From: Sporichthyaceae bacterium
GTDB taxonomy: Bacteria; Actinomycetota; Actinomycetes; JACCUZ01
Direction of reading: 5' to 3'
Length of the DNA stretch: 64,000 bases
NCBI GenBank assembly: GCA_031365725.1
Contig: JANLYQ010000060.1
Span: forward strand, 19,073-83,072
Shown: one piece after another, positions 1 to 64,000 of the stretch
Layout: every line of letters starts with the position of its first letter
Position numbering within the stretch: position 1 is the first letter of the stretch
Program-made: the position numbers and the translations under genes
The notes under the pieces: generated by a model
What the model saw: the letters and a program-made list of their open reading frames with translations, nothing else
Database searches by the model: none
Told to the model about the DNA's origin: nothing

Positions 1-39
1 GACCCTCGACGTCCTCGGCCGGCGTGTTCTCGTTCTCGC

Positions 40-816
40 TCATGTGACTTCCTCCCGATTCGATACCTGCTCCGTGAGACACATCCTGCTCCTGGCCGGC
101 CGGCCGGTCTGTGTCCTGGCTGACACAATCGGAAAGTCAGTCGGCGTCGCGCGCGCCCGGAGAAAGTCGTCGTCCAGGACCTCGATGCGCCCGCGCGCCA
201 GGCGCACGGCACCGGCCTCCTCCATCGCGCGCAGCACCCGGTTGACCGTCGGCCGCGTCGTGCCGGCCATCGTGGCAAGGTCTTCCTGCGTGATCGGCAC
301 GACCCACGGCGGGGGACCGGTGCGAAAGTGCCGCAGCATCTCCAGCAGCCGGCGCAGCGCGCGCTGCTCGACAGGCACGTAGAGCGCTTCGACGAGGTGC
401 GCCGTGAGTCGACGGACCTGGGCAGCGAGCACCTCGACGAGGAAGTGCTCGACGGAGGGGTTGCTACGGCGCAGCGCCTCGAACCGGGCTGCATCCATCG
501 CGAGCGTCTCGACCGTGGTGAGCGCGACGACGGTGGCCGTGCGCTGGTGCCGCGGCCCGAGCAGCGCCTGCTCGCCGAAGAAGTCGCCCGGACCCAGCAT
601 CGACAACGTCACGATGTCGCCGGTCGGGTTGGAGACGCGCACCGCCACCCGGCCCCGCTCGATGAGGTGGAAGGCGCCACCGGGCTCCCCCTGCTGCACC
701 AGGGCTTCGTCGCGGGCATAGGTACGCCGGGTGGTAGCGGCCAGCACCCGCGCGCGATCATCAGGTGCGAGGTCGCCCAGGATCCGCCACTGCATCAGGT
801 CAGTCTGCACCGCCAT
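40..816 (-). CDS. Crp/Fnr family transcriptional regulator (cNMP-binding domain + C-terminal HTH)
   Basis: Lower part of ORF 40..1218 (-). cNMP-binding motifs (GDFFGEQALL) and C-terminal HTH (ITQEDLATMAGTTRPTVNRVLR). First Met consistent with the domain start (MAVQTDLMQW) lies at 816. Confidence 0.8.
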   Translation of the reverse strand: MAVQTDLMQWRILGDLAPDDRARVLAATTRRTYARDEALVQQGEPGGAFHLIERGRVAVRVSNPTGDIVTLSMLGPGDFFGEQALLGPRHQRTATVVALTTVETLAMDAARFEALRRSNPSVEHFLVEVLAAQVRRLTAHLVEALYVPVEQRALRRLLEMLRHFRTGPPPWVVPITQEDLATMAGTTRPTVNRVLRAMEEAGAVRLARGRIEVLDDDFLRARATPTDFPIVSARTQTGRPARSRMCLTEQVSNREEVT

Positions 817-889
817 CTTCCGCACGGGCCGCTGCCGGGTTATCGTCGGCCTGGCGGTCGGCGAGAGCCGGCACGAGGGGAGCACGTGC

Positions 890-1279
890 ATGATCAGCCT
901 GCTCGACACCCGGCATCCGGGTCCGCACACGGTCGTCGGCGTCACCGGTGAGCTCGATGCGGCCTCTGCGCCGCTGCTGCGTGACAAGCTCCTGGCCCAG
1001 CTCAACCGTGGTGTCCCGAGCCTGGTCGTCGACCTGCGCGGCGTGACGTTCATGGACTCGACCGGCATCGGCAGCCTGCTGCGCATCCACCACCGGCAGG
1101 GCCTGCTCGGCGGACTCGTGCACTTCGTGGCCGACCAGTCAGCCGTGCTGCGCGTCCTCGACCTCATGCAGCTCACCCGCCGCCTGCACATCGTCGCCAC
1201 GGTGGCTGCCGTCACCACCTGCTGTCCGCCTGTCCAGAATCTCCCGATCTTGGCGGTCAGTCCCGAGTCGGTCGGTTAG
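890..1279 (+). CDS. STAS-domain anti-sigma factor antagonist
   Basis: MISLLDTRHPGPHTVVGVTGELDAASAPLLRDKL...VVDLRGVTFMDSTGIGSLL is a typical SpoIIAA-like STAS sequence. It is divergent from the Crp-like gene. ATG at 890 is in frame with track ORF 731..1279. Confidence 0.75.
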   Translation: MISLLDTRHPGPHTVVGVTGELDAASAPLLRDKLLAQLNRGVPSLVVDLRGVTFMDSTGIGSLLRIHHRQGLLGGLVHFVADQSAVLRVLDLMQLTRRLHIVATVAAVTTCCPPVQNLPILAVSPESVG

Positions 1280-1325
1280 CCATAGCCTCGTCTCCGCCCC
1301 GTCCCTGTCGGCAGGAGAGGACGCG

Positions 1326-1856
1326 ATGGACCTCCGTGGCATGCTCGGGCTCCGTGCTGCCGTGGTGCTCGCCGTCGTCGTCATCGCCGCAGGTACGGCG
1401 GCCGCTCTGGCCTCCGACAAGGGCGAGGCCGACCGGCTGGGCAGCGTCCGGACGCGGGCGGGGGCGGTGCCCGCTTCCGCCACCACCGCTGCCACCTCGA
1501 GTGCGGCCGCCCCGCTGCGCCTGATCGTCGCCGGACCGGTGGCGTTGACCATCGGTCAGCGGGCGGCGTACACCCTGCGGTGGGCAGCCGAGGACGGCAC
1601 GGTGACCGGGTCAGGACAGGACTGGGGCGACGGGGTGGGCATCGACGGGAGCGGTCCGGTCGGCAGCGGCTGCTCGGGCGTCCACACGGGCGCGGCCACG
1701 GTGCCCGACGCGGGCCGGCTGGGCGCGGTGCACCGATGGTCAGCGGCAGGCACCTACCGGGTGCGCTTCACCGTGAGCTCGACCGGCTGTGCGACGGGCC
1801 GCGCGATCGACGACACGGCCAGTGCCGAGCTGGTCGTGGTCGTCACCAGTCGCTGA
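1326..1856 (+). CDS. hypothetical secreted protein (N-terminal signal/TM segment)
   Basis: Track ORF has a hydrophobic N-terminus (LRAAVVLAVVVIAAGTAAALA). No recognisable domain. Confidence 0.5.
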   Translation: MDLRGMLGLRAAVVLAVVVIAAGTAAALASDKGEADRLGSVRTRAGAVPASATTAATSSAAAPLRLIVAGPVALTIGQRAAYTLRWAAEDGTVTGSGQDWGDGVGIDGSGPVGSGCSGVHTGAATVPDAGRLGAVHRWSAAGTYRVRFTVSSTGCATGRAIDDTASAELVVVVTSR

Positions 1857-1896
1857 CCGGTCGCTGATCAGTCGCTGATCAGTCGCTGATCAGTTG
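1854..1896. repeat. tandem repeat of the palindromic unit tcgCTGATCAG (about 3.5 copies) between convergent genes
   Basis: The sequence gtcgctgaccggtcgctgatcagtcgctgatcagtcgctgatcagttgcggg is seen directly. CTGATCAG is self-complementary. Confidence 0.6.
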
Positions 1897-1904
1897 CGGG
1901 CAGC

Positions 1905-2309
1905 TCAGAAGCGGAACGGCTTGGGCGGTGCACCCAGGGTGGCCCGCGGGCAGGCAACCAGGTTCAGGTTGCCGAACCCCAGCGCCTCGTCGCACAGCGT
2001 GGTGACGGTCCAGCCCGACTCGGTGCCGAACCGGGTCACGGTGGCGCGATAGATCGTGATCTCGTAGCGGGTGGGCGTTCCGTAGGCGACCTGGATGGTA
2101 CCGATCAGCTCGGCGCCACCGGGCGCGCCGTAGCCCTCCCAGGACCGGTCGTAGCGGCTCCACAGCGAGGGCTCGGACTGCCACACGCCGCCGTTCTGCA
2201 CGTCCCGCAGCGCCAGCTCGACCAGCACGGCTCGGGCCGACTCCTCGGGGATCATCGCCGCCGGGCGGATCACCTCGGAGACGACGCCCTCGTCGTAGGC
2301 CTCAGCCAT
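1905..2309 (-). CDS. conserved hypothetical protein
   Basis: Lower part of ORF 1905..2576 (-). Start ATG at 2309 (MAEAYDEGVV...). No known domain recognised. Confidence 0.5.
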   Translation of the reverse strand: MAEAYDEGVVSEVIRPAAMIPEESARAVLVELALRDVQNGGVWQSEPSLWSRYDRSWEGYGAPGGAELIGTIQVAYGTPTRYEITIYRATVTRFGTESGWTVTTLCDEALGFGNLNLVACPRATLGAPPKPFRF

Positions 2310-2539
2310 GAGCAGCTCGGGGTTGTGCACGGGTGACCTCTCGTCACGAGCGGGAGTGGAGCCTGCACGCTGTCTATCGGCCGCTCGGCCCCCCGACTTC
2401 ACCCCGACGGCCGGCCCCCTTGCCCGATCTGTGTCGTGGCCTGGTGCCAGAGTGACGGCTGTGACATCATCGTCGGTGAGACCGACGAGTCGACGAGGCC
2501 GCTGGGGAAGGCGCACCTCGCGCTGACAAGGAGGTCTCG

Positions 2540-3037
2540 ATGTCGACACGTGGCGTGGTCTACGTCCATTCCGCACCGCCGGCGCTGTGCCCGCACATCG
2601 AGTGGGCCGTCGGTGGTGTCCTCGGCGTGCGCGTCACGCTGGACTGGACGCCTCAACCGGCAGCACCGGGCTCGGTGCGAGCAGAGTTGTCCTGGCAGGC
2701 CGACCCGGGCACCGGGTCACGGTTGGCCAGCGCGCTACGGGACTGGTTGCACCTGCGCTTCGAGGTGACCGAGGAACCCAGCGTCGGGACCGAGGGTGAG
2801 CGCTGGTCCTCGACGCCGGGTCTCGGTCTGTTCCACGCCTCCACCGGGGTGCACGGCGACCTCGTGGTGCGCGAGGACCGGCTGCGGGCCGCGATGGCGC
2901 GTGCCGCCTGCGATCCGGCTACCGACCTGCAGCGCGAGCTCGACGGCCTGCTCGGCAGCGCGTGGGACGGCGAGCTGGAGACCTTCCGGCACGCAGGTGA
3001 CGGCGCCCCGGTGCGCTGGCTGCACCAGGTGGTCTGA
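2540..3037 (+). CDS. conserved actinobacterial hypothetical protein (DUF3145-like)
   Basis: MSTRGVVYVHSAPPALCPHIEWAVGGVLG... resembles the DUF3145 family commonly next to fatty-acid synthesis genes. Confidence 0.55.
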   Translation: MSTRGVVYVHSAPPALCPHIEWAVGGVLGVRVTLDWTPQPAAPGSVRAELSWQADPGTGSRLASALRDWLHLRFEVTEEPSVGTEGERWSSTPGLGLFHASTGVHGDLVVREDRLRAAMARAACDPATDLQRELDGLLGSAWDGELETFRHAGDGAPVRWLHQVV

Positions 3038-3056
3038 GCCTGCTGGCCTGAGCCGC

Positions 3057-4499
3057 CTACAGCGGGATGTTGCCGTGGTCGCCGCGGGTCGCGGGGGCCT
3101 CGGCGATCGCCGCTGCGATGGCGGACCGGGTGCGGTCCGGCGAGATGATCTCGTCGATCACGCCGATCTCCTGGGCGCGGGCGAGACCGCCGGTGAGCTT
3201 CTCGTGCTCGGCCGCGAGCTCCGCCTCGACTTCACCACGCACGTCGTTGTGCACCTCGGCCAGACGCCGGCGGTGCAGGATGCGCACGGCAGCGACCGCG
3301 CCCATCACGGCCACCTCGGCTTCGGGCCACGCGAAGACCTTCGTAGCGCCGAGCGAGCGAGAGTTCATGGCGATGTAAGCGCCGCCGTAGGCCTTGCGGG
3401 TGACCAGCGTGACGCGGGGGACCGTCGCCTCGGCGAAGGCGTGCAGGAGCTTGGCCCCGCGACGTACGACGCCATCCCACTCCTGGCCCGCGCCGGGCAG
3501 GTAGCCGGGGACGTCGACGAGCACCACCAGCGGCACCCCGAACGCGTCGCACATACGCACGAAGCGGGCGGACTTCTCGGCCGAGGTCGAGTCCAGGCAC
3601 CCGCCGAGGCGCAGCGGGTTGTTGGCCACGACGCCGACCGTCCGCCCACCGAGGCGCCCCAGGGACGTGGTCACGTTGGGCGCCCACTTGGCGTGCAGCT
3701 CGAGGCCGCTGCCCTCATCGAGGAGGTGGTCGACGATCGGGTGCACGTCGTAGGCGCGCTTGGGTGAATCCGGCAGGTACGACGAGAGGTCGACGTCGTC
3801 GACCGCGCCGATGCTGCGCTGGTCACCGAGCAGCGCAGCGAGCCGCCGCGCCTCGCCGTAGGCATCAGCCTCGGTCTCAGCCACGACGTGCACGACACCG
3901 GAGCGCCGGCCGTGCGGCTCAGGACCACCGAGACGCAGCGCGTCGACGTCCTCACCGGTGACCGAGCGCACGACGTCGGGACCGGTGACGAACACCCGAC
4001 CCTCGGGGCCGAGGATCACGACGTCGGTCAGCGCCGGCCCGTACGCCGCGCCACCAGCCGCCGCGCCGAGCACGACGGAGAGCTGCGGCACCTTGCCCGA
4101 GGCCTTGGTCATGATGGAGAAGATTTCGCCGATGGCGTGCAGCGAGACCACGCCCTCACGCAGCCGGGCACCGCCGGAGTGCCAGAGCCCGATCACTGGG
4201 CAGCCGAGCGTGAGCGCCTTGTCGTAAGCCGCGAGGATGACCTTGCAGCCGTCCTCACCCATTGCTCCGCCCTGGATCGTGGCGTCAGAGCAGAAGGCGA
4301 CCGACAACGTGCCTTCGATGCGGCCGAGGGCGGCGAGCATGCCCGAGTCGTCCTCGGGGGTGAGCAGCTCGACGGTGTTGTCGTCGAAGAGCAACCGCAA
4401 CCGGGTGAGCGGGTTGCGCGGGTCGTCGGCCTTGGCGACGACGACCTTGGCGGGTGCAGCGACGGTGGCAGGTGTGGAGCTGGCAGCGGTGGCGGTCAC
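3057..4499 (-). CDS. accD6: acyl-CoA carboxylase carboxyltransferase beta subunit (AccD6-like)
   Basis: 480 aa with carboxyltransferase N and C domains (GGARLREG, GGAYIAM motifs). Follows the kas gene with a GTGA start/stop overlap, as in the mycobacterial fasII operon. Confidence 0.9.
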   Translation of the reverse strand: MTATAASSTPATVAAPAKVVVAKADDPRNPLTRLRLLFDDNTVELLTPEDDSGMLAALGRIEGTLSVAFCSDATIQGGAMGEDGCKVILAAYDKALTLGCPVIGLWHSGGARLREGVVSLHAIGEIFSIMTKASGKVPQLSVVLGAAAGGAAYGPALTDVVILGPEGRVFVTGPDVVRSVTGEDVDALRLGGPEPHGRRSGVVHVVAETEADAYGEARRLAALLGDQRSIGAVDDVDLSSYLPDSPKRAYDVHPIVDHLLDEGSGLELHAKWAPNVTTSLGRLGGRTVGVVANNPLRLGGCLDSTSAEKSARFVRMCDAFGVPLVVLVDVPGYLPGAGQEWDGVVRRGAKLLHAFAEATVPRVTLVTRKAYGGAYIAMNSRSLGATKVFAWPEAEVAVMGAVAAVRILHRRRLAEVHNDVRGEVEAELAAEHEKLTGGLARAQEIGVIDEIISPDRTRSAIAAAIAEAPATRGDHGNIPL

Positions 4500-5770
4500 G
4501 GAGCGCTCCTGATGACGAGGGCGACGTTGTGGCCGCCGAACCCGAACGAGTTGTTGAGAGCCAGCAGGTCACCGGCAGGCAGCGCCCGCGCCTCGCCCCT
4601 GACGACGTCGAGGTGGACGTCGTCGTCGGGATCTTCGAGGTTGGTCGTGGCAGGGGCCAGCCGGTCCCGCAGGGCGAGCAGGGTGACGATGGACTCGACC
4701 GCGCCGGCTGCGCCGAGCAGGTGACCGGTCATCGACTTGGTGGCCGACACGCAGGCGCCGTCGGTGGCGTCCCCGAGGGCCTTGCGGATCGCCTCTGCCT
4801 CGGCGATGTCGCCGACCGGGGTGGAGGTGGCGTGCGCGTTGATGTGCACGACCTCGGAGGGGGAGGCACCGGCTTGCTCGAGGGCAAAGCGCATGGCCCG
4901 TGCGGCACCGGCTCCGGACGGGTCGGGCTGGGCGATGTGGTGAGCGTCCGAGCTGATGCCGCTGCCGGCGATCTCGCCGTAGATGTGGGCACCGCGAGCC
5001 TTGGCGTGGGCCAGCGACTCGAGCACGAGGACGCCGGCGCCCTCGCCGAGCACGAACCCGTCGCGGCCCTTGTCATAGGGCCGAGAGGCGCGATGCGGCT
5101 CGTCGTTGCGGGTGGACAGTGCCTGCATGGCAGCGAAGCCAGCCAGCGGCAGCGGGTGGATCGCGGCCTCGGTGCCGCCGGCGGCCACGACGTCGGCCCG
5201 GCCCATGCGGATCATGTCGCAGGCGTAGGCGATCGCCTCGGCGCCGCTGGAGCACGCGCTCACCGGCGTGTGCACGCCGGCCCGGGCCGAGATCTCGAGG
5301 CCGACCTGCGCGGCCGGGCCGTTGGGCATCAGCATCGGCACCGTCATCGGCAGCACCCGGCGGGCCCCGCGCTCCTTCAAGACGTCGTAGGCCGACAGCA
5401 GCGTGGTCACCCCGCCGATGCCGGAGGCGATGGCGACGCCGATGCGCTCGGGGTCGTCGCCCGGGGTGCCCGCATCGGCCCAGGCCTCACGCGCGGCGAT
5501 GAGGGCGAACTGCGCGGAGCGGTCGGTGCGCTTGATCAGCGGCACGGGCAGCACCTCTGACGGGTCGACTGCTGCCGATGCAGCGATGTGCACCGGCAGC
5601 ATGTCGACCCAGTCGGCCGTGATCGTCGAGACGCCGGACTTGCCGGCCAGCATCGCGGCCCAGGTGGTGGCCACGTCCCCGCCGAGCGGGGTCGTGGCAC
5701 CAAGGCCGGTCACCACCACGCGCTGGGCGTCGGTCAGTCGCGAGTCGGACGAGTCAGGCGATCCAGCCAT
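4496..5770 (-). CDS. fabF: beta-ketoacyl-ACP synthase II (KasA/FabF)
   Basis: 424 aa thiolase-fold KAS with active-site Cys (ACSSG) and His-His motifs. Lies downstream of acpP. Confidence 0.9.
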   Translation of the reverse strand: MAGSPDSSDSRLTDAQRVVVTGLGATTPLGGDVATTWAAMLAGKSGVSTITADWVDMLPVHIAASAAVDPSEVLPVPLIKRTDRSAQFALIAAREAWADAGTPGDDPERIGVAIASGIGGVTTLLSAYDVLKERGARRVLPMTVPMLMPNGPAAQVGLEISARAGVHTPVSACSSGAEAIAYACDMIRMGRADVVAAGGTEAAIHPLPLAGFAAMQALSTRNDEPHRASRPYDKGRDGFVLGEGAGVLVLESLAHAKARGAHIYGEIAGSGISSDAHHIAQPDPSGAGAARAMRFALEQAGASPSEVVHINAHATSTPVGDIAEAEAIRKALGDATDGACVSATKSMTGHLLGAAGAVESIVTLLALRDRLAPATTNLEDPDDDVHLDVVRGEARALPAGDLLALNNSFGFGGHNVALVIRSAP

Positions 5771-5773
5771 CGA

Positions 5774-6022
5774 TCAGGAGCCCGCCTTCTGGATGTAGGA
5801 GACGGCGTCTCCGACGGTGCTCAGCCCCTTGACGTCGTCGTCGGGGATGCGGACGCCGAACTTCTCCTCGGCGTTGACGACGATCGTCATCATCGACAGC
5901 GAGTCGATGTCGAGGTCGTCGGTGAACGACTTCTCGGGCAGCACGTCGGTGGTCGCGATGCCCGTTTCTTCGTTCACGATCTCGGCGAGACCCGCGAGGA
6001 TCTCCTGCTCGCTAGCAGCCAT
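5774..6022 (-). CDS. acpP: acyl carrier protein
   Basis: 82 aa with a DSL/DIDSLSMM phosphopantetheine attachment motif. Confidence 0.9.
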   Translation of the reverse strand: MAASEQEILAGLAEIVNEETGIATTDVLPEKSFTDDLDIDSLSMMTIVVNAEEKFGVRIPDDDVKGLSTVGDAVSYIQKAGS

Positions 6023-6076
6023 GAGGTTCCAGCTCCTTGGTGTGGGGTGTTCTCGGATGGTGCGGGGTTCGTGCGT

Positions 6077-7075
6077 TCAGGGCAGGACGACGACCTGGGC
6101 GGCATAGACCAGGCCGGCGCCGAAACCGATGAGCAGAGCGGTCTCCCCACTCTTTGCCTCTCCGGCCTCGAGCATGCGTTCCATCGCCAACGGGATCGAG
6201 GCAGCTGAGGTGTTGCCGGTGGTGCGCACGTCACGGGAGACCGCGACGGTGCCGGGGAGCTTCATCGCCTTGATCATCGAGTCGATGATGCGCACGTTGG
6301 CCTGGTGGGGGATGAACGCCCCGAGCTCGTCGGGGGCCACCCCTGCCGCCTCGAGCGCCTGCAGCGCGACCGGCGCCATCTGCCACACGGCCCAGCGGAA
6401 CACCTTCTGTCCCTGCATCGTGAGGTGCGGGAAGTCCACAGCGTGGTCTCGTACGTCGATCCAGGACGCGCGCTGGGTGATGGCGTCGTACTGCGAGCCA
6501 TCAGATCCCCACACGGTGGGGGAGATGCCCGGGAAGTCCGAGGGTCCGATCACCACAGCGCCTGCGCCGTCACCGAAGATGAAGGCGGTGGACCGGTCGT
6601 AGGAGTCGGTGAAGTCCGAGAGCTTCTCGACGCCGATGACGAGCACGTAGTCGGAGTTGCCGCCGCGCACGATGTCGTTGGCGAGTGCGACGCCGTAGCA
6701 GAAGCCGGCGCAGGCAGCGGACAGGTCGGTGGCGGCCGCATCGGTGGCACCGAGGCGGTCCGCGACGGCTGCCGCGGCCGACGGGGTCTGCAGCGGGTGG
6801 GTGACGGTCGCCAGCAGGATCGTGCCGACCTGCTCGGGCGTTATGCCGGCCTGGGCGATCGCCTTGCCGGCCGCGACGACCGCCATGTCGATGACACTCT
6901 CGTCGACCGCCGCACGGTGCCGGGACTCGATGCCCGAACGGTCCCGGATCCACTCGTCGGAGGAGTCGATGGTCTCGCAGACCTCGGCGTTGCTGACCAC
7001 CCGCGAGGGGCGATAGCCGCCGACGCCGAGGATGCGGGCGTGCTCGGGACCGCGCTTGGTCTTCAGGACCGCCAC
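6077..7075 (-). CDS. fabH: beta-ketoacyl-ACP synthase III
   Basis: 332 aa. FabH motifs are present (GVGGYRP, active-site Cys in CAGF, and the GNTSAASIPLA C-terminal motif). Confidence 0.9.
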   Translation of the reverse strand: MAVLKTKRGPEHARILGVGGYRPSRVVSNAEVCETIDSSDEWIRDRSGIESRHRAAVDESVIDMAVVAAGKAIAQAGITPEQVGTILLATVTHPLQTPSAAAAVADRLGATDAAATDLSAACAGFCYGVALANDIVRGGNSDYVLVIGVEKLSDFTDSYDRSTAFIFGDGAGAVVIGPSDFPGISPTVWGSDGSQYDAITQRASWIDVRDHAVDFPHLTMQGQKVFRWAVWQMAPVALQALEAAGVAPDELGAFIPHQANVRIIDSMIKAMKLPGTVAVSRDVRTTGNTSAASIPLAMERMLEAGEAKSGETALLIGFGAGLVYAAQVVVLP

Positions 7076-7077
7076 CG

Positions 7078-8259
7078 TCAGTGCACCGCCTCGGGATGGA
7101 GCCGGATGATCGGCTGACCCGGGGAGACCGGGTCACCGTCCTCGACGAGCCACTCCACCACGGTGCCGCCGTGCGGCGCCACCACCGGCACCTCGTCGCG
7201 CAAGGTGACCAGCGTGGCGACCGCAGTACCCGGCTCGAGCAGGGTGCCCTCGGGCAGGTCGACGACCCGGATGGTGCCCTTGCTCGGAGCGACCAGCATG
7301 CGCCAGGTGGGGGAGTCGTCCTGCGGGGCGGCACTGCCGTGGCGGCGGGCCAGGTCGCGGGCGGCCTCCAGGTCGGCCGGGGTCTTGAGGGCGAGGGTCT
7401 CGACGTCAGGCAGCGCGCGCTTGATCAGACCGGTCAGGGTGCCGGCCGGGGGCACCTCGATGACGCCGGTGACGCCGAGCTCGCCCATCGTGCGCATGCA
7501 GAGGTCCCAGCGCACGGGGGTGCTGACCTGGGTGACGATGCGGGCCAGCAGGTCGCGGCCCTGCGAGACGACTGCGCCGTCGCGGTTGGAGATCACCGCA
7601 GTGCGCGGGTCGTGCACGCTGACGGCCTTGGCGTAGGAGGCGAGGGTGTTGACGGCCGGAGCCATGTGCTCGGTGTGGAAGGCGCCGGCCACCGACAGCG
7701 GGATGAGCCGCGCCTTCGCCGGCGGGTCAGCCTTGAGGGCGTCCAGCTGGGCCAGGGTGCCGGCAGCGACGACCTGGCCCGAACCGTTCTGGTTGGCGGC
7801 GGTGAGGCCGTGCCGGGTCAAGGCGGCCGCGACCTCGTCCGGCTCCCCGCCGAGCACGGCCGTCATGCCGGTCGGTGTACGGGCGGCAGCGTCAGCCATC
7901 GCGCGGCCCCGCTCGCGGACGAGCACCATGGCCTGCTCGGCGGTGATGACTCCCGTGCCGGCCATGGCGGTGATCTCACCGACGCTGTGGCCTGCGGTCG
8001 CACCGACCGCGTGGAACGCGTCGGAGGGGTGGGCGAAGATCTCGAGGGCCGCGACCAGGCCGGCGGCGACGAGCAGCGGCTGGGCCACCGCGGTGTCGCG
8101 GATGGTGTCCACGTCGGCCTCGGTGCCGTAGTGGATGAGGTCCATGCCCGCGCAGGCCGACAACCAGCGCAGCCGGTCCTCGACATGTGGGAGCTCGAGC
8201 CAAGGCGCGAGAAAACCCGGCGTCTGAGCGCCTTGACCAGGAGCAACGATGACCAGCAC
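7078..8259 (-). CDS. fabD: malonyl CoA-ACP transacylase with a C-terminal degenerate biotinyl/lipoyl-like extension
   Basis: N-terminal MLVIVAPGQGAQ and GHSVGE active site identify FabD. The protein is 393 aa against about 310 for a typical FabD. The last roughly 85 aa look like a barrel-sandwich hybrid domain lacking the biotinylated Lys. Confidence 0.85.
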   Translation of the reverse strand: MLVIVAPGQGAQTPGFLAPWLELPHVEDRLRWLSACAGMDLIHYGTEADVDTIRDTAVAQPLLVAAGLVAALEIFAHPSDAFHAVGATAGHSVGEITAMAGTGVITAEQAMVLVRERGRAMADAAARTPTGMTAVLGGEPDEVAAALTRHGLTAANQNGSGQVVAAGTLAQLDALKADPPAKARLIPLSVAGAFHTEHMAPAVNTLASYAKAVSVHDPRTAVISNRDGAVVSQGRDLLARIVTQVSTPVRWDLCMRTMGELGVTGVIEVPPAGTLTGLIKRALPDVETLALKTPADLEAARDLARRHGSAAPQDDSPTWRMLVAPSKGTIRVVDLPEGTLLEPGTAVATLVTLRDEVPVVAPHGGTVVEWLVEDGDPVSPGQPIIRLHPEAVH

Positions 8260-8287
8260 CCGTCCAGCCTTTCCTTCGGAAGCGACG

Positions 8288-8323
8288 CCGGGGGGTGCGG
8301 AGGCGGACCAATCTGCCCCCCGG
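8288..8323. promoter_or_regulatory. perfect 8-bp inverted repeat CCGGGGGG-N20-CCCCCCGG in the 78-nt gap between the PucR-like regulator and fabD
   Basis: Seen directly in the sequence. Its position fits either an operator for the FasR/MabR-like regulator or an attenuator/terminator between the two genes. Confidence 0.3.
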
Positions 8324-8337
8324 GAGTTGGAGGATAT

Positions 8338-9465
8338 CTACAAAGAGCTCGCCGGAGGAGCGTGCGCGTCGGCAAGCCGCCCAAGCGCCAGAGCGATGCG
8401 CAGGGTGAGTGCCTGCCGTGGGTCGGCCGGGGCGTAGCCGCAGACCTCGGCCACCCGACGCAGGCGGTAGCGCACGGTGTTGGGGTGCACGAACAACGCC
8501 CGGGCAGTGGCCTCCAACGAGGAGGTCTGCTCGAGGAAGACCGACAGCGTCTCGACCAGAGCCGTGCCGCTGGACTGCAGCGGCCGGTAGACGTCGCGGA
8601 CGAGGCGCTCGCGGGCCAGGTCGTCGCCGGCCAGCGCCCGCTCGGGCAGCAGGTCGTCGGCCTGCACCGGCCGCGGGGCGTCGGGCCAGGCGGGGGCAGC
8701 CATCAGCCCGGCCAGGGCGGCCGCGGCGCTCTCGCCGGCACCGAGCAGGTCCGGCACCGCCGGACCCATGACCACCGGACCGGCGCCGAACTGCGCGACG
8801 AGCAGCCGGGTGGTGCGCACGGCGTCGACCCGGCCGCCGATAACCGCGACCAGCCGGTCGCCCTGGACCCCGGCGAGCACATCGAGGTGCGCGGCACGAG
8901 CGACCCGGCGCAGCTCGTCGACCACGCTCTCGGGCTCGGCGTCCGGTGCGGATCCGACCACCACGACCACGGGATCGTGGTTGCCCCAGCCGAGCGCGGC
9001 GGCCCGCGACCGCAGGGCGTCGTCGGCCTCGCCGCGCAGCAGCGCATCGACGACCAGCGACTCGAGCCGGGCGTCCCAGGCGCCGCGCACCTCGGCGGCC
9101 TCGGCATACACCCGCGCTGCGGCGAAGGCGATCTCGCGGGAGTAGCGCAGCACCGCCTCGCGAACCACAGCTTCGTCGCCGGGGGCGATCTCCTCGATCT
9201 GCTCCTCGACCACGCCGATGACCAGACGCACGAGCTCGACCGTCTGCTGCAGGGTCACCGATCGAGTCAGCTCCCGCGGTGCGGTGCCGAAGACGTCGGC
9301 GCTGACGGCCTGGTCGTTGCCAGGCTCGCGAAACCACTCGACGAACGCCGCGACGCCCGCCTGGGCGACGAGATTGACCCAGGACCTGTTCTCCGGCGGC
9401 ATCGCCCGGTACCACGGCAGGTCCTCGTCCATGCGGGCGATCGCGGCGGTGGCGAGGGCGCCCAT
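8338..9465 (-). CDS. PucR-family transcriptional regulator (MabR/FasR-like fatty-acid synthesis regulator)
   Basis: C-terminal PucR-type HTH (ATARALFVHPNTVRYRLRRV). Located directly upstream of fabD, as M. tuberculosis Rv2242 (MabR) and Streptomyces FasR are. The ORF extends to 10293, but the first in-frame Met consistent with family length (MGALATAAIARM) is at 9465. Confidence 0.75.
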   Translation of the reverse strand: MGALATAAIARMDEDLPWYRAMPPENRSWVNLVAQAGVAAFVEWFREPGNDQAVSADVFGTAPRELTRSVTLQQTVELVRLVIGVVEEQIEEIAPGDEAVVREAVLRYSREIAFAAARVYAEAAEVRGAWDARLESLVVDALLRGEADDALRSRAAALGWGNHDPVVVVVGSAPDAEPESVVDELRRVARAAHLDVLAGVQGDRLVAVIGGRVDAVRTTRLLVAQFGAGPVVMGPAVPDLLGAGESAAAALAGLMAAPAWPDAPRPVQADDLLPERALAGDDLARERLVRDVYRPLQSSGTALVETLSVFLEQTSSLEATARALFVHPNTVRYRLRRVAEVCGYAPADPRQALTLRIALALGRLADAHAPPASSL

Positions 9466-9594
9466 GCCGGCCTCGAGGCGGCGTACGGTCGCGGCGCGGT
9501 GGTCCCGCCTTCTCGGCACGGGCGCAGCATAGGGCGGCCAGTGCGGGCGACGGCAGCTGTGCAGGGACGACGAGCGCTCGCTAGCGTCGGCTGC

Positions 9595-10623
9595 GTGGAC
9601 GCTGTCGCTGCTGTCGATGCCCTGCGCCGGGTCGCCTTCCTGCTCGAGCGGGCCCGTGAGGAGACCTACCGGGTGCGGGCCTACCGGGGGGCGGCAGATG
9701 CCTTGGCGGCGTTGCCGGCAGGGGAGGTCGAGGCGCGGGTGGTGGCCAGGACGCTGACCGAGCTGCCCGGGGTGGGGCCGAAGACGGCGGCGGTGGCCGC
9801 CCAGGCGGTGACGGGCGAGGTGCCCGACTATCTGGCGACGCTGGAGGCAGCAGCGCTCGGCCCGGTCGCGGGCGGGGGAGCCGCGCTGCGGGCGGCGTTG
9901 CGTGGTGACCTGCACACGCACTCCGACTGGTCCGACGGCGGCAGCCCGATCGAGGAGATGGCCCGGACCGCCCGCGACCTCGGGCACGACTACATGGTGC
10001 TCACCGACCACTCGCCGCGGCTGAAGGTGGCCAACGGGCTGAGCCCCGACCGCCTGCTCCGGCAGCTCGATGTCGTCGCCGAGGTCAACGAGCGGCTCGC
10101 GCCCTTCCGGCTGCTGACCGGCATCGAGGTCGACATCCTCGATGACGGGTCGCTCGACCAGTCCGACGAGCTGCTCGGCCGGCTCGACGTGGTGGTCGCG
10201 TCGGTGCACTCCAAGCTGAAGATGCCGGCCGGGGACATGACTCGTCGCATGGTGACCGCCATCGCCAACCCGCACACCGACGTGCTCGGCCACTGCACCG
10301 GTCGACTGGTGACCGGGGGTCGTGGCACCCGCGCCGAGTCGGCCTTCGACGCCGAGCTGGTGTTCGCCGCGTGCGAGAGGTTCGGGGTGGCTGTCGAGAT
10401 CAACTCACGACCCGAACGTCTGGATCCGCCGCGTCGTCTGCTGCGGATGGCGGTCGAGACCGGCTGCGTGTTCTCCATCGACACCGACGCGCACGCGCCC
10501 GGGCAGCTGGACTGGCAGCCCTACGGCTGCGCACGGGCCGAGGAATGTGACGTGCCGGTCGAGCGGATCGTCAACACCCGCAACGTCGAGGGCCTGCTCG
10601 AGTGGTCCGGTCGGCACCGCTGA
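9595..10623 (+). CDS. PHP-domain (PolX C-terminal / histidinol-phosphatase-like) metal-dependent phosphoesterase, possibly with an N-terminal HhH
   Basis: 3' part of the artefactual 1180-aa ORF 7081..10623. PHP motifs are present (HTHSDWSDG, MVLTDHS, HCTGR). Putative GTG start at 9595. Divergent from the regulator. Confidence 0.65.
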   Translation: MDAVAAVDALRRVAFLLERAREETYRVRAYRGAADALAALPAGEVEARVVARTLTELPGVGPKTAAVAAQAVTGEVPDYLATLEAAALGPVAGGGAALRAALRGDLHTHSDWSDGGSPIEEMARTARDLGHDYMVLTDHSPRLKVANGLSPDRLLRQLDVVAEVNERLAPFRLLTGIEVDILDDGSLDQSDELLGRLDVVVASVHSKLKMPAGDMTRRMVTAIANPHTDVLGHCTGRLVTGGRGTRAESAFDAELVFAACERFGVAVEINSRPERLDPPRRLLRMAVETGCVFSIDTDAHAPGQLDWQPYGCARAEECDVPVERIVNTRNVEGLLEWSGRHR

Positions 10624-10680
10624 CCCGAGACCTGAACCCGTCGGGTCGACGTCAGATCATTGCCGGCGGACAATCGCGGC

Positions 10681-13272
10681 ATGCCGATCCTGGAACGGGA
10701 GTCTCAGCTAGAGGCGCTGGGGCAGTACGCCAGCGAGGCGCAGGCGGGCCACGGCCGGCTTGTCCTCGTCGCTGGCGAGGCCGGTGTCGGCAAGTCGAGC
10801 CTGCTCGAGGAGCTCCAGTCGCAAGTCACGGACGCCCGGTGGTGCTGGGGTGCCTGCGACGGCCTGTCCACCCCGCGCCCGCTGGGTCCCCTCCTTGACA
10901 TCTCCGCCGTGCTCGGCGGTGAGCTCGCGCAGTTGTGCGCCTCGGAGGCGTCGCGCGAACGAATGTTCAGCGCGCTCCTGAATCAGGTCAGCAGGTCGGA
11001 TGTCTTGACCGTTCTGGCGGTCGAGGACGTCCACTGGGCAGACGCGGCCACCTTGGATCTGCTGCGTTTCCTGGGGCGACGGGTCCGTTCCGCGCGGGTC
11101 CTCATCCTCGTGACGTACCGGGACGACGGATTGGCTGCAGACGACCCGCTCCGGGTCGCGCTCGGTGACCTCGCGACCCAGCGTCCGACCCGCCGCGTCG
11201 ACCTCCCGCCGCTATCGGGGCAAGCAGTGCAGGTGCTTGCTGCTGGAACCGGGGTGGAGGCAGCCGAGCTGTACCGGCTGACCGGTGGCAACCCCTTCTT
11301 CGTGACGGAGGTGCTCCGAGAGCACGACGGCCAGTTGCCCGCGTCCGCCCGGGACGCGGTGCTGTCCCGGATCGCTCGCCTTGGCGGTGCGGCCCGACAG
11401 GTTCTCGACGCCGCCGCCCTCATCGGCACTCGGGTCGAGCCCAGCCTGCTGGCCGCAGTCACGGGTCAACGCGCCGCTGCCGTGGACGAGGTCGTGGCGA
11501 GCGGCCTGTTGACCGACGACGGCGATCGGCTGCGGTTCCGGCACGAGATCGCCCGGCTGGCCGTCGATCAGGCAGTTCCGGCGCATCGACGCGCGCCCCT
11601 GCACGAGCGGATCGTCGTTGCCCTGCTGACTCAGAGCTGCACGGACGACTCCCGACTTGCCTTCCACGCCGAGGCTGCCGGCATCGCCGCGCTGGTCATG
11701 AAGCACGCACCGGCAGCTGCGCGCCGGGCCGCCGAGCTTGCTGCGCACCGTGAGGCAGTCGCCCAGTACCAGCGCGCACTGCGCTTCTCGGACGGGGACG
11801 ACGCGAGAACCCGCGCCGGCCTGTACGACGGCCTGGCCCGCGAGGCATCACTGGTCGACCGCTGGCAGGACTCGGCCGATGCGAGCGAGGCGGCGCTCGC
11901 CCTCTGGCGCGAGCTCGGCGACCTGACCCGCGAAGGCAGCACGCTCGGGCTGCTGTCGCGGGCGGTCTGGCGGCTGTGCCGCGGTCCCGAGGCGTCCACG
12001 ATCGCCGAAGAGGCGGTCAGCGTGCTCGAGCCCCTCGGACCCACAGTCGAGCTCGCCTGGGCGTACGCCAACTTGGCCGGAACGCGGATGGACCAGTCCC
12101 AGAACGCGGAGGCTCTCGAGCTCGTCGCCCGAGCACGTTCCATTGCCGAGCCTCGCAAGCTGAGCGGGGTGCTCAGCGACACTCTCACGACCGAGGGCTA
12201 CGTCCGGGCCAGCATGGGCGAACCGTGGGAGGAGACCGTCGATCGCGGGCTCACGTTGGCACTCGACAGGGGCATGCACGGGCCGGCTGCCCGAGCGTTC
12301 GTGAACATCGCGGTCCTGTACGGACGGGAGCTGCGCTTCGACGAAGGGGCGCGGTATGTCGAGGAGGGCACCACGTGCTGCGATGACCACGACATCAGCA
12401 CGTATGGCCGCTGCATCCGCGGAGAGAAGGCGGCCTGGCTCGACAAGCGCGGGCAGTGGGCCGAGTCGCTGGCGTTGTGCCGGCAGCTCCTGGCCCAGGG
12501 CGGAGCGTCACTGGTGAACCGGATGAACCCGCTGACCACCATGGGTGTGCTGAGCGCTCGGCGCGGTGACGCGGGCGTCTGGGAATGCCTCGATGAGGCG
12601 ACCGCTGCAGCAATGGGCTTGGACGAGCCGCAGTGGATTGTCATGGCCAGGCTCGCCCGAGCCGAGGCACGGTGGCTCGCCGGGGAACACGAGGCCGCTG
12701 TCATCGAGGCTCGGGCGGCGGCGTCAGCAGCCGTCCCGTACGACGCGCGAGGTCGGAGCGAGACAGCGCTCTGGTGTCAGCGGCTCGGCGATCAGGTGGT
12801 CGCGAGCGACGTCGTGATGGAGCCGTACGCAAGCCTGATCAATGGTGACTTCATCGGTGCCGCGGCGCGGTGGGACGCATTGGGATGCTCGTACGACGCC
12901 GCCCTGGCACTGCTCGACTCGAACGAGGAGGTGATGATGCGGGAGGCGCTGGCTCGGCTGGAGGCGCTCGGTGCCCTGGCCGCCGCACGGGTAGCCCGGC
13001 AGCGCATGCGGGACCTCGGCCTCCGCTCGGTCCCGACCGGTGCGCGGGCGCAGACACGCGAGCACCCGGCGGGCCTGACGAGGCGCGAGTGCGACGTGCT
13101 CGAGCTCATCTGCGACGGCCACAGCAACGACGAGATCTCGGGCCGCCTCGTCATCTCGGTCAAGACCGTCGATCACCACGTGTCCGCGGTGCTGGGCAAG
13201 CTCGGTGTCCCCTCTCGCAAAGTCGCAGCGACCGAGGCCGTGCGGCTGGGGCTGGTCAGCCCCCGAAGATAG
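10681..13272 (+). CDS. large ATP-binding LuxR-family transcriptional regulator (LAL-type, Walker A + C-terminal LuxR HTH)
   Basis: Walker A motif GEAGVGKSSLLEEL. C-terminal LuxR HTH (LTRRECDVLELICDGHSNDEISGRLVISVKTVDHHVSAVLGKLGV). Confidence 0.8.
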   Translation: MPILERESQLEALGQYASEAQAGHGRLVLVAGEAGVGKSSLLEELQSQVTDARWCWGACDGLSTPRPLGPLLDISAVLGGELAQLCASEASRERMFSALLNQVSRSDVLTVLAVEDVHWADAATLDLLRFLGRRVRSARVLILVTYRDDGLAADDPLRVALGDLATQRPTRRVDLPPLSGQAVQVLAAGTGVEAAELYRLTGGNPFFVTEVLREHDGQLPASARDAVLSRIARLGGAARQVLDAAALIGTRVEPSLLAAVTGQRAAAVDEVVASGLLTDDGDRLRFRHEIARLAVDQAVPAHRRAPLHERIVVALLTQSCTDDSRLAFHAEAAGIAALVMKHAPAAARRAAELAAHREAVAQYQRALRFSDGDDARTRAGLYDGLAREASLVDRWQDSADASEAALALWRELGDLTREGSTLGLLSRAVWRLCRGPEASTIAEEAVSVLEPLGPTVELAWAYANLAGTRMDQSQNAEALELVARARSIAEPRKLSGVLSDTLTTEGYVRASMGEPWEETVDRGLTLALDRGMHGPAARAFVNIAVLYGRELRFDEGARYVEEGTTCCDDHDISTYGRCIRGEKAAWLDKRGQWAESLALCRQLLAQGGASLVNRMNPLTTMGVLSARRGDAGVWECLDEATAAAMGLDEPQWIVMARLARAEARWLAGEHEAAVIEARAAASAAVPYDARGRSETALWCQRLGDQVVASDVVMEPYASLINGDFIGAAARWDALGCSYDAALALLDSNEEVMMREALARLEALGALAAARVARQRMRDLGLRSVPTGARAQTREHPAGLTRRECDVLELICDGHSNDEISGRLVISVKTVDHHVSAVLGKLGVPSRKVAATEAVRLGLVSPRR

Positions 13273-13373
13273 GGAAGCCAACCCAGAAGTTGGGGATCGA
13301 TTCCCCATCCGCCGTCCGGGTGCGGGCCTTTAGCGTCACATCGACCTGATCCACCGACGCGAGGGAGATCCCA

Positions 13374-13625
13374 GTGCCGCTCTACATGGATGTACACACG
13401 ATCGACGGCGGGGTGGCCGTCGAAGACGTCGCCAAGGCGCACATGGCCGACCTACAGACGCAGGGCGCTCATGACGTCAAGTACCTGCGCTACTGGGTGG
13501 ACGACAGCCAGGGCAAGGTGTTCTGCCTTGTCGAGGCTCCGTCGCCGGAGGCAGCCTCGACGGTTCACCGCGAGGCGCACGGGCTCGTCGCCGACGCCAT
13601 CTTCAAGGTCCAGGAAGGTTCCTGA
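13374..13625 (+). CDS. DUF4242-family small protein (SCO4226-like)
   Basis: MPLYMDVHTIDGGVAVEDVAKAHMADLQTQ... matches the characteristic N-terminus of the DUF4242 family. Confidence 0.6.
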   Translation: MPLYMDVHTIDGGVAVEDVAKAHMADLQTQGAHDVKYLRYWVDDSQGKVFCLVEAPSPEAASTVHREAHGLVADAIFKVQEGS

Positions 13626-13626
13626 C

Positions 13627-14178
13627 ATGGCTGGCAGAAGGAGGATCGGAACAATCGCGACCGGGATGGCGGTGGCGCTCGTGGCCGCATTGCTGATGGG
13701 GACTGCCGCAGTGGCCTCGCCACACCCGTCCGCGCAGCTGAGTGGCCTGCGCGCGGCAACGAACAGGTTCCACAGCATCGCTGTCGCCGAGCAGAACGGG
13801 TTCGGCCTGCTCACCGACGCGCAGGGCATTGCCTGCATCGACATGCCGGGCATGGGCGGGATGGGTGTGCACTGGGCCAACTCGACTTTGGTGGGTGACC
13901 CGGCAGTTCTACCGAACCACCCCGAGGCGCTGGTGTACGCCCCAAGCAGGGACGGCACGCTGCAGCTGGCCGCCGTCGAGTACGTCGTGCTCAAGGATGC
14001 TTGGGATGCGACTCACGCGCACCCACCGAAGCTGTTCGGGCACGTCTTCGACGTCACGGACGCGCCGAACCGCTACGGGTTGCCGGCGTTCTACTCGCTG
14101 CACGTCTCAGCGTGGAAGCACAACGCAGCCGGCACGTTCGCGATGTGGAACCCAGCGGTCAACTGCCCGACGGGCTGA
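13627..14178 (+). CDS. hypothetical secreted protein (possible twin-arginine signal)
   Basis: MAGRRRIGTIATGMAVALVAALLMGTAAVASP is a signal-like N-terminus. It is in frame within track ORF 13390..14178. Confidence 0.5.
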   Translation: MAGRRRIGTIATGMAVALVAALLMGTAAVASPHPSAQLSGLRAATNRFHSIAVAEQNGFGLLTDAQGIACIDMPGMGGMGVHWANSTLVGDPAVLPNHPEALVYAPSRDGTLQLAAVEYVVLKDAWDATHAHPPKLFGHVFDVTDAPNRYGLPAFYSLHVSAWKHNAAGTFAMWNPAVNCPTG

Positions 14179-14433
14179 CCAGAGCGTCTGATGGACGCGA
14201 ACCGATCCGTCGCGGGCGACGTGCCGCCGGCGGGTCAGTTCGCGTGCAGGTCCGTGTCGGCCCACTCGGGACCGGCCTCGAGCGGCTCCGATCGTCATGG
14301 TCACGGCGAGCAGGACAGCTTCTCTCTTGCTGAAGGCTCCTGGCTCGCCTCCCGTCGCGCCATGTCCATCCTCGGGAACACCGGGTGTCCCCCTCCTGTT
14401 GACCGAATCGGCACCCAGGGAGAGGACACCGAG

Positions 14434-15201
14434 ATGGTCATCAGCACACCTTCTGTCGACGTACGACGGAGTGCGGAGCGCTTTGCTACCGACTTCGGCT
14501 GGCTGGAGTCCAAGCACTCGTTCTCCTTCGGGCAGCACTACGACGCCGACAACACCCACTTCGGGCTGCTGCTGGTCAACAACGACGACGTGGTGGCGCC
14601 GGGGACCGGCTTCGAGACCCATCCGCACCGCGACATGGAGATCCTGACCTGGGTGCTGCGCGGGCAGCTGGTGCACCAGGACTCGCAGGGCCACAACGGC
14701 GTGATCTATCCCGGTCTAGCCCAGCGGATGAGTGCCGGCACCGGCATCCTGCACTCGGAGAAGAACGACAGCTGGCGGCTGACCGGTGCGGACACCCACA
14801 CCGACCCGGTGCACTTCGTGCAGATGTGGGTGCTGCCGGACGAGAACGGGATCCGGCCGGGCTATGAGCAGCTGGAGATCGACGACGCGGCGTTGCGCAG
14901 TGGTCTGGTGCCGGTGGCCAGCGGCCGGGCCGAGCACGCCGGTGCCGCCGCCATCTCGATCGCGCAGAAGCACGCCGCTCTGCTGGTGGGTCGGGTCGAA
15001 CCGGGTGGCGCCGTGATTCTGCCGGACGCGCCGTTCGTGCACCTGTTTGTGGCCGACGGGTCGGTCGAGCTCGAGGGCAGCGGTGCCCTCGAGACCGGTG
15101 ACTCGGCCCGGATCAGTGGCGGCGCGGGACAGCGCGTGACCGCCGGCCCGGCCGGCGCCGAGGTGCTGGTGTGGGAGATGCACGCGGCCCTGGCCGCCTG
15201 A
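14434..15201 (+). CDS. pirin-family cupin protein
   Basis: Pirin N- and C-terminal cupin motifs (HPHRDMEILTWVLRG, ...GILHSE). ATG at 14434 is preceded by a GGAGAGG ribosome-binding site (RBS). Confidence 0.8.
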   Translation: MVISTPSVDVRRSAERFATDFGWLESKHSFSFGQHYDADNTHFGLLLVNNDDVVAPGTGFETHPHRDMEILTWVLRGQLVHQDSQGHNGVIYPGLAQRMSAGTGILHSEKNDSWRLTGADTHTDPVHFVQMWVLPDENGIRPGYEQLEIDDAALRSGLVPVASGRAEHAGAAAISIAQKHAALLVGRVEPGGAVILPDAPFVHLFVADGSVELEGSGALETGDSARISGGAGQRVTAGPAGAEVLVWEMHAALAA

Positions 15202-15216
15202 GCTGGCGTTGCGGGA

Positions 15217-17964
15217 TCACTCGGCGCCGCCTTCGGTCTCGCCGGTGGGAGCTGCGTTGACGTCGGCCAGCTGATAGCGGTCGATGGCCTCGCGGATCAC
15301 CTCGCGCTTGATCTCCCCGCGCCGGGCCAGCTCGCCGAGCACCTTGACCACGATCGAGGCCGCGTCGACCTTGAAGTGTCGACGTAGTGCGCCGCGGGTG
15401 TCCGAGAGCCCGAATCCGTCGGTGCCCAGCGACGCGAAGTCCCCTGGCACCCACTGCGCGATCTGGTCCTGCACCGCACGCATGAAGTCCGACACCGCGA
15501 CGAACGGCCCCGGCGCACCGTCGAGCTGCCGGGTCACGAAGGGCACCCTCAGGTCGACGTCGGGGTTCATGAAGTTGTGCTCGTCGGTGGCGAGGCCGTC
15601 GCGCCGGAGCTCGTTCCACGAGGTGACCGACCAGACGTCGGCCTGGACGTTCCAGTCGACCTGCAGCAGCCGCTGCGCTTCCATCGCCCACTGCATGGCT
15701 ACGCCCGAGGCGAGCACCTGGGCGCGCGGACCGTCGCCCTCGGCCGCAGCCGAGAAGCGGTGGATCCCGCCGAGGATGCCCTCGATGTCGACACTCTCGG
15801 GCTGAGCCGGCTGGGCGTAGGGCTCGTTGTAGACCGTGAGGTAGTAGAAGATCTCCTCCGGCTTGTCGCCGTACATCCGGCGCAGGGCGTCCTTGACGAT
15901 GTGCCCGAGCTCGAAGCCGAACGCGGGGTCGTAGGCGACGCAGGCCGGGTTGGTCGAGGCCAGCAGGTGGCTGTGACCGTCCTCGTGCTGCAGACCTTCG
16001 CCGTTGAGGGTGGTGCGCCCGGCGGTGGCGCCGAGCACGAAGCCACGCGCCATCTGGTCGCCTGCCGCCCAGAACGAGTCGCCGGTGCGCTGGAAGCCGA
16101 ACATCGAGTAGAAGATGTAGATCGGGATCATCGGGATGCCGTGGGTCGCGTAGGACGTGGCGGCAGCGGTCCAGGAGGCGGTGGAGCCGGCCTCGTTGAT
16201 GCCTTCGTGCAGGATGACGCCGGCCCTGTCCTCCTTGTAGGCCAACATGGTCTCGCGGTCGACCGAAAGGTAGTGCTGGCCGTGCGGGGAGTAGATCTTC
16301 GCGGTCGGGAACAACGAGTCCATGCCGAAGGTGCGGGCCTCGTCGGGGATGACCGGCACGAACCGCCAGCCGATCTCCTTGTCCTTCATCAGCTCCTTGA
16401 GCAGGCGGACGAACGCCATCGTGGTGGCGACCTTCTGCTTGCCCGACCCGCGCGCCATGACGTCGTAGACCGGGTCGCCCGGGAGCACCAACGGCTCGGT
16501 CTTCGACCGCCGCGAGGGGAGGTAGCCGCCGAGAGCTGCGCGCCGGTCGTGCATGTACTGCATCTCGTCGGAGTCCTTGCCGGGGTGGTAGTACGGCGGC
16601 AGGGTCTCGTCGAGCGCGTCGTCGGGGATGTCGAGGTAGAGCCGGTCGCGGAAGCCGATCAGGTCGTCCTTCTTCAGCTTCTTCATCTGGTGCGTGGAGT
16701 TGCGGCCCTCGAAGTGCGAGCCCAGCGTCCAGCCCTTGATCGTCTTGGCGAGGATGACGGTCGGCTGGCCGGTGTGCTTGGTGGCTGCGTCGTAGGCGGC
16801 GTACATCTTGCGGTAGTCGTGACCACCGCGGGAGAGCCCCCAGATCTCCTTGTCCGACAAGTGCGCGACCATCGCAGCCGTGCGCGGGTCACGACCGAAG
16901 AAGTGCTCGCGGACGAAGGCGCCGTCCTCCGTCTTGTAGGTCTGGTAGTCGCCGTCGGGCGTGACGTTCATCAGGTTGACGAGAGCGCCCTCGTTGTCGG
17001 CGTTGATCAGGTCGTCCCACTCGCGACCCCAGATCACCTTGATGACGTTCCACCCGGCGCCGCGGAAGAACGACTCGAGCTCCTGGATCACCTTGCCGTT
17101 GCCGCGCACCGGACCGTCGAGGCGCTGCAGGTTGCAGTTGACGACGAAGGTCAGGTTGTCGAGCTCCTCGCGGGCGGCGATACCGATGGCGCCCAGCGAC
17201 TCGGGCTCATCCATCTCGCCGTCGCCGAGGAACGCCCACACGTGCTGCTGGCTGGTGTCCTTGATGCCGCGGTTCTGAAGATAGCGGTTGAACCGGGCCT
17301 GGTAGATCGCGTTGAGCGGGCCGAGGCCCATCGACACCGTGGGGAACTCCCAGAAGTCCGGCATCAACCGTGGGTGCGGGTACGACGACAAGCCGCCGCC
17401 CGCGTGCGAGAGCTCCTGGCGGAAGCCGTCGAGCTGCTCTGCGGACAGCCGCCCCTCGAGGTAGGCACGGGCGTACATGCCGGGGGACGCGTGGCCCTGG
17501 TAGTAGATCTGGTCGCCGCCGCCGGGGTGGTCCTTGCCGCGGAAGAAGTGGTTGAAGCCGACTTCGTAGAAGCTGGCCGACGAGGCGTAGGTCGAGATGT
17601 GGCCGCCGACCTCGACGCCCGGGCGCTGCGCGCGGTGCACCATGATCGCGGCGTTCCAGCGGACGTAGGCCCGGATCCGGCGCTCGACGTGCTCGTCGCC
17701 GGGAAAGAACGGCTCGCTCTCCGACGGGATGGTATTGATGTAGTCGGTGCTGCGCAGGCTCGGCACGCCGATCTGCTTCTCCCGCGCGCGCTGGAGCAGG
17801 CTGAGCATGAGGAACCGGGCCCGGTTGCGCCCGGCATGGTCGACGACGGCGTCGAGCGACTCGAGCCACTCGGCAGTCTCGGCCGGGTCGATGTCGGGCA
17901 GCTGGCTCGGGAGGCCGTCGCTGATGATGGCGGGGTGCTCCAGCGGTGAGGTCACAGGCTCCAT
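15217..17964 (-). CDS. aceE: pyruvate dehydrogenase E1 component, homodimeric type
   Basis: 915 aa with characteristic AceE sequence throughout (thiamin diphosphate and transketolase-like domains). Confidence 0.92.
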
Positions 17965-18121
17965 CGTGCTACCTCAGCGCGCCGGACGCATCCCCGGGCG
18001 GCTTGCCGGTCGTCTCGGCAGCCGCGAGGTGGCTTGCGCGGGCGGCCCGGGACGTGTGGACTACCCGCAAGCCACCGCGCCGGGACGACCGTCGGGGGCC
18101 GACACCACTGGAGGCACCAGC

Positions 18122-18547
18122 GTGAGCGCGACCGCGGGTCCCGCGGAGGGGGAGCGACTGGCCGGCCGCCTGGGCCTGAAGCCCGGACAGGTGGTGCAAG
18201 AGCTCGGCTGGGACGACGACAGCGACGAGGACCTGCGTGCCTCCGTCGTGGCTTTGACGGGCAACGCGCTGGTCGACGAGGACCACGAAGACGTCGTGGA
18301 CGCGGTGCTCCTGTGGTGGCGCGAGGACGACGGCGACTTGGTCGATGCACTCGTCGACTCGCTGGTCTCCCTCGGTGACGGCGGTGTCGTGTGGCTGCTG
18401 ACCCCGAAGGCCGGCCGCTCGGGTCACGTCGAACCGGGCGACATCGGTGATGCGGCCCCGACCGCAGGACTGCACCAGACGAGCAGCGTGAGTGCGGCCG
18501 CCGACTGGTCGGGCACCCGGTTGGTGACCCGCAAGTCCGGTCGCTGA
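18122..18547 (+). CDS. DUF3052-family protein (Rv2240c-like), divergent from aceE
   Basis: GTG at 18122 is preceded by GGAGG. LKPGQVVQELGWDDDSDEDLR... is a conserved acidic protein found next to aceE in actinobacteria. Confidence 0.6.
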   Translation: MSATAGPAEGERLAGRLGLKPGQVVQELGWDDDSDEDLRASVVALTGNALVDEDHEDVVDAVLLWWREDDGDLVDALVDSLVSLGDGGVVWLLTPKAGRSGHVEPGDIGDAAPTAGLHQTSSVSAAADWSGTRLVTRKSGR

Positions 18548-18553
18548 GGGAGA

Positions 18554-18588
18554 CCCGGCGTACGGCCGCCCTACCCGCGTACGCCGGG
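18554..18588. terminator. hairpin (11-bp perfect stem CCCGGCGTACG / CGTACGCCGGG) between convergent genes
   Basis: Seen directly. It overlaps the 3' ends of both flanking CDSs. There is no U-tract, which is typical for high-GC actinobacteria. Confidence 0.35.
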
Positions 18589-19551
18589 AAGCAGGCGCAC
18601 GAGCCGGCCGAGGCCACGCACGTTGCGCACCGCGGCCTGCAGGGCCGCCCCCCCGGGAAGGCCGGGCACACCCTCGATGATCGGCGCGAGCGCCAACAGA
18701 CCGCTGACGTGCGCCATCCTCAGCTCGCGGCGGGCGAGCATCGCGGGCACCGCGCGACGACCGGCCGAGGCGTCGAGCAGATCCGTGGCACTGCCGTGCA
18801 CCGTGGCCCAGTCGGCGCGTTGCTCGGGCATGGCGAGGGTGGTCCAGCGCTGCGCTGCTGTGCCGAAAACCCAGCCGCCCTCTGGCGTGACGCAGCCGGC
18901 GGTGGCGGTGATGTCGCTGCGGGCCGCAAGCGCACCGGTGGTGTCCACGAGACCAGCGAGTCCGGCGGACAGCAGCTCGGTTGACGGCGGTCGCGCACCG
19001 GCAGGTGCAAGGTCGAGCGCGTGCACCGCCAGCTCGTAGGCACCGGCTCCCAGTAGGGTGCTCATCGGCAGCGGGCCCAGTACCGACCGGACGCGTCGCT
19101 GACCCAGAGCCCCGGCGTCGCCGGAGTCGAGGAAGCCGGTGACCTCGTCGCGCGCGGCGTGCAGGGCTGCGAGCACCTCGGTGCGTGGCGCCCGGCCCCA
19201 CGCCTCGAGCACCGCCTCGTTGTGCGCCGCCTGGTCGAAGGTCGCGTGCGGGTCGGTGTCGCGGCCCTCGGTCGCAAGCTCGTCGCGCTCGGCCTCACCG
19301 CGCAGTCGGTCCAGCGAACGGGTGCCCGGCCAGGATCCGAGGTGCACGCAGACATCCCGGGCGGTCCAGCCGTGGACCCGGGTAGGGCCGTCCAGGTCCA
19401 GCTCGGTGGCGATGCTGAGGAACTCGTCCCACGCCGGCAGCACCAGGGCGCGCAGGTCCGAGGGCTCCCACGACGCGAGCCCGGTCTCGCCCGGCGATGG
19501 CGCGAAGGGAGGCAGATCCGTGGCTGACACACTGACATCCTGCCAGCGCAT
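18571..19551 (-). CDS. conserved hypothetical protein (DinB / maleylpyruvate-isomerase N-terminal-like)
   Basis: Track ORF of 326 aa. Only weak family-level resemblance. Confidence 0.45.
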   Translation of the reverse strand: MRWQDVSVSATDLPPFAPSPGETGLASWEPSDLRALVLPAWDEFLSIATELDLDGPTRVHGWTARDVCVHLGSWPGTRSLDRLRGEAERDELATEGRDTDPHATFDQAAHNEAVLEAWGRAPRTEVLAALHAARDEVTGFLDSGDAGALGQRRVRSVLGPLPMSTLLGAGAYELAVHALDLAPAGARPPSTELLSAGLAGLVDTTGALAARSDITATAGCVTPEGGWVFGTAAQRWTTLAMPEQRADWATVHGSATDLLDASAGRRAVPAMLARRELRMAHVSGLLALAPIIEGVPGLPGGAALQAAVRNVRGLGRLVRLLPGVRG

Positions 19552-19592
19552 CTGCAGGCCAACGGCCCGCAGCCGACCGACGGAGGACCATC

Positions 19593-20069
19593 GTGAGCAT
19601 CGCGACGACCAGCACCCTGTCCGTAGGGCAGGAGGCGCCGGATTTCGAGCTGCAAGACCAGCACGGCCAGACCGTGGCGCTGTCCGCGCTGCGGGGTCGG
19701 AGTGCTGCGCTGATCGTGTTCTACCCGTGGGCGTTCTCCAACGTCTGCGGCGGTGAACTGCAACAGCTTCAGACCCAGCACGACGACATCTTCGGTGACG
19801 ACGTACGTCTCCTCGCGGTGTCCACCGATCCGATGTACTCGCTGCGCGGCTACGCCGACCAGGAAGGTTTCACCTTCCCCTTGCTGTCCGACTTCTGGCC
19901 GCACGGCGCGGTCGCGTCGGCGTACGGCGTATTCAGCGACGAGGTCGGCATCGCCCTGCGCGGCAGCTTTCTCGTCGACAAGGACGGCGTGCTGCGCTGG
20001 TCGGTCGTGCGCGGCATCCCTGATGCCCGTGACATCGAGGACTACAAGAGCGCGATCGCGGCTCTGTAG
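19593..20069 (+). CDS. ahpE: peroxiredoxin (AhpE-like 1-Cys/Prx)
   Basis: 158 aa with a thioredoxin fold and peroxidatic Cys context (FYPWAFSNVCGGEL). Position matches Rv2238c synteny. Confidence 0.85.
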   Translation: MSIATTSTLSVGQEAPDFELQDQHGQTVALSALRGRSAALIVFYPWAFSNVCGGELQQLQTQHDDIFGDDVRLLAVSTDPMYSLRGYADQEGFTFPLLSDFWPHGAVASAYGVFSDEVGIALRGSFLVDKDGVLRWSVVRGIPDARDIEDYKSAIAAL

Positions 20070-20089
20070 CCTGGCTGGTCATCGGTCGG

Positions 20090-20166
20090 GGGCGCATAGC
20101 TCAGTTGGTTAGAGCACCTGCCTTACAAGCAGGGGGTCGGCGGTTCGAGTCCGTCTGCGCCCACCA
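20090..20166 (+). tRNA. tRNA-Val (anticodon TAC), encoded CCA
   Basis: The cloverleaf was folded by hand. Acceptor stem GGGCGCA/TGCGCCC, D arm GCTCAGTTGGTTAGAGC, anticodon stem CCTGC/GCAGG with loop CTTACAA, T arm GGCGGTTCGAGTCCGTC, 3' ACCA. Confidence 0.9.
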
Positions 20167-20223
20167 GGCAACCTTCGTCGGCAGTGCCGCCCGCTCGGTG
20201 GACCTCGTCAAGCCGGCCGGACC

Positions 20224-23200
20224 TCACAGCACCCACATCTGGGAGATCAGCGGGCCGAGCTGGGGATTGACGAGGACGTTGTCGACCCGCTTGCTCACGA
20301 AGTCCTGCTGGAGGCTGCCGAAGAAGGGGATGATGGCAGCATCGTCCACAACCTGGCGGTCCAACGCCGCCCATGCATCGCTGGCCTTGCCCGGGTCGGC
20401 GACCTGCTGCTCGACGGCGGCCGCGATGCCGGCCTCGATGGATCTGTCGCAGTACCGGGACACGTTGAACAGGGTGAGAGCGGGGTTGCACGCGGCCAGA
20501 CCGGCGATGAAGTTCGAGGCCGCTGGGTAGTCAGCGCCCCACCCGCTGAGGGTGACTTGGAAGTGCCGAGAGGGGTCGGTCACGTACGAACCGTAGTTGT
20601 CCGCGGCCACGGTCTTGGGCGAGGCCCGGTACCCCAGCTCGCCGAGCAGGGCGATGACGCGGCGTCCCTTGGCCTGCCAGCCCGGGTCGCTGGGCAGAAC
20701 GACGACAACCTTGGCCCCCTTGGTGCCCGAAGCTTGCACGAGACGTTGCGCCTCTCGCAGGTCCGGGCCCGAGTAGGCGCCGCTGTTGTCGCCGCCGAGG
20801 GTGAAGGGGCAGTAGGGCGCGTAGCCCGGGAAATTGGGTGGGATCAGCTGGCAGGTGACCGGACCGGCGAAGCTCGCCGGCCTGCTTGCCAGTAGCCGGC
20901 GGTCGAGAGCGAAAGCCACGGCCCGCCGGGCATCCCGGTTGTTGAACGGTGGGTCCGTCGTCCGCAGGAACAGCATCCTGATGAAGAGTCCGGGGTTCGT
21001 CTGCAGCTGTCGGCCGTAATGCTTGGTCAGGCCGGCGGCTACATCCGGCGATATCCGGGACCACACCACGTCGGCCTGGCCCCGCGAGATTTGGCGTACC
21101 GCCTCCCGCTCGGTGTACCCGGTGCGGAGCACGATCCGGTCCGGGTAACCACCGGGCTGGGCGGCGCCTGACCAGACGTGGAAGTGGGGGTTCCGCACCA
21201 GCTCCAGTTCGCCGGGCACGGCCGGCTGACCCTTCCCCGCCGCTTTCTGAAGCCGGTAGGAGCCTATCCGGTACGGCCCGGTCGCCGGCAGGAACGTGCC
21301 CGGGGGGAGGACGGCCGGGGTGCCGTGAGGAACGGCAGCCGCACCGGGAAAGGCAAGCTGGTACACGAACTCGGGCGTCGGCCGGGTGAGGTGGAAGGTC
21401 ACGGTGCGGGCCCTGTCGTCGGCCACGATGCCGGAGCCCAGGTCGCAGGTCGTCGGTCGGGGCGCCTGCGCCTTCACGGCCTGGTCGACTCGGTCACGGC
21501 AGGCTTGGCCGCCCACCAGCTCGGTGGCGAAGTACTGCCATGGACCCCCGTCGTGCAGGAGCGTCCGCTCGATGCCTCGTCGCACGTCGTCGGCGACGAC
21601 GACGGTGCCGTCGGAGTAGCGCACTCCGGCGCGCAGGCGGAACGTGTAGGTGCGACCGCCGTCGGTAGGTGACGGGATGGACGTCGCCAGGTCGGGCACC
21701 GGGACGCCGCCTTGAACCCCGGCGGCACGCCGGAAGCCGACCAGGCCGTCGTAGCTGAGCGCCGCAAGCCGCCAGGTGAACTCGCTGTAGAAGTCGGCCG
21801 GGTCGAGCACGGGGGGATCGTTGTCGAAATTGACCGCCGGTCCGACCATCGTCAGCACGCCGCCGCGGTGCAGGGCCGACCCGCCGCCGGCGCTGGTGAA
21901 CCACAGGTCCTTACCGATGAAGGCCAAGCCCAGCGGTGCTCCGCGGACCCGCACCGTGTCGCGCAAAGTGAGGCTGCGACCCTGCACGCGGCTGAGCGTT
22001 CCGGCGTACTCGTTGCTCACCCAGACGTCTGGGCCGTGCGCGGCCACGCCGTAGGCCCCGCCGCCCTTGGCCAGGGGGAGTGAGGTGACGCTCTGGTCCT
22101 CGGTGTTGATGCGTGACAGCGAGCCGTCGAGGTTGTTGGCCACCCACACCGCCCCGCCACCGACCGCGATCCCGCTAGGACCTTGGCCCACCGGGATGGT
22201 CGCCTCGACCGTCGCCGTAGCGGGGTTGATCCTGCTCACGGTCCCTTCAGCCTGGTTGGTCACCCACACGGAGCCGGCGCCGTAGGCGATCCCAGTGGGG
22301 CCTGCCCCCACCGGGATCGGGGGCAGCAGCCGCTCCGTGTCGGGCTCGATCACCGTCACCGAGGCGTCCAGCGCATTGGTGACCCAGACCTTCCCGGCCG
22401 CGACGATGATCCCCGTCGGCCCCTGCCGGACCTGGATGGTCCGCGTGAGCGAGGTAGCGGGGTCGATCCTCGAGACCGTGCCTGCGCCGGAGTTGGCGAC
22501 CCACACCGAACCGGCCCCGACGGTGACCCCCGATGGGCTCGCGCCGACCGGGATCTGCACGGCCGCGTTGGTCCGGGTGTCGATGTGCGACACCGTGCCG
22601 CTGGTCGCATTCGTCACCCAGACCGTTCCGGCGCCGCCCGCGACCCCCGTCGGGCGTCCGCCGACCGACACGACGGCAGCGACGCGGACCTCGTTCCCCG
22701 GGCCGATCACGGCGGCAGTGTCCTCGCCGACCACGACCTCTGCCTCCGAGCGGGAGTGGACGAGATAGGTCGGGACCACCACCAGTGCGACGGCGAGCAC
22801 TGCGACGGCCGCTACTACACCTCGCAGCCGCTGACGCCGCGTGTAGAGCGGCACGATGCCGGTCCCCCGCCGGGAGTCGTCGGGGTCGACCCCGCCGTCG
22901 ACGAGCCGGAACACCCGCCAGGGCTCCTCGACGCCCTTCAGCGGCCGCTCCTCCCCGCCTTCGAACACGAGCCCGGAGCCGCCGGTCATGTCCCGCACGT
23001 TGCTGGACACCAGCACCTCGCCCGGCTCGGCCAGGGCCGCGATCCGCGCGCCGATGTTCACGGTCGTCCCGCCGACCTTGCCGCCGATCACCTCGCACTC
23101 GCCCATGTGCACCCCGGCGCGCACCTGAAGCCCCAGGCCGGCCACCGCCGCCGTGATGCCCGAAGCAGCGCGCACCGCCCGTTCCGGGGTCTCGAAGACG

Positions 23201-23400
23201 GCGAAGAATCCGTCACCCGCGGTGTCCATCTCGCGGCCCTGAAATCTCCGCAGCTCGCGTCGCACCACCGCGTGGTGCTTTTCGAGCAGGTCCCGCCAGC
23301 CACGGTCACCCAGCGCCGCGGCGCGTTCGGTCGACCCCACGACGTCGGTGAACAGCACAGTGGCCAGGAACCGCCGTGAGTCGTTCCGGAGGTGCGCCAT
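20224..23400 (-). CDS. multidomain sensor: class III adenylate/guanylate cyclase - TM helix - YVTN-type beta-propeller repeats - family-5 solute-binding (SBP_bac_5) domain
   Basis: N-terminus FTDVVGSTE...GDGFFAVF...GVHMGE is a cyclase homology domain. This is followed by a hydrophobic helix, then repeated VGxGPxGIAxGxGxVWVxN units, then an SBP-5-like C-terminal roughly 450 aa. Confidence 0.8.
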   Translation of the reverse strand: MAHLRNDSRRFLATVLFTDVVGSTERAAALGDRGWRDLLEKHHAVVRRELRRFQGREMDTAGDGFFAVFETPERAVRAASGITAAVAGLGLQVRAGVHMGECEVIGGKVGGTTVNIGARIAALAEPGEVLVSSNVRDMTGGSGLVFEGGEERPLKGVEEPWRVFRLVDGGVDPDDSRRGTGIVPLYTRRQRLRGVVAAVAVLAVALVVVPTYLVHSRSEAEVVVGEDTAAVIGPGNEVRVAAVVSVGGRPTGVAGGAGTVWVTNATSGTVSHIDTRTNAAVQIPVGASPSGVTVGAGSVWVANSGAGTVSRIDPATSLTRTIQVRQGPTGIIVAAGKVWVTNALDASVTVIEPDTERLLPPIPVGAGPTGIAYGAGSVWVTNQAEGTVSRINPATATVEATIPVGQGPSGIAVGGGAVWVANNLDGSLSRINTEDQSVTSLPLAKGGGAYGVAAHGPDVWVSNEYAGTLSRVQGRSLTLRDTVRVRGAPLGLAFIGKDLWFTSAGGGSALHRGGVLTMVGPAVNFDNDPPVLDPADFYSEFTWRLAALSYDGLVGFRRAAGVQGGVPVPDLATSIPSPTDGGRTYTFRLRAGVRYSDGTVVVADDVRRGIERTLLHDGGPWQYFATELVGGQACRDRVDQAVKAQAPRPTTCDLGSGIVADDRARTVTFHLTRPTPEFVYQLAFPGAAAVPHGTPAVLPPGTFLPATGPYRIGSYRLQKAAGKGQPAVPGELELVRNPHFHVWSGAAQPGGYPDRIVLRTGYTEREAVRQISRGQADVVWSRISPDVAAGLTKHYGRQLQTNPGLFIRMLFLRTTDPPFNNRDARRAVAFALDRRLLASRPASFAGPVTCQLIPPNFPGYAPYCPFTLGGDNSGAYSGPDLREAQRLVQASGTKGAKVVVVLPSDPGWQAKGRRVIALLGELGYRASPKTVAADNYGSYVTDPSRHFQVTLSGWGADYPAASNFIAGLAACNPALTLFNVSRYCDRSIEAGIAAAVEQQVADPGKASDAWAALDRQVVDDAAIIPFFGSLQQDFVSKRVDNVLVNPQLGPLISQMWVL

Positions 23401-23533
23401 GCTCGCAGTCTGATCCGGTTGTCGCCCGGTGGACAGGACATTTCCGATTCGCCTTGGGATGCGCTCGACGGCGGTCTGAGCGAGGGCTCGATGTTCAGCA
23501 ACGATTCAGCAACCGTGTGGCACGGTCGCCAAC

Positions 23534-25483
23534 GTGCGCGTGTCAGACCGGTGGCTTCCTCGACTGCCAGGAGTCCGTCGCAGCCTCCTGGTGCCACTGA
23601 TCGCCTTGCTGGTGCTGGCTGTCGCTGCCGGCGCCACGACGTACCGCGTGCTTCACGCCGGCTCGACGACCGCAAGCCGGGTGCCCACCGTGGGAGTCGG
23701 GCGTGGCGACGTCGTGGTCACTGTGGGCGGTGTCGGTCACGTCGTCACCGCCGGATCCACGTCCCTCGGGGCGGGTACGGCGGTCAGTGCGGGCGGCGTT
23801 GGGGGTGCGGGCAGCAGCCAGAGCGGTGCCGGCGGTGGCACACCGCTGCCCGCGGGTGCGGTGACGCCACGGGTGAGCGGCCGGGTGGCTCGGGTCCTGG
23901 TGCGACCTGGTGCCGAGGTCGTCGCCGGCGAACCGTTGGCTGTCGTCGACGACGCCGGGGCGGCAGCGACTGCCTTGCACCAGGCCACGAATGAGGTCGC
24001 CGCCGCGACGGTCGAGCTCGACCGGGCCCAGCACCCGCTCTCACCGGCCGAAGCTGCCGCCCTGGCCGCCGAGGTCCGGCGCACCCAGGCCGACCTCGAG
24101 ACGCTGGGCGGCGGCACTGCGCGCGACCGTGCCGACGCTCTGCGCCGAGCACGGGAGTCGGTGACCGTCGCGAGCGCCAAGCTGCGGTTGGTGCAGCACC
24201 CGCGCACAGCAGCCGACATCGCCGCCGCGCGCGCCGAGGTCGCCCGCGCCGAGGCCGAGCTCGCGGCACTGCTCGCCCCCCCGGCACCGCCCACCGCCGA
24301 GTCCGTCGCCGCCGCTCGCGCTGCTCTGACAGCAGCCGAGGCCCGGCTGCGTCGGCTGACCGGTCCTCCCGACCCGTTGGCCGTGACCGCCGCCCGGGCG
24401 GAGGTCACCAAGGCCCAGGCCGACCTCGCGGTGCTGCTCACCCAGTCGCCGCCCGCTCCGCAGGTCGAGCTGGACGCGGCGCGCGCTGCTGTCGACACGG
24501 CCACAGCACGACTTGCGCAGCTGCTCGGCCCACCGGACCCGGCGGACGTGGCTACGGCGCAGGCCGAGGTGAGCCGCGCGCAGGCCGATGTCGCTGCATT
24601 GCTGACACCCCCTGCGGCGGCGTCCGCCACCGCGGTCGCCGCAGCCCGACAGAACCTCCAAGCCGCACGGACCAAGCTGGCGGTGCTGAGCCTCCCGGTG
24701 CCGGCAGCGGACGTGACAGCGGCCCGCGCCGACCTCGATCGTGCCGTAGGGGATCTCCGGTTGCTGCGGGCCGGACCCCGTCCGGCCGCCCTGGCCGCGG
24801 CCCGTGCCGCGGTCGACAGTGCCCGGGTTCGTGCGGCCGGTCCCGCCAACCACATCGATGTCGACGCGGCACGGGTGCGCCTCTCGATGGCCGGCACGGC
24901 CGTCACGGCCGCCCGACAGGCCCTCGACCTGCTCATGGTGCGCGCAGTCTCCGGCGGCACCGTCACCGGCGTCCTCGCCCGGCACGGCGCGCCGATCGAC
25001 CCGACGGTCGCGATCGTGACGGTCAACGACCTGCACGCCCTCGCGGTGGACGTCGATGTCAGCGAGTTCGACGCCGCACGGGTGCGGTCCGGGGCTCAGG
25101 TCGTGCTCGCGGTCGACGCACTAGGAGGAAAGTCCTTTGCCGGCCGGGTGCTTGCGGTCGCCGCCGCCGGGACCGTCACCGGCGGAGTCGTCACCTACCC
25201 GGTCCGGGTGAGCATCGCTCCCGGTGCAGCCGTGCGGCCGGGCATGAACGTCAGCGTCCGCATCGTGGTCGACGAACGCCGCCACGTCCTGCTGGTGCCG
25301 TTGTCGGTGCTGAGGTCCCGGACCCCGACCAGAGCAGTGGTGCGGGTGCTCGACCCGGCCGGGCACCCCCAACGTCGCACGGTCCAGCTCGGCCTCGCCG
25401 ACAACGCCAACGCCGAGGTGGTCGACGGTCTGCGGGTGGGTGACCGCGTCGTCGCACCAGCCGCGGGCAGCACCGGTGGCTGA
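23534..25483 (+). CDS. HlyD/MacA-family periplasmic adaptor with an unusually long repetitive coiled coil
   Basis: N-terminal TM anchor, a C-terminal beta-barrel/MP domain, and a central roughly 350-aa Ala/Arg-rich coiled coil with repeated LLxPPxPxxV segments. Overlaps the downstream ABC ATPase gene. Confidence 0.75.
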   Translation: MRVSDRWLPRLPGVRRSLLVPLIALLVLAVAAGATTYRVLHAGSTTASRVPTVGVGRGDVVVTVGGVGHVVTAGSTSLGAGTAVSAGGVGGAGSSQSGAGGGTPLPAGAVTPRVSGRVARVLVRPGAEVVAGEPLAVVDDAGAAATALHQATNEVAAATVELDRAQHPLSPAEAAALAAEVRRTQADLETLGGGTARDRADALRRARESVTVASAKLRLVQHPRTAADIAAARAEVARAEAELAALLAPPAPPTAESVAAARAALTAAEARLRRLTGPPDPLAVTAARAEVTKAQADLAVLLTQSPPAPQVELDAARAAVDTATARLAQLLGPPDPADVATAQAEVSRAQADVAALLTPPAAASATAVAAARQNLQAARTKLAVLSLPVPAADVTAARADLDRAVGDLRLLRAGPRPAALAAARAAVDSARVRAAGPANHIDVDAARVRLSMAGTAVTAARQALDLLMVRAVSGGTVTGVLARHGAPIDPTVAIVTVNDLHALAVDVDVSEFDAARVRSGAQVVLAVDALGGKSFAGRVLAVAAAGTVTGGVVTYPVRVSIAPGAAVRPGMNVSVRIVVDERRHVLLVPLSVLRSRTPTRAVVRVLDPAGHPQRRTVQLGLADNANAEVVDGLRVGDRVVAPAAGSTGG

Positions 25484-26165
25484 CCCGGCGTACGTCCTGG
25501 AGCTCACCGACATCACCAAGGTGCACCACGTCGGTGAGCAGGAAGTGCCTGCGCTGCGCGGCGTCAGCCTCACCGTGCGGCAAGGCGAGCTGGTGGCGGT
25601 CACCGGGGCGTCCGGCTCCGGCAAGACCACGCTGCTCTCTGTGCTCGGCTGCCTCGACCGGCCTACCACCGGTTCCTACCGGCTGGAGGGGCAGGAGGTG
25701 GCGGCGCTGCCGGAGGCTGCTCGCGCTCGGCTGCGTGGTCGCCGCATCGGGGTGGTGTTCCAGGCCTACAACCTGTTGCCGCAGTCCACGGCGTTCGAGA
25801 ACGTCGAGCTCCCCCTCGTGTACGCCGGCACCAGTGCGCGTCTGCGCCGGCCTCTGGTGCTCGAGGCACTCGCTCAGGTGGGCCTGGCGGCCCGGGCCGG
25901 CCACCGACCAGCCCAGCTCTCCGGCGGCGAGCAGCAGCGGGTGGGCATCGCGCGCGCCCTCGTCGTGCGACCCGCGGTGCTGCTCGCCGACGAACCCACG
26001 GGCAACCTCGACACGCGCAGCGCCGCCGACGTGCTCGACATCATCGAGCAGGTGCACCGAGGCGGCGCGACCATCGTGATGATCACACACTCCGACGAGG
26101 TGGCCGCGCGTGCCGGTCGCAACGTGCGGATGTCGGACGGCCACATCATCAGCGACACGTCATGA
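25440..26165 (+). CDS. ABC transporter ATP-binding protein (MacB/LolD-type)
   Basis: Walker A GASGSGKTT, signature LSGGEQQRV, Walker B LLADEPTGNLD. Confidence 0.88.
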   Translation: MTASSHQPRAAPVADPAYVLELTDITKVHHVGEQEVPALRGVSLTVRQGELVAVTGASGSGKTTLLSVLGCLDRPTTGSYRLEGQEVAALPEAARARLRGRRIGVVFQAYNLLPQSTAFENVELPLVYAGTSARLRRPLVLEALAQVGLAARAGHRPAQLSGGEQQRVGIARALVVRPAVLLADEPTGNLDTRSAADVLDIIEQVHRGGATIVMITHSDEVAARAGRNVRMSDGHIISDTS

Positions 26166-27373
26166 GCCGGCTGGGCGAGAACGTGCGCATCGCGTTGCGG
26201 TCGTTGCGGTCCAACTGGTTCCGTGGCGTGCTGACAGCGCTCGGTGTCGTGGTCGGTGTGGCGTCGGTCATCTCGGTGAACGCGGTGAGTGCCGGCGCAG
26301 CACAACAGGTCAGTGAGAGCATCAGGCGTCTCGGGGCCAATGTGGTGCTGGTCGACGGCGAGTTCATCAACGTCGGCACCGGCCAGTCGGCGACCGACCG
26401 CACCATCACCCCCGCCGACGTCGCCGCGATCGCTGCCCTGCCGGTGGTGACAGCCGCTGCGCCCGTGCAGGACATGGAGAGCCTGACCATCTCGGCCGGT
26501 CGCTTCCAGACCACGACGTACCTGCTCGGGGTCACGGGCGACTACGCCGGCATCTATCACCAAAGCGCGTCGCGGGGCCGGTTGCTCACGGCCGCGGACG
26601 TGACCGCCGGCCGCTCCGTGGTCGTGCTGGGTACCGTCCCGGCGCGCACGCTGTTCGCTGGTCTCGACCCGGTGGGCAGGACGGTGCGCGTGGGCAGCCG
26701 TGAGCTCGAGGTCGTTGGTGTTCAGGCCACCCGGGGGCGCAGCGGGGGCGAGAACCTGGACGCGCGGGTGTTCGTGCCCTTGCCTGTCGTTACCCGGGTC
26801 ATCCTCGGCGGGTCCGCCACCAAGAGCCTGTCGGTGCAGGTTCGTACCGAGCGCGACATCGGCCCGGTACAGCAGCAGATCAGCACCATCCTGCGGCGCC
26901 AACACAGCCTGCCGGCCGCCTATGCCGACGACTTCTCCACCAGCGACCAGGCGAGCACGGTGAAGGAGGCTCAGCAGGCGACGACGACCTTTCGTGCGTT
27001 GACATTTGCCCTCGGCGGCATCTCGATGCTGGTCGGCGGCATCGGCATCATGAACATGATGTTGGTGTCGGTGAAGGAACGCACCCGCGAGATCGGCATC
27101 CGCAAGTCGGTAGGGGCGACGCCGGGGGTCGTGCAGACGCAGTTTCTCATCGAGGCCTCGGTGCTGACATTTCTCGCCGGAGTGGGCGGCGTGCTGCTCG
27201 GCGTCGTTGCGACGCGGGTTATCGGCAGCCTGCTCGGGTGGCAGACGGTGGTCGGTGCGCAGTCGCTGCTGGGGGCCTTGCTGATCGCGTTGGTCGTGGG
27301 CGTCTTCTTCGGCTACTACCCGGCTCGTCGGGCTGCACGACTCGACCCCATCGTCGCGATGCAGAGCACATAG
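26162..27373 (+). CDS. ABC transporter permease, FtsX/MacB-type (4 TM helices plus a periplasmic domain)
   Basis: 403 aa. ATG at 26162 overlaps the ATPase stop (ATGA). FtsX-like C-terminal TM bundle. Confidence 0.85.
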   Translation: MSRLGENVRIALRSLRSNWFRGVLTALGVVVGVASVISVNAVSAGAAQQVSESIRRLGANVVLVDGEFINVGTGQSATDRTITPADVAAIAALPVVTAAAPVQDMESLTISAGRFQTTTYLLGVTGDYAGIYHQSASRGRLLTAADVTAGRSVVVLGTVPARTLFAGLDPVGRTVRVGSRELEVVGVQATRGRSGGENLDARVFVPLPVVTRVILGGSATKSLSVQVRTERDIGPVQQQISTILRRQHSLPAAYADDFSTSDQASTVKEAQQATTTFRALTFALGGISMLVGGIGIMNMMLVSVKERTREIGIRKSVGATPGVVQTQFLIEASVLTFLAGVGGVLLGVVATRVIGSLLGWQTVVGAQSLLGALLIALVVGVFFGYYPARRAARLDPIVAMQST

Positions 27374-27382
27374 GCTCCGAGC

Positions 27383-27793
27383 ATGCGGGTCACCATGCTG
27401 CTGGCCGATGCGGCCCAGGAGGTCAACGGCAAGCTCTACGTGCTCGGTGGGGGTTGGTCGGTGACCGGTCCTGCACTGCCGCCGATGGCGCTGGCCATCA
27501 AGCTGGACGTGCCGTGGAGCGCCGCCAACGAGCAGCACGAGTTCGTCCTCGAGCTCGTCGACCAGGACGGGCACGAGGTCCCGGCAGGAGACGGCAGCGG
27601 TGTCCGCGCTGAGGGCGCCTTCGAGGTCGGCCGGCCGGTCGGCGTCCCGGTCGGCAGCGACATCGACTTCGCCTTCGCGGTGACGATCCCGTCGTTCCCG
27701 GTGCCCCCCGGTCGATACACGTGGCGCCTGTCGATCGACGGCACGTCCCATGAGGACTGGGTGCGACCCTTCACGGTGCGGGCCGCGGTGTGA
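27383..27793 (+). CDS. hypothetical protein, translationally coupled to the downstream Nif3-family gene
   Basis: 136-aa track ORF. Its stop overlaps the GTG start of the next gene. No known domain recognised. Confidence 0.5.
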   Translation: MRVTMLLADAAQEVNGKLYVLGGGWSVTGPALPPMALAIKLDVPWSAANEQHEFVLELVDQDGHEVPAGDGSGVRAEGAFEVGRPVGVPVGSDIDFAFAVTIPSFPVPPGRYTWRLSIDGTSHEDWVRPFTVRAAV

Positions 27794-28635
27794 GCGAGTC
27801 CGGTCCTGTGTTGCGGCTGGCAGAGGTGGTCGCCGTCCTGGACGGCCTCTACGACCCGGCCTGGGCGATGGACTGGGACGCGGTGGGGCTGGTCACCGGT
27901 GACCCCGACCAGGGGGTACGCCGGGTGCTGCTGGCGGTCGACCCGGTGCAGGCGGTCATCGACGAGGCGGTCGCGTGGGGCGCCGACCTACTGGTGACCC
28001 ATCATCCGCTGCTGCTGCGGGGGGTGCACGGGGTGGCGCAGACCGGGCCCAAGGGGCGCGCGGTGACGAGTCTCGTGCGGGCTGGGGTTGCCCTGCTGGT
28101 CGCACACACCAACGCCGACGTCGCCGCACCCGGTGTCTCCGATGCGTTGGCGGGCGTGCTCGGGCTGACCGACGTACGCCCGCTCGTGGCGAGCCCAGAT
28201 GACTGCACCGGCGCCCGGGGACTGGGCCGGGTCGGCAGGTGGGTTCCTCGAGCCAGCGGTTTCACGGTGCGCGACTTCGCTGCGCACGTCGCCGGGGCGT
28301 TGCCGGCGACGCCCCAGGGCGTGCGGGTGGGCGGTGACCTTGACGCACTGGTGCGCACGGTCGCCGTGTGCGGGGGAGCGGGTGACGACGTGTTCGCCGA
28401 GGTCAGAGCGAGCGAGGCGGACGCCTACGTCACCGCCGACCTGCGTCATCACCCGGCCTCCGAAGCCCTCGAGCACAGTGGGCCCGGACTGGTCGACGTG
28501 AGTCATTGGGCGAGCGAGTGGCCGTGGCTGGGCGCCTGCGAGGCTCTGCTTCGGCAGCGGCTGGGCGAACGGGCCGCTACCGTGACGACGCGGGTCTCGG
28601 CACTCGTCACCGACCCGTTCACCCTGCACTGCTGA
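27790..28635 (+). CDS. Nif3-family dinuclear metal centre protein (YqfO/YbgI-like)
   Basis: Typical Nif3 family motifs (DWDAVGL, LLVTHHPLL, AHTNAD, DAYVTADLRHH). Confidence 0.85.
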   Translation: MSESGPVLRLAEVVAVLDGLYDPAWAMDWDAVGLVTGDPDQGVRRVLLAVDPVQAVIDEAVAWGADLLVTHHPLLLRGVHGVAQTGPKGRAVTSLVRAGVALLVAHTNADVAAPGVSDALAGVLGLTDVRPLVASPDDCTGARGLGRVGRWVPRASGFTVRDFAAHVAGALPATPQGVRVGGDLDALVRTVAVCGGAGDDVFAEVRASEADAYVTADLRHHPASEALEHSGPGLVDVSHWASEWPWLGACEALLRQRLGERAATVTTRVSALVTDPFTLHC

Positions 28636-28644
28636 GCCGGCCCG

Positions 28645-28695
28645 CCCGTCCGGCATCGTCCCGGCATCGTCCCCACATCGTTCCCGCATCGTTCC
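28645..28695. repeat. about 4 tandem copies of an 11-12 bp unit (CCGGCATCGTC / CCCGCATCGTTC) in the intergenic region upstream of the zinc-ribbon gene
   Basis: The sequence ccggcatcgtcccggcatcgtccccacatcgttcccgcatcgttccc is seen directly. Confidence 0.45.
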
Positions 28696-28715
28696 CACCG
28701 CACGAGGAGCACCCG

Positions 28716-29459
28716 CTGAAAGCCCCGGCCACAGACCAGCAGCGCCTCCTCGACGTCCAGGCACTGGACACCCGCATCGACCAGCTGGCGCACCGTCGAC
28801 GCACGCTTCCCGAGCACACGGCGCTGGCCGAGCTCCACACCCGGCTCGGCGGGCTGCGCGACGACCTCGTGGTCGTGGACACCGAGATCAGTGACGTCGA
28901 ACGCGAGCTGAGCAAGGCCGAGGCCGATGTCGATCAGGTACGCAGCCGGGCCGACCGCGACCAGAAGCGCCTCGACGCGGGGCAGGTCTCCTCACCGAAG
29001 GAGCTCGAGAGCCTGCAGCACGAGATCGCGACCCTGGGCCGACGCCAAGGCGACCTCGAGGACGTCGTGCTCGAGATCATGGAGCGCCTCGACACCGCTC
29101 AGAACCGTCGTGCCGAGCTCACGACCGAGCAGGAGGCGGCCACCGCACGAGTCACCGAGCTGACCGCCGATCGCGACCGCAGCACCGGCGAGATCGACAA
29201 CGAGACCGAGCAGCTGCAGGCGCAGCGATCGACGCAGGCCGGTTCCCTCGATGGGGCGCTGGTCACGATGTACGAGAAGATCCGCGCACAGCAAGGCGGT
29301 GTGGGTGCGGCAGAGCTGCGGCAGCGGCGGTGCGGCGGGTGCCGGCTGGAGCTGAACAATGTCGAGATCAACGAGCTGCGTGACTCCGACCCGGACGAGG
29401 TGATGCGGTGCGACGAGTGCCGTCGCATCCTGGTGCGCACCACCGAGTCGGGTCTGTGA
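28716..29459 (+). CDS. zinc-ribbon coiled-coil protein (Rv2229c-like), apparent CTG start
   Basis: C-terminal CGGC...CDEC zinc ribbon and a long coiled coil. The N-terminus LKAPATDQQRLLDVQALDTRIDQLAHRR aligns with Rv2229c MKADVAQQRSLLEL... No ATG/GTG/TTG is available, but a GGAG RBS lies 6 nt upstream of the CTG at 28716. Confidence 0.6.
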   Translation: MKAPATDQQRLLDVQALDTRIDQLAHRRRTLPEHTALAELHTRLGGLRDDLVVVDTEISDVERELSKAEADVDQVRSRADRDQKRLDAGQVSSPKELESLQHEIATLGRRQGDLEDVVLEIMERLDTAQNRRAELTTEQEAATARVTELTADRDRSTGEIDNETEQLQAQRSTQAGSLDGALVTMYEKIRAQQGGVGAAELRQRRCGGCRLELNNVEINELRDSDPDEVMRCDECRRILVRTTESGL

Positions 29460-30586
29460 CCCGGTTCGTCGTCGAGGCCGACGGGGGGTCCCGCGGCAAC
29501 CCGGGCCCGGCGGCGTACGGCACGGTTGTCAAGGACGCGGAGACCGGTGAAGTGCTGCGCGAGATCGGCGAGCACATCGGCAAGGCGAGCAACAACGTGG
29601 CCGAGTACCGCGGGTTGATCGCCGGGCTCGAGGCAGCCCGCGAGCTCGACCCGTCGGCCACGGTCGAAGCGCGGCTGGACTCCAAGCTCGTGGTCGAACA
29701 GCTGTCGGGTCGATGGAAGGTCAAGCACCCGGACATGCAGGTGCTCGCGTTGCGGGCGCGGGATGTGCTGCCGCCCTCGCAGGTGACTTACACCTGGGTG
29801 CCGCGCGAGCAGAACAAGCACGCCGACCGGCTTGCCAACGAGGCGCTCGACGCGGCCGCACGCGGTGAGGCATGGTCGCCGTCGGACAGCACCGCCGAGC
29901 TGCGCAACAAGGAGGTGGCTGCTGAGGCAGGTGCGCCGGGCCGCATGGTCGGCTGGGACGTCGGTCTCGGCGACCCCACGACCACGATGCTGCTGCGGCA
30001 CGGCGAGACGGCGCACACAGTCGAGAAGCGGTTCAGCGGAGCCGGCGGCCTCGACCCTGCGCTCTCGACCGAGGGCGAGCGACAGGCCCTTGCCGCGGCG
30101 GAACGCCTTGCTGCAGAAGGCGGTGTGGACGTTGTCGTGTCGTCACCGATGCGGCGCACCCGTCAGACCGCCGATGCAGTGGCGAGTGCTCTCGGTGTCT
30201 CGGTGCGAGAGGCCGAGGGATTTCGGGAGTGTGCGTTCGGAGAGTGGGAGAGCCTGACCTTCGCCGAGGTGCGTGAGGGCTGGCCGGACCAGCTGCGTGA
30301 CTGGTTGACCGACCCCATGGTGCGTCCGCCCGGCGGCGAGTCCTTCGACGACGTACGACGACGTGCTCTGCGGGCACGTGACCAGGTGCTCGCTCGTCAC
30401 TCCCGCTCGACCGTGCTCGTTGTCACGCACGTGACACCGATCAAGCTGCTGGTGCTCGATGCACTCGGTGCCCCGATGTCGGCGATGTTCCGGATGGAGC
30501 TCACCCCCGCGACGCTCACCGAGATCGATTGGTACGCCGAGGGGCATGCATCGATGCGCCGGTTCAATGACGCTGCACACATCTGA
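29456..30586 (+). CDS. bifunctional RNase H / histidine-phosphatase (CobC/PGAM-like) protein, Rv2228c-like
   Basis: N-terminal RNase H motifs (EADGGSRGNPGPAAYG, ...NNVAEYRGL) and a C-terminal RHGET histidine phosphatase domain. GTGA overlap with the upstream gene. Confidence 0.8.
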   Translation: MTRFVVEADGGSRGNPGPAAYGTVVKDAETGEVLREIGEHIGKASNNVAEYRGLIAGLEAARELDPSATVEARLDSKLVVEQLSGRWKVKHPDMQVLALRARDVLPPSQVTYTWVPREQNKHADRLANEALDAAARGEAWSPSDSTAELRNKEVAAEAGAPGRMVGWDVGLGDPTTTMLLRHGETAHTVEKRFSGAGGLDPALSTEGERQALAAAERLAAEGGVDVVVSSPMRRTRQTADAVASALGVSVREAEGFRECAFGEWESLTFAEVREGWPDQLRDWLTDPMVRPPGGESFDDVRRRALRARDQVLARHSRSTVLVVTHVTPIKLLVLDALGAPMSAMFRMELTPATLTEIDWYAEGHASMRRFNDAAHI

Positions 30587-30601
30587 GGCGGCACCTTCGC
30601 T

Positions 30602-31600
30602 CTAGCGCACCAGCTTGGGCAGCACCTCGCGACCGAAGACCTCGATCCACTCGGCTTGGTTGCGGCCCACGTTGTGCAGATAGACCCGGTCGAAGCCGAG
30701 GTCGACGAAGCGCTGGATGTTGGCCCGGTGCACGTCGGGGTCGGCACTGATGACCATGCGACCCTCGAAGTCCTCGGGTCGCACGAGCGCCGCGATCGCC
30801 GCGAAGTCGTGCGGTGACCGGATGTCGGCTTTGGCGAACTTCATGCCACCGTTGGGCCACTCGGTGATGGCGTTGGTCAGCGCCTGCTCGTCGGTCTCGG
30901 CCCATGACAGATGCAGCTGCAGCACCTTGGGCATGGTGTCGGGATCCTTGCCGGCCTCGCGCGCACCTTCGGCGAACTTCTCGAACAAGCCGCCGATCTT
31001 CGCAAGGGGTGCGCCGACGGTGATGATGCCGTCCGCCACGCGTCCGGTGCGCTTGGCGTTGACCGGCCCTGCGGTGGCCACCAGCACCGGTGGCGGTGTC
31101 TCCGGCATGGTCCAGAGCCGGGTCGTCTCGAGGGTGAAGAACTCGCCGCGGTGCTTGACGTCCTTGCCCTCGATCGATGCGGCGAACAACGCCTTGATGA
31201 TGTCGATCGCCTCGAACATCCGGCGCGACCGCTCAGGGGCCTCAGGCCAGTAGCCACCGATCACGTGCTCGTTGAGTGCCTCGCCGGCACCCACCCCGAG
31301 CCAGTGCCGACCTGGGTACATCGCGGCCATCGTGGCGCTGGCCTGCGCGACGACTGCGGGGTGGAACCGGAACGACGGACAGGTGACGCCGGGGCCGAGG
31401 TCGCCGGTGGTGCGTTCGCCGACCGCGGCCAGGACGTTCCACACGAACGCGGACTGTCCCTGCGCCGGCACCCACGGCTGGAAGTGGTCTGCTGCCATGC
31501 AGCCGGAGAACCCGTGCGCCTCGGCCAGCACGGTCAGCTCGACCGCGTCGCGGGGCGTCAGCTGCTCGAGCATCGCGGCGTACCCGACGGTCAGAGGCAT
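30602..31600 (-). CDS. F420-dependent luciferase-like monooxygenase (LLM class) oxidoreductase
   Basis: 332 aa. LLM TIM-barrel sequence typical of F420-dependent actinobacterial oxidoreductases. Confidence 0.8.
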   Translation of the reverse strand: MPLTVGYAAMLEQLTPRDAVELTVLAEAHGFSGCMAADHFQPWVPAQGQSAFVWNVLAAVGERTTGDLGPGVTCPSFRFHPAVVAQASATMAAMYPGRHWLGVGAGEALNEHVIGGYWPEAPERSRRMFEAIDIIKALFAASIEGKDVKHRGEFFTLETTRLWTMPETPPPVLVATAGPVNAKRTGRVADGIITVGAPLAKIGGLFEKFAEGAREAGKDPDTMPKVLQLHLSWAETDEQALTNAITEWPNGGMKFAKADIRSPHDFAAIAALVRPEDFEGRMVISADPDVHRANIQRFVDLGFDRVYLHNVGRNQAEWIEVFGREVLPKLVR

Positions 31601-31779
31601 GCGCCGAGCCTAGTGAGTGGCTATCGTGCGGCGCATGGACAACGTGGCGTGGTTGTTCGGCTACTTCGCCGTCCTGCCGTTTGTCTGGATCGTGGCAGGT
31701 TTGATCGTGGTGGCGCTTGTCGCCGTGGTGGTCACCGTCGTGGTTCGGCAGCCTCGGGTGTCGGCGTACAGCGACCGCA

Positions 31780-32292
31780 TCACCCCGTGACCAGTGCCAC
31801 GTCGCCGATGATGTCGGAGCCGTCCGTGCGCACGACGAGGCAGCTGTAACCGCGATCGTGCCACGCAAGGTCGGTGGGGGCGAAAGTGAGGACGTCGTAC
31901 GCCAGGTTGCCCTGCAGTGCCCGGTCGAATGCCGCGGCGCAGCGGTTGTCCACCATCGAGGCGATCGCTGTCGTGCCCGGGTACTCGCCCTCGGGCAGTG
32001 AGCCCGTGGTGATGACCTGTGCGGAGTGCGGCTCGGCGCAGGGCAAAGCGGTGAGCCCGTCGATCTCAGTCCTGCTGTCGAGGTGGACGCAGTCGCCGGC
32101 GCGCAGGGCGTTGACGGCTAGTGGGCCGCTCTTCACGAGTCGCTGGTTGGCGTCGCGGGCGGGGTCGTTGTGCGTGATGACCAGAATGAGGGCGATGCTG
32201 AGGACGGCCATGATGCCCAGCATCAGGGCGATGCCGCCGCAGCCGGGGCGCTTGTCCGGCGGGTAGTGCGCATGCTGGGTGTGTGAGGGCAC
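31780..32292 (-). CDS. septum-formation-family membrane protein
   Basis: N-terminal TM helix plus an extracytoplasmic domain with conserved Cys pairs (GDCVHL...CAEPH...DNRC). Resembles Pfam Septum_form. Confidence 0.5.
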   Translation of the reverse strand: MPSHTQHAHYPPDKRPGCGGIALMLGIMAVLSIALILVITHNDPARDANQRLVKSGPLAVNALRAGDCVHLDSRTEIDGLTALPCAEPHSAQVITTGSLPEGEYPGTTAIASMVDNRCAAAFDRALQGNLAYDVLTFAPTDLAWHDRGYSCLVVRTDGSDIIGDVALVTG

Positions 32293-32358
32293 GAGGCGCG
32301 AGCCTAGGCTTTCGGCCTTTCTCCCGCGGCCCGTCCCGCGCGCCGATGGGTCTCCCTG

Positions 32359-32958
32359 GTGCGCGCCTACAACCCGGCGGTGGAGATGGCGCCGCCGATG
32401 CTGCCGCCGGCCGTGACGCTGGCGGCCGCGCCCAGCAACAGCGCAGGCAGCGCACGCAGAGCTCGCGAGCGGTGGACGTCAGGTGCTGGCCCCGCGCGAG
32501 CGGTGCCGCAGCGGTGCGGGGACTGGGTCCGCTGGCTGGTCGATCCGGTCTCGGGGGAGCTGCTCGACGTCGGCGCCGAACGCTACCGGCCCTCCGACCG
32601 GCTGCGCCGGTTCGTCGTGGCCCAGGACCGGGTGTGCCGGTTCCCGGGCTGCCCCCGCCCGGCGTCGATGTGTGACTGCGACCACGTCGTGACCTTCGCC
32701 CACCACGGGCGCACCGTGCGGGTCAACCTCGGCCCGCTGTGCCGCTCCCACCACAACGCGAAGACCCACGGACTGTGGCAACTCGCCTACGACCCCGACA
32801 CCGGGGACAAGACTGGACCAGCCCCCGGGCAAGGCCTACACCGTGAGCACCGACCCCGTCCTCACCTGAGTCGACCCAGCACCAGAGCACGATCGAGACA
32901 GCGCACCCGGGGGCCAGCGCACCAGAGCACCCGCGCACCAGAAGGCCAGGACACCTGA
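32359..32958 (+). pseudogene. 5'-truncated remnant of a DUF222/HNH endonuclease (REP13E12-like) gene
   Basis: Only the C-terminal HNH region is present (RFVVAQDRVCRFPGCPRPASMCDCDHVVTFAHHGRTVRVNLGPLCRSHHNAKTHGLW). The roughly 300-aa DUF222 N-terminal part is absent. The septum-protein gene abuts it. Confidence 0.5.
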
Positions 32959-32960
32959 CG

Positions 32961-33024
32961 GCCAGAGGGCCAGAGGGCCAGAGGGCCAGAGGGCCAGAGG
33001 GCCAGAGGGCCAGACGGCCGGAGA
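32961..33024. repeat. octanucleotide microsatellite (GCCAGAGG) x6 perfect plus 2 degenerate copies, 35 bp upstream of the metallophosphoesterase start
   Basis: The sequence gccagagggccagagggccagagggccagagggccagagggccagagggccagacggccggaga is seen directly. Confidence 0.9.
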
Positions 33025-33058
33025 ATCGGAGCGTTGGAGCCCGCGTGGATTCGCGCAC

Positions 33059-33877
33059 ATGCGCATCGCGGTGCTCGCGGACATCCACGCGAACCTGCCC
33101 GCGCTGGAAGCTGTCCTCGCTGAGCCGGACGTCACATCGGCCGACAGGGTGGTGCTGCTGGGCGACATTGCCCTTGGGCCGATGCCGGCTGAGTCACTCG
33201 ACCTGCTCAGCGCTCTCGGCGAGCGAGCGGTGTGGGTTCACAGCAACTGCGAGCGCGAAATTGTTGCTGCGTACGACGCCCGCGAGCACCGTGCTCCCGC
33301 GCAGAGCGTCGCTCAGCATCCCGCGGCCGGCCGCCACGTGGAGGAGTCCGAGGGTCCCACCATGGCGAAGGCCGAGGTGTCCAAACCGCCGGCGGCACGG
33401 GCCGGCGCGGCACCATTGCAACCGCACCATCGCGACCTGCTCGATGGTGTGCCGATGACGGTGACGCTCGATGTCGACGGGCTCGGCCCGGTGCTGTCCT
33501 GCCACGCCACGCCCCGGCGCGACGACGAGGTCGTCCTCGTTGACAGCCCCATGACCCGATGGGTCGACGTGCTGCACGGCGTCGCCGAGCCGACCGTCGT
33601 GCTGGGCCACACGCACATGCCCTTCGACCGCCTCGTCGACCGCCGGCGAGTCGTCAATCCGGGCAGCGTCGGCATGGCCTACGGCGCGTCCGGCGCCTGC
33701 TGGGCACTTCTCGGCACGCTGGGGTCACCGGTGCAGCTGCGGCGGACGGCGTATGACGTCAACAGGGCAGCTGCCCGCATCGCCGCGAGCAGCTACGAGG
33801 GCGCCGACTCGTGGGCCCAGGACTATGTGCTCGCGCCCCCTCGGATGCCGAGGCACTCGAGGTCTTCACCCGCCTGA
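33059..33877 (+). CDS. metallophosphoesterase (calcineurin-like, YfcE/MJ0936-type)
   Basis: MRIAVLADIHANLPALEAVL, GDIALGP and GHTHMPFD motifs. Confidence 0.8.
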   Translation: MRIAVLADIHANLPALEAVLAEPDVTSADRVVLLGDIALGPMPAESLDLLSALGERAVWVHSNCEREIVAAYDAREHRAPAQSVAQHPAAGRHVEESEGPTMAKAEVSKPPAARAGAAPLQPHHRDLLDGVPMTVTLDVDGLGPVLSCHATPRRDDEVVLVDSPMTRWVDVLHGVAEPTVVLGHTHMPFDRLVDRRRVVNPGSVGMAYGASGACWALLGTLGSPVQLRRTAYDVNRAAARIAASSYEGADSWAQDYVLAPPRMPRHSRSSPA

Positions 33878-35062
33878 CGTGACGGCCAGCGCGAGGGTCG
33901 ATGCGATGAGCAGCACGGGTACCCCGACCAGGCCGTACGCCGCGAACTGCAGCGACGACACCTGCACACCCCGAGCGCGGCAGCGTTCGCGCCAGAGCAG
34001 CGTGGCGAGGGACCCCCACAGCAGCACCATCGGCCCCACGTTGGTCCCGAGCAGCAGGGCGAGCAGCCGGTCCTGTCCGGCGACGGCGGCATCGGCAGCA
34101 GCACCAGCACTGGCAGCAGCACCAGAACCCGCGGCTGCCTGAGGCTCGATGACCAGGTACGCCGGCAGGTTGTTGACCATATTGCCGGCTACCGCCCCGA
34201 CCCCCGCTACCTGCAACAGCGAGGTGAGGTCCGACCCGGTGCCGGTCACCACTTCCACCGCTCGGTGGCCACCGTGCCGCAGGGCAGTCTCGACCGTGAA
34301 GGCCAGCCCCAGCACGAACACCGTGAGCTGCCACGGGATCAAGCCGAACCGCAGCGCGGCACGGCGGCGTAGAACGAACACGAGGACAAGAGCGACCGCC
34401 GACGCTGACACCGTCACTGTCGGATCAGCGCCCAGCAACAACGGCGGCACGAGACCGACACAGGCCAGCCCCGACGCCACCAGCAGGACCGCGTCGTCAG
34501 CGACCGGCCGTTCCGGCACCGGGTAGCGCAGCCGCAGCACGCGGTGGAAACGCAGCCCGATCAGCAGCACCGTGAGCACGACGGCGACCACGGCCGGCAG
34601 CCACATCCGGGCAGCGAACGCCGGCGTGCTCAGCCCGAGCCGGTGCAGCGCGAGAAGGTTGGTCAGGTTGGACACCGGCAGCAGGAGACTCGCGGTGTTG
34701 GCCAGCCACACGGTCAGCAGCGCAAACGGCAGTGGCGGCAGCCGCAGCTGCGCGGACAGCGACAGCACCACCGGTGTCAGAAGCACAGCGGTCGTGTCCA
34801 GACCGAGCAGCACCGTCGTCGCGGTAGCCAGCACCGACACCAGCAGGAACAACATCGACGTCCGGCCCCGCGCCAGACGTGAGGCGTGCATCGCAGCCAC
34901 GTCGAAGATGCCCGACACCTCGCACAGCTCGGCGAGCACCGTGATCGCGACCAGGAAGACCAGGATCGGCGCCATCCGCGACAGCACGTCGCCGGCGCCC
35001 GACAGCGGCAGCAGGCGCGAGGCAAGACAGATGGCGGCAGCCGCCGCGCCCAGGCGCCACAT
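33866..35062 (-). CDS. ArsB/NhaD-superfamily anion permease
   Basis: 398 aa polytopic membrane protein with ArsB/CitMHS-like repeats. Confidence 0.65.
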   Translation of the reverse strand: MWRLGAAAAAICLASRLLPLSGAGDVLSRMAPILVFLVAITVLAELCEVSGIFDVAAMHASRLARGRTSMLFLLVSVLATATTVLLGLDTTAVLLTPVVLSLSAQLRLPPLPFALLTVWLANTASLLLPVSNLTNLLALHRLGLSTPAFAARMWLPAVVAVVLTVLLIGLRFHRVLRLRYPVPERPVADDAVLLVASGLACVGLVPPLLLGADPTVTVSASAVALVLVFVLRRRAALRFGLIPWQLTVFVLGLAFTVETALRHGGHRAVEVVTGTGSDLTSLLQVAGVGAVAGNMVNNLPAYLVIEPQAAAGSGAAASAGAAADAAVAGQDRLLALLLGTNVGPMVLLWGSLATLLWRERCRARGVQVSSLQFAAYGLVGVPVLLIASTLALAVTSGG

Positions 35063-35181
35063 GCGGTGACCTGTGCCCGCTGCAGGGGAGATTCACTCGG
35101 CGATCCGACCGCAGACCTGTGCTGCCTTCACGCCGCAGAGCAGCACTGGCTGCATCGGCCCAGGTGCGTAGTCTGCCCCGC

Positions 35182-36630
35182 ATGCCGCGTCGCCATCTCA
35201 GCCTCCGTGTCCAGGACGACCCCAGGGGTGCCGCGCTCCGGGCCGGCTTCGCCCGCATCCGCCGGGAGCAGGGCATCCCGGAGGAGTTCCCCGCGGCTGT
35301 GCTCGCCGAGGCGGAGGCCGCGGCCACAGCGCCGCGCCCCACGACGTACAGCGTGAACGACGGCACGGACCTCACCGACCTGTCCTTCCTCACCATCGAC
35401 CCGCCCGGCTCCACCGACCTCGACCAGGCCATGCACCTCGAGCGTCGCGGCACTGGCTTCCGGGTGCGCTACGCGATCGCCGACGTCGCGTCCTTCGTCA
35501 CCCCCGGCGGCGAGGTCGACCGCGAGGCGCACAAGCGCGTCGAGACCCTCTACTGCCCCGACCTGCGCACGCCCCTTCACCCGCCGGTGCTCTCCGAGGG
35601 GGCGGCATCGCTGCTGCCCGACCAGGTACGCCCGGCGCTGCTGTGGACGATCGACCTCGACGCCGCGGGAGAGCAGACCGCTGTCGAGGTACGCCGGTCA
35701 CTGGTGCGCTCACGCGACCGGCTGGACTACGCCGGGGTGCAGCAGGCCGTCGATGCCGGCACGACCGACGAGCGGCTCCTGCTGCTCGCCGAGGTCGGCA
35801 AGCTGCGGATGGCCCTGGAGGTCGAGCGCGGCGGGGTCAGCCTGCCGATCCCGGAGCAGGAGATCGTGCAGCACGGTGACACCTTTGGCCTGGAGTACCG
35901 CGTCACGCTGCCGGTCGAGTCGTGGAACGAGCAGATCTCGCTGATGACCGGCATGGCTGCAGCGGGGCTGATGCTGCACGGCCAGATCGGCATCCTGCGC
36001 ACCCTACCCAAGGCACCGGACGGCGCCCTGGAGCGGCTGCGGCGGGTGGCCCGCGGCCTCGGCATCGCTTGGCCCGACGGCGTCTCGTACGCCGAGGTCG
36101 CCCACGGTCTCGACCCGGCCAACCCCCGTCACGCTGCTCTGCTCGACCAGTCGACCTCGTTGCTGCGTGGTGCGGGCTACACGGCCTTCGACGGTGACAT
36201 CCCGGAAGTGGCTACTCACGCCGCAGTGGCCGCCGAGTACGCCCACACCACAGCCCCGCTGCGCCGACTCGTCGATCGCTACGTGGGCGAGGTCTGCCTC
36301 GCGCTCTGTGCTGGGACCGACGTCCCCGGGTGGGCTCGTTCTGCGCTGACCACCTTGCCGACCGAGATGGCCGACGCCGACCACCGCGCGCACGCCCTGG
36401 AGCGCGAATGCGTCGCGTTGATGGAGGCGGCCGTGCTGGCCGGGCGCGAAGGCGAGGAGTTCGACGCCATCGCCTTGGACGACGACCCCCAGCACGGGGG
36501 CACCGTGCAGCTGCTCGATCCCGCCGTGCGCGCGTCCTGCTCAGGCAACCTCCCGGTGGGGGAGAAGGTGCGGGTCCGTCTCGTCACCGCCGACCAGACC
36601 AAGCGCATCGTGGCCTTCGCTCTCGTCTGA
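35182..36630 (+). CDS. RNB-domain exoribonuclease (RNase II/R family)
   Basis: RNB catalytic motifs (FLTIDPPGSTDLDQAMHLER, YCPDLRTPLHP). ATG at 35182. Located immediately upstream of rnpB. Confidence 0.8.
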   Translation: MPRRHLSLRVQDDPRGAALRAGFARIRREQGIPEEFPAAVLAEAEAAATAPRPTTYSVNDGTDLTDLSFLTIDPPGSTDLDQAMHLERRGTGFRVRYAIADVASFVTPGGEVDREAHKRVETLYCPDLRTPLHPPVLSEGAASLLPDQVRPALLWTIDLDAAGEQTAVEVRRSLVRSRDRLDYAGVQQAVDAGTTDERLLLLAEVGKLRMALEVERGGVSLPIPEQEIVQHGDTFGLEYRVTLPVESWNEQISLMTGMAAAGLMLHGQIGILRTLPKAPDGALERLRRVARGLGIAWPDGVSYAEVAHGLDPANPRHAALLDQSTSLLRGAGYTAFDGDIPEVATHAAVAAEYAHTTAPLRRLVDRYVGEVCLALCAGTDVPGWARSALTTLPTEMADADHRAHALERECVALMEAAVLAGREGEEFDAIALDDDPQHGGTVQLLDPAVRASCSGNLPVGEKVRVRLVTADQTKRIVAFALV

Positions 36631-36650
36631 CGGCGGTAGGCTCGGGCGCA

Positions 36651-37058
36651 CGGCGGACGAGCCGGCCGGACGGTCGCGTCGGGCCCCTTCACGGGGACCC
36701 GCCGAGGAAAGTCCGGGCTCCACAGGGCGCGGTGGTGGGCAACACCCACCCGGGGTGACCCGCGGGACAGTGCCACAGAGAACAGACCGCCGACGCACAG
36801 CCTTCGGGCGGTACGTCGGTAAGGGTGAAACGGTGGTGCAAGAGACCACCAGCGCCCGAGGCGACTCGGGCGGCTAGGCAAACCCCACCCGGAGCAAGGT
36901 CAGACAGGGAGCGATCTGCGTGAGCAGGAGAGGGCGGCCCGCCCGAGCTCCCGGGTAGACCGCACGAGGCTGTCGGCAACGGCAGCCCTAGATGGATGAC
37001 CGTCCGCGCACCTTCGGGTGCGTGACAGAACCCGGCTTACAGGCCGACTCGTCCGCCG
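36651..37058 (+). ncRNA. rnpB: RNase P RNA, bacterial type A
   Basis: Universally conserved P4 strands GAGGAAAGTCCGGGCTCCACAGGGC and ACAGAACCCGGCTTA. The AGGGTGAAACGGTGGTGCAAGAGACCACC module is present. P1 pairing runs between 36651-36667 and 37042-37058. Confidence 0.88.
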
Positions 37059-37063
37059 CCTGT
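37031..37063 (+). repeat. left copy of a 33-bp direct repeat (CCCGGCTTACAGGCCGACTCGTCCGCCGCCTGT) covering the 3' end of rnpB (attL-like)
   Basis: An identical 33-mer recurs at 41168..41200. Confidence 0.85.
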
Positions 37064-37220
37064 GGCCGCTGACGTTCGCGACGCTCCGTACTAGGCCGCT
37101 GACCTGCGGAAACGCGGAATTGCAAAGTGACGGAGGTGGGTCGGCTGGATTGCGCATCGTCGCCGAAACAAGTCGAACAAGACACTGAAGGAGCCACCCA
37201 GATGCACCGATGGACCCCTC

Positions 37221-38483
37221 GTGCCTGCCAATCCGTTGCTGGAGAGCCTTAAAGGCGCCGTCGAGGCGGTACCGGAGGACATCCCGCTACGCCTGCACTA
37301 CGGCGAACTGCTGCTCAGCGAAGGGCTACGGGAGGAATCCGTCAGGCAGGCGGCATCCATCCTCCAGCGAGACCCGGCGCACCTTGGGGCGCTCACGCTG
37401 ATCGCGAACGCGTCATCAGTCCCGATGGAGACCGAGGGCGGCCAGGTCGGCGATTTCGCCCCTGATGCGGTCGCCGGTGGCGCGGGGACCGACCACTCGG
37501 TGGCGCAGACCGCGTCCGACCATGTGCTGCAGCGGCTCGACGCTGAGCTGAGCGGGATCGCGGCGCCGATGTACGTCGACTCGGGCCCGGACGACTCCTC
37601 CGCTGGGTTGTTCGACGTCGAGCAGGTCGGAGTTCGCCTCGCAGATGTCGGTGGCATGGTCGAGGTCAAGGCGCGGCTCGAGGCGGCCGTATTCGCTCCA
37701 TTGCGCCACCCGGAACTGGTCAAGCTGTACGGGAAGTCGCTACGCGGCGGCCTCCTGCTGTACGGCCCCCCGGGTTGCGGCAAGACCTTCATCGCACGTG
37801 CCGTCGCGGGCGAGATGAACGCGCACTTCATTGCCGTGTCGCTGGCCGACGTTCTGGACATGTACATCGGGCAGAGCGAGCGCAACATCCGGGACCTGTT
37901 CGAGACCGCTCGCGCAAACGCGCCCTGCGTGGTGTTCCTCGACGAGGTCGACGCCATCGGCCAGAAACGTAGCCAGATGCGCAACTCCGCAGCACGAGGC
38001 GCCGTGAATCAACTGCTGACCGAGATGGACGGCATCTCCGCGGCCAATGACGGTGTCTACATTCTCGGGGCCACCAACCATCCCTGGGACGTCGACGTCG
38101 CGTTGCGCCGGCCCGGGCGATTCGATCGCATGGTCCTCGTGCTGCCACCCGATGAGCCGGCGCGGGAAGCCATCTTGCGCTACCACCTGCGCGGCCGTCC
38201 CATTGCCGGCGTCGACCCAGCCAAGCTCGCCAAACACACGGACGGGTACTCCGGGGCCGACCTGGCCTACGTGTGCGAGGCGGCGGCCGAGCGAGCGCTG
38301 ATCGACTCCGCACGTTCCGGCAACGTACGCATGATGGGTCACGAAGATCTCGACGCCGCAGTCCGAGACGTCCACCCATCCATCGGGCCCTGGCTGGAGA
38401 CCGCGCGGAACGTCGCCGAGTTCGCGAACGCGGGCGGCACCTACGACGACCTGCTCACCTACTTGCGGCGCCGTCGCAGGTGA
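37221..38483 (+). CDS. classic-clade AAA+ ATPase (Vps4/CDC48-like) with a short N-terminal helical (MIT/TPR-like) region
   Basis: Walker A GPPGCGKT, Walker B VVFLDEVD, and second region of homology ATNHPWDVDVALRRPGRFDRMV. N-terminal roughly 60 aa helical, then an acidic linker. Confidence 0.8.
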   Translation: MPANPLLESLKGAVEAVPEDIPLRLHYGELLLSEGLREESVRQAASILQRDPAHLGALTLIANASSVPMETEGGQVGDFAPDAVAGGAGTDHSVAQTASDHVLQRLDAELSGIAAPMYVDSGPDDSSAGLFDVEQVGVRLADVGGMVEVKARLEAAVFAPLRHPELVKLYGKSLRGGLLLYGPPGCGKTFIARAVAGEMNAHFIAVSLADVLDMYIGQSERNIRDLFETARANAPCVVFLDEVDAIGQKRSQMRNSAARGAVNQLLTEMDGISAANDGVYILGATNHPWDVDVALRRPGRFDRMVLVLPPDEPAREAILRYHLRGRPIAGVDPAKLAKHTDGYSGADLAYVCEAAAERALIDSARSGNVRMMGHEDLDAAVRDVHPSIGPWLETARNVAEFANAGGTYDDLLTYLRRRRR

Positions 38484-39586
38484 CCGACACCCAACCTGGC
38501 GACCCAGCCGTCGCAACCACGCAGCTGCGGAAGGCGACGATCCTTCTAGACAGCAACCGGCCCCGCGAGGCTGCCGCTCTCGCCTCGCGGGCCATCGCCT
38601 CCGAGCCGTCCGATCCGCGCGGGTGGATCATGCTCGCCCGGTGCTACGAATCGCTGCAGGACCTCCCGCGAGCACTCGAGACAGCGAATCGGGCGATCGG
38701 CATCGACCCGAGCGACCCGGACCCCCACTTGGTTGCGAGCCGGGTTCTTCGCCTTCAGGGAAACACCCGCGAGGCTGTCCGGGCAGGGCAAGAAGCCGTA
38801 CACCTCGCGCCGATGAACGCCGTGGCACACGCCACCCTGGCTACGGCACTGGCATCACAGGGCGGCCAGGCAGCCCTGTTCGGTCTTGGCCTGCCGCGCG
38901 ACACGCGGGTCGCCGCCGAACACGCACGCCATGCGATGGCGCTGGCACCGACCAGCACAACAGGGCATTTCGCCGCCGGCTTCGTTGCTGCCGCATCGGG
39001 ACGCCCGCGTCAAGCCCGCGCGCACTATCGCCGAGTGCTCATCCTGAACCCGCAGAGCGCCCCGGCGATCAACAACCTCGCAGCACTCGACATGAGAAGT
39101 GGCCGACTCGTGCGCAGTGGCTCCGGGTTCGCCCGAGCCCTCGTTGCCGATCCACGGCTAAGCCTGGCGAGACGCAACGTGCGCGGCGCCGTACTCACAT
39201 GGCTCTGGCGATTCCACGTCCTGGCCTGGGTAATCTATGTCTGCTTCAGCGGCGTGATTGACAACGAGCCAGTCGTTCCCTTCACGCTGACCTGGAGCTC
39301 CCACGCCACGGTCGCCTGCTCGCTCGTCGGCATCTTCGCGGTCCTCGTAGCCGTCTCGTACTTGCGCATGGAGCCCAGCGTCCGCGCCTTCTTCAAGCGA
39401 TTGATAGCCGACAGCTGGAGCCTCAAGCTCGTCGCGCTGGCAGACCTAGCAACCATTGTGTGCTTCGTTGTCTCGACGCTCGGTCGGGGGCCGACCGCCA
39501 CCAATGTCAACCTCCTCGGCTTCTTGGCGATCGTGATATCCGTCGTTGGCCTCGCACGTTGCCGCTCTCGCCGTGAGCGCCCCTGA
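38480..39586 (+). CDS. TPR-repeat protein with a C-terminal 3-4 helix transmembrane anchor
   Basis: GTG at 38480 overlaps the AAA stop (GTGA). TPR-like helical repeats (ALETANRAIGIDPSDPDPHLVASRVLRLQGNTREAV...). Hydrophobic helices in the last 130 aa. Confidence 0.7.
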   Translation: MTDTQPGDPAVATTQLRKATILLDSNRPREAAALASRAIASEPSDPRGWIMLARCYESLQDLPRALETANRAIGIDPSDPDPHLVASRVLRLQGNTREAVRAGQEAVHLAPMNAVAHATLATALASQGGQAALFGLGLPRDTRVAAEHARHAMALAPTSTTGHFAAGFVAAASGRPRQARAHYRRVLILNPQSAPAINNLAALDMRSGRLVRSGSGFARALVADPRLSLARRNVRGAVLTWLWRFHVLAWVIYVCFSGVIDNEPVVPFTLTWSSHATVACSLVGIFAVLVAVSYLRMEPSVRAFFKRLIADSWSLKLVALADLATIVCFVVSTLGRGPTATNVNLLGFLAIVISVVGLARCRSRRERP

Positions 39587-39596
39587 ATACCGCTGA

Positions 39597-39740
39597 TGCA
39601 GGTCGGCGATCTACGCACACCTGTGGCCCGACTCGGAGGATCGCGCACGTGAGGCCGTCGACCGCGGTCTCGGCGCCAGGGGCGCCGACGCAAAGGCGAC
39701 CCAGATGCTTCGCGATATGGAGACGCTGCGCACCCGGTAG
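39597..39740 (+). pseudogene. C-terminal remnant of a tyrosine recombinase/integrase (catalytic-Tyr motif ...IYAHLWPDSEDRAREAVDRGL)
   Basis: Short open frame CRSAIYAHLWPDSEDRAREAVDRGLGARGADAKATQMLRDMETLRTR* with a stop 5 codons upstream. It matches the [TI]Y[AG]HL[FW]PD..D...A.D ending typical of actinobacterial integrases. Confidence 0.4.
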
Positions 39741-39786
39741 GTCGGCCGCGCTCGGTTAGCCAAGCCGAGGGGCTGGAGTCACGCCG

Positions 39787-40458
39787 TCAATCCCCCCGGA
39801 GCTGTTTTCCCCACGCAGCAAAGAAGTCGCGCATGGCCTTGCGCTGGGTGTCCGGCAGCGGCAACTCGTCATCGGCGAAACGGCTCAGGGTTGCGAACAT
39901 CTCTGCCAGGACTGTTTGGTCGAAGCCGAGATCGAGCTCCGCCGCGCGCTCGAGCAGTGTCGCCTTCGTGAAGTGAGCAGAGAGGGCGTACACGTCGGCG
40001 AAGTCGCGGGCTTCTGCCCGGCCGAACAAGGCAATGAGCTTTCTGCCGGCGAGCTCCTCCAGGGAGAAGGTCGGTCCGGCGGAGCTCGTCACGTCCGGAT
40101 CGAGAGGCGGAGAGTCAAGGGCCAGGTCGACGAGCAGCTCTTCGGGGCCGCTCAGCACGAGGCGGCAGAACGTCTCTGTGTCTTGCAGGATGCGTACGGC
40201 CCAGCCACGGCTGATCGCAGCCGTCACGAGTGAGTCGCGGGCGGTGGCCACGTCTCCGCCGCCGCGTCGGGTGAAGAAGTCGAGGTCCTGGGTGGGCCGC
40301 TCGGTCAGGTGGTGGGCTGCCAGGGCGGCGCCCCCCGCGAGCAGGAAACCTGCGCTGGCGGGCAGGGAAAAGAAGATCCGCGCGACCTCGAGCTGAAATG
40401 CGGTGAGCGCAGTCGGCTCATCGGTTCGCTGGCCGTCCCCTGCGTCGTCGACCGTCAC
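39787..40458 (-). CDS. nucleotidyltransferase of the AbiEii/MntA-like (DUF1814) toxin family
   Basis: GGxAL motif (FLLAGGAALAAHHL) and DLDFF catalytic motif. GTG start overlaps the upstream XRE gene stop (TAGTG). Confidence 0.6.
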   Translation of the reverse strand: MTVDDAGDGQRTDEPTALTAFQLEVARIFFSLPASAGFLLAGGAALAAHHLTERPTQDLDFFTRRGGGDVATARDSLVTAAISRGWAVRILQDTETFCRLVLSGPEELLVDLALDSPPLDPDVTSSAGPTFSLEELAGRKLIALFGRAEARDFADVYALSAHFTKATLLERAAELDLGFDQTVLAEMFATLSRFADDELPLPDTQRKAMRDFFAAWGKQLRGD

Positions 40459-40979
40459 TAGTCCTCGACACCGTCGGTGGCCGCCGCGATCACTGGCGTC
40501 CAAGCCTCGCGAATCTCGCGGGGCAGAACTATCTCGGGCCACAGGTCGACGAGCAGCGCTCCGTCGACGTAGGCGGCGAGGTCGTCCGGGCCACCTTCAC
40601 GCAGCACGATCTCGTACGCGCGCGCCCGTTGCGCCCGATCGGCCAGCCGGAAGGTGCGTCGTGGCTCCGACCAGTTCAGGTGCAGGGGGAGCACGACGGT
40701 GGCCAGCGCCCTGTTGACAGGAAGACGACCGAGTCGCGAGGGAACCCAGATCGACCGGCCTCGGGTCATGAGCCGCTCGACGTAGTTGATCCGCGGGCTC
40801 GTGGTCAGCTCGAAGCCGGCCTCGCGAAGCAGCCGCTCGGCAGTGTCGAGCCCCGGTGATTTGCGTCCGTGCTCGTAGGCAGACAGCGTCGTCCGCGACG
40901 TACCGGCGCGCCGGGCGAGCTCGTCCTGGCTCAAGCCCGCACTGCGTCTCGCGTTCTTGATCAGGCCTGCGGCTGGCAT
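40458..40979 (-). CDS. XRE-family HTH transcriptional regulator (putative antitoxin) with a C-terminal extension
   Basis: Cro/C1-type HTH (LIKNARRSAGLSQDELARRAGTSRTTLSAYEHGRKSP). Coupled to the downstream nucleotidyltransferase. Confidence 0.7.
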   Translation of the reverse strand: MPAAGLIKNARRSAGLSQDELARRAGTSRTTLSAYEHGRKSPGLDTAERLLREAGFELTTSPRINYVERLMTRGRSIWVPSRLGRLPVNRALATVVLPLHLNWSEPRRTFRLADRAQRARAYEIVLREGGPDDLAAYVDGALLVDLWPEIVLPREIREAWTPVIAAATDGVED

Positions 40980-40994
40980 ACTTCTCTCCCCTAG

Positions 40995-41010
40995 ATGTAT
41001 CCGATAGGAT
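40995..41010. promoter_or_regulatory. inverted repeat GTATCC-N4-GGATAC 16 nt upstream of the XRE gene start (candidate autoregulatory operator)
   Basis: GTATCCGATAGGATAC is seen directly. Confidence 0.4.
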
Positions 41011-41167
41011 ACCCTACTGCGTCGTGGCGACACTGACGAGTTCGAGGTGTCGGCCGCCGCCGGAGCCGATCGTCATCGGGCACGCCTCTTTGCTGTGACG
41101 GCCCAAGGACGGCCCAGCCATTCTCCCCGAACCTAAAACCGGAGGTCAGCGGCCTAATTGGGCCATC

Positions 41168-41200
41168 ATGGACTGTTCCCGGCTTACAGGCCGACTCGTC
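41168..41200 (+). repeat. right copy of the 33-bp direct repeat of the rnpB 3' end (attR-like)
   Basis: Identical to 37031..37063. Flanks diverge immediately on both sides. Confidence 0.85.
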
Positions 41201-41269
41201 CGCCGCCTGTTGCCTGTGCTCGCCGGAATGCGCCAAGGTCCGAAACAGCGCCCCGACCTGCGGATCGGG

Positions 41270-42367
41270 TCAGGTGCAGCGGAACACCGCCCGCCCCTGG
41301 GCGGTGCTTGCCTGCTGGACAGCGAGAACGTCTCGCATGACATCGAGCACCTCGGCAAGCGGCAGCGGCGCCTTGGACACCCTGAGGTGGGGGTTGGTGA
41401 CTGCCACGGGATGCCACCAGGCGCCGTCCACCGTCAGGGTCGGCTCGGGTTCGACCGTGTCGATGGTGACCGGCACCCCTTCTACGGCAAAGCCTTCCTC
41501 GGCGACCGGCCGGACCAGGCGGTGCTCGGGCGGGATGCCGATGGCGTCGAGTGCGACGTGCAGGGCCTCGGCGTGGGCGACGTCAGCCGGGTGCAGCGTG
41601 GCCGCGACCCGGATCGAGAACCCGAGATCGCGGGCGAGCCGGATGCCGGCCATGGCTTTGGCGTGTGAGCCCGCTCCCCGCTGCCTGTCGTGCAGCTCGG
41701 GTCCGGCGGAGTCCAGGCTCACCTGAAGCGTGATCGCTGTGCGGTCGAGGGACTCCAGCGCAGCCCGCCGAGCGCCTTGATGGAACACCATCGCGTTGGT
41801 CAGCAGAGTTACCGGCACCTGGGCCGAGACCCGTGCGAGCAGCGGCGCGATGTCCGGATGCAGGAACGGCTCTCCGCCGGTGACCAGCAGTTCGCGCCCA
41901 CCCTGGGCGACGAACTCGCGGGTCGCGGTGACGGCCATCTCGACCGGCATCAAGCGAGCGGTCGCCTTCGGGGACGACGCAGCGCAGCAGTAGCCGCAGG
42001 AGAGGTTGCAGTGGAAGTTGGAGTACAACCACAGGCGGCTGCCCAGCGGCACGGCGGAGCCCTGGGTGAACGCGAGGGAGCCCCGCGGCGGGGCTGGTTT
42101 GCCGCGCCGGACGAGCAGTCGCCAGGGCCCGGAGCCGTCGCCGGCCACGTCGAGGAGGTCGTGACCCGCCAGCCGCGCCCAGGAGGGGAGATCCGCGAGC
42201 ACCGAGGGCTCCCGGGTGTGCAGCAGCAGGATCTCGCCGGGCGGGATGCGCCGGATCGCCGAGGTGATCGCGAGCAGCAACCCGCTACCGCAGTCCATGT
42301 CACCGCCGTCGAACTCGGCGGCCGGCGAGGCGAGGGCGCGGTCCTCGCCGCCGACGGTGGGACGCAC
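41270..42367 (-). CDS. fusion protein: N-terminal TusA-like sulfur-carrier domain + radical SAM domain (CxxxCxxC)
   Basis: N-terminus FDGGDMDCGSGLLLAI...PPGEILLL...DLPSWARLAGHDLL is a TusA-like fold. It is followed by CNLSCGYC and GGEPFLHPD radical SAM motifs. No SPASM/auxiliary cluster cysteines. Putative GTG start at 42367, 2 nt after the DsrE-like stop. Confidence 0.7.
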   Translation of the reverse strand: MRPTVGGEDRALASPAAEFDGGDMDCGSGLLLAITSAIRRIPPGEILLLHTREPSVLADLPSWARLAGHDLLDVAGDGSGPWRLLVRRGKPAPPRGSLAFTQGSAVPLGSRLWLYSNFHCNLSCGYCCAASSPKATARLMPVEMAVTATREFVAQGGRELLVTGGEPFLHPDIAPLLARVSAQVPVTLLTNAMVFHQGARRAALESLDRTAITLQVSLDSAGPELHDRQRGAGSHAKAMAGIRLARDLGFSIRVAATLHPADVAHAEALHVALDAIGIPPEHRLVRPVAEEGFAVEGVPVTIDTVEPEPTLTVDGAWWHPVAVTNPHLRVSKAPLPLAEVLDVMRDVLAVQQASTAQGRAVFRCT

Positions 42368-42369
42368 GG

Positions 42370-42729
42370 TCAGAACGACAACGATGCGGCGCCGTCGGCC
42401 AGCAGCGCAACCAGGGTGGCACCCCCTACGATCGTCGCCCCCTTGATCAGGTTGTCGGCACCGATGCCGCGCTTCTTGGCGCACGGGCTGCACACCAGGA
42501 AACTCCCGCCGGCGTCCACGAAGGACGAGACCAACTCGGCCATGGGCGCGAACCCGTCCTCGTGCAGCGTGTCGGCTATGCCCTGCTGCGCCAGCCGAGT
42601 GCCCTCGGACGAGAGGAAGACGGTGGTCGTCTGGTTCGAGGCTGCGGCTGCGCCCGCTACCACCATCGCGACACTGGTGCGGTCGGGGTCGTCGACGGAG
42701 TGGGTGAGGTTGATGACCAGGCCGTTCAT
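42370..42729 (-). CDS. DsrE/DsrF-like family protein
   Basis: MNGLVINLTHSVDDPDRTSVAMVVAGAAAA...FLVCSPCAKKRG. ATGA overlap with the upstream TusA-like gene. Confidence 0.65.
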   Translation of the reverse strand: MNGLVINLTHSVDDPDRTSVAMVVAGAAAASNQTTTVFLSSEGTRLAQQGIADTLHEDGFAPMAELVSSFVDAGGSFLVCSPCAKKRGIGADNLIKGATIVGGATLVALLADGAASLSF

Positions 42730-43067
42730 GGGCGGGTCTCCTTGCTGTGAGAGGTCGCTTCGGGCGGGGTGTTCAGCCGCCATGGGTCGGTGGCCTTCGT
42801 CAGGTGCGGGGAGGCGGTGGTCTGCACGTCGTAGTAGGGCCGCTCATCGGCTCCCAGTCCGCGCGCGAGATATCGGTGCCCCGTCAGGTGACACCAGGCT
42901 GGCAGGTCGAGGGGGGCGGCCGGGTCGGTGGCCACCAGCCGGATGACCGAGCCGGGAGGCAGCGGTCGCAGCCGCCGGGCCAGCACGAGCAGCAGCTCGC
43001 CGCACGCTTTGTCCCCACCGTCAACGATGACGATGGGCTCGTCATGGTCCCGGGCGGTGCTGGTCAC
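42726..43067 (-). CDS. TusA-like sulfurtransferase-family small protein
   Basis: IVIVDGGDKACGELLLVLARRL...GSVIRLVATDPAAPLDLPAWCHLTGHRYL. Paralogous to the N-terminal domain of the radical SAM fusion. GTGA overlap with the DoxX stop. Confidence 0.6.
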   Translation of the reverse strand: MTSTARDHDEPIVIVDGGDKACGELLLVLARRLRPLPPGSVIRLVATDPAAPLDLPAWCHLTGHRYLARGLGADERPYYDVQTTASPHLTKATDPWRLNTPPEATSHSKETRP

Positions 43068-44029
43068 GCGTGCAAGGTTTCTCGGGTGCTCGGCTGATGC
43101 CTGCTCGAGCCGAGCCGCCCGGCTGTGACGCTGCTGACCACCGCGGCGCAGAGGAAGAGCGCGGCGGAGGTGTTGGAGCCGCCGAGCCACACGTCGGTGC
43201 GGCTCAGCTGGGCGTACAGGGTGACGGCCGCAAGAGCAGCGACGACGGCGGCTCCCCACGCGAACTCGCGCCGCCTCAGCGCCGCCGCGAGCAGCATCAG
43301 GACCGCGACTGCACCGAGCACGAGGGCGCCGAGGAGGTTGTAGCTGCCCAGCGACACCGACAGCCCCGTGCCCTCGAGCGTGGTACCCCGAGACGCTAGG
43401 AAGTCCTCCCCGGCAGAGCGCGTGACCGCCCACAGCGCCGTCAGGGCCAGGACCGCTCCCCAGCCCCCCACCAGGCGTCGGGCCGTGTCCGCGCCGCGGC
43501 CGGCGATCGACGCGCCGCGCACCGCGTCCACAGCCGCGACGCTCCCCGCGGCGGTCAGCAGCAGCACCACGTGGATGCCGATGAGCATCCAGTAGGACCA
43601 CGGCCATTCGCCCGGGGTCCGGGCTACGGACAGCCCGATGGCGAGCGACTGCGCGACCCCAAGCAGTGCAGCGAGGCGAACCAACGTCCCGGTCAGGAGC
43701 AGCACTGCGAGCGCCGTCTCGGCGGCCAGCACGCCGTAGCCGAAGGGCGTGAAGTGGGGGAGCACGAGATGCTCCACCAGCCAGCTGTAGGGCGGGAACA
43801 CCGGATGGTCCACGGCGTCCTTCGTGAAGCGGTACAGCCCGCGATCAGCTGCCTTGCCGAAGTCTGGCGGACGCTTCCAGACCACGTTGAACAGCCACAG
43901 CGCTCCGACCAGGATGCGCAGGCCGGCGAGAGCGACGGCCCCTCCACGCGTGAGGGGGTCGACGGCCGGGCGCAGCAACCAGGAGACGGCGACCTTGAAA
44001 CTGCTGGACACCCTTGTCACGGTCGCCAT
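43064..44029 (-). CDS. DoxX-family membrane protein
   Basis: LRILVGALWLF...W.K DoxX signature and 4+ TM helices. 321 aa. Confidence 0.7.
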   Translation of the reverse strand: MATVTRVSSSFKVAVSWLLRPAVDPLTRGGAVALAGLRILVGALWLFNVVWKRPPDFGKAADRGLYRFTKDAVDHPVFPPYSWLVEHLVLPHFTPFGYGVLAAETALAVLLLTGTLVRLAALLGVAQSLAIGLSVARTPGEWPWSYWMLIGIHVVLLLTAAGSVAAVDAVRGASIAGRGADTARRLVGGWGAVLALTALWAVTRSAGEDFLASRGTTLEGTGLSVSLGSYNLLGALVLGAVAVLMLLAAALRRREFAWGAAVVAALAAVTLYAQLSRTDVWLGGSNTSAALFLCAAVVSSVTAGRLGSSRHQPSTRETLHA

Positions 44030-44589
44030 CTCCTCGATCGGCCTGAATCGTGCGCGATGTCGTCTCCCAAAGCAACCCCGTTGCCGGCTGACGATGACCT
44101 AGACCGAGCCGAGGTCGCAACCTTCCGGCGTACAACAGGCGGACGCACCAGGGCAGTGGTGACGACAGCGATGGCCAGAACCCACAAGAAGATGGCCGTG
44201 AGATGCGTGTGCAGCGCAGCGCCGTCGTACATGGTGACGCCTACGCTGGTCAGCGCGAGTGCTACCAGTCCGAGTGACGCCGGGTGCTGGCGGCGCAGGG
44301 CGAGCAGCACGAGAGCGGCCGGGGCGACGTACCAGAGCACGCTGAGGGTGCCGAGTGCCCGGATGTCGGCACTGATCGAGTCGGTGCCGGGCAGCAGCGC
44401 GACCGTCCGCCGGAAGAACATCGACGCGCAGTGGAGCGCCAGGCCGGCGAGTCCCAGACCACCGACGAGGGCCTCCGCTGCTGACATCTGCCGGGCTGCT
44501 CTGCGCAGCGGGAGGGCGGGTATGACCAGCCGCACCAGCACGGCCAGCGCCACCACGGCGGCGAGGCTGATGAGGTAGGAGCGGGACAC
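44017..44589 (-). CDS. hypothetical integral membrane protein (first gene of the DoxX-TusA-DsrE-rSAM operon)
   Basis: 190 aa with multiple TM helices. Overlaps the DoxX gene start by 13 nt. Confidence 0.5.
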   Translation of the reverse strand: MSRSYLISLAAVVALAVLVRLVIPALPLRRAARQMSAAEALVGGLGLAGLALHCASMFFRRTVALLPGTDSISADIRALGTLSVLWYVAPAALVLLALRRQHPASLGLVALALTSVGVTMYDGAALHTHLTAIFLWVLAIAVVTTALVRPPVVRRKVATSARSRSSSAGNGVALGDDIAHDSGRSRRWRP

Positions 44590-44598
44590 GGCGTCAGG

Positions 44599-45930
44599 CT
44601 AACTGTCGGCGATGGCCAGGAGCCGACCGTCGGTGACGCCGACGATCAGCGCGCCGTCGGCAGTCAAGGCGGGATAGGAGTCGACGGTGGCGCCGGTGTC
44701 CAGCTGCCACAGCAGACGACCGGCCCGGTCGACGCCATAGATGAAACCCTGTCTCGTCCCGACGTACGTGCGATGGTCGACGTCGCTGAGCACTGCCGTC
44801 CAGATGCCGATGCTACGTCGCGACGGGCGACGTTGCGTTCCGGCGAAGCGGAAGATCAGTCGGCCGGTCACCGCATCGAGACCCGTGATCTGGTTGGCGT
44901 GGTCCCCGAAGTACACGACACCGTCCGCCGTCACTCCTGGCGAGGAGTACGTCCAATGACCGCGCCGGAACCGCCATCGCACCTGCCCGGTCGCGGGGTC
45001 CAGGCCGTACTCGTACGGATCGTTGGTCCCGATGACGACAGTCCCGTCCGGCGCGACAGCCGGGCTGACCTCGACGATCTCGGTGGGTGCTGTCGAGCGC
45101 CACAGCAGCGCACCGTGCCGTACGGCGACCACCCCGGAGAGCACGGACTGGTAGGTGGTCGACCCGTCGGCCGACAGGACTGGTGACCCGTAGGTCTGCT
45201 CGTGCAAGGCGACCTCCCACTGGACGGCCGGACCGGTGCCGGTCGGCTGCAGTCCGAGGAGGCGACCTGTCGCGTCCCCGACGACGACGTAGCCCGCCGC
45301 CGTCACCGCGGGCGAGGTGACCTGCCCGTCCAAGGGCAGCTGCCAGAGCAGCCGGCCCATGGGAGAGACCGCACGCAGTCGTTCACCCGGACCCGGCCAG
45401 AGCACGATGCCGTTCGGGAGGACGGCCGGGCTGGTGGAGAGATCCAGCCCGTAGCCGCCGCCACCGTCCAACGTCCATCGGTCCTTGCCGGTGCGGGGAT
45501 CGATGGCGTGCAGCACGCCGGCGTTGGTCGCTGCGTAGATCGTGCCGTCTGCCGCAACGACCGGCCCCGGTGTCACGTTGCCCTCGAGCCGGCGGGTCCA
45601 GCGGACCCGGCCGCTGACCGGCCCCTCGTGCTCGCTGCCGCCCGTGTGCTGTGCGTCGCGCAACGCTTGCGGCCACGCAGTCCACGACGCCGAAGCCGAC
45701 ACCGGATCGTGGCCGCGCAGGTGTCCCCCGAGGGCTATCGGCGGGGCAACAGGTGTCTCGCTCGACGATGGCCGAGTCTGCGTTGCCAAGCCCGGCGCGA
45801 CGACGCCGAGGAGCACGGCGCCAGCGAGCGCTGTTCCGGCGGAAAGGATCCATCGTTGGCGCACACACCCGAGTGTCGGCGCGATAGCCGGGCTGGGCGA
45901 GTTTCCCAAAGTTACGGATCTGTGACGCAT
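44599..45930 (-). CDS. PQQ-repeat beta-propeller protein, secreted or membrane-anchored
   Basis: Repeated GxxYxxxxxGxLxAxDxxTGxxxW propeller blades. ATG at 45930, then a signal/TM segment. Confidence 0.7.
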   Translation of the reverse strand: MRHRSVTLGNSPSPAIAPTLGCVRQRWILSAGTALAGAVLLGVVAPGLATQTRPSSSETPVAPPIALGGHLRGHDPVSASASWTAWPQALRDAQHTGGSEHEGPVSGRVRWTRRLEGNVTPGPVVAADGTIYAATNAGVLHAIDPRTGKDRWTLDGGGGYGLDLSTSPAVLPNGIVLWPGPGERLRAVSPMGRLLWQLPLDGQVTSPAVTAAGYVVVGDATGRLLGLQPTGTGPAVQWEVALHEQTYGSPVLSADGSTTYQSVLSGVVAVRHGALLWRSTAPTEIVEVSPAVAPDGTVVIGTNDPYEYGLDPATGQVRWRFRRGHWTYSSPGVTADGVVYFGDHANQITGLDAVTGRLIFRFAGTQRRPSRRSIGIWTAVLSDVDHRTYVGTRQGFIYGVDRAGRLLWQLDTGATVDSYPALTADGALIVGVTDGRLLAIADS

Positions 45931-46027
45931 GGTCACCAGGAGAGAACGGCTGCGCCGCCGCCGCCGCACTCCTAGGCTGGCTGGCGTCGACGGTCTGCCC
46001 CGGACCGGCCATGCTCGGAGGTCGCCA

Positions 46028-47596
46028 GTGTCCGCGTCCGTCGCCACTCACCCGTACGAAGCCACCCAGGCGGAGGTGATCGAGAAGGCGAAGCTGAAGA
46101 AGCATTTCGGCCGCTTCGACATCCTGTTCTTCCTGGTCTGCACGATTGTCGGTGTCGACACCATCGGCGCCGTCGCGTCCTACGGCGCCGAGGCCTTCAC
46201 CTGGTTGATCGTCCTCGCGGTGCTGTTCTTCATCCCCTCCGCGCTGCTCTTCGCCGAGCTGGGCACGGCGTTCCCGGAGGAAGGTGGCGCCTACATCTGG
46301 ACCCGCCTGGCCTTCGGTCGGCTGGCGGGCGCGGTCAACAACTTCCTCTACTGGGTGACCAACCCGGTCTGGCTGGGCGGCACGCTCGCCGTGCTGGCCG
46401 CCACCACGTTCGCGACGTTCTTCACCAGCAGCGACACCTTGAGCACACCGGCGTTCTACGCCTTCACCCTGGTCTTCGTCTGGGTGGGTGTGCTGTCCGC
46501 GATCCTGTCCTTCCGGGTCGGCAAGTGGATCCCCACGGTCGGTGCCTGGTCGCGCTTCGTGCTGCTCGGCTTCTTCACCTTCTCGGTCGTGGTCTACGCC
46601 GTGCAGCACGGAGTGCACGGCTTCGGGGCGTCAGACTTCGGGCCCACCTACTACGGGTTGGTCGGGCTGGTGCCGCTGCTGCTCTTCAACTTCGTCGGCT
46701 TCGAGCTGCCGAGCGCAGCCGGGGACGAGATGACCGACCCGCAGAAGGACGTGCCGTTCGCCATCTTCCGCAGCGCGATCCTCTCGATGCTGCTCTACGG
46801 CCTGCCAATCCTGGGCATCCTGCTCGTGCTGCCGACTTCGCAGATCACCGGCCTCGGCGGCTTCATCGACGCGATCAAGGCCGTGTTCACCGTCTATGGC
46901 GGAAGCGTCGGCAAGGGCGGCGCCGAGCTGACTGGAGCCGGAGCGTTCCTGGGTGGAATCGCCGCGATCCTGTTCATCCTCGCGCTGCTGTCCTCCGGCG
47001 TCACCTGGATCATGGGGTCGGACCGGTCTTTGGCCGTGTCCGGCTACGACGGTGCCGCGCCGAGGTACTTCGGTGTCATCTCCGAGAAGTACGGCACCCC
47101 CGTGCGAGTGAACGTCTTCAGCGGTGTGCTCGCGACCGCAGTCCTCGTCATGGCGCACGAGATCACCGGTGGCAGCGCCCAGAAGCTTTTCACCACGGTG
47201 CTCACGCTGGCCATCTCGACCACCCTGGTGAGCTATCTCGGCATCTTCCCGGCGCTGGTCGTGCTCCGGCGCAAGCTGCCCGCGGTGGACCGCCCCTACC
47301 GCGCGCCGTACGCCATGGGCCTCTCGATCCTGCTCACCCTGCTCATCCTCTTCAGTGTCGTGCAGATCTTCTTCCCCGGTGCCGGCGATCACTGGTTCGG
47401 CGCCGACTACCGGCCTTCCGAGTGGAAGGCGAGCGAGAAGTGGTCCTACCTGGCCACCGAGATGGTGCCGCTGCTGGTGTTCATCGCGATGGGCGTCGTG
47501 TTCTGGGCGTCCGGTCGCAGCACCCGCGAGGCGCTGGCCGAGGGCGTCGGCACGAGCCCGATCGACGCCGTGCCCGGGGTCAGCTCGGCTGACTGA
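46028..47596 (+). CDS. APC-family amino acid permease
   Basis: 12-TM APC transporter sequence. GTG at 46028 has a GGAGG RBS 6 nt upstream. Confidence 0.85.
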   Translation: MSASVATHPYEATQAEVIEKAKLKKHFGRFDILFFLVCTIVGVDTIGAVASYGAEAFTWLIVLAVLFFIPSALLFAELGTAFPEEGGAYIWTRLAFGRLAGAVNNFLYWVTNPVWLGGTLAVLAATTFATFFTSSDTLSTPAFYAFTLVFVWVGVLSAILSFRVGKWIPTVGAWSRFVLLGFFTFSVVVYAVQHGVHGFGASDFGPTYYGLVGLVPLLLFNFVGFELPSAAGDEMTDPQKDVPFAIFRSAILSMLLYGLPILGILLVLPTSQITGLGGFIDAIKAVFTVYGGSVGKGGAELTGAGAFLGGIAAILFILALLSSGVTWIMGSDRSLAVSGYDGAAPRYFGVISEKYGTPVRVNVFSGVLATAVLVMAHEITGGSAQKLFTTVLTLAISTTLVSYLGIFPALVVLRRKLPAVDRPYRAPYAMGLSILLTLLILFSVVQIFFPGAGDHWFGADYRPSEWKASEKWSYLATEMVPLLVFIAMGVVFWASGRSTREALAEGVGTSPIDAVPGVSSAD

Positions 47597-47618
47597 GGAC
47601 GGGGTCAGACGGCGGCGG

Positions 47619-48497
47619 TCAGACGAGGGCGGTCAGGATCTCCGGGGCGCCGGCGGTCACCAGCAGGGTGTGCTCGAACTGAGCCGACCGACGACGATCC
47701 TTGGTGACGACCGTCCACCCGTCGTCCCACATGTCCCACTCCTCGGTGCCGAGGTTGAGCATCGGCTCGATCGTGAAGGTCATGCCCTCCTCGATGATGG
47801 TGTCGTGCCGCGGGTCGTCGTAGTGCGGAACGACCAGTCCGGAGTGGAACGCGGTGCCGATGCCGTGCCCGGTGAAGTCGCGGACGACGCCGTAACCGAA
47901 GCGGCGGGCGTAGGACTCGATGACGCGGCCGATGACGCTGATGGGCCGGCCGGGGCGCACCGCAGCGATCGCCCGACGCAGGGCCTCCTCGGTGCGTTCG
48001 ACGAGCAGACGGTCCTCCTCCGCGACGTCGCCGACGAGGAAGGTTGCATCGGTGTCGCCGTGCACGCCATCGAGGAAGGCGGTGATGTCGACGTTGACGA
48101 TGTCCCCGTCGCGCAGGACGGTGCTGTCAGGGATGCCGTGGCAGACAACCTCGTTGACCGACGTGCACAGCGACTTCGGGAAGCCTCGGTAGCCCAGGGT
48201 GGAGGGATAGGCGCCATGGGCGACGAGGTAGTCGTGTCCGATGACGTCCAGCTCGTCGGTCGTCACACCGGGAGCCACCTTGCGGCCGACCTCGGCCAGG
48301 GCTTCCGCGGCGATCCGCCCGGCGACGCGCATCCGGCCAAACGTGTCGGCATCCTTGACCTCGGGCCCGGTGAAGCGCTCGGGTCGCGGCCGACCGACGT
48401 AGTCCGGACGCGCGATCGACGCCGGGACCTCTCGCATCGGCGAGATAGCTCCCGGGACCAGTGCGGCAGCGGGGCTCTGACCAGGTCGTGACGACAT
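47619..48497 (-). CDS. map: methionine aminopeptidase type I (with N-terminal extension)
   Basis: MetAP pita-bread motifs (VCHGIP, DIVNVD, GHGIG, EPM). Confidence 0.88.
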
Positions 48498-48574
48498 GGT
48501 GCAGGAGTCTAGTTTGCGGGCACGATGACGCAGGAGACGATGGCGGTGACGACGAGAGAGGCGACGTGAGCGAT

Positions 48575-48766
48575 ATGGGCGACACGAGCGACGACGACGA
48601 GTACTACTACTGCCTGCTGCACAAGACGGTCGAACAAGGTCAGTCCTGCGCCAACTCCGAGCGGCTCGGCCCCTACGCGACCGAGGCTGAGGCACGGGGT
48701 GCGATCGCCCAGGCGGCCGAGAAGACCGAGGCCTGGGACAACGACCCACGCTGGAAGGACGACTGA
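48575..48766 (+). CDS. small acidic hypothetical protein
   Basis: [22 protein letters not shown]... lies within track ORF 48461..48766. Weak support. Confidence 0.3.
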
Positions 48767-48815
48767 CCAGACGGCTGACCGGACGACTGCTCCAACGACA
48801 CCGGTTCGTGACGCA

Positions 48816-48851
48816 CGAGAGGGCCGACCGGAGACCCGGTCGGCCCTCTCG
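48816..48851. terminator. bidirectional terminator-like hairpin: 16-bp perfect stem CGAGAGGGCCGACCGG / CCGGTCGGCCCTCTCG with loop AGAC
   Basis: Seen directly, between convergent genes. Confidence 0.5.
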
Positions 48852-48857
48852 TTGTGA

Positions 48858-49340
48858 CTAGCGGCCGCGGGCAGCCGTCTTGCGGGCTGTCGTCTTTTTG
48901 GCGGCAGCCTTCTTCGTGGTCTTGCGGGCGGGTGCCTTCTTGGCAGCCGTCTTGCGCGCGGTCGTCTTCTTGGTCGTGGTCTTCTTGGCCGCGGACTTGC
49001 GCGCGGTGGTCTTCTTGGCCGCAGCCTTCTTCGCGGTCGTCTTCTTCGCGGCAGCCTTCTTGGTGGTCGTCTTGCGCGCGGTGGTCTTCTTCGCCGCAGC
49101 CTTCTTCGCGGTCGTCTTCTTGGCTGTCGACTTCTTCGCCGCAGCCTTCTTGGCAGTGGTGCGCTTCGCCGTCGTCGTCTTGCGGGCGGAGCTGGTTGCT
49201 GCGTGAGTCACCTTCGCGGTGGTCTCGTCCTCTGTGGCCGGCACACGTGCCTCCTGCGCTCGTCCGTCGTCCCCATGGCCGACGTGTTCACTCAGAAAGA
49301 TCGCATCCTCTGCCACGTGTGACCAGCATTTGTCGCACAC
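48858..49340 (-). CDS. Lys/Ala/Thr-rich basic repeat protein (histone H1-like / HupB C-terminal-tail-like)
   Basis: Repeats of [13 protein letters not shown] in the protein. The DNA between 48880 and 49200 is tandemly repetitive. Confidence 0.5.
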
Positions 49341-49468
49341 CAGTTTCTTGTGCCGCGAGCAGACATCTGTTGTCAGAAGCCGTTGTCATCGAACGGTTTC
49401 CACGTGCGGGCAGGAAAAACCGTTGCTGCACATGGGTTCTGTCTGCATGAACGACGACGTGGTGGTGC

Positions 49469-50083
49469 TCAACGACGAGGAGCGGGTCCGCTGACGCGGT
49501 CAAGAAATCGTGCAAGCCGATCGCGTGCACCGGTGCGTGTCGTGCTCTCTCCGGCCGCAACACTGACGAGATGTTGCACGCTGTCGATGTCGAGACCCCT
49601 CGGCATGGTGCGTGCGACAACAAGGTCTCGCGAGGCATCGGCAACGACAAGCCGGTCGTGGGCAAGTGCACCGAGCTCCTCGTCACCGTCGTCGATCGAC
49701 AGGATCGTGGCACCCGAACGACGTGCGTCGGCAACGCGTTCGAGCAGCTGCTCGGGTGCAGCGTCGGGCGCGACGACGAACACCGTCTCGTCCTTGCGCG
49801 CGGCCTCGAGGCGCGCCATCGTCACAGCGAGGTGCGGCGGCGCATCGACCGGGGGAGCCCACCGCACCAGCGTCGGTGCGAGCTCGGCGATGCCCGTCAG
49901 ACGTGACTCGTCGTCCAGGTGCGCGGCGAGGTGCCATGGCTCCTCCTCCGGTGTGCCGACCAGCAGCAGGCCGCCGCGGCTCGACGTCGAGCGCCGCATC
50001 GTCGAGGCAAAGCTGCGGGTGTGCGCGAGCCAGTCACTGTCGGCCAGCAGTTCGCGCAGAGCGGCTGCGCGGGAGGAGTCCAT
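49469..50083 (-). CDS. conserved hypothetical protein
   Basis: ATG at 50083 (MDSSRAAALRELL...). No domain recognised. Confidence 0.45.
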   Translation of the reverse strand: MDSSRAAALRELLADSDWLAHTRSFASTMRRSTSSRGGLLLVGTPEEEPWHLAAHLDDESRLTGIAELAPTLVRWAPPVDAPPHLAVTMARLEAARKDETVFVVAPDAAPEQLLERVADARRSGATILSIDDGDEELGALAHDRLVVADASRDLVVARTMPRGLDIDSVQHLVSVAAGESTTRTGARDRLARFLDRVSGPAPRR

Positions 50084-50124
50084 CGCCCCATGCTGCCGCA
50101 CGACGCAGTGGGTGGGTGCTCCGG

Positions 50125-50985
50125 TCAGTGGTAGGCGTGCTCCGGGCCGGGGTAGGTGCCGGCTGCCACATCGGCCGCAAAGGCCTGCGCGGCGGCGGTG
50201 AGGGTGCCGCGCAGGTCGGCGAACGTCTTGACGAACTTGGGCATCGGACCCGAACGCAGACCGGCCATGTCCTGCCACACCAGGACCTGGCCGTCGCAGT
50301 CGACCCCGGCGCCGATGCCGATGGTGGGGATCGTGAGCTCGGCGGTGATGCGCTTGGCGACGTCGGCCGGCACCATCTCGAGCACGACGGCGAACGCGCC
50401 CGCCTCCTGCAGTGCCAGTGCGTCGGCGACGAGCTCGTCGCCGGCCGCGCCGCGACCCTGCACGCGGTAGCCGCCGAGGCCGTGCTCGCTCTGCGGGGTG
50501 AAACCGATGTGCGCCATCACAGGAACACCCGCGGACACGACCGCGGCAACCTGTCCGGTGACGACGCGACCACCCTCGAGCTTGACGGCGTGGGCACCGC
50601 CTTCCTTCATGAACCGCACCGAGGTCGCCAAGGCTTGTTCCGGCGAGGACTGATAGCTGCCGAAGGGCAGGTCGGCGACGACCAGTGCGGTGTGCGCACC
50701 GCGGGTCACCGCCCGCACCATCGGCAGCAGCTCGTCCACCGTCACCGGCAACGTGCTGTCGTAGCCCAAGACGTTGTTGGCCGCCGAGTCGCCGACGAGC
50801 AGCAGCGGGATGCCGGCCTCGTCGAAGACGGCTGCGGTCATCTGGTCGTAGGACGTGAGCATCGCGAAGTGCTCACCGCGTTCCTTCATCGCACGCAGGT
50901 GGTGCACCCGCACGCGGTGTCGCGGGACGGGGGCAATGGCGGCGACGGGGGACGTCGGAGTTGTTGTGGACGCTGCCTCGGACAT
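50125..50985 (-). CDS. panB: 3-methyl-2-oxobutanoate hydroxymethyltransferase
   Basis: PanB motifs (LTSYD, LLVGDS, the active-site region in KLEGG). Confidence 0.9.
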
Positions 50986-51003
50986 GCTGGACCTCCTGAT
51001 GGG

Positions 51004-52677
51004 TCACTGCTCGGGTGCGTGCTCGCGCCAACGGTTGGTGATCGGCAACCGGCGGTCACGGCCGAACGCCTTGAACGAGATCTTCGGGCCCGGGGGGTAC
51101 TGCCGTCGCTTGTACTCCGCGCGGTCGACCATCCGCAGCACCTTCTCCACCAGCGCCTGCTCGAAGCCGGCGGCCAGCAGCTCGCCCGACCCGCGGTCCT
51201 GCTCGACGTAGTCGTCGAGGATGTCGTCGAGCAGGTCGTACGGCGGCAACGAGTCGGTGTCGAGCTGGCCCGGGCGCAGCTCGGCGGAGGGCTCCTTGGT
51301 GATCGAGGCCTCCGGGATCGGCGGGGTCTCACCCCGGGAGGTGGCGTCGGCGTTGCGCCACCGCGACAGTGCCCAGACCGCGGTCTTGGGCAGGTCCTTG
51401 AGCGGCGCGAAGCCGCCCACAGCATCGCCGTACATGGTGGAGTAACCCACAGCGAGCTCACTCTTGTTTCCGGTCGCCAGCACGAGATGTCCGTGCTCGT
51501 TCGACAGCCCCATCAGCAGCATGCCCCGGACGCGGGCCTGCAGGTTCTCCTCCGACAGGCCGGTGAGGGTGACAGCAGCAAGGAAGCTCGCCACGATCGA
51601 CGCGATCGGCACGGTCGAGAAGACGAGGCCGGTGCGCTCTGCGAGGTCGGCGGCGTCGGAGCGAGAGTGGTCGGAGGAATAGCTGCTCGGCATCGACACG
51701 CCGTGGACGTGGGCCGCTCCCAGGGCGTCGCAGGCGATGGCGGCGGTCAACGCGGAGTCGATGCCGCCGGAGAGCCCCAGGATGACCGTGGCGAACGCGT
51801 TCTTGTGGACGTAGTCGCGCAGCGCCGTGACCAAGGCGGTGTAGACCTCGCCGTCGTCGGCCAGCCGGGGCACGACCGGTCCCGATGGCGGAGCCGCGGC
51901 GGTGTCGAGGTCGACCGTCAGCAGCTCCTCGGTGAACTGTCCGGCGCGGGCGAGCACCGTGCCGTCGGCTGCGACGATGAGGGAGTCGCCGTCGAAGACC
52001 AGCTCGTCCTGCCCGCCGACCATGTTGACGTAGGCGAGGGCGCACCCCGCGTCGGCCGCTCGCCGTCGCACCAGCTCGAGCCGGACGTCGTCCTTGTTGC
52101 GCTCGTAGGGCGATCCGTTGATGACCAGCAGCAGATCGGCACCGGCTGCTCGGGTCTGCGCGACCGGCCCGCCCTCTTGCCAGATGTCCTCGCAGATGGC
52201 GAGGGCGACGTCGGCGCCGTTGACGCTCACCACCGTCGAGGACGTCCCGGGCACGAAGTAGCGGTACTCATCGAAGACGCCGTAGTTGGGCAGGTGGTGC
52301 TTGGCGTAGCGAGCGGTGACCGCGCCCGACTGCAGCACGGCGGCGGCGTTCTGCGGGGCCCCCTTCGGGGTGCCGAGCACGGGGGCCGTATCGGGTGCGC
52401 CGTCGAGGTAGCCGACCACGACCACGATCTCGCCGAGACCCTCGGCCGCGAGGCGCCCTGCGAGGGCGTCGAGCGCTTGTCGGGATGCCTCGACGAAGGA
52501 CCGGCGCAGCGCGAGGTCCTCGACCGGATAGCCGGTCAGCACCATCTCGGGGAAGGCGACGAGGTGCGCCCCGGCGTCGGCCGCGCGCCGGGTCCACCCC
52601 ACCACGAGCTCGGAGTTGCCGGCGAGGTCGCCGACGACGGGGTTGACCTGGGCGAGAGCGAGACGCAGCTGGGCCAC
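51004..52677 (-). CDS. nadE: glutamine-dependent NAD+ synthetase (nitrilase domain + NAD synthase domain)
   Basis: N-terminal CN-hydrolase domain (VAFPEM) and a C-terminal PP-loop SGGIDS motif. Confidence 0.9.
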   Translation of the reverse strand: MAQLRLALAQVNPVVGDLAGNSELVVGWTRRAADAGAHLVAFPEMVLTGYPVEDLALRRSFVEASRQALDALAGRLAAEGLGEIVVVVGYLDGAPDTAPVLGTPKGAPQNAAAVLQSGAVTARYAKHHLPNYGVFDEYRYFVPGTSSTVVSVNGADVALAICEDIWQEGGPVAQTRAAGADLLLVINGSPYERNKDDVRLELVRRRAADAGCALAYVNMVGGQDELVFDGDSLIVAADGTVLARAGQFTEELLTVDLDTAAAPPSGPVVPRLADDGEVYTALVTALRDYVHKNAFATVILGLSGGIDSALTAAIACDALGAAHVHGVSMPSSYSSDHSRSDAADLAERTGLVFSTVPIASIVASFLAAVTLTGLSEENLQARVRGMLLMGLSNEHGHLVLATGNKSELAVGYSTMYGDAVGGFAPLKDLPKTAVWALSRWRNADATSRGETPPIPEASITKEPSAELRPGQLDTDSLPPYDLLDDILDDYVEQDRGSGELLAAGFEQALVEKVLRMVDRAEYKRRQYPPGPKISFKAFGRDRRLPITNRWREHAPEQ

Positions 52678-52718
52678 CCACCGAGCCTAGTGACGCCGGA
52701 TCGTGCGGGGGACTGCGG

Positions 52719-55286
52719 TCAGGCCCGCCCGATCCGGCGTACGTCGGGGTGCGCACCACCGGCACCGGCACCGGCACCGGCACCGGCCGCAGGAGGCTGC
52801 ACCGGGCGCGCGTCGCCGGACGTGACCTCGGCGTCGGTCGCCTCGATGCGCAGGCGCGTGGCGTACGCCGCGAAGTGCTCGGAGAGCCAGCTGGTCATGG
52901 CCGTTGCCGGCATCGGCTTGGCCAGGTAGTAGCCCTGCACCAGGTCGCAGCCGAGCTCCTCGAGCACCCGCCATGCCGCAGCGTCCTCGACGCCTTCGGC
53001 GACGACGCGCAGGCCGAGGTCGTGCCCGAGCCCGATGACGGCCCGCACGATGGCGAGGTCGTCGCTGCGCTCGGCCAGATGAAGCACGAACGAGCGGTCG
53101 ATCTTGACCTCGTGCACCGGCAGGCTGCGCAGCCGGGTGAGCGAGGAGTAGCCGGTGCCGAAGTCGTCGACCGAGACGAGCAGCCCCAGGTCGACGAGTC
53201 GGTCGAGGGCCCGCACGGCCCGCTCGGGTTCGGCCACGATCGCGCTCTCGGTGACCTCCAGCTTCAGCAGTGCGGCCGGCAGACCGGCTTGCACGAGCAG
53301 CCGGGCGACGGTGTCGGCGAGCTCCGGCTCGAGCAGGTTGCGCATGGAGACGTTGACGGCCATGAGCACCGGGGTGCCGGCCTCGCGCCACGCGACGCAC
53401 TGCCGGATAGCGGTCTCGATCACGAAGCGGGTCAACGGCTTGATCAGACCGGTGTGCTCGGCTAGCGGGATGAACTCGTCGGGTGCGACGTTGCCCCACA
53501 CCGGGTGCTTCCACCGGATCAGCGCCTCGACGCCGGTGACCTGACCGCTGCTCGGATCGGCCTGCGGCTGGTAGTGCAGCTCCAGTCCGCCGTCCTCGAG
53601 AGCGCGCGCCAGGTCACCGATCAGGGACAGGCGCCGCGAGCTGTAGGGGTCGCGCTCAGCGGAATAGCGCGCCACGCCGCTGTGCGAGCGCTTGGCGTCG
53701 TACATCGCGACCTCTGCCCTGCGCAAGATCAGTGCGGCCGACGAGCCGTCCCGAGGCGTGGTGGCGATGCCGATCGAGGCCATCACGTCGATCGTCACCT
53801 CGCCGAGGTCGAAGGGGCGGGCCATGTCGCGGGTGATGCGCGCCACCATGCCCTCGACGTGCACGTCGTCGCCGCCGAGCAGCACGGCGAACTCGTCGCC
53901 ACCGAGGCGGGCGACCACGGTCTCGTCCCGTTCGACCTGACGCAGCCGACGGCCGACCTCGCGCAGCAGCCGGTCGCCGACATCGTGCCCGAGGGTGTCG
54001 TTGACCTCCTTGAAGCGATCGACGTCCATCAGCAGGACCGCGGCCGAGCCGTCGGCAAGCAGCCGCTGCTCGAGCCGCAGCTGGAAGTGCAGGCGGTTCG
54101 GCAGCCCGGTCAGCGGGTCGTGCAAGGAGAGGTGCTCGGTCTCCTGTGCGGCGGCGCGGACGCGGGCGACCAGACCGGAGTTGGTGAGAGCGACGCTGGC
54201 GTGCCCGGCCAGCGCCTCGAAGAGCTTGAGGTCGTCCTTGTCGAAGGTGCTCATCGCGTCCAGGCGGTCGGTGACCACGAAGATGCCGGTGATCTCCCCT
54301 CCGTCGCGCAGCGGAGCGGCCATGCCGTCGTGGTGACCCTCGGCGCGCAGCAGGGCGTACGCCGTGTCTGTGCCACCGCGGGCCAGCAGGACCGGATCCC
54401 CGGTCAGCGCCCCGGCCCACCACGCGTCAGCATGGGGCTGGGCAAGCAGCACGGACGCCGTGGTGGCACGCAGCAGCTCGCACGCCTCGCCCCGGACCGT
54501 CTCCATGACGTTGCCCTCGGCCAGCGACCGGTCGACCGAGCGGGTGAAGCGGTAGAGGAGCTCGAGCCGCGCGTAGCGCAGACGCTGGACGTGGTAACCC
54601 CGGTAGAGCAGGAAGCTCAGGATTGCCAGCACACCGAGCAGTGCCAGTGCGGATGGTGCCTCCCGAAGTGACAGAACCGCGAGCAGCGCGAGGTCGGTCA
54701 CCACAAATGTGCCCACGGCGGCTACGCCCAGAGTGCGGAGAAAGCCGCGAAGGTCCCATGAATCGGTCCGCAGGCTGATGATCGCAAACACCGCTGTCGC
54801 GCCCACGGCGTCTGCAGCCAGGACAGAGACAAGCACGACCAGCCACAACCGTGGCGACGTCTGTCCGGTCTGCAAGGAGAGAAGCGAAGACATCGAGGTG
54901 AAGGTCACCGTTGCGACAGCAACTTGCGCTGCGGCCGAGGCCACGTTGAAGACAAACTTGATCGGCTGGTTGCGCCGGATCACCGCCTGCTCGACCACGA
55001 TTCCCACCACCGCCGCCGTCACCAGGTGGCTGGTGGTCAGAAAGAGCAGCCCAAGCACCAAGGGCGCTTGGCTCAGCGTGAGGCTGTGGTTGTCGCGACC
55101 CACCGGCAGGTGCAGCGACACCACCGCAGTCAGGCAGAACAAGGCAGCCACTACCGGCCACCAGATGTGCGGCGTCAGAGCGGGGAGCTCTGGGTCGAGG
55201 TACCAGACGGCGCCTGCGCCGGCGGCGAGAAGCCCGCTGAGCAGCCAGATGAGGCTGTCAGTCGAGCTTCGCCAACGCTGTCTCAT
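52719..55286 (-). CDS. membrane-bound GGDEF-EAL (diguanylate cyclase / phosphodiesterase) signalling protein with an N-terminal multi-TM sensor
   Basis: RLGGDEFAVLL (GGDEF) and EALIRW (EAL) motifs. Roughly 7 N-terminal TM helices. Confidence 0.85.
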   Translation of the reverse strand: MRQRWRSSTDSLIWLLSGLLAAGAGAVWYLDPELPALTPHIWWPVVAALFCLTAVVSLHLPVGRDNHSLTLSQAPLVLGLLFLTTSHLVTAAVVGIVVEQAVIRRNQPIKFVFNVASAAAQVAVATVTFTSMSSLLSLQTGQTSPRLWLVVLVSVLAADAVGATAVFAIISLRTDSWDLRGFLRTLGVAAVGTFVVTDLALLAVLSLREAPSALALLGVLAILSFLLYRGYHVQRLRYARLELLYRFTRSVDRSLAEGNVMETVRGEACELLRATTASVLLAQPHADAWWAGALTGDPVLLARGGTDTAYALLRAEGHHDGMAAPLRDGGEITGIFVVTDRLDAMSTFDKDDLKLFEALAGHASVALTNSGLVARVRAAAQETEHLSLHDPLTGLPNRLHFQLRLEQRLLADGSAAVLLMDVDRFKEVNDTLGHDVGDRLLREVGRRLRQVERDETVVARLGGDEFAVLLGGDDVHVEGMVARITRDMARPFDLGEVTIDVMASIGIATTPRDGSSAALILRRAEVAMYDAKRSHSGVARYSAERDPYSSRRLSLIGDLARALEDGGLELHYQPQADPSSGQVTGVEALIRWKHPVWGNVAPDEFIPLAEHTGLIKPLTRFVIETAIRQCVAWREAGTPVLMAVNVSMRNLLEPELADTVARLLVQAGLPAALLKLEVTESAIVAEPERAVRALDRLVDLGLLVSVDDFGTGYSSLTRLRSLPVHEVKIDRSFVLHLAERSDDLAIVRAVIGLGHDLGLRVVAEGVEDAAAWRVLEELGCDLVQGYYLAKPMPATAMTSWLSEHFAAYATRLRIEATDAEVTSGDARPVQPPAAGAGAGAGAGGAHPDVRRIGRA
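52757..52786. repeat. (CACCGG)x5 hexanucleotide repeat inside the 3' end of the GGDEF-EAL gene (encodes Gly-Ala repeats on the minus strand)
   Basis: Seen directly. The unit is 6 bp, so copy-number change would stay in frame. Confidence 0.7.
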
Positions 55287-55400
55287 GACACAAGTGTGCG
55301 GTACGTCAGCACTCGGGGTGGCGGGACGTGACTGATGGCAGGTTTGTCCGGCCGAATGGATGACCGGCGTGCTGCGATTGCGCTAGAGGCGAGCCGGGCC

Positions 55401-55655
55401 TCAGTTCCAGGCAGAACCGTTCGTCGTGACGCCATTCCACGCCGAGCCGTTGGTCGTGACCTTGTTCCAGGCCGAGCCCGCACGGGTCGACGAGTGGTTC
55501 CACGCGGAGCCCGCCCGGGTGGAGTGGTTCCACGCAGAGCCGGCCTTGTCGTGGGCCGCACTCGTGAGCAGGCCGGTGAGCAGCGCCGCGGCGATGAGCG
55601 CCAGCGTGGCGAGGAGAGCGACGACGGGGGAGAGGGTGCGAGCGGTGGTGGTCAT
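55401..55655 (-). CDS. small secreted/membrane-anchored protein with tandem ...GSAWN... repeats
   Basis: 84 aa. Hydrophobic N-terminus (LSPVVALLATLALIAAALLTGLL), then 5 repeats ending in SAWN. A GGAGA RBS lies upstream of the ATG. Confidence 0.5.
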   Translation of the reverse strand: MTTTARTLSPVVALLATLALIAAALLTGLLTSAAHDKAGSAWNHSTRAGSAWNHSSTRAGSAWNKVTTNGSAWNGVTTNGSAWN

Positions 55656-55731
55656 CTGGTTCTCCAAGGGTGAGCCCGGGGGGAGGGCGATGGGAGCAGT
55701 CGATTGATGATCGACGTTGCACATTCATGAA

Positions 55732-55745
55732 CGTCCCATGGGACG
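55732..55745. promoter_or_regulatory. perfect 14-bp palindrome CGTCCCATGGGACG in the divergent promoter region between the SAWN-repeat gene and glnA2
   Basis: Seen directly. Adjacent is TTCATGAA. Candidate transcription-factor site (GlnR-type control is plausible for glnA2). Confidence 0.3.
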
Positions 55746-55858
55746 CCGTTGACTCGGCAAAGGATCTGGGACTGCCGATGTCCCCCGGAGATTCCCAGGT
55801 CAGGGCCGCGTGGCCGCGCGTAACACGCCGGAAACAGTCCACGGGCACGATCGCGGGC

Positions 55859-57196
55859 ATGGACAAGCAGCAGGAGTTCGTGCTCCGCTCCCTCGAGGAG
55901 CGGGACATCCGGTTCGTCCGGTTGTGGTTCACCGACGTCCTCGGCTTCCTCAAGTCGGTCGCGGTGGCCCCCGCGGAGCTCGAGGGAGCCTTCGATGAAG
56001 GAATCGGCTTCGACGGCTCCGCCATTGAGGGTTTTGCCCGGGTTGCTGAGTCCGACATGCTCGCCAAGCCCGACCCGGCGACCTTCCAGGTGCTGCCGTG
56101 GCGCTCGGAGTCACCCGGGACCGCCCGGATGTTCTGCGACATCGTGCTGCCCGACGGTGCACCGGCGTACGCCGATCCGCGGCAGGTCCTGAAACGGACT
56201 CTGGCGAAGGCCGCCGACCTGGGTTTCTCGTTCTACACCCACCCCGAGATCGAGTTCTTCCTGTTCAAGGACGCCCCGGCGCGCGGCCAGGCGCCCGTGC
56301 CGGTCGACCAGGGTGGCTACTTCGACCACATCGCCCACGGCATCGGGCACGACTTCCGTCGCGACGCGATCACCATGCTCGAGGCGATGGGCATCTCGGT
56401 GGAGTTCTCTCACCACGAGGGCGCCCCGGGCCAGCAGGAGATCGACCTGCGCTACGCCGACGCGCTGTCGACGGCGGACAACATCATGACGTTCCGGCAC
56501 GTGATGAAGCAGGTCGCGCGCAGCCAGGACGTCTACGCCTCCTTCATGCCCAAGCCGCTCACCGACCACCCCGGCTCCGGCATGCACACACACCTCTCGC
56601 TCTTCGAGGGCGAGCGCAACGCGTTCTTCGAGGCCGGTGCGCCTTACCAGCTGTCCAAGGTGGCTCGGTCCTTCATCGCCGGACTGCTGGTGCACGCGGG
56701 CGAGATCACGGCTGTCACCAACCAGTGGGTCAACTCCTACAAGCGGCTGCTCGGCGGCGGTGAGGCACCGGCTTACGTCTGCTGGGGACACAACAACCGT
56801 TCGGCGATGGTGCGGGTTCCGATGTACAAGCCGGCCAAGGGTCAGTCGACCCGCATCGAGCTGCGCACGCCGGACTCCGCGACCAACCCCTACCTCGCCT
56901 TCGCCGTGATCCTCGGCGCAGGACTCAAGGGCATCGAGGAGGGCTACGAGCTCCCCGAGGGTGCCGAGGACGACGTCTGGGCGCTGACCGACGCCGAGCG
57001 CCAGTCGCTGGGCATCGACGCGCTGCCCACCAACCTGTCCGAGGCGATCCGGCGCATGGAAGGCAGCGAGTTGGTAGCCGAGACCCTCGGCGAGCACGTC
57101 TTCGACTTCTTCCTGCGCAACAAGCGGGCTGAGTGGCTGGACTATCGGCGCCAGGTGACCGCGTTCGAGCTCGACCGCTACCTCTCCGTGCTGTGA
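55859..57196 (+). CDS. glnA: glutamine synthetase type I (GlnA2-like)
   Basis: 445 aa with GS beta-grasp and catalytic domains. Position relative to glnE matches Rv2222c. Confidence 0.9.
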   Translation: MDKQQEFVLRSLEERDIRFVRLWFTDVLGFLKSVAVAPAELEGAFDEGIGFDGSAIEGFARVAESDMLAKPDPATFQVLPWRSESPGTARMFCDIVLPDGAPAYADPRQVLKRTLAKAADLGFSFYTHPEIEFFLFKDAPARGQAPVPVDQGGYFDHIAHGIGHDFRRDAITMLEAMGISVEFSHHEGAPGQQEIDLRYADALSTADNIMTFRHVMKQVARSQDVYASFMPKPLTDHPGSGMHTHLSLFEGERNAFFEAGAPYQLSKVARSFIAGLLVHAGEITAVTNQWVNSYKRLLGGGEAPAYVCWGHNNRSAMVRVPMYKPAKGQSTRIELRTPDSATNPYLAFAVILGAGLKGIEEGYELPEGAEDDVWALTDAERQSLGIDALPTNLSEAIRRMEGSELVAETLGEHVFDFFLRNKRAEWLDYRRQVTAFELDRYLSVL

Positions 57197-57966
57197 CGTC
57201 CGCCGGTCCAGCTGTCACTCCCGTGCCGCGCGTGCTCGTGGTGCAGCACGAGCCCTCCACCGGACCGGGCTTCTTCGGCACCTGGCTGCCCGAGGCCGGC
57301 GTCGAGTTGGAGGTGTGCCACCCGTACCTCGGCGACCCGTTGCCCTCGTTGTCGTCGTACGACGGCATGCTGGTCCTCGGCGGGGCGATGGGCCCCAGCG
57401 ACGACGGCGCCTGCCCGTGGCTGCCCGGGACTCGCGAGCTGCTGGCGTTGGCCGTCGCGCAGCGGTTGCCGACGTTCGGCATCTGCCTCGGTGCCGAGCT
57501 GCTCGTGCTCGCCTGCGGCGGGTCGGTGCGCCGTGGCGTGCAAGGCCCCGAGCTCGGTGTGCTGCCGATCCGGCTCGAGCCGGGGGCCGCCGACGACCCG
57601 GTGTTCGCCGCCGTCGCCGACGGGACCCGGGTGCTGCAGTGGCACTGGGAGGAGATGTCCGAGCTGCCCGCGGGCGCTGAGCTGCTGGCGACGTCGGCGG
57701 CCTACCGGCACCAGGTCTTCCGGGTGGGCAGCGCCGCCTGGGGAGTGCAGGGACATCCCGAGGTCACCGGCGACATCGCCGACGCGTGGGCGGGCGAGGA
57801 CACCGGTCTGCTGGCGACGGAAGGCATAGCCCCGGACGACCTCGTCGCCCAGGTGCGCGACGCGGAGGCCGGGCTGGCGGCTGCCTGGGCGCCGGTCGCG
57901 CGAGGCTTTGCTGCGGTCGTGGCGGCGCATGCCGCCGGCCCGGTCGCGACGGGCGGTCGCCGATAG
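57193..57966 (+). CDS. class I glutamine amidotransferase-like protein
   Basis: GATase1 catalytic Cys context (GICLGAELL) and HPE motif. GTGA overlap with the glnA2 stop. Confidence 0.7.
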   Translation: MTSAGPAVTPVPRVLVVQHEPSTGPGFFGTWLPEAGVELEVCHPYLGDPLPSLSSYDGMLVLGGAMGPSDDGACPWLPGTRELLALAVAQRLPTFGICLGAELLVLACGGSVRRGVQGPELGVLPIRLEPGAADDPVFAAVADGTRVLQWHWEEMSELPAGAELLATSAAYRHQVFRVGSAAWGVQGHPEVTGDIADAWAGEDTGLLATEGIAPDDLVAQVRDAEAGLAAAWAPVARGFAAVVAAHAAGPVATGGRR

Positions 57967-57975
57967 CGTGGCGGC

Positions 57976-60975
57976 GTGACGCCGACCCGTGGGAGCACGG
58001 CCAGCGCGCGGCTGGCCCGCCTGGGCTTCACCGAGCCGGATCGGGCCGGCGCCGTCCTGTCGGGTGACGTCCTGGCGGGAGTCACCGAGGAGGGGCTCGA
58101 CGACCTGCTCGCCGAGCTGGCCCAGACCGCCGACCCGGACGCTGCTCTGGCGCGCCTCGAGAAGCTCGCCGCGGCCACGATCGCCGTCGGCGACGACACC
58201 TTGCTCGGCGCGTTGGCGGCCGACCCGTTGCTCCGGCGACGGTTGCTGGCGGTGCTGGGGGCGAGCCAGGCGTTGGCCGAGCACCTGGCGGCCCGCCCTG
58301 CGTCGTGGCGGCTGCTGGAGCGCGAGGTCGACGTCCGGCCCAGCGCGGCCGGACTGCGACATGCCCTGCTGGTCGGCGTACAAGCTGATCCCGACGCGGA
58401 CCACCCGGTGACCACTGCTGGTGTCGCCGCGGCCACCGACCTGCTGCGCCTGACCTACCGCGACCAGCTGCTGGGGCTGGCCGCACGCGACGTCGGGGAG
58501 GGTGCCGACGTCGGTGACGTGGCCGCCGAGCTCGCGGACCTCGCCGGCGCGACGTTGGAGGCGGCGCTCGCCATCGCTCGCGCCGAGGCCGGAGCCGGCG
58601 CGGTCCGATACCGGCTCGCCGTGGTCGCCATGGGCAAGTGCGGCGGCCGCGAGCTCAACTACGCGAGCGACGTTGACGTGATCTTCGTGGCCGAACCGGT
58701 CGACAGCGACGATGCGGCAGCGCTGAAGGCCGCCACCACCGTGGCTGCGGCGATGATGCGGGTCTGCTCGGCGACCACCGGTGAGGGCACGATCTGGCCG
58801 GTCGACGCGGCACTCCGTCCCGAAGGCAAGGCCGGTCCGCTGGTGCGCACGCTGGCGAGCCATGTGGCCTACTACGAGCGCTGGGCCCGCACGTGGGAGT
58901 TCCAGGCGATACTCAAAGCCCGTCCGATCGCCGGCGACCTCGTCCTCGGGAAGGCGTACGTCGACGCGGTGGCGCCGATGGTCTGGCGGGCAGCCGAGCG
59001 GCCGGGGTTCGTCGACGAGGTGCAACAGATGCGTCGTCGGGTCGAGGGCACCCTCTCTCCCTCAGCGAGCCACCGTGAGCTCAAGCTCGGTCCCGGCGGA
59101 CTACGCGACGTGGAGTTCGCGGTCCAGCTTCTCCAGCTCGTGCACGGCCGCAGCGATCCCGGACTGCGCAGCCCCAACACGTTGGAGGCGTTGGAGGACC
59201 TGTCGACCTACGGCTACGTCGGGCGCGACGACGCCGGCGAGCTGGACCGGGCCTACCGCTTCCTGCGCACGGTGGAGCACCGGTTGCAGCTCGAGCGACT
59301 GCGGCGCACCCACGTCATGCCCGAGACCGAGGACGAGCTGCGACGGCTGGGCCGCTCTCTCGGGCTGCGCACCGACCCCGTCGGCGAGCTGCATGCGCGG
59401 TGGCGGCTGCATGCCCGTGAGGTGCGCCGCCTGCACGAGAAGCTGTTCTACCGCCCGCTGCTCTCGTCCGTGGCGCGGCTGGCCACCGACGAGGCCCGGC
59501 TCACGCCGGCCGCCGCTAGCTCCCGCCTGGAGGCACTGGGCTATCTCGACCCACCCGGTGCCCTGCGCCACCTCGAGGCGTTGACGGCGGGGGTCAGCCG
59601 GCGGGCGGCCATCCAGCGGACGCTGCTTCCGGTGCTGCTCGGCTGGTTCGCCGACGCGCCCGACCCCGACGGCGGTCTCCTGGCCTTCCGCCGCCTCAGC
59701 GACGCGCTGGGGACCACCCACTGGTACCTCCGCCTCCTCCGCGACGAGGGCCTGGTCGCGCATCGCCTGGCCCTGTTGCTGGCCAGCAGCCGATATGCGG
59801 TCGACCTGCTGGCGCTGGCTCCTGACGCGGTGCGGCTGCTCGCTGACGACGAGTCCCTCGCACCCCGCAGCCGGGCCGACCTGGCCTCTGAGGTGGCGGT
59901 TGCCACCGGTCGCCACGAGGACCCTGCGACGGCGGTCGGCATCGCCCGGGCCGTACGCCGCCGCGAGCTGTTCCGCGTCGCAGCCGCGGACCTGCTCGGC
60001 CTCGTCACGGTAGAGCAGGTCGAAGAGGCCCTGACCGACGTGGCCGCCGTCACCGTTCAGGGCGCCTTGGACGTCGCGGTGCGCGCCGTCGAGGCGGCCC
60101 GGGGTGCGCCCCTGCCCACGCGGGTCGCTGTGATCGCGATGGGGCGCTTCGGCGGCCGTGAGCTCGGCTATGCAAGCGACGCGGACGTCCTCTTCGTGCA
60201 CGACCCACTCGCCGGGGCCGACGAGCGCGCCGCCTCCGAGGCGGCGCACGCCGTGGTGGGCGAGCTGCGGCGGCTGCTGGCTGTGCCCTCACCCGACCCG
60301 CCGCTGGTCGTCGACGCGGACCTGCGGCCCGAGGGCCGGCAAGGGCCGCTGGTGCGCAGCCTGGCGTCCTACGACGCCTATTACCGCCGCTGGTCGCTGG
60401 TGTGGGAGAGCCAGGCGCTGCTGCGGGCCGAGCCGGTGGCCGGAGACTCCGAGCTGGGGCAGCGGTTCGTGGCGCTGGTCGAACCGATCCGCTACCGCGT
60501 CGGCGGCCTCGACGAGGCGCAGGTCCGCGAGGTACGCCGGGTCAAGGCTCGGGTGGAGGCTGAGCGGCTGCCCCGCGGCGTCGACCCCCGGCGCAACACC
60601 AAGCTCGGGCCCGGGGGGCTCGCCGACGTCGAGTGGACGGTGCAGCTGCTGCAGCTGCGACACGCCGCCGATCTGCCCGGTCTGCGCACCACCCGCACGC
60701 TGCCCGCACTCGCAGCGGCTGGCGTGGCGGGGCTGCTCACACCTGCGCAGGTGCGGGTGCTGGCGCACGCCTGGCGCACCGCGAGCAGGGTGCGAAACGC
60801 GGCGCTGCTGGTGCGCGGCCGGCCGGGGGACACCGTGCCCACGGACCTGCGTGAGCTCACCGGCACGGCGCGAGTTCTCGGTTACCCTCCGGGCGCGGCA
60901 GAAACGTTGGTGGACGACTACCGGCGGGCGACCCGACGGGCCAGAACGGTGGTGGAGCAGGTGTTCTACCGATGA
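57976..60975 (+). CDS. glnE: bifunctional glutamine synthetase adenylyltransferase / adenylyl-removing enzyme
   Basis: 999 aa with two nucleotidyltransferase domains (two GxGxxGxxELxxxSDxD-like motifs: GKCGGRELNYASDVD and GRFGGRELGYASDAD). Confidence 0.9.
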   Translation: MTPTRGSTASARLARLGFTEPDRAGAVLSGDVLAGVTEEGLDDLLAELAQTADPDAALARLEKLAAATIAVGDDTLLGALAADPLLRRRLLAVLGASQALAEHLAARPASWRLLEREVDVRPSAAGLRHALLVGVQADPDADHPVTTAGVAAATDLLRLTYRDQLLGLAARDVGEGADVGDVAAELADLAGATLEAALAIARAEAGAGAVRYRLAVVAMGKCGGRELNYASDVDVIFVAEPVDSDDAAALKAATTVAAAMMRVCSATTGEGTIWPVDAALRPEGKAGPLVRTLASHVAYYERWARTWEFQAILKARPIAGDLVLGKAYVDAVAPMVWRAAERPGFVDEVQQMRRRVEGTLSPSASHRELKLGPGGLRDVEFAVQLLQLVHGRSDPGLRSPNTLEALEDLSTYGYVGRDDAGELDRAYRFLRTVEHRLQLERLRRTHVMPETEDELRRLGRSLGLRTDPVGELHARWRLHAREVRRLHEKLFYRPLLSSVARLATDEARLTPAAASSRLEALGYLDPPGALRHLEALTAGVSRRAAIQRTLLPVLLGWFADAPDPDGGLLAFRRLSDALGTTHWYLRLLRDEGLVAHRLALLLASSRYAVDLLALAPDAVRLLADDESLAPRSRADLASEVAVATGRHEDPATAVGIARAVRRRELFRVAAADLLGLVTVEQVEEALTDVAAVTVQGALDVAVRAVEAARGAPLPTRVAVIAMGRFGGRELGYASDADVLFVHDPLAGADERAASEAAHAVVGELRRLLAVPSPDPPLVVDADLRPEGRQGPLVRSLASYDAYYRRWSLVWESQALLRAEPVAGDSELGQRFVALVEPIRYRVGGLDEAQVREVRRVKARVEAERLPRGVDPRRNTKLGPGGLADVEWTVQLLQLRHAADLPGLRTTRTLPALAAAGVAGLLTPAQVRVLAHAWRTASRVRNAALLVRGRPGDTVPTDLRELTGTARVLGYPPGAAETLVDDYRRATRRARTVVEQVFYR

Positions 60976-62294
60976 CCGAGATCGACCTTGCCCCCGCCGT
61001 GCCGGTCGCTGACGGTGCAGCCGTGCCGCCCGAGGACTCTGCGCCCGATCCGCGTCCGGTGCGCTACCGCGACGTCGTCCGGCACCCGGAGTTCCGCGGT
61101 CTGCTGATCGCCCAGGTGGCCAGCGAGTGGGGCGACCACATCGCGCGGGTCGCTCTCGCGTCGTTGGTGCTGACCCGCACCGACAGTGCCTTCCTGGCCG
61201 TGCTCGCTTTCGTCGCCAGCTTCGTCCCGGCGGTGTTCGGTTCGGCCGTGCTGGGCGCGGCCGCCGACCGGATGCCTCGCAAGGTCGTGCTCATCGGTTG
61301 CGACCTCAGCCGAGCGGGCGTGATCCTGGTCCTCGCAGCACTGGCGGTCCCGAGCACACCGGTCTGGGCGTTGCTGCTGCTCCTGCTGGTCGCCGAAGTC
61401 TTCAGCGCGCCGTTCGACGCGACGCACCGCGCCATCGTCCCCGACGTCCTCCCCGACCCTCGGGAGTGCCTCGTCGGCAGCGGCCTGCTGCGCCTCGTCA
61501 ACCAGGTCGACCAGGTCGCCGGCATCGCCGTGGCCGGGCTGGTCGTCGTCCTGCTGGGGGAGCGCGCCGGTCTGCTGCTCGACTCGGTCAGCTTTCTTTT
61601 CTCAGCCGCCGTGCTGGCGGCCGCGTTGCACTGGCGCCCTGCGGCCCGGCAAGGAGGGGCACGCTCGACGCTGGTCGGTGACCTGCGCTCGGGCTGGCGA
61701 CTGGTCTTCGACGACCCGTCGCTGCGGGCGCTGGTGCTGCTCGGCTGGGGTGCCGCCGTCTTCCTCGTCGCGCCCGAGGCGGTGGCACTCGCCTACGCGC
61801 GCAGTCACGGCGCCGACCAGGTCGTGGGTGCCGCGCTGCTCGCCTCGCTGCCTGCCGGGGCGGCCATCGGTGCCTGGCTGGTCTCCCGGCAGCCGCCGAT
61901 GCGTCAGATCCGCTCGATCCTGCCGCTGGCGGTGGGGGCCTGCATCCCGTTGTTGGTGACCAGCCTCAACCCGCCATGGCAGCTGGTGCTGCCGCTGTGG
62001 TTCGTGTCGGGCGCCTCGCAGGGCTTCATGATCCCGTTGCTCACCACGGTCAACCTGGTGAGCCCGGCCGACATGCGCGGGCGCATCAACGGACTGGCCG
62101 GCGCGGGTTTCTCGCTCATCACGGCCGCGACGTTCCTGGCAGCAGGGGCAGCGGCCGACCTGGCCAGTCCGGCGGTGGCGGTCACGGCAGCCGCGGTCAT
62201 CGGACTCGCCCTGGTCGGTGTTGCGGCGTGGGCGTGGCCGCACGGCGAGCTGCGTCGCACGGCCACCCGGGTCTATCACCTCGACGAGTCCTGA
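60972..62294 (+). CDS. MFS transporter
   Basis: 12-TM major facilitator. ATGA overlap with the glnE stop. Confidence 0.8.
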   Translation: MTEIDLAPAVPVADGAAVPPEDSAPDPRPVRYRDVVRHPEFRGLLIAQVASEWGDHIARVALASLVLTRTDSAFLAVLAFVASFVPAVFGSAVLGAAADRMPRKVVLIGCDLSRAGVILVLAALAVPSTPVWALLLLLLVAEVFSAPFDATHRAIVPDVLPDPRECLVGSGLLRLVNQVDQVAGIAVAGLVVVLLGERAGLLLDSVSFLFSAAVLAAALHWRPAARQGGARSTLVGDLRSGWRLVFDDPSLRALVLLGWGAAVFLVAPEAVALAYARSHGADQVVGAALLASLPAGAAIGAWLVSRQPPMRQIRSILPLAVGACIPLLVTSLNPPWQLVLPLWFVSGASQGFMIPLLTTVNLVSPADMRGRINGLAGAGFSLITAATFLAAGAAADLASPAVAVTAAAVIGLALVGVAAWAWPHGELRRTATRVYHLDES

Positions 62295-62390
62295 CACGCC
62301 CGGCCGGCACGGCTGTTGTCCGGGTTCCGGGCGCCTTCGCGCCGAGTGGGCCAGACTGCTCACCCGAGATCCCATCAGGAGCACACACTC

Positions 62391-63722
62391 ATGAGTCTGT
62401 CCCCGCTGCCCCGTCGGCTGGCCCGCACCGCCGCTCGTCTGCCGGTCGTCGGCGGCGCCCTCGCGCTCGCCTTGGCAGCCACGATGCTGCCGGCGACACC
62501 AGCGCAGGCCCTGTCCTACCGCATCGACAAGCGCTTCTTCGGCGTGCACGACACCAACCCTTCCTCGGCCTCGTGGCCGGCCCTCTCGGCGGGTTCGCTG
62601 CGCCTGTGGGACGCGGGCGTGCGTTGGGCCGACATCGAGACCGCGCCGGGTGTCTTCGACTTCGCCCGGCTGGACGACATCGTGCGCGCGGCCAAGTTGC
62701 ACAACGTCGAGCTCACCCTGGTGCTGGGTCAGACCCCGTCCTTCTACGGCGCGAGCACGTCGGCGATGCCGGACATGACAGCGTGGACCTCGTACGTGCG
62801 GGCGGTCGTCACGCGCTACAGCCCTGCGGTCTGGGGCTACCGCGGCATCGCGGCTTACCAGGTGTGGAACGAGGCCAATGTCACGAGCTACTGGACGGGC
62901 ACCCCGATCCAGATGGCCCAGCTCACGCGGGCGGCGTACGGCACCGTGAAGACGGTCGACCCGGGCGCGCTGGTGATCGGGCCGGCCTTCGCTGCGCGCA
63001 TCGCCGAGCAGACCCGCGGCATCGGCTTCTTCTACTACATCCGCTTGGACGGAGTGCCGATCTGGCGCTCGCTCGACGCCATCGCACTGAACCTCTACCC
63101 GTTGGCGCGCTATCCCGACGGCTCACTCGGGACTCCGGAGAAGTCGATGTCGATCCTGGCCTCGACGCGCTACCAGATGCAGCTCCGTGGTGTGCCTGCG
63201 TCCAAGCCGATCTGGAACACCGAGATCAACTACGGTCTTGCCACCGGGGGCAGCGGCGCGTCCAACGCCATGACCGCCGACCGGCAGGCTGCCTACGTCC
63301 TGCGGACCTATCTGCTCAATGCGGCCAACGGCATCCGGCGCGTGGACTGGTATGCCTGGGACCGACCCGACCTCGGCAACACCAAGCTGTCCTCTCCCGG
63401 TGCCACCTCCGACGCTCTGTCGAAGACGTTGGCCGGCAGGGCCTTCGAGCTCGCTCAGGCGTGGCTGGTCGGCGGCAAGCTGGCCGGGGCGAGAGCCACG
63501 GCCAAGCCGTGCGCCAAGGATCGGGCCGGCACCTACACCTGCGTGATCACGTACCCTGGCGGCGTGCGGCGCGTCTACTGGAACCCCACCCGCACCGTCG
63601 CCGTGACCACCGCCAAGACCGCCACGTTCATGGTGGGGGTCTACGGTAAGCGGACGGCCATCAAGGGTGGGTCCCGCAAGACGGTGGACTTCCACCCGCT
63701 CATGGTCCGCTCGAAGTCCTGA
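62391..63722 (+). CDS. secreted clan GH-A (TIM-barrel) glycoside hydrolase-like protein
   Basis: Signal peptide. Conserved NEAN (acid/base) and NTEINY (nucleophile) segments. An AGGAG RBS lies 9 nt upstream of the ATG. Confidence 0.6.
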   Translation: MSLSPLPRRLARTAARLPVVGGALALALAATMLPATPAQALSYRIDKRFFGVHDTNPSSASWPALSAGSLRLWDAGVRWADIETAPGVFDFARLDDIVRAAKLHNVELTLVLGQTPSFYGASTSAMPDMTAWTSYVRAVVTRYSPAVWGYRGIAAYQVWNEANVTSYWTGTPIQMAQLTRAAYGTVKTVDPGALVIGPAFAARIAEQTRGIGFFYYIRLDGVPIWRSLDAIALNLYPLARYPDGSLGTPEKSMSILASTRYQMQLRGVPASKPIWNTEINYGLATGGSGASNAMTADRQAAYVLRTYLLNAANGIRRVDWYAWDRPDLGNTKLSSPGATSDALSKTLAGRAFELAQAWLVGGKLAGARATAKPCAKDRAGTYTCVITYPGGVRRVYWNPTRTVAVTTAKTATFMVGVYGKRTAIKGGSRKTVDFHPLMVRSKS

Positions 63723-63751
63723 CACCGACACCCTCGGGGATCCCTCACTGA

Positions 63752-64000
63752 TGACTCGCTCTGCTGCCTCTGTCCTGCCCGCACGCACCATGCTGCGCCG
63801 GCTCCTGGCGGTCCTCGCCGCGGTCGCGCTCGGCACGATGCTGGTGCCCGCCACCTCTGCCTCTGCGGCGTCGCCGCGCATCACCGCGCCGTTCTTCGGG
63901 ATGCACGACGGCGACCCGGTCAGCTGGCCGACCTCGCCGGTGGGGTCGATCCGGCTCTGGGACTCCGGGGTCACCTGGAAGCAGATCGAGACTCAGCCTG
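63752..64000 (+). CDS. paralogous secreted glycoside hydrolase-like protein (partial, runs off the window end)
   Basis: N-terminus MTRSAASVLPARTMLRRLLAVLAAVALG...FFGMHD parallels the previous gene. Confidence 0.45.

Follow-up and report, generated by a model that had tools for sequence, protein, structure and literature searches.

A length-polymorphic octanucleotide array in the trailer of an HNH pseudogene abuts a metallophosphoesterase gene in an uncultured actinomycete

Results

The locus

The window, as we call the whole 64,000-nucleotide stretch of DNA that was analysed, has a G+C content of 70% and belongs to an uncultured member of the Actinomycetes. The closest cultured relatives of this host are Cryptosporangium, Vallicoccus and Microbispora, at 76-78% AceE identity. 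A conserved actinobacterial gene order is found in the window (aceE ... RNase H/CobC fusion ... RNase II-like gene, RNase P RNA ... glnE). A metallophosphoesterase (MPE) gene is preceded there by a tandem array of 8-bp units, which in turn follows the remains of an HNH endonuclease gene. The features of this region are listed below; L002 is a contig of a close strain, and L129 and L135 are contigs of relatives.

31617/31636-31790: small hydrophobic ORF
31780-32292, minus strand: Septum_form-domain gene
32305-32310, plus strand: TAGGCT, the only TANNNT hexamer between the start of the Septum_form gene (32292) and the ATG of the MPE gene
32359-32869, plus strand: DUF222/HNH endonuclease pseudogene, a truncated and frameshifted C-terminal remnant (weak Pfam HNH match and homologues)
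32875-32959, no strand assigned: older degenerate part of the octamer tract, in 8-bp register with the perfect run (repeat search, TRF, comparison with L002 and L135)
32960-33007, no strand assigned: perfect core, (GGCCAGAG)x6, with a unit number that varies from strain to strain (direct reading, TRF)
33008-33015 and 33016-33023, no strand assigned: two degenerate 3' units, GGCCAGAC and GGCCGGAG, the same in every allele seen
33024-33058, plus strand: spacer of 35 nt between the array and the ATG, holding TGGATT at 33046-33051 (TAGATT in L002) and GGATTCG, which is common to the relative L129
33059-33877, plus strand: MPE gene, Metallophos_2, YfcE-like phosphodiesterase (Pfam PF12850, E 3e-14), directly downstream of the array

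No start codon precedes the ATG at 33059 in the MPE frame. This ATG opens the sequence MRIAVLADIH, a conserved N-terminal metal-binding motif that is also present in the relatives. The protein has 2936 homologues, of which the best non-self match shares 66% identity, and an exact-protein look-up of the window's MPE in the protein collection gave no match. The window protein is 272 aa long against about 247 aa in nearly all of the homologues, and it has about 25 additional residues, rich in Pro and Ala, inserted around positions 75-125.

The upstream neighbourhood of the gene has been rearranged. In relatives whose MPE is 65% identical (L129 3967-4003, L130 3969-4003), 31-32 bp lie between the MPE gene and a divergent luciferase-like or CoA-transferase gene. 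The window has an additional 1.4 kb or so here (31601-33023), which holds the small hydrophobic ORF and the Septum_form-domain gene, followed by the HNH remnant and then the octamer tract. A TAGTGAG motif that is conserved in the relatives' spacer has stayed beside the luciferase-like gene, at 31612-31618. The MPE gene is cut off from its ancestral upstream region, and its expression must therefore come from, or read through, the new upstream DNA. GAGCGT.G.GAG-like strings at both junctions of the 1.4-kb segment were considered as a target-site duplication; this was rejected, as only the left junction (31604-31618) matches the ancestral spacer.

The initial annotation had placed the array within an HNH-remnant region, and this remnant, which lies upstream of the array, proved to be real, as judged by a Pfam HNH match, weak as it is (E 0.0036), and by its homologues. 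The latter share 60-83% identity, have conserved CxxC...HH motifs and end in WTSPLGKTY...DPxLT, and one of them (P0126) directly follows a DUF222 gene. The window lacks the DUF222 part, and its sequence ahead of GDWVRWLVDP cannot be aligned any more, homology running from about 32500. Compared with L002, the reading frame is shifted by the loss of one base after 32812 and of another after 32826. Both frameshifts also occur in the independent Logan contig L132 and are therefore real. The native HNH stop is the TGA at 32867-32869; the shifted ORF runs to the TGA at 32956-32958, two bases before the array.

It had also been suggested that the array, if translated, could act as a frameshift switch. 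The MPE frame has no in-frame start codon upstream of 33059. The HNH-remnant ORF, in all of its start variants, and two minus-strand ORFs across the array are absent from a collection of 15 billion proteins, and the frameshifted HNH ORF and both minus-strand ORFs have no Pfam match. Since the array lies past both HNH stops and before the ATG of the MPE gene, and since the ORFs across it are without support, it is non-coding on both strands. A translational frameshift switch of the intragenic-repeat type was rejected accordingly, the array being outside every supportable ORF.

A side observation concerns a possible mobility of HNH sequences in this neighbourhood. In L129 (ERZ25039516 contig_3058, 5182-6151), a homologous short HNH gene, P0132 (151 aa), appears downstream of the MPE gene and before the RNase II-like gene, preceded by a 186-aa ORF without a Pfam match. 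The HNH remnant of the window thus lies upstream of the MPE gene, whereas the HNH gene of L129 apparently lies downstream of it. The placement in L129 was taken from the contig record and from the end of the 151-aa ORF, which translates to the HNH tail. If it is correct, the HNH element or its remnant has moved or inserted independently within the neighbourhood.

The octamer array

In the phase used by the initial annotation, the array reads as six GCCAGAGG units from 32961, followed by GCCAGACG and GCCGGAGA and ending at 33024; it is the same array as the one listed above. The perfect run measures 55 nt (6.9 units), the seventh unit matching in 7 of its 8 bases. TRF reported a period of 8 with 8.0 copies, 94% matches and a score of 114. 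A probe of two units gave 7 overlapping matches where 0.09 were expected, and none of 100 dinucleotide-preserving shuffles reached 7. Perfect arrays with a unit of 4-12 bp and at least four copies are limited in the 64 kb to this octamer array and an in-frame (CACCGG)5. Perfect short units thus stand head to tail beyond chance, as in a simple-sequence repeat or VNTR. The perfect octanucleotide array described just 5' of the MPE gene is borne out by direct reading, TRF, the shuffles and the 35 nt to the ATG, and independent assemblies confirmed that it exists.

The perfect run is continued on its 5' side by a degenerate tract in the same register. Units within 32875-32959 include CAGAGCAC, CAGCGCAC, CAGAAGGC, CAGGACAC and CTGACGGC, and the order of units is CCCAGCAC, CAGAGCAC, ..., CAGCGCAC, CAGAGCAC, CCGCGCAC, CAGAAGGC, CAGGACAC, CTGACGGC and then CAGAGGGC six times. 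In a repeat search from 32875 onward the start-to-start spacings were 8, with one of 16, and TRF gave rows at 32914-32942 and 32922-32999 on the degenerate part. L002 conserves 32875-32959 save for 2 SNPs. The whole degenerate octamer tract (32875-33034, roughly 150 bp, about 19 units) fills the non-coding trailer of the HNH pseudogene, and its layout identifies the perfect run as the young 3' end.

The origin of the tract can be followed in L135, the HNH gene of which is 83% identical. Its trailer after the TGA is gccgaccaagCAGAAGAAcGACACCTGACctGGTCAGAGcggg, the same CAGAAG / GACACCTGAC / GGYCAGAG series, in which the terminal unit occurs once, and at the equivalent place it holds "gacacctgacCTGGTCAGAGCGGG", one proto-unit. 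This single proto-unit in the HNH trailer of a relative indicates that the array expanded in place and was not imported with a mobile element, and on the strength of that comparison we count the in-place origin as established.

Copy number among strains

A second, fully resolved allele was obtained from L002 (ENA ERZ27315223, MEGAHIT contig k141_5735499), the only informative contig from the 5-member 90% cluster of the MPE. Over roughly 1590 aligned bases, 18 substitutions and two 1-bp indels separate L002 from the window, an identity of 98.9% in aligned columns. The array of L002 consists of GGCCAGAG x2, GGCCAGAC and GGCCGGAG. It is exactly 32 bp (4 units) shorter than that of the window, and both flanks are intact. 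The MPE of L002 shows 98% amino-acid identity, with 4 synonymous and 4 non-synonymous differences, which are too few to read selection either way, and a TCG->TAG stop removes its last 6 codons.

Two Logan contigs, L001 and L003 (SRR20217206 and SRR20217216), are 99.6% identical to the window and begin inside the array, with 3.9 units (GCCAGAG(GGCCAGAG)2GGCCAGAC). Logan unitigs are built with k=31, and a break at a repeat needs a 31-mer of pure repeat. The break of both contigs inside the array at this k therefore requires at least 4 perfect units in both Logan samples. The copy number thus varies among strains (6 perfect units in the window, 2 in L002 and at least 4 in two further samples), and the earlier description of a slippage-prone perfect simple-sequence repeat is supported. 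The change is in whole units between relatives with conserved flanks, and the array is real and length-polymorphic between close strains. Comparison of these alleles shows at least two allele classes within one species-level lineage and a tract that is length-mutable. The contrast of 6 versus 2 units is a fixed one, between lineages that have diverged by about 1%, and both fully resolved alleles come from metagenome assemblies. For neutral DNA at about 1% divergence, a perfect run of 6.9 units is unusual in its purity, which may be due to a recent expansion or to selection for mutability.

Short-k Logan contigs of three samples break in or near the locus (L001 at 1-40, L003 at 1-40, L132 at its end, window 32864, and L134 at its end, window 33053), and the octamer copy number is unreadable from such contigs. 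The breaks of L132 and L134 hint at strain heterogeneity around the locus. A search for further alleles through the Septum_form and CitMHS neighbours returned only Logan contigs, all of which end short of the array. A scan of JGI metagenomes with the 3' flank GGCCAGACGGCCGGAGAA gave 74 loci, all of them chance matches without flank homology.

Signals upstream of the MPE gene

A consensus scan of 32300-33400 found no sigma-70-like promoter and no terminator. No TA dinucleotide occurs in 32870-33058, and hence no TANNNT. The TAGGCT at 32305 is a candidate -10 element from which read-through transcription across the pseudogene and the array might start. Rfam gave no match at E<=1 in 32250-33150; at the gathering threshold, the whole window yielded RNase P RNA and one tRNA only. 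The array does not sit between any recognisable -35 and -10 elements.

The 35-nt spacer differs between the strains at one informative position. A G->A change at 33047 gives L002 a TAGATT 7 nt upstream of the ATG, which is a canonical TANNNT and a good candidate -10 for a leaderless mRNA. A leaderless promoter was considered for the window too, but there, as in both Logan alleles, TGGATT occupies this place and lacks the A at -11; TAGATT was seen in L002 only. The relatives carry AGGATT or AGGATG, so the G at 33047 is probably ancestral. The AGGA of the relatives could alternatively be a Shine-Dalgarno sequence. As far as these spacers can be compared, the expression signals of the MPE gene are evidently in flux. 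If the core promoter adjoins the ATG, the array would abut the -35 position, and changes in unit number would alter upstream spacing and phase (8 bp being about 0.76 helical turn) but not the core spacing.

Both strands of the array fold into serial GGCC/GGCC four-pair hairpins with AGAG or TCTC loops, with dG values of -17.4 and -15.6 kcal/mol and z values of -2.6 and -2.4.

The octamer in other genomes

A scan of GTDB genomes for octamer arrays (at least two units plus GGCCAGAS) found 51 loci in 42 of 185,579 species representatives. Fifteen of the genomes are actinobacterial (12 Streptomyces, 1 Kitasatospora and 2 Actinomycetes MAGs). The other hosts belong to the Proteobacteria, Gemmatimonadota, Acidobacteriota, Planctomycetota and Chloroflexota, or are represented by one Verrucomicrobia MAG with nine loci. 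The view that such simple-sequence loci are rare in actinobacteria was thus overstated, since identical octamer arrays occur in 15 actinobacterial species representatives and phase variation is documented in mycobacteria (PMC12817950, PMC11551767).

Among the 51 loci there was no orthologous locus, no locus with shared flanks and none with an HNH or MPE gene nearby. The idea that the array is part of a conserved mobile HNH element or of a dispersed family was rejected on these grounds. The actinobacterial arrays are mostly intergenic, sometimes about 15-60 nt from a gene start, and often lie beside other G-rich octamers such as GGCAGGTG, GGCAACGG and GAGCCAGG. Sorting the 51 foreign arrays by crude GC3/ORF criteria did not give a clear answer, and flank inspection was more useful. 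From their sequence contexts, the 51 loci look like recurrent independent births of microsatellites in GC-rich intergenic DNA, not like a family with a shared function.

Two groups of these arrays deserve mention in their own right. In Streptomyces and Actinomycetes, the GGCCAGAG array stands beside GGCAGGTG, GGCAACGG, GAGCCAGG and GGCCAGAA at L033 ~3000-3200, L038 ~2700-2830, L047 ~4070-4210 and L041 ~3950-4030, which suggests that GC-rich intergenic DNA may tend generally to spawn 8-bp microsatellites. In the Verrucomicrobia MAG OH_PBrB_58 (JAEWKR01), at least nine contigs (L007, L010, L011, L022, L028, L034, L035, L040 and L054) carry composite intergenic arrays, in which (GGCCGGAG/GGCCAGAG)n is followed by (GCTGAAAR)n and (ATCTCAAA/TTTCAAA)n; several of them are at contig ends. 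This MAG is unusually rich in 7-8 bp tandem repeats and recalls the heptamer direct-repeat sets of the Beggiatoaceae (PMC4679880).

Discussion

We consider it probable that the array is a slippage-driven octanucleotide microsatellite (VNTR), which has grown in the trailer of an HNH pseudogene under decay and has come to lie next to the MPE gene by chance. An ancestral single unit (GACACCTGAC-..GGYCAGAG..) would have been duplicated and, once several perfect copies were present, replication slippage would add or remove whole 8-bp units. GGCC:GGCC mini-hairpins on either single strand may help this slippage and stabilise slipped intermediates. It may also be helped by mismatch repair of the NucS type, which is blind to indels and which the host would possess by taxonomic inference; in mycobacteria, NucS leaves small indels unrepaired (PMC11551767). 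The older units on the 5' side would decay by point mutation while the 3' run stays perfect, and the outcome would be a tract of variable length, its end 35 nt short of the MPE start codon. The effect on the MPE gene is most likely nil or modest and graded, in that the distance or helical phase to upstream elements changes, and an on/off switch is not expected.

The array resembles bacterial simple-sequence repeats and VNTRs that vary by slipped-strand mispairing in its perfect head-to-tail short units, in the whole-unit change between close strains with conserved flanks, in the degenerate older units at one side and in its intergenic or pseudogene site. It differs from them in that the unit of 8 bp is longer than the 1-6 bp of classical microsatellites and far shorter than the units of mycobacterial MIRU/VNTR loci, and in that the host is an uncultured environmental actinomycete. 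By every property of simple-sequence repeats and VNTRs that was tested, the octamer array is one of them. If its length merely drifts, the locus is an ordinary microsatellite, which could be used as a strain marker for this uncultured lineage. It also shows once more that assemblies with a short k break at repeats of this kind.

It is possible, though we think it rather unlikely, that the array is a contingency locus or "rheostat", in which the gain or loss of 8-bp units changes MPE transcription through spacing, helical phase or the structure of the 5'-UTR. The phase would shift by about 0.76 turn per unit between a core promoter near the ATG and elements upstream of it. The short distance of 35 nt from the end of the array to the ATG and the whole-unit difference between close strains are consistent with this role. 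So is the loss of the ancestral upstream region of the gene, after which new DNA must supply or modulate the promoter, and the 2-unit allele of L002 has also gained the TAGATT (G->A) 7 nt before the ATG, a sign that the expression signals of the gene are evolving. Precedents exist in the octanucleotide repeats of putative promoter regions in Haemophilus (PMC3309571) and in the phase variation by promoter tandem repeats in M. tuberculosis (PMC12817950). However, promoter elements are unrecognisable in and around the array, which does not lie between any recognisable -35 and -10 elements. The MPE is a cytoplasmic-type phosphoesterase, a Metallophos_2 enzyme of phosphodiesterase type, and it falls outside the gene classes usual for contingency loci (surface, LPS/glycosylation, restriction-modification and uptake). 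Strong selection is not evident in the MPE of L002, which has a premature stop beside its 4 non-synonymous and 4 synonymous differences, few as these are. Moreover, the GGCCAGAG octamer expands at many unrelated intergenic sites, so its expansion needs no function.

The known systems of this kind differ from the present locus in ways that bear on the question. In H. influenzae, 7-bp ATCTTTC repeats lie upstream of hmw1A and hmw2A, and in biogroup aegyptius 8-bp GCATCATC repeats occur at the same position in 12-15 copies (PMC3309571). These loci are similar to ours in that tandem heptamers or octamers closely precede a gene and vary in copy number among strains, but they control surface adhesins of a host-adapted pathogen, whereas the array here has fewer copies and stands before a cytoplasmic-type enzyme. 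Expression of hmw1A and hmw2A is said to be graded with repeat number. The TAAA tract upstream of nadA is a known parallel of the rheostat type.

The promoter tandem repeats (PTRs) of M. tuberculosis lie upstream of dop, lpdA and cysG-efpA, 12-29 bp from the gene start (PMC12817950). Their units of 54-58 bp each contain a promoter sequence, so that copy number multiplies promoters, and they vary at 1e-2 to 1e-3 per chromosome (PMC12817950). PTRs share with our array an actinobacterial host, a position close upstream of a gene start and a copy number that differs between strains (in M. tuberculosis within populations too). In contrast to the PTR units, the 8-bp unit cannot hold a promoter and is without a TA for a -10 element, and the array is not of the PTR type.

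An intragenic octanucleotide repeat, CGAGCATA, reportedly acts as a frameshift switch in losA of H. influenzae. Switches of the losA type resemble our array in their perfect 8-bp units, the length of which is not a multiple of 3; they differ in that their repeats lie within the ORF after the start codon, whereas the array here is outside any ORF. Mycobacterial phase variation at homopolymer tracts, for example in glpK (PMC11551767), rests likewise on indels that NucS-type repair leaves, and it demonstrates that contingency-type variation exists in Actinobacteria. Those are mononucleotide tracts within coding sequence, however, and they cause reversible frameshifts.

Simple-sequence contingency is well known in Haemophilus and Neisseria and has recently been reported for long promoter repeats in M. 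tuberculosis. If the copy number of the octamer tunes the MPE gene, this form of regulation would extend to an environmental actinomycete, and a gene severed from its promoter would be able to acquire a mutable replacement. It can also be proposed that the octamer tract, born from pseudogene debris, is now a variable upstream region that tunes or switches the MPE gene in a free-living actinomycete, possibly because a G-quadruplex or a stack of hairpins can form on the sense strand only in alleles of at least 4 units. We regard this as doubtful. If true, it would represent an environmental-actinobacterial contingency locus of a type that has so far been described mainly in host-adapted pathogens.

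A function as a structural or protein-binding element appears improbable. Here the copy number would set the formation of a G-quadruplex from the repeat (GGGCCAGA)n, that is (GGG-N5)n with at least 4 units, or of an array of regulator sites. A regular expression for quadruplexes (G3+N1-7 x4) does match 32967-32993 on the plus strand, one of 4 such motifs in the 64 kb, so that four or more G3+ tracts with loops of 1-7 nt are present. With 6 GGG tracts in the window against 2 in L002, a quadruplex would be within reach of the long allele alone. On the other hand, the G4Hunter maximum is 0.84 and the mean 0.64, below the usual threshold of 1.2, because each unit also carries CC, and ViennaRNA with quadruplex energies prefers ordinary hairpins to a quadruplex. 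Against regulator sites, there is neither a known regulator nor a known conserved operator, and in the relatives the unit is not retained beside the MPE gene.

It is highly improbable that the difference of 6 and 2 copies is an artefact of expansion or collapse during metagenome assembly: both resolved alleles do come from metagenome assemblies and short-k Logan contigs do break at the array, but Logan unitigs of two more samples independently need at least 4 perfect units, the alleles of the window and L002 differ by precisely 4 units between intact flanks, and an array of 64 bp is shorter than typical reads and than the final k of 141 of MEGAHIT, which makes a collapse unlikely.

Two other repeats in the window were observed in passing, both on the minus strand. 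The perfect (CACCGG)5 at 52757-52787 is in frame in a GGDEF-EAL ORF (52719-55286), where it specifies (Ala-Gly)5 some 10 codons ahead of the stop. An ORF of 160 aa at 48858-49340 has a long Lys/Ala/Thr-rich tail, on which TRF rows (48885-49182) reveal nested periodicities of 15, 30, 45 and 75 bp, and this tail is similar to the basic, histone-like ones in nucleoid proteins of actinobacteria.

Follow-up and report, generated by a model that had tools for sequence, protein, structure and literature searches.

Genes for a Cdc48-like AAA+ ATPase and for a TPR membrane protein form a two-gene unit in an islet at rnpB of a Sporichthyaceae bacterium

The closest described counterpart of the locus studied here is a gene pair reported in five phyla, in which a 'VPS4-like AAA+' protein is encoded next to a TPR protein with six transmembrane segments (TPR-6TM), as exemplified by Opitutus terrae Oter_1429/ACB74714.1 (PMC11237479; mSystems 2024). 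That study independently states a 'membrane-proximal complex' for the same architecture and suggests an ESCRT-like function with archaeal Vps4 ancestry. This is the one time that the pair has been noted in the literature; it has been given neither a name nor a family model, experimental study of it is lacking, and no paper found in our literature searches names it as a defence system. We also considered the 'FtsH ternary systems', in which a two-domain FtsH is grouped with MoxR and vWA proteins (PMC7159879), and rejected them as a match because their composition is different. The window analyzed here, a 64,000-nt stretch of contig JANLYQ010000060.1 from a Sporichthyaceae bacterium, carries two genes in the same order as the published pair, the first coding for a helical N-domain followed by a single AAA module and the second for a TPR protein that has membrane helices at its C-terminus.

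The first gene (37221-38483, plus strand, GTG start) codes for a classic-clade AAA+ ATPase of 420 aa. As the initial annotation had described, its translation carries the motifs GPPGCGKT, FLDEVD and ATNHPWDVDVALRRPGRFD, and Pfam profile searches matched it to AAA (PF00004, 4e-44) and AAA_lid_3 (1.7e-09). Walker A and B, a sensor-1 Asn, a second region of homology that contains two arginine fingers, and an alpha-helical lid lacking the sensor-2 arginine together place the protein in the classic clade. Walker A (GPPGCGKT, 37764-37787, residues 182-189) is invariant from G182 to K188 and nearly so at T189 among 39 family members from several phyla, and Walker B (VVFLDEVD, 37929-37952, residues 237-244) includes D241 and E242. 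Sensor-1, at N286, and the second region of homology lie within GATNHPWDVDVALRRPGRFD (38067-38126, residues 283-302), where the family alignment shows no variation across phyla at T285, P288, W289, D292 or the arginine fingers R297 and R300. The motif ATNHPWD was specific enough to be used as the pattern in scanning for relatives. Pore loop 1 (D-M-Y-I-G, 37857-37871, residues 213-217) is of the aromatic-hydrophobic-Gly, substrate-threading type; in 28 close relatives D213, M214 and G217 do not vary and position 215 is aromatic, and the consensus across phyla is DMWIG. Judged by its sequence, the protein is a single-ring, classic-clade AAA+ ATPase in which all catalytic and substrate-threading residues are intact.

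Around the AAA core and lid (residues 131-366, 37611-38318), the ATPase has an N-terminal TPR domain (residues 4-64, 37230-37412), a disordered linker (residues 65-130) with a conserved helix inside it (residues 94-110, 37500-37550), and family-specific C-terminal helices (residues 374-417). In the AlphaFold2 model, the four N-domain helices (5-16, 21-33, 37-50 and 55-64) reach a pLDDT of ~95, while residues 68-94 and 113-128 fall below 50. The N-terminus had been called MIT/TPR-like, and the TPR half of this description stands, the domain being built of hairpins; a recognizable MIT domain is not present. The C-terminal extension PSIGPWLETARNVAEFANAGGTYDDLLTYLRRRRR (38376-38480, plus strand) is a family signature in which W391, N397, G406 and Y408 are invariant across phyla, and a sequence search found no similarity between it and any PDB chain. 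When the last 111 aa of the ATPase were searched against 1.84 billion representatives, 329 clusters were retrieved at E<=1e-10. The start codons of both genes agree with the N-termini of their homologues.

Among characterized proteins, the ATPase is closest to the D2 domain of Cdc48/p97 and to FtsH. Its best match was Cdc48/p97/VAT, with a phmmer E of 1e-114, a Foldseek E of 1e-23 (p97/Cdc48 D2) and 37-42% identity, and its best solved relatives are Cdc48. The pore loop and the second region of homology are identical in kind to those of Cdc48/p97/VAT; however, the window ATPase has one AAA domain instead of two, lacks the double-psi-barrel N-domain, ends in a different C-terminal extension and has a dedicated membrane partner gene. 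The CDC48 model TIGR01243 scored 225.4 bits against a cut-off of 802, with D2 alone being matched. The NCBIfam model of FtsH scored 225.7 bits against a cut-off of 600, the alignment covering only the AAA module (profile positions 147-401 of 598). In this module the similarity is about as great as that to Cdc48, and both FtsH and the window pair are placed at the cytoplasmic face of the membrane, but the window ATPase has neither an M41 protease domain nor membrane helices of its own. With Vps4/CdvC the protein shares a single AAA ring, a small N-terminal helical domain and a linker. The label Vps4-like, given in the initial annotation, nevertheless had to be dropped, since the CdvC model scored 165.5 bits, below the 225-226 bits of CDC48 and FtsH, and Foldseek placed p97 D2 first. 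A Vps4/MIT identity was rejected on Pfam and NCBIfam scores, on PDB searches with the N- and C-terminal pieces, and on the Foldseek result.

The anti-phage system IetAS (Gao 2020) likewise consists of two genes, one of them for a classic AAA ATPase. The AAA core of the window ATPase is matched by PADLOC models of IetA at 1.6e-36, and the NCBIfam IteA model gave 128.8 bits (cut-off 510). IetA is paired with a serine protease, whereas the partner in the window is a TPR membrane protein. Identity with a known defence system was rejected, as the ATPase drew only generic IetA and TRIP13 matches in PADLOC and the partner drew none. Neither protein passes an NCBIfam cut-off and the names assigned by PGAP are generic, so that the view of the pair as an unrecognized system holds at the level of family annotation; it does not hold for the literature, where the same pair appears in PMC11237479. 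A different likeness was found in Streptomyces, in a few Avs-like proteins composed of Trypsin_2, a STAND NTPase and TPRs, which carry the family ATPase fused at their C-terminus and are still followed by a TPR-7TM gene (L037, L039, P0240, P0298 and P0299). The window ATPase has no STAND or protease domain, and most proteins of this very large Trypsin-STAND-TPR family have no AAA module, the fusion being rare among them.

The second gene (38480-39586, plus strand) begins with a GTG placed on the TGA of the ATPase gene and codes for 368 aa. The resulting GTGA overlap (38480-38483), already recorded in the initial annotation, is present in the sequence and indicates translational coupling. The two genes form an intact operon and are predicted to be co-transcribed and translationally coupled. 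A scan of the islet for promoters and terminators returned nothing above the shuffled expectation. The protein matches many TPR models in Pfam (for example TPR_2, 2e-18) and consists of a solenoid of six TPR repeats (residues 9-223, 38504-39148) followed by a membrane domain of four hydrophobic helices (residues 228-363, 39161-39568) and a basic C-terminal tail. AlphaFold2 modeled the protein at a mean pLDDT of 85, with long helices at residues 228-256, 274-295, 313-334 and 338-363. The earlier description of a TPR protein with a membrane anchor is thereby borne out by Pfam and by the model, and the predicted topology is that of an inner-membrane protein with both termini inside and the TPR solenoid in the cytoplasm.

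To compare the window with the published pair, we relied on the description in PMC11237479 and on an Opitutaceae MAG locus (L044). The L044 locus has the same pair, and its ATPase aligns with that of the window at 44% identity. More generally, the window ATPase and those of the other clade align over their full length with 37-44% identity, and the N- and C-terminal signatures are common to both. Our scan recovered the pair in phyla covered by that study, namely Verrucomicrobiota (including L044), Planctomycetota, Bacteroidota and Cyanobacteria; Actinomycetota, in contrast, are absent from the phyla that it names. The two clades also differ in structure. The actinobacterial ATPase retains some two TPR hairpins, with a disordered linker after them, in the place of about three TPR repeats in the other clade, and the window partner has four membrane helices (~140 aa) in place of five or six (~235 aa), so that the six helices of the published partner are not found in the modeled window protein. 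Profile similarity between the window partner and the five-to-six-helix clade extended over no more than 59 columns, located at the junction (hhalign probability 92.7%), and the membrane domains of the two clades are barely alignable past this junction and the first membrane helix. We conclude that the actinobacterial form is a reduced variant, in which the N-terminal TPR domain is short and the membrane helices number four.

In a wider survey, a TPR gene adjoined the ATPase relative on the same strand in 70 of 83 loci, drawn from at least eight phyla (Actinomycetota, Planctomycetota, Verrucomicrobiota, Bacteroidota, Cyanobacteria, Acidobacteriota, Proteobacteria and Bacillota). All but one of these adjacent partners (69/70) have membrane segments, and the intergenic spacing was -4 bp in 33 of the 70 loci and -1 in six. 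The survey of co-occurrence proposed in the initial annotation therefore shows that the pair recurs well beyond this genome. The TPR-TM gene lies upstream in L064, L070 and L075 and is split in L074, L076 and L081, from which it follows that the association between the two genes outlives changes in gene order; in L092 and L038 the partner is duplicated. An all-against-all BLAST of flanking ORFs from ~80 loci revealed no conserved third gene, and one candidate for such a gene, a cluster present at nine loci, was rejected since its members turned out to be further TPR-TM genes. Altogether, the ATPase and TPR-TM genes are inherited together across at least eight phyla, so that the single-ring, Cdc48/FtsH-like unfoldase and the membrane TPR protein dedicated to it are conserved as one unit. 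The two proteins do not evolve at the same pace: the mean column identity across phyla is 40% for the ATPase and 19% for the partner, which evolves approximately two-fold faster. This fast evolution, together with the barely alignable membrane domain, is more in keeping with an anchor or adaptor than with an enzyme or channel.

The initial annotation had placed the pair in an rnpB islet, beside AbiEii and Xre genes and an integrase remnant, and each of these elements was recovered by Rfam, Pfam, repeat search or translation. The gene for the class A RNase P RNA (rnpB, 36658-37055, plus strand) matches RF00010 over the full model (1-367) with 280.6 bits. Its 3' end is overlapped by the left, attL-like copy of a 44-nt direct repeat (37024-37067), and the right, attR-like copy lies at 41171-41214; the two copies are 91% identical and flank the whole block. 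By a binomial estimate, such a repeat is expected by chance in 4.9 kb about 1e-9 times, and its bracketing position further supports the islet. Starting 11 nt past the partner stop codon, a C-terminal remnant of a tyrosine recombinase (CRSAIYAHLWPDSEDRAREAVDRGLGAR..., 39597-39740, plus strand, 47 codons, 'SAIYAHLWPD...') aligns weakly (E 0.22) with the L003 integrase, encoded after the pair there, in the region of its catalytic Tyr. The remaining genes, on the minus strand, code for an AbiEii-family nucleotidyltransferase toxin (39787-40542, PF08843, 1.9e-14) and an Xre-type HTH protein, presumably an antitoxin or regulator (40458-41033, Pfam HTH_3, 1.7e-13); they are neighbours within the islet and stand outside the pair. 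GC3 between the repeats is 0.77-0.83 compared with a window mean of 0.874 +/- 0.025, and GC content dips as well. Repeats at the rnpB 3' end, a tyrosine recombinase (as a remnant) and atypical composition are the marks of an integrative element, and the pair is cargo of a degraded, 4.15-kb element of this kind. It arrived in this genome with a small element that targeted the rnpB 3' end and afterwards lost most of its integrase; with only the remnant left, the element is immobile.

Elsewhere the surroundings of the pair vary. Approximately five of 14 annotated actinobacterial contexts are mobile or rich in toxin-antitoxin genes: in L003, xis and int adjoin the pair within an integrative conjugative element, L089 has a Mrr-type restriction gene, Fic/RHH genes and a nucleotidyltransferase/HTH gene nearby, and L088 has IS66 and many small hypothetical genes. 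The other nine or so (L001, L005, L086, L087, L091, L092, L094, L095 and L096) are ordinary or core chromosome, with the pair lying near dnaK in L087 and between pyk/ppdK and polA/rpsA/uvrB in L095; L096, the closest relative, has it in a context different from that of the window. The pair also occurs on Streptomyces linear plasmids, and four Streptomyces species have synteny around it in common. No protease or chaperone gene is consistently linked to it. Since its contexts vary and its genes co-occur in other genomes, the pair is neither a housekeeping module at a fixed locus nor peculiar to this genome. We read it as an accessory, mobile module that is not universal. The defence-type context that had been put forward as an argument is, across the family, a weak one. 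A phage or viral origin was unsupported, as no full-length member of the ATPase family was found in phage records or IMG/VR contigs and the best viral match (L097) has neither the C-terminal signature nor a TPR neighbour.

We give about even weight to the proposal that the pair encodes a membrane-recruited AAA+ unfoldase and its adaptor. The TPR solenoid of the partner would dock the ATPase hexamer at the cytoplasmic membrane face, candidate contacts being the N-terminal TPR domain of the ATPase, the helix motif of its linker or the conserved tail at its C-terminus. One or more membrane-proximal client proteins could then be unfolded, extracted or disassembled as ATP hydrolysis threads them through the pore. 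This mode may be likened to that of the FtsH AAA module, of Cdc48 with membrane adaptors and of Msp1, the anchor being supplied in trans and a protease being absent. The role served might be quality control of envelope proteins and stress tolerance, or a function in conflict. If the pair is indeed a machine for membrane-protein extraction, bacteria would have in it a counterpart of the Cdc48/Msp1-type dislocases, one that does without the protease of FtsH.

It is possible, if doubtful, that the pair acts as an anti-phage or other conflict system, perhaps by abortive infection, with the TPR domain sensing an invader protein, the membrane domain serving as an effector that perturbs the membrane and the ATPase arming, activating or resetting it. 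Such a role is consistent with the horizontally acquired islet and its AbiEii and Xre genes and with the neighbourhoods of L089, L003 and L088, but it is at odds with the preponderance of ordinary contexts among the 14 and with the synteny in Streptomyces. The rapid evolution and occasional duplication of the partner, the patchy distribution and the moderate family size point towards conflict, as does the Avs-like Trypsin-STAND fusion with its downstream TPR-7TM gene; yet this fusion is rare in its family, the IetA match depends on the generic AAA core, with the partner going unmatched in PADLOC and the IteA score far below cut-off, and the literature found does not speak of defence. More doubtful is the broader idea that the pair represents a widespread and unrecognized class of membrane-based immunity, in which a TPR sensor within a membrane effector is driven or reset by a Cdc48-like unfoldase, with Avs-like Trypsin-STAND wiring in some Streptomyces. 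With a defence system of this kind, bacterial immunity would gain a membrane mechanism that is driven by an unfoldase.

We find it unlikely that the pair is an EccA- or PilF/PilW-like chaperone for envelope biogenesis or secretion, serving a machine encoded elsewhere. EccA-type proteins also unite TPR and AAA domains, and the TPR domain resembles PilW, PilF, T3SS-chaperone and MamA models at low scores, but the EccA model TIGR03922 gave 42.6 bits against a cut-off of 466, no ESX genes lie nearby, no secretion or pilus genes are linked to the pair in the loci examined, and the pair moves on mobile elements as a self-contained unit. An ESCRT-like membrane-remodeling machine, in which a Vps4 homologue of archaeal descent would act on the TPR-TM protein in place of ESCRT-III, is in our view quite improbable. 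What recommends it is the Vps4-type layout, in which a flexible linker joins a small helical domain at the N-terminus to a single AAA ring. However, the N-domain matches TPR families rather than MIT in 35 of 39 members (TPR_19, best E 1e-17); in the window it matches TPR_20 (0.023) and TPR_19 (0.1), with no MIT among the Pfam matches listed at E<=1, and its solved matches in a PDB sequence search are the TPR proteins TTC0263 and YrrB. Vps4_C is likewise absent from the matches listed, the CdvC model NF041006 (cut-off 650) scored below FtsH, CDC48 and PAN, p97 D2 ranked first in Foldseek, and neither the window nor the loci examined showed a gene for PspA, Snf7 or ESCRT-III. Hardly any weight can be given to the notion of a decaying passenger that has no current function in this genome: the carrier element is degraded down to an integrase remnant, but both ORFs are full length compared with their homologues, the catalytic residues and the coupled GTGA junction are preserved, and codon position bias is gene-like, with a GC3 of 0.83 in the ATPase gene and 0.77 in the partner gene.

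For work on the proposed unfoldase and adaptor, the four-helix actinobacterial form offers a handy entry point, comprising two genes in ~2.4 kb with obvious point mutants. A fast-evolving partner, partner duplications, mobile contexts and a Trypsin-STAND fusion are seen more typically in conflict systems than in quality control. Outside the actinobacteria, the membrane domain of the partner has conserved polar motifs (W..P..N.LLR.D..GR), which suggests that it is more than a passive anchor.

In the window, whose G+C content is about 70%, a 420-aa AAA+ ATPase is translated from a GTG start at 37221–38483 (+ strand) and carries the motifs GPPGCGKT, FLDEVD and ATNHPWDVDVALRRPGRFD. A 368-aa TPR-membrane (TPR-TM) partner follows at 38480–39586 (+ strand), its own GTG start overlapping the TGA of the ATPase gene in the tetranucleotide GTGA (38480–38483). 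Pfam assigned AAA (4e-44) and AAA_lid_3 to the ATPase and many TPR families to the partner. The rnpB gene (36658–37055) lies directly upstream of the pair, and an AbiEii toxin gene with an Xre-type HTH gene (39787–41033, − strand) lies directly downstream, beyond a 47-codon tyrosine-recombinase-like terminal fragment ('SAIYAHLWPD...', 39597–39740). All features of the initial annotation, namely both reading frames, their motifs, the GTGA overlap, rnpB, AbiEii and the integrase remnant, were present, and its core idea of an uncharacterised, conserved two-gene AAA and TPR-membrane module in a mobile islet stands.

The islet is bounded by a 44-nt direct repeat (37024–37067, overlapping the rnpB 3' end, and 41171–41214; 91% identical), the hallmark of an integrative element inserted at a structural-RNA gene's 3' end. 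Since the repeat duplicates the rnpB 3' end, we conclude that rnpB was the attachment site of a 4.15-kb element, now degraded. The usual targets of integration are tRNA and tmRNA genes; an RNase P RNA gene is less well known in this role. G+C between the repeats is 0.64–0.68 vs 0.70–0.73 outside, and the four islet genes have a GC3 of 0.77–0.83 vs 0.874 ± 0.025 in the other window genes. The repeat, this compositional dip and the integrase remnant uphold the proposed mobile location, and the element is now immobile because its integrase is reduced to the last 47 codons. In the related locus L003, an excisionase-like HTH_17 gene and a complete integrase come after the pair, all in one orientation, and a TrwC relaxase is close by; the pair therefore does move as integrative-element cargo. 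Within the window islet, the AbiEii-family toxin ORF adjoins the Xre-type HTH ORF rather than the usual AbiEi-type antitoxin, and overlaps this upstream ORF by ~85 nt if the putative start codons are correct.

To model the ATPase, 28 family sequences were supplied to AlphaFold2. The model has four N-terminal helices (residues 5–64, pLDDT ~95), a linker disordered at 68–94 and 113–128 around one conserved helix (94–110, consensus 'LRRLDAEL'), a standard AAA large domain and lid (~130–366) and three more C-terminal helices (374–417). In family alignments, Walker A, Walker B (D241, E242), sensor-1 N286, pore loop 1 (D-M-Y-I-G, 213–217) and both arginine fingers (R297, R300) vary little or not at all, and the protein is an intact threading AAA+ motor. 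Among solved structures, the D2 domains of Cdc48/p97 come closest (phmmer E 1e-114; Foldseek E 1e-23, identity 37–42%). NCBIfam models gave FtsH 225.7, CDC48 225.4, PAN 212.9, CdvC 165.5, Mpa 130.6 and IteA 128.8 bits, all falling far short of their cut-offs. The initial annotation had likened the protein to Vps4 with an MIT/TPR-like N-terminus; the Vps4/MIT identity was dropped. TPR_19 was found in 35 of 39 family ATPases (best E 1e-17), the N-terminal 67 residues of the window ATPase match the solved TPR proteins TTC0263 and YrrB, and Pfam listed no MIT or Vps4_C match for the window protein or family members; on these profile matches, the N-domain is assigned to TPR and not to MIT. The C-terminal 47 residues gave no PDB match, and W391, N397, G406 and Y408 within them are invariant across phyla, a strong family signature.

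In the AlphaFold2 model of the partner (mean pLDDT 85.2), twelve TPR helices (residues 9–223) lead into a long helix entering the membrane (228–256), followed by helices at 274–295, 299–311 (short), 313–334 and 338–363. Lys and Arg residues number five before the first membrane helix, four in the loop after the second and four at the C-terminus, vs zero and one in the remaining two loops. This distribution indicates an N-in, C-in topology that places the TPR solenoid in the cytoplasm, the same compartment as the ATPase.

We searched the window ATPase against 5.8 billion proteins, obtaining thousands of matches. The best 120, which were inspected, are almost all full-length (~400 aa, identity 61–88%), with 'SpoVK/Ycf46/Vps4 family AAA+' as sole annotation. 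Searched against 1.84 billion representatives, the C-terminal 111 residues matched 329 clusters at the 50% identity level (E<=1e-10); the family is widespread but moderate in size. When a single genome of each species was scanned with the patterns YGPPGCGK and ATNHPWD[VI], 80 loci emerged, distributed over Actinomycetota, Planctomycetota, Verrucomicrobiota, Bacteroidota, Cyanobacteria, Acidobacteriota, Myxococcota, Proteobacteria and Bacillota. Together with the window and three additional loci, these made up an 83-locus set; a same-strand TPR ORF directly adjoined the ATPase gene in 70 of 83, with membrane segments in 69 of the 70, so the pair does recur outside this genome. A spacing of -4 occurred in 33 loci and one of -1 in six, and Pfam detected TPR domains in 44/49 partners. 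The genes are inherited strictly together and are coupled in translation. Three loci (L064, L070, L075) have the TPR-TM gene upstream of the ATPase; the association outlasts rearrangement. A proteobacterial three-gene variant (L074 1212–3853, L076 9527–12272, L081 9503–12233) reads ATPase, small four-helix membrane protein (136–158 aa, no Pfam match) and TPR protein with two C-terminal membrane helices (~310 aa). Comparison of flanking ORFs across related loci revealed no recurrent third gene.

The initial annotation had not recognised the architecture as a named system. It is indeed uncharacterised: literature searches found no name, function or experimental work, and PGAP labels are limited to 'ATP-binding protein' or 'AAA family ATPase' and 'tetratricopeptide repeat protein'. 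However, the same AAA+/TPR-membrane architecture has already been noted (PMC11237479, mSystems 2024), and the pair is therefore not categorically new. Our locus scan recovered it in the phyla of that paper, from which Actinomycetota is absent. The window pair is a reduced actinobacterial variant that widens the known range and is carried by an rnpB-targeting element.

ATPases of the non-actinobacterial clade have a longer N-terminal TPR of about three repeats, and their partners a ~235-aa membrane domain of five or six helices with conserved polar motifs. Most actinobacterial partners are 414–426 aa with five or six hydrophobic segments; the window partner is of a smaller four-helix type (365–368 aa) with only 14 close homologues. 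Profile comparison confined the likeness between the two main clades' membrane domains to the TPR-membrane junction and first membrane helix. In the closest available relative (L096), the ATPase (76% identity) precedes a 365-aa partner (72%) with a 4-bp overlap, next to a GGDEF-EAL gene and not rnpB. Three loci (L092 10001–13540, L093 438–3978, L038 9947–14438) carry two tandem TPR-TM genes of different types after the ATPase; L092 and L093 have one of each actinobacterial type. The second gene in L092 encodes a 356-aa protein orthologous to the only partner in the window (58% identity). At L045 (9920–11823), a family member with degenerate pore loop and Walker B ('DPSEAVALSD', 'FFEDID'), which may be an inactivated derivative, precedes a four-helix membrane protein of 178 aa that lacks TPR.

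The partner is anchored in the membrane and presents a large TPR platform to the cytoplasm, and the most likely mechanism is that of a membrane-recruited unfolding or extracting ATPase. The partner would bring the hexamer to the membrane, where it would unfold, extract or disassemble membrane-proximal proteins; the N-terminal TPR, conserved linker helix and conserved C-terminal tail of the ATPase are candidate contact elements. Such a pair would resemble FtsH without the protease and with its anchor supplied in trans, and its action that of Cdc48 or Msp1-type dislocases. That the actinobacterial membrane domain is poorly conserved fits an anchor. The conserved polar motifs of the non-actinobacterial clade would allow for a more active part in the membrane.

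Could the pair be a defence system, as its context had suggested? AbiEii/Xre shares its islet. At L089 the pair adjoins an Mrr-type restriction gene, Fic/RHH and a nucleotidyltransferase-HTH gene; L003 is an integrative conjugative element; and IS elements and small ORFs abound at L088. Yet of the 14 actinobacterial contexts with annotation, about nine are ordinary or core chromosome, namely L095 (between pyk/ppdK and polA/rpsA/coaE/uvrB), L087 (near dnaK-grpE-dnaJ), L001, L005, L086, L091, L092, L094 and L096, and synteny around the pair is common to four Streptomyces species. PADLOC had no model for the partner and matched the ATPase to generic AAA only. With contexts so mixed, the defence inference is unsupported as originally put.

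Partner divergence about twice that of the ATPase is in keeping with a conflict role, as are Streptomyces proteins (L037, L039, P0240, P0298, P0299) in which a family ATPase, retaining its N-TPR and C-terminal signature, forms the C-terminal part of a 1368–1487-aa fusion. The N-terminal parts comprise a trypsin-like peptidase (Trypsin_2), a STAND NTPase (nSTAND_NTPase5) and TPRs, an Avs-like architecture, and the fusion gene is still trailed by a TPR-7TM gene (L037 6755–11215, L039 6500–10900). Such fusions are rare, however, as most of the very large Trypsin-STAND-TPR family lacks the AAA part. The 50,697 phage records and 2.9 million viral contigs searched contained no member of the family, which rules out a phage-borne origin and has little bearing on defence either way. 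Defence is possible but rather unlikely, and is not our leading reading; it would be notable if true, and the question is open to experiment. Membrane recruitment of an unfolding ATPase remains the reading that we prefer.

Just outside the right repeat, two ORFs with TusA-like domains (41270–43607, − strand), one of them for a radical-SAM protein, have no relation to the pair. A PQQ_2/BamB-like beta-propeller gene (44599–46047, − strand) lies ~5 kb from the pair, outside the islet, and genes of this type stand immediately downstream of the pair in L005 (10381–13815). ANTAR-domain regulators (GAF-ANTAR or receiver-ANTAR) occur a few genes from the pair in three of 14 contexts (L086, L092, L095), which may be coincidence.

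Follow-up and report, generated by a model that had tools for sequence, protein, structure and literature searches.

Gene content and conservation of the locus

Five genes of the window (the whole 64,000-nucleotide stretch of DNA that was analysed) place a radical SAM enzyme with a fused TusA-like domain beside a TusA-like protein, a DsrE-like protein and two membrane proteins. Do these genes form one system, and is the enzyme supplied with sulfur by its neighbours? All five ORFs, g1 to g5, were present at the predicted coordinates, on the minus strand, with lengths of 190, 318, 113, 119 and 365 aa and coordinates that are those of the public gene calls, and their third-position GC (0.80-0.89) was coding-like. 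The junctions also agreed with the prediction, being GTGA between g2 and g3, ATGA between g3 and g4, and TGAccGTG between g4 and g5. The predicted 13-nt overlap of g1 and g2 was found only when g2 was started at ATG 44029; from GTG 44020, the start in the public gene calls that gives the 318-aa protein, the overlap was 4 nt (GTGA). Stops and starts often overlap in actinobacteria of high GC content, so that taken alone such overlaps are little proof of a unit.

A census of 80 related loci was used to analyze conservation. Dozens of species, with protein identities of 45-85%, had the genes in the order g2-g3-g4-g5. TusA and DsrE genes lay directly upstream of the radical SAM gene in 58 of the 80 loci; they were always paired and always next to the radical SAM enzyme. 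Among fully flanked loci (39 of the TusA/DsrE type and 20 of the Streptomyces type), the order Rv1678-like-TusA-DsrE-radical SAM was seen in 23 of the 39, in other species. The Rv1678-like gene, the counterpart of g2, was adjacent in 26 of these 39 loci, on the upstream side in 23 and on the downstream side in 3; in the Streptomyces type it was the next gene downstream in 15/20 loci. The original prediction of a five-gene unit thus stood for g2-g5, which was a conserved block, but not for g1, which was found in none of the 80 related loci. Conserved gene order is stronger evidence for a unit than the overlapping junctions, and judged by it the true unit is g2-g5, without five fixed genes.

The g1 gene (44017..44589, minus strand) encodes a small membrane protein with four transmembrane segments and is a sporadic accessory outside the conserved core. 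It had no Pfam or NCBIfam match, and only 34 homologues are known. In three of six contexts, this window included, g1 adjoined cassettes of radical SAM and DoxX-like genes, and in one more it adjoined rhodanese/TauE genes. Upstream of g1, with 9 nt between the two, ends a PQQ_2/BamB-like beta-propeller gene (44599..45816, minus strand, 405 aa in the public call, Pfam PQQ_2 1.2e-25), which is probably co-transcribed with it. None of the 80 loci had a propeller homologue in the vicinity of the cassette. The failure of g1 and the propeller gene to be conserved with the remaining genes, like the frequency of overlaps, would suit unrelated neighbours packed tightly by chance. However, chance packing is extremely improbable, because it is contradicted by the conserved g2-g5 order and by the pairing of radical SAM and Rv1678-like genes, which persists despite rearrangement in Streptomyces-type and mycobacterial loci.

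The membrane protein g2

The g2 protein (43064..44020, minus strand) is a polytopic membrane protein of the Rv1678 family, with an N-terminal DoxD/DoxX-like four-helix half followed by an Rv1678_C half. It passed NF049986, the C-terminal model of the Rv1678 family, with 76.4 bits over residues 224-309 (cut-off 50), and was 59% identical over 293 aa to the M. simulans orthologue. It had been labelled DoxX, but no significant match to Pfam DoxX (PF07681) or DoxD (PF04173) was found; what holds of that label is a weak, distant likeness to DoxD/DoxX at the level of family and fold only. The protein had no invariant cysteine; this and the weakness of the DoxD/DoxX likeness count against the cysteine relay proposed below.

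The TusA- and DsrE-family proteins

The g3 gene (42726..43067, minus strand) encodes a stand-alone TusA-family protein with conserved cysteines in DGGDKACGELL and AWCHLTGH. It scored 31.8 bits on Pfam TusA (PF01206; cut-off 28.6), had the beta-alpha-beta-alpha-beta-beta fold, and matched E. coli TusA/YhhP at 1.2e-5, its cysteines aligning with C19 and C56. It was TusA-like, as predicted. The g3 protein and the N-terminal domain of g5 are paralogues that have in common an unusual DGGDxxCG loop. As had been noted, this loop takes the place of the canonical CPxP: the motif is CG(S/E)(G/L) (CGEL or CGSG), which has no prolines, and in g3 its cysteine aligns with E. coli C19. The replacement counts against a relay.

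The g4 gene (42370..42729, minus strand) encodes a DsrE3A-like sulfur-transferase protein with the motif LVCSPCAKKRG. The DsrE-like assignment was confirmed by Pfam DsrE (PF02635; 57.4 bits against a cut-off of 22.7, 2e-15), and the nearest solved relative was PDB 3MC3 (SSO1125, a DsrE3A orthologue; 6e-7). Cys80 of g4 aligned with the conserved cysteine of 3MC3/SSO1125, the equivalent of DsrE3A Cys93. The second cysteine lies at CxxC spacing (Cys80, Cys83), in contrast to Cys93/Cys101 in DsrE3A. The protein was about 80% identical across loci, and in the window's branch the loop cysteines of both TusA paralogues and the DsrE CxxC were strictly conserved. At E<=1, the NCBIfam families matched by g2, g3 and g4 included neither YedF nor YedE.

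The radical SAM protein g5

The g5 gene (41270..42367, minus strand) encodes the fusion. Its TusA-like domain (about aa 15-90; 42098..42325) carries the loop DGGDMDCG, with the Cys26 codon at 42290-42292. Neither of the two outcomes that would have refuted the original prediction, a failure of this domain to align with TusA by profile methods or an operon that proved to be a known system, was observed. The catalytic part matched Radical_SAM (PF04055) by its CxxxCxxC motif and a partial TIM-barrel core. The cluster motif CNLSCGYCC (41984..42010), which consists of C120, C124 and C127 followed by C128, was invariant, C128 included, in a 56-sequence alignment (A3) and in 60 or more loci, and CxxxCxxCC extended to the mycobacterial subfamily and to distant ones. 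The tail VFRCT (41273..41287; Cys364 codon 41276-41278) was invariant, in that VFRC[T/A] terminated every homologue in the surveyed loci; equivalent tails in distant subfamilies were FPCA, FRCA, FNCA and FVCG. The CC pair and the C-terminal cysteine were retained down to subfamilies of 40% identity. The tail had low pLDDT in the predicted structure and is therefore probably flexible.

The data agreed with the original prediction in that SPASM/twitch cysteines were absent: two alignments, one of 16 homologues and one of 56, showed C364 as the single cysteine past the core, and all SPASM-family NCBIfam scores were far under their cut-offs. However, the prediction had overlooked the invariant C26, C128 and C364. 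On NF049973, the Rv1681 family, g5 scored 342.9 bits, below the curated cut-off of 380, while a Streptomyces homologue scored 335.7 and the M. simulans orthologue 525.7; the model starts past the cysteine loop (g5 residue 31 is model position 2). The g5 protein represents a subfamily that is sister to the Rv1681 family. Prokaryotic viperin was rejected (NCBIfam 33.1 bits against a cut-off of 180), as was PADLOC pVip (37 bits, confined to the generic SAM-binding stretch).

The closest structural relatives of g5 were SkfB, SuiB, CteB, anSME, PqqE, BlsE and MoaA. By the historical "MoeX" annotation of Rv1681, g5 would be a MoaA-like enzyme of molybdenum cofactor biosynthesis. This reading is very improbable and was effectively refuted by threshold (54.8 bits on TIGR02666, far under 284) and by the missing auxiliary-cluster ligands; g5 has neither the GG tail of MoaA nor its C-terminal auxiliary cluster of three cysteines, none of its neighbours is a moa or moe gene, and NCBIfam names the family separately.

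A proposed cysteine relay

The reading we prefer, to which we give somewhat less than an even chance, is that a DsrE3A/TusA-type cysteine relay feeds sulfur, possibly selenium, to g5 for radical C-S or C-Se chemistry. In this proposal g4, through Cys80 and its CxxC, and g3, through the C19-equivalent of its DGGDxxCG loop, would act as a thiol carrier pair that loads activated sulfur as persulfide or thiosulfonate. The pair would pass it to Cys26 of the paralogous domain of g5; the relay may run from TusA to DsrE to TusA, as originally suggested. Within g5, C128, beside the [4Fe-4S] ligands, and C364, in the C-terminal tail, could position the sulfur, and the 5'-deoxyadenosyl radical would join it to, or transform it on, a putative acceptor; by such a step sulfur insertion would be achieved. 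The membrane protein g2 might tie the process to the membrane, either by coupling it with the quinone pool, which is the role of DoxD within thiosulfate:quinone oxidoreductase, or by letting substrate or product pass. DsrE3A and TusA are known to take thiosulfonate from tetrathionate, with transfer from DsrE3A to TusA (PMC4175335).

The invariance of C26, C128 and C364 across 56 sequences counts for the relay, as do the TusA, DsrE and Radical_SAM domain assignments, the paralogy of g3 and the g5 N-terminal domain, the aligned cysteines of g3, the DsrE3A relative of g4, the conserved gene order, and the retention of CC and the C-terminal cysteine in distant subfamilies. Rhodanese genes and genes of thiol-disulfide proteins (Redoxin, CcdA), which recurred near related loci, count for it too. 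Besides the points given above for g2 and for CPxP, several findings count against it. The Rv1678-like gene was absent within 10 kb in 9/39 fully flanked loci; no cysteine desulfurase or rhodanese gene was found in the window's operon; no domain resembling those that hold the auxiliary clusters of the sulfur-inserting enzymes BioB, LipA and MiaB was recognisable in g5; mycobacterial and other subfamilies lack the loop cysteine; and SkfB, BlsE, SuiB and MoaA are peptide- or nucleotide-modifying enzymes, not sulfur inserters.

The structural matches to SkfB, SuiB, CteB, anSME, PqqE and BlsE also favour a reading without chalcogen transfer, in which the enzyme would act on a lipid or quinone, or on a protein or peptide. 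Docking, redox (thiol-disulfide) or substrate roles would then fall to the TusA-like and DsrE-like proteins, C128 and C364 would be hydrogen-atom donors or a redox pair, and together the genes would encode a thiol-redox module linked to the membrane, on the lines of the DoxX-SseA-SodA complex. Genes for Redoxin, CcdA, DUF3179 and glutaredoxin, which fit such a module, recurred near related loci, and one distant variant (L087) combined a TusA-less radical SAM gene with DoxX-like, AhpD-like (CMD) and methyltransferase genes. Several subfamilies, the mycobacterial one among them, lack the TusA loop cysteine, which suggests that docking may be the chief role of the TusA-like domain. However, neither a precursor-peptide ORF nor a RiPP recognition element was present, SPASM/twitch cysteines were absent, and the strict conservation of the TusA loop cysteine and DsrE CxxC in the branch is what a covalent-cargo relay predicts. 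The constant company of TusA and DsrE beside the enzyme also counts against this reading. We consider this reading unlikely.

Partner genes and the possible cargo

The partner genes differed between branches. In the Streptomyces branch a methyltransferase and a "putative selenate" PhnD-type ABC importer replaced TusA and DsrE, and in the mycobacterial branch they were replaced by an acyl-CoA-dehydrogenase-like protein (ACAD) and a cytosolic binding-protein-like (SBP-like) protein. The loop cysteine of the fused domain was present where the partners were TusA/DsrE, methyltransferase or ABC importer, but absent where ACAD and the SBP-like protein accompanied the enzyme. This tracking of partner genes fits a role of the loop cysteine in cargo delivery.

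Because sister loci associate with this importer, selenium (or another soft chalcogen or metalloid, for instance tellurium or arsenic) in place of sulfur is a live alternative, although an unlikely one. The radical SAM enzyme would make or detoxify an organo-selenium or metalloid compound, with the element kept close to SAM by thiols of the TusA/DsrE type and by the three additional g5 cysteines, and in the Streptomyces-type branch the methyltransferase would act in the same pathway. Several facts count for this alternative: sites of three thiolates can hold As(III) and Se, ArsS and ArsL are examples of radical SAM enzymes that create C-As bonds, and selenium proteins of the YedF type join a TusA-like to a DsrE-like module. 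A PhnD-type binding protein with PhnC-/PhnE-like partners followed the radical SAM/Rv1678-like pair in about 14-15 of the 80 loci, including two Nocardioides-type loci that also had TusA and DsrE (L013, L038). The binding protein passed TIGR04553 ("putative selenate ABC transporter substrate-binding protein") with 302-308 bits against 250, the same family was second-best for the mycobacterial SBP-like protein Rv1680, and a class I methyltransferase was divergently or translationally coupled in at least 19 loci. A "putative selenate transporter" gene also co-localises with many selenoneine clusters (bioRxiv 10.1101/2022.04.13.486033).

Against selenium, TIGR04553 is a hypothetical equivalog only, g3 and g4 did not match YedF or YedE models, no such transporter, methyltransferase or selD was present within the window, and selD was not seen in the loci examined. 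It is rather improbable that the cassette family as a whole, spanning the importer/methyltransferase form of Streptomyces and the M. tuberculosis Rv1678-Rv1681 form, is a new radical SAM route to carbon-selenium (or other chalcogen or metalloid) bonds, in which the element, as a Cys-bound adduct on the fused TusA, would be captured by substrate or by the 5'-deoxyadenosyl radical. If it were, it would be a third, mechanistically distinct selenometabolite pathway, and its enzyme the first radical SAM enzyme directly fed by a fused TusA carrier.

The window's branch is the most readable version of the system, because it keeps the catalytic-type cysteine of the fused TusA together with a dedicated TusA/DsrE pair. 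Its make-up suggests a cargo of sulfur or selenium bound to cysteine, and it offers C26, C128 and C364 of g5, Cys22 of g3, and Cys80 and Cys83 of g4 as mutational targets. If the preferred cysteine relay is correct, a radical SAM active site would be supplied with a heteroatom in a new way, by a fused persulfide carrier, not by a sacrificial auxiliary cluster, and the conserved mycobacterial operon Rv1678-Rv1681 would gain a function.

Comparison with known systems

DoxDA makes the tetrathionate that loads DsrE3A, and a DoxD/DoxX-like membrane protein is present in the window's operon as it is in DoxDA thiosulfate:quinone oxidoreductase. The cassette also resembles the DsrE3A-TusA relay of Metallosphaera cuprina (PMC4175335) in its DsrE3A-like g4 and its TusA-family g3, whose cysteine aligns with the active one. 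However, the window lacks an Hdr-like complex, a lipoate-binding protein and DoxA, the cassette would have a radical SAM enzyme as acceptor, its TusA motif reads CG.. and not CPxP, the g4 CxxC differs from the C93/C101 spacing, and the host is a non-lithotrophic actinobacterium, unlike the sulfur oxidisers. The cassette is also unlike YeeE(TsuA)-YeeD(TsuB) thiosulfate uptake and YedE/YedF, since g2 has a DoxX-like fold and no match to that family, and g3 and g4 do not match the YedF model.

M. tuberculosis reportedly has a membrane oxidoreductase complex of DoxX, SseA and SodA, said to be described by Nambi et al. in 2015. What the two systems have in common is a sulfurtransferase in association with a membrane protein of the DoxX superfamily, but g2 belongs to the Rv1678 family and has an extra four-helix C-terminal half, and the window's cassette has a radical SAM enzyme as partner in place of SodA and SseA.

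With the sulfur inserters BioB, LipA and MiaB/RimO and with ArsS and ArsL, which adenosylate or alkylate heteroatoms, g5 has in common a presumed radical C-chalcogen or C-metalloid bond formation and extra conserved cysteines near the active site, a likeness at the generic radical SAM level only. It has no domain for an auxiliary cluster, whether UPF0004, CX4CX5C or a [2Fe-2S] site, and its donor would be Cys-bound cargo on the fused TusA domain. We know of no precedent for such a protein-bound donor to a radical SAM enzyme.

The closest system is Rv1678-Rv1681, whose four families NCBIfam names as mycobacterial gene-cluster proteins (NF049986, NF049984, NF049985 and NF049973). No functional study, biochemical or genetic, of these genes or of any cassette member was found in the literature. 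M. tuberculosis Rv1681 itself is still labelled "MoeX" without support and is known solely as a urinary tuberculosis biomarker. The two cassettes differ in that Rv1679 (acyl-CoA-dehydrogenase-like) and Rv1680 (SBP-like) stand where the window has the stand-alone TusA and DsrE; tblastn with the M. simulans ACAD and SBP-like proteins on the whole 64-kb window gave nothing. They differ also in the TusA loop cysteine, retained in g5 but missing from the M. simulans protein. Both are tightly coupled, actinobacterial and equipped with an Rv1678-family membrane protein, and their radical SAM enzymes, 47% identical, have in common the TusA-like N-terminal domain, CxxxCxxCC and the C-terminal cysteine. 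The g2-g5 block is a conserved actinobacterial cassette and a sister branch of M. tuberculosis Rv1678-Rv1681. The view that the combination is not a described system was right in that no characterised pathway matches it, but a related mycobacterial cassette had already been named by NCBIfam; of this system, known by name only, the window's cassette is a variant not yet catalogued.

Organization of the cassette

Five genes follow one another in the same orientation on the minus strand: g1, encoding a small membrane protein (44589..44017, 190 aa); g2, encoding an Rv1678-family membrane protein (44020..43064, 318 aa, or 321 aa from an alternative ATG at 44029); the TusA-family g3 (43067..42726, 113 aa); the DsrE3A-like g4 (42729..42370, 119 aa); and g5, encoding a TusA-radical SAM fusion (42367..41270, 365 aa). 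These reading frames and their junctions, GTGA (or a 13-nt overlap), GTGA, ATGA, and TGAccGTG, were read from the sequence as originally described, and exactly the same five products were found in public gene calls. Third-position GC was 0.80-0.89 across all five genes, and the GC content of the window was about 70%.

A PQQ_2/BamB-like beta-propeller gene (45816..44599, minus strand) stops 9 nt before g1; it is probably on the same transcript, as its likely first gene, and in the public gene calls it diverges from an amino-acid permease gene across about 210 bp. A consensus scan for a sigma-70 promoter at the cassette found none, and the single terminator-like match, inside g1, was no better than shuffled-sequence controls; these scans are uninformative for a high-GC actinobacterium. 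Past a 236-nt gap 3' of g5, an XRE-type HTH gene (41033..40458, minus strand) overlaps an AbiEii nucleotidyltransferase gene (40542..39787, minus strand), and the two form a toxin-antitoxin-like pair directly downstream of the cassette. Elsewhere in the window (37221-39586, plus strand), the ORF after an AAA+ ATPase gene (420 aa) overlaps it and encodes a TPR-repeat protein whose C-terminal half is hydrophobic. A full-length bacterial class A RNase P RNA (36658-37055, plus strand; 280.6 bits) and the sole tRNA of the 64 kb, tRNA-Val with anticodon TAC (20090-20166, plus strand), were also found.

Identities of g2, g3, and g4

The g3 protein scored above the Pfam TusA threshold (31.8 versus 28.6 bits) and matched E. 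coli TusA with an E value of 1.2e-5, both conserved g3 cysteines falling on TusA C19 and C56. The g4 protein was assigned to the DsrE family by Pfam (57.4 bits, cut-off 22.7), and its closest solved structure was 3MC3, the Sulfolobus orthologue of DsrE3A (PMC4175335). The DsrE-like protein SaoD, which figures in a 2022 preprint by Haft about the SAO system, was dropped as a candidate identity because its match to g4 reached only E 0.056.

The g2 protein had no Pfam match, so the original label of DoxX did not hold as family membership. Weak DoxD matches in 20 of 28 g2-family members and weak DoxX matches in 15 of 28 limit the likeness to superfamily level, at which it stands. The protein exceeded the NCBIfam cut-off for "Rv1678 family membrane protein" (76.4 versus 50 bits). 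The family alignment contained no invariant cysteine; the invariant residues were K49, E101, Q124, E138 (in the motif PGEWPW), H150, and D165.

The fused TusA-like domain and invariant cysteines of g5

The radical SAM core of g5 (CNLSCGYC; 73 bits, Pfam) is preceded by a TusA-like domain that scored slightly below the Pfam TusA cut-off, at 26.8 bits. Profile-profile comparison aligned this domain with the g3 family with 97.7% probability and an E value of 2e-12, the two being 38% identical. The TusA-like character of the N-terminus thus survived the comparison on which the original prediction had staked it, and because of this match g3 and the g5 N-domain are taken as paralogues with a common DGGDxxCG loop.

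Alignments of 16 and 56 homologues showed no SPASM or twitch cysteine cluster in g5. The earlier statement that auxiliary-cluster cysteines were also lacking was too strong, because the same alignments contained three further invariant cysteines: C26 in the TusA loop, C128 immediately past the cluster triad (CxxxCxxCC), and C364 in the invariant VFRC[T/A] C-terminus. The structure model has low confidence over this C-terminus, a probably flexible tail. Every full-length g5 homologue of the retrieved loci had the CC motif and the tail, and the TusA-loop cysteine was kept in all but a few. The CC and tail cysteines were also retained in 40%-identical subfamilies and in the mycobacterial protein.

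Other identities of the enzyme were considered. An identity with MoaA or "MoeX" is effectively excluded by score and by the missing auxiliary ligands. A RiPP maturase reading was rejected, as the operon contains neither a conserved small ORF nor any space between its genes, and so was a defence-system reading, for which PADLOC gave only a generic pVip-like match on the SAM-binding stretch.

Conservation of the TusA/DsrE-type loci

A scan at one genome per species yielded 333 relatives, from which 80 loci were retrieved and their content determined by tblastn and ORF clustering; the nearest relatives of the window were Nocardioidaceae/Propionibacteriales genomes. TusA and DsrE genes lay immediately upstream of the radical SAM gene in 58 of the 80 loci. 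Among the 39 fully flanked TusA+DsrE loci, the Rv1678-like gene adjoined upstream in 23 and downstream in 3; a further 4 had it at another position within 10 kb, and 9 lacked it. This census effectively excludes chance juxtaposition of the cassette genes. The enzyme family is narrow, since an exhaustive search of 1.84 billion representatives returned only 66 clusters (50% identity) at E<=1e-30. In several Nocardioides-type loci (L008, 5284-8146; L010; L026; L033), the Rv1678-like gene is directly preceded by genes for thioredoxin-like, CcdA-like, and DUF3179 proteins.

Neither g1 nor the beta-propeller gene occurred in any of the 80 loci. The g1 protein has four transmembrane segments and no family match, and only 34 homologues are known. 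It adjoins a cassette with radical SAM and DoxX-like genes in three of six contexts, counting the window. In L084 (2650-6495), a Streptomyces-type cassette (divergent methyltransferase, then radical SAM and Rv1678-like genes) has a rhodanese gene and a g1 homologue next downstream, an arrangement that connects the system with g1-like proteins and with a sulfurtransferase. The order in L087 (2856-6492) is methyltransferase, DoxX-like, CMD/AhpD-like, radical SAM, and g1-like membrane protein. Its DoxX-like protein (189 aa) shares 31% identity with g2 over the N-terminal half of the latter, its radical SAM protein (274 aa) has no TusA domain, CC motif, or C-terminal cysteine, and the locus is classed as a distant variant cassette. 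The other g1 homologues lie beside persulfide-dioxygenase-rhodanese (Lactamase_B-rhodanese), rhodanese, and TauE genes (L086, 2244-6378), beside a CsoR-CopZ-CopA copper-resistance cluster (L083, 2811-6486), and in a context with no clear theme (L085).

Sister branches and the nature of the cargo

Separate TusA and DsrE genes are missing from a second branch, found in Streptomyces, Micromonospora, and a range of MAGs, where a divergent methyltransferase gene is followed by genes for the radical SAM enzyme, an Rv1678-like protein, a PhnD-type binding protein, PhnC, and a fused PhnE. Its binding protein scored 302-308 bits against TIGR04553, "putative selenate ABC transporter substrate-binding protein" (cut-off 250). 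Two Nocardioides-type loci, L013 and L038, carry TusA and DsrE together with such a PhnD-type/PhnC/PhnE importer. Selenium or a metalloid might be the cargo instead of sulfur, a reading to which the TIGR04553-type importer and the methyltransferase of the sister loci point, as does the co-localisation of selenoneine clusters with a "putative selenate transporter"; we regard it as unlikely. When the genes for the importer, the methyltransferase, the ACAD, and the SBP-like protein were compared with the window by tblastn, no counterpart lay near the operon; the sole match was to an ABC ATPase at 25.5 kb, which is unrelated.

The Mycobacterium simulans genes run in the order Redoxin, Rv1678, Rv1679 (ACAD), Rv1680 (cytosolic PhnD-like), and Rv1681, and all four Rv proteins exceeded their respective NCBIfam models. 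Redoxin and DsbD_TM genes flank this cassette. Against the Rv1681 model (cut-off 380), the score of g5 was 342.9 bits and that of the Streptomyces enzyme was 335.7 bits; because both fall under the cut-off, they are placed in sister subfamilies of Rv1681. The TusA-loop cysteine is missing from the mycobacterial enzyme and from other distant subfamilies, which retain the C56 equivalent. In the M. simulans orthologue (L081, 10852-11853) the TusA-like domain begins at helix 1, without the Cys loop, and in the homologues P0277 and P0280 it is full-length with the loop cysteine substituted; all three keep the C56-equivalent cysteine (WC motif), CxxxCxxCC, and the C-terminal cysteine. Where context was available (L081, L090), enzymes without the loop cysteine were accompanied by an ACAD and an SBP-like protein, not by TusA/DsrE; P0277 and P0284 lie on short contigs that show little of it. 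These subfamilies, and the peptide-maturase-like core of g5, would suit a redox or protein-modifying module without chalcogen transfer, which we consider improbable.

Proposed pathway and comparison with known systems

The folds, the conserved cysteines, and the conserved adjacency are directly established, and a sulfur relay into g5 for radical bond formation is a credible, still tentative reading of them. In such a relay, C26 of the fused domain would receive sulfur in an activated form from g4 and g3, C128 and C364 would position or resolve it beside the SAM cluster, and g5 would form a bond between this cargo and an acceptor by radical chemistry. The g2 protein may serve as a link to the quinone pool or have a part in transport.

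Literature searches on Rv1678, Rv1679, Rv1680, Rv1681, MoeX, and fadE16, on radical SAM with TusA, DsrE, and selenium, and on selenometabolites or C-Se bonds with radical SAM found no functional work; Rv1678-Rv1681 appeared only in biomarker, proteomics, and structure-based "PhnD-like" annotation studies. NCBIfam already catalogues, by name only, the cassette family of which the core pair is part, and to that extent the original view that the system was undescribed needs correction. It holds for the version in the window, with stand-alone TusA, DsrE3A-like protein, and Cys-bearing fused TusA, which by its score lies outside the Rv1681 model and of which we found no published description.

In its predicted working the cassette is most like the DsrE3A/TusA relay, in which thiosulfonate is taken from tetrathionate and passed from DsrE3A to TusA (PMC4175335). 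However, the endpoint of the known relay is an Hdr-like complex, whereas that of the cassette is a radical SAM enzyme, and, unlike the known sulfur-inserting radical SAM enzymes, g5 does not have their auxiliary-cluster domains.
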